11,941 nucleotides of DNA from Candidatus Baldrarchaeum yapensis (GTDB lineage Archaea; Asgardarchaeota; Baldrarchaeia; Baldrarchaeales; Baldrarchaeaceae), in the NCBI GenBank assembly GCA_016840465.1, contig JAEOSH010000061.1, positions 1 to 11,941 of the forward strand, in the 5' to 3' direction. The stretch's first letter is position 1. Every line of letters begins with the position of its first letter. The position numbers were made by a program, and so were the translations under genes. The notes under the pieces are model-generated. The model was not told the DNA's origin. It was given only the letters and a program-made list of their open reading frames with translations, and searched no databases. Positions 1-11,941 of the stretch are shown here, piece by piece.

Positions 1-66
1 CATTTAATCTGCTAATGAAGGTTTTAGTTAAACGAATTAAAGGAGGTTAGTGTAGGAGGCGGTTTC

Positions 67-1029
67 ATGTTTAAGCTAATAGATCTGTTCTGCGGTGCGG
101 GAGGATTTTCAAGGGGGTTCAAAGAAGTGGGGTTCAAAATAATCGGCGCAGTCGACAACTTCTGGCCGGTTGCGGAAACCTATAGTACGAACTTTCCGGA
201 GGCGGTAGTGATAGTTGAGGACATAAAGGAGTTGACGTACAAGGACATACTCGACCAGGTGGGGGATGAGCCGGATGTGGTGATAGCGTCTCCGCCGTGT
301 GAGCCCTTTACTGCCGCAAATATAGGGAGGAGGGAAAACCCGCTGGAGAGACTATATGATGATCCCATTGGAAGGCTCACGTTGCATGGCATCCGCATGA
401 TCGCGGATCTCCAGCCGAAGGTTTTTGTCCTCGAAAACGTCCCGCAACTCATAGAGGGGCCTCTTAGGGACGCGATAAGGAAGGAGTTTGCGCGCGTAGG
501 GTTCAAGGAGATATACTTCAACATTCTGCGGGCGGAGGATTACGGAAACCCCTCTAGGAGGACCCGCCTCTTCATATCCAACATAAAAATAAAGCCGAAG
601 CCTGTCAAGAAGAGAAAGACGGTAATAGAGGCGATAGGGGATCTCCCCGACCCGAGAGAGCCCCACGACATTCCGAATCACCAATGGTGCCCCATTCCCC
701 GGAGAAAGCGGAAGAAGATACCGTATCTGAGTTGGGGCGAGCCCCTTGTGAGGTACATGGGCGCCAAGGGAAAGGTGTTGACAAACTGGGTGCGCCTACA
801 CCCGTATAAACTCGCACCCACCATTCTGGGGAACTCGAGATTCATACACCCCTTCGATGACAGGTTGCTGACTGTCAGGGAGCACGCACGTTTGATGTCT
901 TTCCCCGACGACCATGTGTTTTGTGGTGGGAGGGAGGTCCAGTACGACCAAGTGGGCGAGGCGGTGCCGGTGGTACTGGCGAAGGCGATAGCGGAGGAGG
1001 TTATGAGGTATCTCAAGGAGCATAGCTAG
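67..1029 (+). CDS. DNA (cytosine-5)-methyltransferase, 320 aa
   Basis: Motifs in canonical order: I LFCGAGG, IV SPPCEPF (catalytic PC), VI ENV, VIII RRTR, IX RLLTVREHARLMSFPD, X QVGEAVP. SD-like AGGAGG at 54-59. Confidence 0.95.
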   Translation: MFKLIDLFCGAGGFSRGFKEVGFKIIGAVDNFWPVAETYSTNFPEAVVIVEDIKELTYKDILDQVGDEPDVVIASPPCEPFTAANIGRRENPLERLYDDPIGRLTLHGIRMIADLQPKVFVLENVPQLIEGPLRDAIRKEFARVGFKEIYFNILRAEDYGNPSRRTRLFISNIKIKPKPVKKRKTVIEAIGDLPDPREPHDIPNHQWCPIPRRKRKKIPYLSWGEPLVRYMGAKGKVLTNWVRLHPYKLAPTILGNSRFIHPFDDRLLTVREHARLMSFPDDHVFCGGREVQYDQVGEAVPVVLAKAIAEEVMRYLKEHS

Positions 1030-1051
1030 CTTTTGTCGGTAGTTGGGGATT

Positions 1052-1065
1052 GCAGGAATATATAA
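1052..1065 (+). promoter_or_regulatory. Candidate archaeal BRE/TATA promoter of the MNT-HEPN gene
   Basis: GCAGG followed by AATATATAA (1057-1065), about 35 nt upstream of ATG 1099. GTGAGG SD-like at 1089-1094. Confidence 0.5.
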
Positions 1066-1098
1066 GGCGGGTCCGCGGAGAGAATCATGTGAGGCCGA

Positions 1099-2166
1099 AT
1101 GGAGGAATCCGCGGTCTTTAGAAAAAGCGCATCTGAATGTTATAAGCAGGAGATCGTCAGGACATTATTTTCGGTGATCAAGAAGGTGGGCTTTGAACTC
1201 TTCAAGGAGAGAAACATACGTTCGATAGTGGTGTTTGGATCTTTTGCAAATCCCATGGAGTTCGTTCCCGGAATAAGTGACATCGACGTTATTTATATCC
1301 TAGGAAGGAAAATCTACGTTGACTTCAGGGATCGCATTGACCTTGCGATATTAATGGACAGGGAGATAGATAAAGTGGGGTTGCCTAGGATTCTGCGAGT
1401 GGAGCCCGATTTCAGATATTACGATGAGACGAGAAGCCTTTACTTGAGGGGATATCCGCTCGGGGTAATGACGGTTAGAAGCCCGTTAAGGATCTATGAT
1501 GACGGATTTCTGAAGAGATTGGAAAGAAAATCCTACACCGTCAGTAAAAATGCGGTAAGATTTCTGATCAGATCTGCCATTGTTGCGCTGGGTATCGCGT
1601 ACAACAAATATTTCGATGGAAACTTTGCACCTGCAATGAATAACGCTTATCATGCGGTCAGGCATGCGTGTAGAGCGTTAATAGGTAAGAATCTGAACGT
1701 GATGCCGATTTCCTATCGCGAAGTCATTGCGGGCCTCAAGAGGCTCAAATTTGAAAAGCTAGCGCAACAGTACTCCAAAACTTTTGGGGAGAGAATGCGT
1801 GCGATGGAAGTTGGTGACAGATCCGAGGACTTCTACAGGGAAAGAGGCTGGATCTTTCCTTTCAACGCGCCGTTAAAATCCGTGCTTTCGGCGCCGGATC
1901 CGGTATTAAAGTACATCCTCGTTGCAGAGGACCTTACAAAGGAAATTCTCAAGTTAACGGGAACATCAAAGGTGATAGGGTTTAAAGATCTCGTAAGGAT
2001 ACTCGGATGCCAGAAGGTATCATACATTTCTGCATCCGCATTTGGTAATACGGTTTTGTGGCACTTGGAGTGTGATGACAGGCTACTTGTTGTTGATGCA
2101 TTCACGGGCGCAATAATGAATCGTGTGCGCCTCAGGAGGCGCTGGGATTCTCGATCTTCCTTATAA
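1099..2166 (+). CDS. Fused pol-beta-superfamily minimal nucleotidyltransferase (MNT) plus HEPN-like domain protein with C-terminal extension, 355 aa
   Basis: IVVFGS (GS at 1237-1242), SDID (DxD at 1279-1287) and third Asp in RIDLAI (1339-1341) form the MNT signature. AYHAVRHACRALI (from 1645) resembles the HEPN helix motif AYYAxFHAAKALL. Confidence 0.75.
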   Translation: MEESAVFRKSASECYKQEIVRTLFSVIKKVGFELFKERNIRSIVVFGSFANPMEFVPGISDIDVIYILGRKIYVDFRDRIDLAILMDREIDKVGLPRILRVEPDFRYYDETRSLYLRGYPLGVMTVRSPLRIYDDGFLKRLERKSYTVSKNAVRFLIRSAIVALGIAYNKYFDGNFAPAMNNAYHAVRHACRALIGKNLNVMPISYREVIAGLKRLKFEKLAQQYSKTFGERMRAMEVGDRSEDFYRERGWIFPFNAPLKSVLSAPDPVLKYILVAEDLTKEILKLTGTSKVIGFKDLVRILGCQKVSYISASAFGNTVLWHLECDDRLLVVDAFTGAIMNRVRLRRRWDSRSSL

Positions 2167-4726
2167 GCATCTCTGTAACGGAGACAACATCATTTCTCGA
2201 AATCACGCTAGCTATTCTCCCGACGCCTCTCAACCTGTGCAGGAGGGCGTCGAACCAGCGGAACAGATCTCCCTCATATATGTGAAGAGAGTATTCCTTC
2301 CTCATGAAACCGCAAATCGCGGAAAGCCGCTTCCTTCCCTCAACTCTGAGATCGATTATCTTCCTGCAGAGGTTTATTATGCCATGCTCACAGAAAGGCC
2401 TCTCCTTACAATCGCAGTTGAAGAATTCCTTTGCCCATTTCGAGAGCACGTCAAGCAGCCATTTTGGAATTTCAATCTCGCCCCTTATGCCCGATACGTC
2501 CATTGCCTCCAAAACCGCATCGGAAAACAGCCTCGATGAAACACGAATGTTGAAGATCCTCTCGATCTCCCTCTGAATTCTCGGAAGTATGTAGACCTGT
2601 GTGAAAGGCTCTAGGGTTATCGCGATTGTCAGAGGATCAACTCCCTTGGAGAGGAGATCAAGGACCCTATCGAGATCGCTCGGCTTGAAGAATGACATCG
2701 CAACTGCACGGCCCAGCGGGGTCACTTCCACCCTACTATCACTCATCACTATTAAGCCTCTTTTTCGCAACTCCTCCAAAACCGCATCGATTTCTTCCAC
2801 CGCCCCCAAGAGCATACCGTAGTATCTGTCGAGTTCCTCCATCGTAACAGATCCCTTAGCTGAAATGTACGCGAGAACCTGATCCGCGCATTCCTCAATT
2901 CCATATTCCACTCTTACCGGCTCCAACTCTCCCGTGAGCAACTTCATCGCAACAGAATCCTCGGTTTCCTCAACCTCCCCACCATACTTTTTCCCCGGCT
3001 CCACCAGCAGTACCACCTTTCCCCTGTCGTGCTTCCCTAATCTTCCGGCCCTTCCTGCCATGTTCTCAAACATGCTCTTCGTTATGAAGTCCCGACCTTG
3101 CGCCAGCGACTCGAAAACTACCGCACTCGCTGGTGCATCAAAACCAGCTCCCAAAGCGTAAGTTGTCACAACGGCCTGAAACGCTCCCCTTTCAAATGCA
3201 AGTTCCACCGCCTTTCTCCTAGGGTACGCTAACCCGGCATGATAAACGGCGGCAAGAACTCCCCTGGACTGTAGCCACCTCGCTATTTCATGCGCACGCC
3301 GCCTGGAATTCGTAAACACTATCGTCTGCCCTCTGAAACCATAAGAACTCTTGACGTTCCATTCGCTCTTTATTATCTCCTCCGTCGCCCTCAACTTGTC
3401 CCGCTCGGATAAGCATATCACAAGGTGCCGCTCGAGGGGCACCGGCCGCTCCTCATACTTTACGAGTTTTAGGTTGAGTTCCTCGGCGAGTTCTTCCGGA
3501 TTTCCCACACTAGCAGAGAGGGCTATTATCTGAGCATTCGGAAAAAGCGTCCTGATACGAGCAATGAGACCGTCCAGTTCCGCGCCCCTATCTCTATCGG
3601 AAAGCGTCTGAATCTCATCTATAACCACAACACCGACTTTCTCAAGATCTCGGTGTTGTCCAGACCTTATCAGGTAATCTATCCCCTCATACGTCCCAAC
3701 AATCACATCCGCACCGCGAACATCCTCATCGGCGACAACGAGTTCCTCGTTCTCGACATCTATCCTGTTCATTCCAACCCTTATTGCAAATTTCAGTCCG
3801 AGTGGAGAATATCGCGCCTTGAACGTCTCGTACTTCTGGTTTGCAAGCGCCACCAGATTGCACAAGTATATCATCTTCATACCGTTCAACGCCTTAACGA
3901 TCCCAGGTAGTTCCCCTATCAGGGTCTTCCCGGTAGAGGTCGCAGAAACTACTAGAAGATTTGCTCCAGATAATAAGCCATTCCTTAGGGCGATCACCTG
4001 AATCGGCATTAGGTCCCGGATGCCGTCTCTCTTCAGCGCATCCTTGACGACCTCGGGAATATCCAACTCATCAATGCTTAACGGAGGTACTTCGATCTTT
4101 TCAGGCTCTATCCTGTCAAATAATGTGAGGTCCGGGTTGGAGTATATGCTTATCCCAGTAATTATGTAGTTCAGCAGTTTTTCGACGCTTCTGACTCTTC
4201 TGAGCATGTGAACGAGCCTGCTAACGATGTCCTCCGAGAGACGCAAACCTCGATACTTCAGTTCCTCTAAGAGTTCCTCCTTCGCGCACTCAAGGCAAAC
4301 GAGTTTATCATATACCTCAAAGGCCTCATTATCGGAAAGTAACGTGATCTTTCCCTCAATACTACAAAACGGACAAACCACAACTTCTAGAATCTTGGAT
4401 TTCCGCACACCAAGTGCCGTCAACATTTCGAAGATCCTTTCCCGAATCTCCTCCTCAATACTTTTAGAAATAAATACTCTCCTGGCGCTCCTAACGATTT
4501 CCACAAAATCCTCAGGAGGCCTGTACTCCACCCTCCCTCCCCGCTCTATTAACAACCTGCGCGGGCGGAACAACTCCTCTCTCTTCAAATAGATTTTCAA
4601 TCTTCCCGAAAACAGAGCCCCCTCTCTCATGATGCGTTTACCATGTAGGAACGCCCTGAACCTGACCTCCATTTTCTTCTCATTGAACTCGTCAATAAGC
4701 ACCGCGAACTCTGCCATCTCGACCAT
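2132..4726 (-). CDS. Archaea-specific Ski2-like SF2 helicase (ASH-Ski2 / COG1202 type, DUF5814-like C-terminus), 864 aa
   Basis: Q motif LMPIQ, Walker A SATSTGKT, Ia LVALANQKY, II DEIQ, III SAS, IV FTNSRR, YHAGL, V TTYALGAGFDAP, VI NMAGRAGR. N-terminal CPFC (4364-4375) and CLEC (4286-4297), C-terminal CDCKERPFCEH (2384-2416), terminal KIENP. Alternative start ATG 4717. Confidence 0.9.
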   Translation of the reverse strand: MVEMAEFAVLIDEFNEKKMEVRFRAFLHGKRIMREGALFSGRLKIYLKREELFRPRRLLIERGGRVEYRPPEDFVEIVRSARRVFISKSIEEEIRERIFEMLTALGVRKSKILEVVVCPFCSIEGKITLLSDNEAFEVYDKLVCLECAKEELLEELKYRGLRLSEDIVSRLVHMLRRVRSVEKLLNYIITGISIYSNPDLTLFDRIEPEKIEVPPLSIDELDIPEVVKDALKRDGIRDLMPIQVIALRNGLLSGANLLVVSATSTGKTLIGELPGIVKALNGMKMIYLCNLVALANQKYETFKARYSPLGLKFAIRVGMNRIDVENEELVVADEDVRGADVIVGTYEGIDYLIRSGQHRDLEKVGVVVIDEIQTLSDRDRGAELDGLIARIRTLFPNAQIIALSASVGNPEELAEELNLKLVKYEERPVPLERHLVICLSERDKLRATEEIIKSEWNVKSSYGFRGQTIVFTNSRRRAHEIARWLQSRGVLAAVYHAGLAYPRRKAVELAFERGAFQAVVTTYALGAGFDAPASAVVFESLAQGRDFITKSMFENMAGRAGRLGKHDRGKVVLLVEPGKKYGGEVEETEDSVAMKLLTGELEPVRVEYGIEECADQVLAYISAKGSVTMEELDRYYGMLLGAVEEIDAVLEELRKRGLIVMSDSRVEVTPLGRAVAMSFFKPSDLDRVLDLLSKGVDPLTIAITLEPFTQVYILPRIQREIERIFNIRVSSRLFSDAVLEAMDVSGIRGEIEIPKWLLDVLSKWAKEFFNCDCKERPFCEHGIINLCRKIIDLRVEGRKRLSAICGFMRKEYSLHIYEGDLFRWFDALLHRLRGVGRIASVISRNDVVSVTEMLIRKIENPSAS

Positions 4727-4746
4727 CTCGGCATGAATATGTTGAG

Positions 4747-4760
4747 GGTCTTATAAGACC
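4747..4760 (-). promoter_or_regulatory. TATA box (TTATAA) of the helicase inside a perfect 14-bp palindrome GGTCTTATAAGACC
   Basis: TTATAA at 4751-4756 lies about 25-30 nt upstream of ATG 4726 and no SD is seen, consistent with a leaderless archaeal transcript. Confidence 0.55.
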
Positions 4761-4859
4761 GATTGTTAGCGTCAGCAACCATCAGGTAAGGATCCTATAA
4801 ACATAATGGCTGGAAAATTCCAAGTATCGACATCTTGCAACCAAAGACCCTCTACTTTA

Positions 4860-5373
4860 TCAATAATTGAGCGAAAGAGTTATCCTTTTAAATAAATCTA
4901 AGAGAATTCTTCTCAGTGCAAGAATTCTCTCTGAACCAACCACCAATAGATCATCAATCATCCTCTCAAAGCCCCTTAGGTTAAAACTTACCCTTTTATG
5001 AAAGCCAACTGGGTCGGTTGGCAAATTATATTTTCTAGAATGAATGTTGGACTCTTTTGCCGCATTCAGAATCCACTCTTCGAGTCTTGGCCTTAATACT
5101 ATTAAATCATTCCTCAGTACGATCATGTAATATATGAATGTCAAAATTCTTGAAATTCCTATCAATGCCATTTTTAGCTTAGAAATATAAGGTGGCTGAA
5201 CGCTAAACGGATCTTCGTCGATAATCCCCCATAAGATTCTCCGATCTCTCCATGATCCTGCGTATTCTCCCCTTTCCGCCCACATGTTGTAGTTTCCTCC
5301 GCGGAATTGCGATAAGCTTCTTAACAAGACACACGTCTGGTTTACATTCCACAAAAACTCTACCCCTACTCAT
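4860..5373 (-). pseudogene. Frameshifted Toprim-like partner of the ABC ATPase (about 170 aa when repaired)
   Basis: ATG at 5373-5371 overlaps the ATPase stop by 8 nt and follows GGAGGAGGAG. It reads MSRGRVFVECKPDVCLVKKLIAIPRRKLQHVGGKGRIRRIMERSENLMG, then an extra G in a G5 run (5226-5230) shifts it out of frame with IIDEDP...LIVLRPRLEEW. Uncorrected, the frame stops at TAG 5205-5203 (56 aa). The tracked 164-aa ORF carries a spurious 43-aa N-terminus. Confidence 0.75.
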
Positions 5374-6361
5374 GCTCCTCCTCCAAAAATTTACTTATAT
5401 CAAAGAAAATGTCTGTCTCCAGACTTAGAACTTCGGATAGGTCTTTTTCGCTAAGTGGTTTAACTTTAGTCTCGTAATCCTTGAAATATGTTATCAAGAC
5501 TTTTACCTGGTCCTTGGGGGTCTTCTCGATTATCGAATGAAGGAAGTAGGGGTCGTGTGTCGAGATGAAGTATTGATTGTTTTCGTCCCTTGCTATCATT
5601 TCGGCGAGGATTTTTGTGTAATAAGGGAAGGCGTGGGCCTCGGGTTCTTCAAATGTAATTATTGAGTTTCGGTTGGACATGACGGCGGTAATGAAGAAAA
5701 TTACCCTTTGCAAAGTTTCTGATGCGAGATGGTACGGATAGGAAATGAAGATATCCTCATACTGCTTTAAAACTTCAATTTTTTGCTCCTGGGGCTTAAG
5801 TACAAGCCTGAGTCCGTATCTTTCCATTATGCTGTTAACGAGCGATCTTATACTTTTCTTTGTCAGCAAGATCATTAACAGGTTATCACCGGAAGGTGGC
5901 ATGAGAAATTCCGAACTTTTCCCAGGAAACTCCATCAAGACCGAAAACCTATAGAATTTAAAGTCCCTGAGCTCAGGTTCTAAGGTGCGAGAAAGACCTC
6001 CAGATATTGTAGCAACAAATAGACGTTTCTCCCCTGCCGTTTCTCTATCTTTGTGAAAATATCCGTGAAACTCTCCGTCCTTGAAAACTATCCTTAAAAC
6101 TCTATTATCCGCTCTTATTATAACCTCGTTCTCGAGATCCTCATCGTAAAAGATGTTGCTGAACCTCTCTATGCGCACGTATTTTCCGAGATCCCCATCA
6201 TGTCCTAGAAATGAGAGAAGTCCTATTGCCTCGAGAATATTAGACTTTCCGGTGTTTGGCTCTCCTATTAGAATATTGACCCTCCGGCACTTGATCTTCA
6301 GGTCTCTGATCGATTTAAAATTCCTTATTTGGAGAGTACCTATCACAGTGACCCCTTCCAT
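5366..6361 (-). CDS. ABC-type / AAA_15-AAA_21-like ATPase, 331 aa
   Basis: IRNFKSI start strand, Walker A GEPNTGKS, degenerate signature LASETLQR, Walker B TFEEPEAH, H-loop ISTHDPY. Alternative start GTG 6346. Confidence 0.9.
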   Translation of the reverse strand: MEGVTVIGTLQIRNFKSIRDLKIKCRRVNILIGEPNTGKSNILEAIGLLSFLGHDGDLGKYVRIERFSNIFYDEDLENEVIIRADNRVLRIVFKDGEFHGYFHKDRETAGEKRLFVATISGGLSRTLEPELRDFKFYRFSVLMEFPGKSSEFLMPPSGDNLLMILLTKKSIRSLVNSIMERYGLRLVLKPQEQKIEVLKQYEDIFISYPYHLASETLQRVIFFITAVMSNRNSIITFEEPEAHAFPYYTKILAEMIARDENNQYFISTHDPYFLHSIIEKTPKDQVKVLITYFKDYETKVKPLSEKDLSEVLSLETDIFFDISKFLEEEHE

Positions 6362-6387
6362 GCGTATCTCTACATTTCCAGATTTGA

Positions 6388-6395
6388 TTTAATAA
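6388..6395 (-). promoter_or_regulatory. Candidate TATA box for the ATPase operon
   Basis: TTATTAAA on the minus strand, 27-34 nt upstream of ATG 6361. Confidence 0.4.
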
Positions 6396-6611
6396 TACTG
6401 CAATCTAACACATTAGTTTCCTCATAAGAATTTATGTGCTTTTGTATGCGATTATATACACATTTCGGGAATTGACAGCCGTTTTTAAGATGTTATACAT
6501 TTTAATGGAGAGATATCTTGTCATCCTGTGAGCATTACTTTCTAAAATGCTAAGAATAGTAAATGACAAATAATATCACTTTGTAACGTCAAACGGGCGA
6601 AAATACCGGTG

Positions 6612-6647
6612 CTTATAAGGGAATACGATTAGAAAATCTTATAGACC
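6612..6647 (+). promoter_or_regulatory. Two candidate TATA boxes for the GH130 gene
   Basis: CTTATAAG (6612-6619) and purine run AGAAAA followed by TCTTATAGACC (6637-6647). SD GGAGGG at 6688-6693. Confidence 0.4.
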
Positions 6648-6698
6648 GCAATACCGCAAGAGCAATTTCAAGGGCGCCCGTCCGCCCGGAGGGATTTC

Positions 6699-7793
6699 AT
6701 GTCTAAGTGGTTCAGAGAATCGCCACTCGTGAAGGAAATTCCGAAAATCAGAAAATTCGAGACGAAAGACATAGTAAGGCGCTTGGGTTTCGTTTCTCCC
6801 AGCAGAATTTACCTGAAAAACTACCCTATCAGCACGCCGGTATCGCTGTTCAACGCGGCATTTCATCTGAAAAACGAGGAATTAATTAGAATTTACGGGA
6901 GGATAGTGCTGGGCTACTACATGTACGTGAGTGCAATAATAAAGGTCGATGTTCCGATGGATGATGTTCTGAGCGGTGATGTCAGTATTGCGCCTTACCT
7001 CGGGGAAATAGTCGTGTACCCGACGACGAAGTACGACATATGGGGCGTGGAGGACCCTAGGGTCTACGAAATCGACGGAAAGCTCTACATGACGTACTGT
7101 GGCAGGACGATAAATTATTTCAACCCCGCGATAAGGAAGGAGAGAACGTCCCCCGTCACGGCAGTCGAGGTGAAAAACGGGACATGGGAGAAAATACTTG
7201 TGACCGTGCTCCCCGACGAGTTGAGGGAACACCTGATAAGCGACAAGGACGCCTTCCTCTTCAAAATAAAAGACGAAGTCCTCCTCTTCCACAGACCTCA
7301 CATGGATGATGAGAAATACTACCTTACGCTAAGCCGTATAGACAGCCGGGCGTTCAAGGAGGCATCGGAAAGAAAGGGAAAAGTGACCGAGGTGAAAGCA
7401 ACAAACATAGTTCATGTGATGGAACCCGCGGAGTTCGAAAGTAAAATAGGGTGGGCAACCCCGCCGATAGAGGCAGAGCGCGGGAAATACATAGTTCTGT
7501 TGCATGGGGTGGATAAGGAGATCCAAGGCTATAGGGTTTTCGCGGCCCTCATGGAGTATGATGAAGAATGGGGCATGAGGGTAACAGCGGTCACCCCGTA
7601 CTACATCATGGAACCGAAAATGAGTTATGAAATATTCGGAGACCGGCCCTACGTTGTATTTCCATGCGGCGCGTGGAGGGTCAAAGACAAAATATTGATA
7701 ACGTACGGCGCGGCAGACACGGTGACGGGAATCGGTGAAATAGACATCAACGAACTCATGTCCATTCTAGACAAGGGAAGAATTGAGAAGTAA
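6699..7793 (+). CDS. GH130-family (COG2152/DUF377-like) beta-mannoside phosphorylase or glycosidase, 364 aa
   Basis: FNAA, WGVEDPRV (catalytic Asp), SDKDAFLF, FHRP, KIGWATPP, VVFPCGA and ITYGAADT match the five-bladed beta-propeller GH130 motif series. Confidence 0.85.
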   Translation: MSKWFRESPLVKEIPKIRKFETKDIVRRLGFVSPSRIYLKNYPISTPVSLFNAAFHLKNEELIRIYGRIVLGYYMYVSAIIKVDVPMDDVLSGDVSIAPYLGEIVVYPTTKYDIWGVEDPRVYEIDGKLYMTYCGRTINYFNPAIRKERTSPVTAVEVKNGTWEKILVTVLPDELREHLISDKDAFLFKIKDEVLLFHRPHMDDEKYYLTLSRIDSRAFKEASERKGKVTEVKATNIVHVMEPAEFESKIGWATPPIEAERGKYIVLLHGVDKEIQGYRVFAALMEYDEEWGMRVTAVTPYYIMEPKMSYEIFGDRPYVVFPCGAWRVKDKILITYGAADTVTGIGEIDINELMSILDKGRIEK

Positions 7794-7805
7794 ACGTCTT
7801 AAAGG

Positions 7806-7852
7806 TTCTTTCCTTTCTTTTGACACATCCGCGCGTTCTTTTTATTTTGTTT
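7806..7852 (+). terminator. Oligo(T)-rich archaeal terminator-like tracts after GH130
   Basis: TTCTTTCCTTTCTTTT (7806-7821) and TTCTTTTTATTTTGTTT (7836-7852) lie shortly after the stop at 7793. Confidence 0.5.
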
Positions 7853-7889
7853 ACGACACATTATTAGTTAAGGTTGGGGAGTGTTGACC

Positions 7890-8687
7890 ATGCCATACGC
7901 CAGAGTGCGCGACATAAATATCTTTTACGAGACTCACGGGCAAGGGTTCCCGCTGGTTATGATTATGGGGCTCGGTGCGAACAAGGACTGGTGGCCCCCT
8001 CCCATGATCTCAGAGCTTTCGAAGAAATATAAGCTGATACTATTCGACAACCGCGGGGCTGGGCGAAGCGACAAACCCGATGTCCCCTACACAATACGGA
8101 TGTTCGCAGATGACACGGTGGGTCTGATGGACGCGCTCGGAATAGAAAAGGCCCACATTTTCGGCGTTTCGATGGGCGGAATGATAGCGCAGGAGGTTGC
8201 AATAAATTACCCCGAGAGGGTGGAGAAGCTGATATTGGGATGCACAACGTGCGGCGGGAAGCGCTTTGTCCCTCCCTCGGAGGAGGTGTTGCAGTCGCTC
8301 ATGAAGGTTCCATCGGTGCCGCCCGAGGAGGCCGCGAGGAAGTACATAGTCCCTACACTTTTCACGAAGGAGATAATTGAGAAGAGAAAGGATCTTGTCG
8401 AGTTTTTCGTGAAGGTGTATTGTATAGCGCCTACGCCGGAGCACGCGTACCGGAGGCAGTTGGAGGCAATACTTAGGCATGACACTTGTGACAGGCTTCA
8501 TAAAATAAAGGCACCAACACTGATACTCCACGGGGAGGAAGATGTTCTCCTCCCACCTGAAAATTCGAAGATACTTGCGGAACTCATACCGAACTCGAAA
8601 CTGGTGATATTCAAGGGTACGGGACATGGTTTCATAGCGGAGGCCGTCGACGAGGTCTGTAAGACGATACTGGAGTTTCTGGGCTAG
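7890..8687 (+). CDS. Alpha/beta-fold hydrolase (Abhydrolase_1; enol-lactonase/esterase-like), 265 aa
   Basis: Oxyanion region IMGLG, FDNRGAGRS, nucleophile elbow GVSMGG (8163-8180), HGEEDVLL (Asp), GTGHG (His). ATG 7890 is preferred over GTG 7881 because GGGGAGTG sits 6 nt upstream of it. Confidence 0.92.
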   Translation: MPYARVRDINIFYETHGQGFPLVMIMGLGANKDWWPPPMISELSKKYKLILFDNRGAGRSDKPDVPYTIRMFADDTVGLMDALGIEKAHIFGVSMGGMIAQEVAINYPERVEKLILGCTTCGGKRFVPPSEEVLQSLMKVPSVPPEEAARKYIVPTLFTKEIIEKRKDLVEFFVKVYCIAPTPEHAYRRQLEAILRHDTCDRLHKIKAPTLILHGEEDVLLPPENSKILAELIPNSKLVIFKGTGHGFIAEAVDEVCKTILEFLG

Positions 8688-8692
8688 TGGGG

Positions 8693-8710
8693 AACAAAAT
8701 AAAGGAAGGA
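8693..8710 (-). terminator. T-rich terminator-like tract after the MBL gene, between convergent genes
   Basis: Minus strand reads TCCTTCCTTTATTTTGTT a few nt after the stop at 8717. Confidence 0.4.
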
Positions 8711-8716
8711 GTAGTT

Positions 8717-9640
8717 TTATTTGCTCTCAGCACTTTTTCTTAATTCCATCATTCGTCTCACTATTTCGATGAGATTCGGTAAAGGAGCACCCGGGGGCTC
8801 GCCCCTGAACTCGCTATATGCGCGCTCAACATTTCCAACTATACGCTCCCACTCGGACCAGCTCCTGTACTCGCCCAGATCTATGTCCTTGGCGGCGTCA
8901 AACGCATTCATTCCCTGTTTGAACCTCTTACGGGCCTCATCCCTTACGAATACGAGATAGTCCCTGGCCTTATAGAGGGCATTCCTCTCAGAGATGGGGC
9001 CATGACCCGGTACGTAAATGTCAGCATCAAGGCTTGCAAGCATGTCCAGTGCCTGTATGGAGCCGGAAATCGACCCCATTAGAACGAATGGCGTGCACGG
9101 CTCCGCAAACAGCAGATCACCGCAGAACACTACCTTCTCATCCGGGAGGTAAACGAAAGCATCACCTACCGTGTGAGCAACTCCGGGATGTATTACCCGT
9201 ATCTCCCTATTGTCCTGATATATCCTGAATTCCTTCTCAAAAACCACGTCTTGGGGAGTGACCTTGGCCCCTGTGATGTCGAGCCCGGGAAAGAGCATCT
9301 GGTACATCTTGGGATCCAACTTCATCTCATTTACCGTCATCTCCCGACATCTCACATGACAAATGGAAATGGCTCCCTCGAACATGTAATTCGTCCAGGT
9401 GTGATCCGTATGGTGATGCGTATTTATCAGGAACCTTATAGGCTTGTCCGTGATCTTCCTTATTTCCTCGATGAACCTCGTCGTCATCTTGGAGTTCGCA
9501 AGTGAGTCTATGACTATCGCGTATTCCTTCCCAACGATAAGCCCAGCATTGCTCACAAACCACGTCCCCTTCTCCTGAATATACGCGTAAACGCCATCTG
9601 CAATCTCTATCAGTCCCGTCTTCCAAGATTGCTCCGCCAT
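8717..9640 (-). CDS. Metallo-beta-lactamase-fold hydrolase (cyclase/glyoxalase II-like), 307 aa
   Basis: SNAGLI, VIDS, THHHTDH (HxHxDH, about 9401-9421), HTVGD, FCGDLLF, VPGHG. Confidence 0.92.
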   Translation of the reverse strand: MAEQSWKTGLIEIADGVYAYIQEKGTWFVSNAGLIVGKEYAIVIDSLANSKMTTRFIEEIRKITDKPIRFLINTHHHTDHTWTNYMFEGAISICHVRCREMTVNEMKLDPKMYQMLFPGLDITGAKVTPQDVVFEKEFRIYQDNREIRVIHPGVAHTVGDAFVYLPDEKVVFCGDLLFAEPCTPFVLMGSISGSIQALDMLASLDADIYVPGHGPISERNALYKARDYLVFVRDEARKRFKQGMNAFDAAKDIDLGEYRSWSEWERIVGNVERAYSEFRGEPPGAPLPNLIEIVRRMMELRKSAESK

Positions 9641-9723
9641 GCAATCATCGTCCCATATGGTGTTAATGAACTACCAACGAGCGGGCGTAAAATAATTTCT
9701 CAGAAGAAATCAAGTAACGAAAT

Positions 9724-11001
9724 TCACATTGCAACCCTTGCCCGCACCCCTCTGATCTTCGATGTCAGCAGATGCACCAGAGCCTTCCCAAGCCCTCCGC
9801 TTATCACTCTTAAGAACTTCCAACGTACACCCATGAGGCGTGGGAACAATTTAAACGCCATGTACTGGTTATAGCACTCCGGAATCTCTATAACCCTCCT
9901 CCCGGCAAAGAAGTCCCGAAGTTCCTCCATCGCGCACTTTCCCGCCAGCACCACAGGCTCTACCACGTCGGTTAGTTTATCTTTGGGCACGTCCCCACCG
10001 TAAATGAGCGTGAAGCCCCTCTTTGCCCCGGCTGTTGCATAAACGCCCCTTAACACAGCCTCATAAGCGGGACAGCCTGTAGGGCATATCTTTCCTCCCC
10101 TTATGACCTTCAAGTAATCCGGAAGCTTTATCTCCTCAAATACGTCGAGCCTCCCCTTCTTGACGAATCTCTGAAGATCCCCAATGATCTCTATCTCGTT
10201 GAGATCCGCACATCCCAAGCCTTTCTCATGCGCTAACCACACGTGCTTGACATCCCGTGGCGTGAAACCTAGAAGCTGTGCCGCTACAGCATCTACCGCA
10301 ACAACATCATCTCCCGCGAGCAACACACCGATTGGAAAACTCCATTCTTTCTCTTTAGGTGGCGGGGGAAGCGGTCCTCCGTGCACGGACTCCGTGCAAT
10401 CGACAATCGCAAAATCGGGCTTTATAAATGACAGTATGTCTACCAGCTTCTCATCGATGCGATCATGCGCGTAGATCTTCTCGTCATCGTACACCAACCC
10501 GTGTTGCAACTTTATTCCACACGTGATCTTCGTCAGAACATGAGTCTTCAACCTCGGAAGAACAATATAGGTATTCTTCTCCTTTTCTCTCACAAGTCTC
10601 TCGTACACAATTCTCGGGAACGGAATTTTCCTCAAGACCTCGCCGTTTATATTCACCATGACCGCTGGTTCCTCATCCAGATATAGAGGGGTCGCCCCAT
10701 GCTCCCTTATCATCTTGTCCAGACCCTGAGCCTTGAAAACAAGCCTCGTGAAAAGACCTGCAGATGTGTTCTCCATCACGTAGATTTTCTTCGCTCCCCC
10801 GTCTCTAAGAACGTCGATAACGGCCGCGATAACCTCCGGCGACGTGTTGCTCAAACTCCTATATGGGGCCAGCACATTCACCTTTATGAAAACATCGCCC
10901 TTAATGAACCTCTCGACGCCGCCGAACTCTTCAAAGCACCGCCTAACCGCATCCTTTATGTCCTCATCTATCGGAATAACGGCGACCCTTGCACGCGCCA
11001 T
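9724..11001 (-). CDS. DUF362-domain protein with C-terminal four-Cys putative Fe-S module, 425 aa
   Basis: FIKVN, TSPEVIAAV, MENT, LPRLKTHVLTKITCGIKLQHG, DCTESVHGGP and GDDVVAVDAVAAQLLGF match DUF362. Start moved from 11067 to ATG 11001 (MARARVAVI), which has the SD GGGAGTGA just upstream. Confidence 0.8.
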   Translation of the reverse strand: MARARVAVIPIDEDIKDAVRRCFEEFGGVERFIKGDVFIKVNVLAPYRSLSNTSPEVIAAVIDVLRDGGAKKIYVMENTSAGLFTRLVFKAQGLDKMIREHGATPLYLDEEPAVMVNINGEVLRKIPFPRIVYERLVREKEKNTYIVLPRLKTHVLTKITCGIKLQHGLVYDDEKIYAHDRIDEKLVDILSFIKPDFAIVDCTESVHGGPLPPPPKEKEWSFPIGVLLAGDDVVAVDAVAAQLLGFTPRDVKHVWLAHEKGLGCADLNEIEIIGDLQRFVKKGRLDVFEEIKLPDYLKVIRGGKICPTGCPAYEAVLRGVYATAGAKRGFTLIYGGDVPKDKLTDVVEPVVLAGKCAMEELRDFFAGRRVIEIPECYNQYMAFKLFPRLMGVRWKFLRVISGGLGKALVHLLTSKIRGVRARVAM

Positions 11002-11286
11002 ACCATCACTCCCACATATAGAGTACGTGGACATAAAGCTAAACCTATCCGTAACAACAAGTCCCAAAATGTTAACACTTCTTAAGAAGCATCACTAAAA
11101 CGATTATAACGCCAAATGTGCATGTTGCCGATAGTCGCTGCCGAACTCCTCGAAAAACTGAAGAGACAATCACCATTCAAAATAACAGTCATCTCCGAAG
11201 GGACTTAGAATCGGTACTTAAACCTCACAAGTACAACTATTTCGAGCCCATCAAAAGATTGTCATTCGTCAAGCCCTACACCTCAA

Positions 11287-11941
11287 TCACCCCCGGCCAC
11301 CTACCCGCACGAAGAGGCCAGCCAGCGCCTCGAGCCTCAGCATCCGTCTAACGTTGTGCGCCGCCGCCCTGAAAACAACAAACGATGCCACACTCTCAGG
11401 ATCCCTGTACGGAATCTCCCGAACCCTGTCAAACACCGCCGCACCACGCTTACCGTTCTTCCTTCTGCGATACCTCCGGGCCGAGAAACCCTGGCCGCCC
11501 AGTGGAGAATGCGACACGAAAACACGCGCGACGGCCTAACCTGAAAGTCAACGTCCCTCCGAAACGCCTTCACGCAGTTCTCCCTCACGAAAAACTCGCC
11601 ATCCGCGTAGAGAGTCGAATCACGCGGAAGCACACCCATGGCCTTCGAGATGTCCCGCGACCGCATCGCCCGCGCAAACGCGAACATGTCCACCCCTATG
11701 TCGTAGATTGACTTTATGTCGACAGTCGGTCTCGAAAGCACAGCCCTCCCCCGCACAAACCTCTCCTCGAGATATCCCACAGGAACGGCGGTCCCGTCCA
11801 CAACGAACTCCTCCGCGTCGTCGCACCCCGAGAGGCCCCAGATGAGGAGGCTCCCCCGGCCCTCAACCAGTTCAGGAACTCCAGGACCCACTGCCGAAGG
11901 CGGGGGTTCCTGTAGTGGTAGCGCAGAATTTCCGCGGTCGG
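11287..11941 (-). mobile_element. Degenerate IS4/IS5-superfamily DDE transposase (DDE_Tnp_1-like), 5' part outside the window
   Basis: FVVDGT (D at 11798-11796), LYADGEF (D at 11603-11601), Y-x2-R-x3-[E] motif read as YRRRKNGK, then AAHNVRR. Needs two frame changes (near 11853-11857 and 11486-11488). Spot GC is 39/60 at 11641-11700 versus 23/60 at 11161-11220. Confidence 0.7.

Follow-up and report, generated by a model that had tools for sequence, protein, structure and literature searches.

The locus at positions 4,860–6,361 of the window (the 11,941-nt stretch of the Candidatus Baldrarchaeum yapensis contig JAEOSH010000061.1 that was analysed) is best explained, with a probability of about 0.8, as a horizontally acquired, split OLD-like cassette, in which the effector gene has become a fixed pseudogene with three indels and the ORF of the ABC ATPase is whole. 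Such a cassette would couple the translation of an ABC ATPase of ~330 aa to that of a stand-alone OLD-type Toprim protein of ~155 aa. The host assembly comprises 2.27 Mb in 100 contigs and is 96% complete, and DNA of the locus is contained in hydrothermal-vent, sediment and seawater metagenome runs.

The features of the cassette are collected in Table 1. The initial annotation had pointed to an overlap between the ATPase stop codon and an ATG that is absent from the gene annotation, and to a strong Shine-Dalgarno sequence in front of this ATG. Both are present in the sequence, the latter as a putative Shine-Dalgarno-like stretch located in the codons for the C-terminal EEE residues of the ATPase, just upstream of the partner start. 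The translational coupling deduced from this arrangement is borne out in the wider family, in which a stop/start overlap is found in 47 of the 56 intact loci and measures 4 nt in 35 of the 47. The partner gene, which ancestrally coded for a protein of about 155–170 aa, is today read in alternating frames. Cassette and upstream spacer form an islet of low GC content (40.5% for the cassette and 36.5% for the spacer, against 49–50% for the flanking helicase and GH130 genes), and this low GC is counted as foreign composition. Within the region, AT content is highest in the 337-bp spacer that precedes the ATPase gene (6362–6698).

Table 1. Features of the cassette in window coordinates.
Feature	Position	Strand	Basis or remark
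Intact ABC ATPase gene, 331 aa, OLD/AriA/SMC-head type	6361..5366	minus	ORF and Pfam
Pseudogene of the small OLD-type Toprim partner	4860..5373	minus	HMM matches split over two frames
Overlap of partner ATG (5373-5371) and ATPase stop (5368-5366), 8 nt	5366..5373	minus	Within CATGAGTAG
Shine-Dalgarno-like stretch GGAGGAGGAG	5375..5384	minus	Direct sequence reading; putative
Low-GC islet, cassette plus upstream spacer	4860..6698	none	GC content
Frame break 1, G5 tract, one base surplus relative to the family frame	5226..5230	minus	
Frame break 2, A5 run, one base short	5171..5175	minus	
Frame break 3, around G5112, either one base surplus or two bases lost from a codon	5110..5113	minus	

The frame that opens at the ATG at 5373 closes after 56 codons (at 5203), and a second frame runs on to 4860. 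As proposed in the initial annotation, the two frames join into an open frame of 170 aa when the G5 tract is read as four G, and this read-through carries the VECKPD, GGKG and IIDEDP motifs. The match of the read-through to its family is more than chance, since it is colinear across the G5 site with about 50 intact homologues of ~155 aa, with E values down to 1e-30. A word-indexed search with the read-through yields 50 homologues of about 150–160 aa, which have neither a Pfam domain nor an informative name, and an exhaustive profile search extends the family to 1,418 cluster representatives at 50% identity (E ≤0.001), 356 of them at ≤1e-30. Nearly all of the best 150 of these 1,418 representatives are 146–170 aa long, and the stand-alone form is thus the rule. 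Assignment to a named family had not been possible at the outset, and the read-through and 45 family members are likewise without a match in Pfam (E up to 1–10), NCBIfam and PADLOC (E up to 1). No mention of the family was found in the papers on OLD proteins that were consulted (PMC10568477, PMC12796447, PMC7049728).

Conservation of the gene pair, which had been named as a condition for a two-gene system, is found throughout the family. A locus scan using one genome per species returns 77 loci from archaea and bacteria, including Thermococci, Methanophagales, Methanosarcinales, Asgard-type MAGs, Bathyarchaeia, Dehalococcoidia, Verrucomicrobiota and Bacteroidota, and an ATPase homologue lies directly upstream of the partner in about 70 of the 77 (E 1e-57 to 1e-117). 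Hence, the proposal of an undescribed archaeal two-gene system stands as far as the conserved pair and the uncovered family are concerned, whereas its restriction to archaea does not, the family being present in many bacterial phyla. The neighbours of the cassette are housekeeping genes that differ between genomes, and the cassette is therefore regarded as a self-contained two-gene unit. For instance, on a 259-kb metagenome contig (L094:6297-10700) it is located inside a purine operon, flanked by a purQ-like GATase_5 gene and a purL-like FGAR-AT/AIRS gene. At two other loci (L095:8471-9043 and L096) the partner gene is followed, with a 4-nt overlap, by a Macro-domain gene, which may be a lineage-specific third component.

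A Toprim fold with an acidic triad had been suggested for the repaired partner from its motifs, and the predicted structure indeed shows a Toprim fold of the OLD type. The model was built for the intact partner of the closest relative, from the same order (locus L087), using 45 sequences, and has a pLDDT of 93.9. In VIA-align, it is most similar to Thermus scotoductus OLD (TsOLD, PDB 6p74; Z 9.5, residues 373-525) and to the C-terminal regions of BpOLD and XccOLD (8.8–9.4), followed by GajA (7.1–8.0), AriB (5.9–6.3) and retron Eco2 (5.7). An exhaustive, Foldseek-independent comparison with 48,161 PDB representatives gives Z ≥8 for TsOLD 6p74 (9.5) and the BpOLD C-terminal region (9.0) only, with GajA at 7.5, AriB at 5.9, retron Eco2 at 5.7 and unrelated Rossmann-like folds at ≤5.8. 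In the ESM Atlas, the model resembles the C-termini of fused AAA_15/21 nucleases and PF20469 OLD-like_TOPRIM proteins with a TM of 0.67–0.71, the PF20469 proteins standing at 0.67. Foldseek against the PDB returns no match at E ≤0.001, its top match being the BpOLD C-terminal region (E 0.039), and at the sequence level neither Pfam OLD-like_TOPRIM (PF20469) nor another Toprim model matches the read-through or the 45 members at E up to 1–10. When the profile of the partner family is compared with PDB sequences, the sole match is to a PCI domain (E 0.3) and is spurious. The fourth-best structural neighbour of the partner is PDB 2p62 (Z 6.5, 133–143 residues aligned), an uncharacterised structural-genomics protein of Pyrococcus horikoshii (PH0156), which may be another archaeal stand-alone Toprim-like protein.

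The conserved residues of the family point in the same direction as the predicted fold. Invariant in 21 sequences are E9, C10, D13, H30, D52-E53-D54-P55 and P95-R-L-E-E-W100, and in the set of 45 sequences D-E-D-P and P-R-L-E-E-W remain invariant, with a conservation of ≥90% for the E, C and D. The model places the conserved Glu after strand 1 and D-E-D at the end of strand 3, which is the classical Toprim arrangement. The partner residues E-x3-D, D-x-D and E-E also occur in the same order as the metal residues of TsOLD, for which E377, D431 and D433 have been assigned to metal A and D381, S478 and E480 to metal B (PMC7049728). Taken at the level of the model (Z about 9) and of the motif order, the partner is an OLD-type Toprim protein.

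Inactivation of the effector had been ascribed to the G5 tract alone. Two further frame breaks, which had not been described, are found downstream in the partner gene, and comparison with the family indicates that the gene carries three frame-disrupting lesions, not one. Past break 2, the ancestral reading would be NGIDRNFKNFDIHILHDRTE (5172-5113), which lies in the other frame, that of the N-terminal part, and past break 3 the reading is back in the frame of NDLIVLRPRLEEW. The stretch NGIDRNFKNFDIHILHDRTE resembles the family consensus in having a hydrophobic strand followed by an Asp, where the present frame gives MALIGISRILTFIYYMIVLR; the middle segment contains MALIGISRILTF in the present frame and NGIDRNFKNFDIHIL in the alternative one. 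The 20 residues between breaks 2 and 3, at about residues 67–86, match the family in the other frame only, with a gain of 13 to 18 bits. An HMM built from 26 close homologues assigns 174.3 bits to the triple-frame reading and 155.8 to the single-G repair, and when the alternative segment is shuffled 2000 times, the real score is never attained. An independent HMM of 142 previously unused representatives gives 154.6 against 141.6 bits, with 1 of 2000 shuffles attaining the real score, and in pairwise alignments the triple-frame reading outscores the single repair for 179 of 191 homologues.

It could be argued that the G5 tract is the single lesion, in which case the middle segment would be divergent, lineage-specific sequence and the inactivation recent. 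Variability within the family is highest in the middle region, which makes the evidence for breaks 2 and 3 statistical, and the reading with a single repair still scores 147–156 bits. However, the gain in the other frame appears with both HMMs and is equalled by at most one in 2000 shuffles, whereas the segment as presently framed fares no better than its own random permutations, scoring below their mean with the HMM of 26. In addition, an A-run is present where the frame switches, and the switches bring back the hydrophobic strand and the Asp typical of the family. A single lesion is therefore considered unlikely. Breaks 2 and 3 compensate each other and hence may have been tolerated in a working protein before break 1 arose. 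An open frame obtained by the removal of one base can thus conceal further compensating frameshifts.

Full-length effector could also be produced from the broken gene by programmed ribosomal frameshifting, and the sequence CUU-AUG-GGG-G might in principle permit a +1 slippage. Against this, the ribosome would have to shift three times with alternating sign, about 68 of the 84 homologous loci in a census of the family are read in one frame, and a conserved recoding signal was not seen. Frameshifting of this kind is scarcely credible, and a gene disrupted by mutation remains the preferred reading.

All three lesions are identical in eight assemblies, namely the window and seven others obtained from other samples with different assemblers, and in the contigs of four additional runs that come from four studies. 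Over the 536 bases around the partner gene, the window and the seven other assemblies are the same apart from two SNPs, and in the contigs of the four runs, which have a depth of 26–92, the G5 tract is identical and indels relative to the window are absent. Homopolymer errors arise in some sequencing technologies, which would make an assembly or sequencing error at the G5 tract conceivable; given the same tract in all eight assemblies and in the contigs of all four runs, such an error is extremely improbable. With 24 SNPs in 9 kb, the eight assemblies are close to clonal, and fixation of the lesions accordingly holds for one lineage only.

The same data bear on the proposal that the tract slips reversibly, so that G5 would be a contingency switch and a slip to G4 would revive a working effector by phase variation. 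Indels are frequent at homopolymers, a homopolymer is located exactly at the first break, and one G fewer opens the frame of 170 aa. However, the two other frame breaks persist after a slip of one G, and the product would contain a scrambled core segment of 20 residues as a consequence of the three lesions; a change from G5 to G4 would reopen the frame without restoring the ancestral protein. Moreover, neither a G4 allele nor any variation in tract length occurs in the eight assemblies or in the contigs of the four runs (contigs hide minority alleles), five G make a short slippage tract, a near-invariant His is missing from one allele as well, and the intact homologues are predicted as continuous ORFs across the position of the tract. 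A switch is thus quite improbable, even more so than a single recent lesion, and the fixed pseudogene is retained as the explanation.

Constraint on the module appears to be relaxed, since its SNPs change residues. All six SNPs in the module (two in the partner gene and four in the ATPase gene) alter an amino acid, compared with 5 of 14 in the flanking genes (Fisher one-sided p 0.012). One of them, a C/T SNP at window position 5000 (column 5362 of the population alignment), replaces the near-invariant His of the partner's LH motif with Tyr in two of the eight assemblies. All three indels, on the other hand, are confined to the shorter gene, for which p is about 0.04 under an even spread of indels per base, and the ATPase is therefore somewhat better preserved.

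An intact ATPase beside a broken effector had been put forward as the pattern expected for a toxic effector. The distribution of the indels agrees with this; in the census of 84 loci, by contrast, preferential loss of the effector is not significant, and the count is biased in that the partner motif served to find the loci. About 17 of the 84 loci are decayed in that one or both genes are broken, affecting the partner only in 6, the ATPase only in 4 and both genes, or remnants of them, in 7, and the broken loci are broken at differing places. Erosion of the cassette is thus common in the family, without a clear bias towards the effector, and the loss of a toxic effector with retention of the ATPase fits the data, though with weak support. 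In another genome of the same phylum (G028), the partner gene is frameshifted at a different site (L092:1277-1770, HMM positions 2-80 and 70-154 in two frames) and adjoins an intact ATPase of 355 aa. The reverse situation is also encountered, in which the Toprim partner is intact and the ATPase is frameshifted (L022:4110-5013) or internally deleted (L079:4275-5007).

The ATPase of the window is recognised by the Pfam models AAA_15 (58.8 bits; cut-off 32.1) and AAA_21 (49.5 bits; cut-off 27), and retains all 35 columns that are invariant across an alignment of 34 family members. PADLOC returns weak, partial matches of about 40–68 bits, mostly to the Walker A region, for AriA, HEC-01A, GajA, AbiLi, NsnB, Old and PDC-M38A. 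AriA is the top model (2.4e-19, 60–68 bits), matching part of the length only and with a score close to those of GajA, AbiLi, NsnB and HEC-01A. The best match among PDB sequences is T. scotoductus OLD, which is weak (E 0.0014). In the model of the ATPase family (pLDDT 91.4), the protein consists of a bare SMC/Rad50-like head that carries a short helical insert, and it is about equally similar to SMC, Rad50, RecN, GajA (Z 17.4), TsOLD (Z 17.1) and PtuA, all within a range of Z 17–20; in this fold search, OLD-type heads are not distinguishable from SMC or Rad50 heads. A complex prediction for the ATPase and the partner of the closest relative has a score of 0.01, which has no bearing on binding either way.

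By analogy with OLD, Gabija GajA and PARIS, the ATPase of intact copies would have a sensing and regulatory role, and the Toprim protein would be a two-metal nuclease effector whose acidic E-x3-D, D-x-D and E-E residues bind the metals. Association of the two proteins and a role in defence or abortive infection may be expected on the same grounds. In the lineage studied here, the effector gene is a fixed pseudogene, with the near-invariant His also replaced in one allele; its loss may have been tolerated, or favoured as that of a harmful component, and the ATPase is possibly orphaned beside a dead effector. Alternatively, the family could be a distinct split-OLD class, made up of a bare ABC ATPase and a Toprim of Class 1 size, that archaea, including Asgard-related lineages, share with bacteria. 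In the present lineage, selection would then keep the ATPase after loss of the nuclease because it serves a separate purpose, such as sensing for another effector or acting as its decoy. A non-defence role has reportedly been described for an archaeal OLD protein, Cran1. This combined reading seems rather unlikely, although a little less so than a single lesion in the partner gene, and the decayed cassette described above is the reading we prefer.

The family is large, with >1,400 clusters at 50% identity in both prokaryotic domains, and is not contained in Pfam, NCBIfam or PADLOC 2.0. The copy in the window is decayed and adds little on the family itself, while illustrating how a cassette can be lost through erosion of its effector. 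An intact member, on the other hand, would be a compact model of an ABC ATPase that controls a Toprim nuclease in trans.

In the published scheme, OLD proteins are divided into Classes 1–5 and the unnamed clades U1–U11, and Class 4 (PARIS) is the sole class in which ATPase and Toprim are split (PMC10568477; PMC12796447). The present family departs from the single-polypeptide Classes 1, 2, 3 and 5 in that ATPase and Toprim are encoded by separate genes at essentially all loci. The Class 1 proteins, such as T. scotoductus OLD (6P74) and phage P2 Old, share with the cassette the combination of an ABC ATPase with a minimal Toprim domain lacking the helical insert of Class 2, and the TsOLD segment to which the partner aligns best is similar in length to the 155-aa partner. 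Class 1 genes also sit alone among housekeeping genes (PMC10568477), as the cassette does. In contrast to Class 1, however, the cassette consists of two separate, translationally coupled genes, its ATPase is shorter (about 325 aa) and has a short helical insert only, and its partner does not match Pfam OLD-like_TOPRIM at the sequence level.

PARIS likewise produces ATPase and Toprim from adjacent, separate genes, and the logic of OLD, Gabija and PARIS that had been recognised in the pair is upheld, as is the remark that the partner is much smaller than AriB. AriB, a DUF4435 protein, has about 300 aa, against about 155 aa for the partner; none of the 45 partner members matches AriB or DUF4435 in Pfam and PADLOC, and in structure the partner resembles OLD and GajA more than it does AriB (Z 9.5 versus about 6). 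Class 4 OLD has also been reported in a 2025 survey to be restricted to bacteria (PMC12796447), whereas the cassette family is common in archaea too. Gabija GajA, a Class 2 OLD, resembles the cassette in its Toprim domain (Z 7–8) and in its ATPase; unlike Gabija, the cassette has split genes, lacks the helical insert and is not accompanied by a UvrD-like GajB neighbour. The PADLOC candidate pairs HEC-01, PDC-M38 and AbiL also combine an ATPase with a small Toprim-like or RloB-like partner, and their models HEC-01B, PDC-M38B and AbiLii match none of the 45 partners at E up to 1. Based on the shared logic, on the absence of matches to the partner components of PARIS, AbiL, HEC-01 and PDC-M38, and on a structure nearest to the Class 1 Toprim, the family is filed as a split variant of the OLD kind that has not previously been covered.
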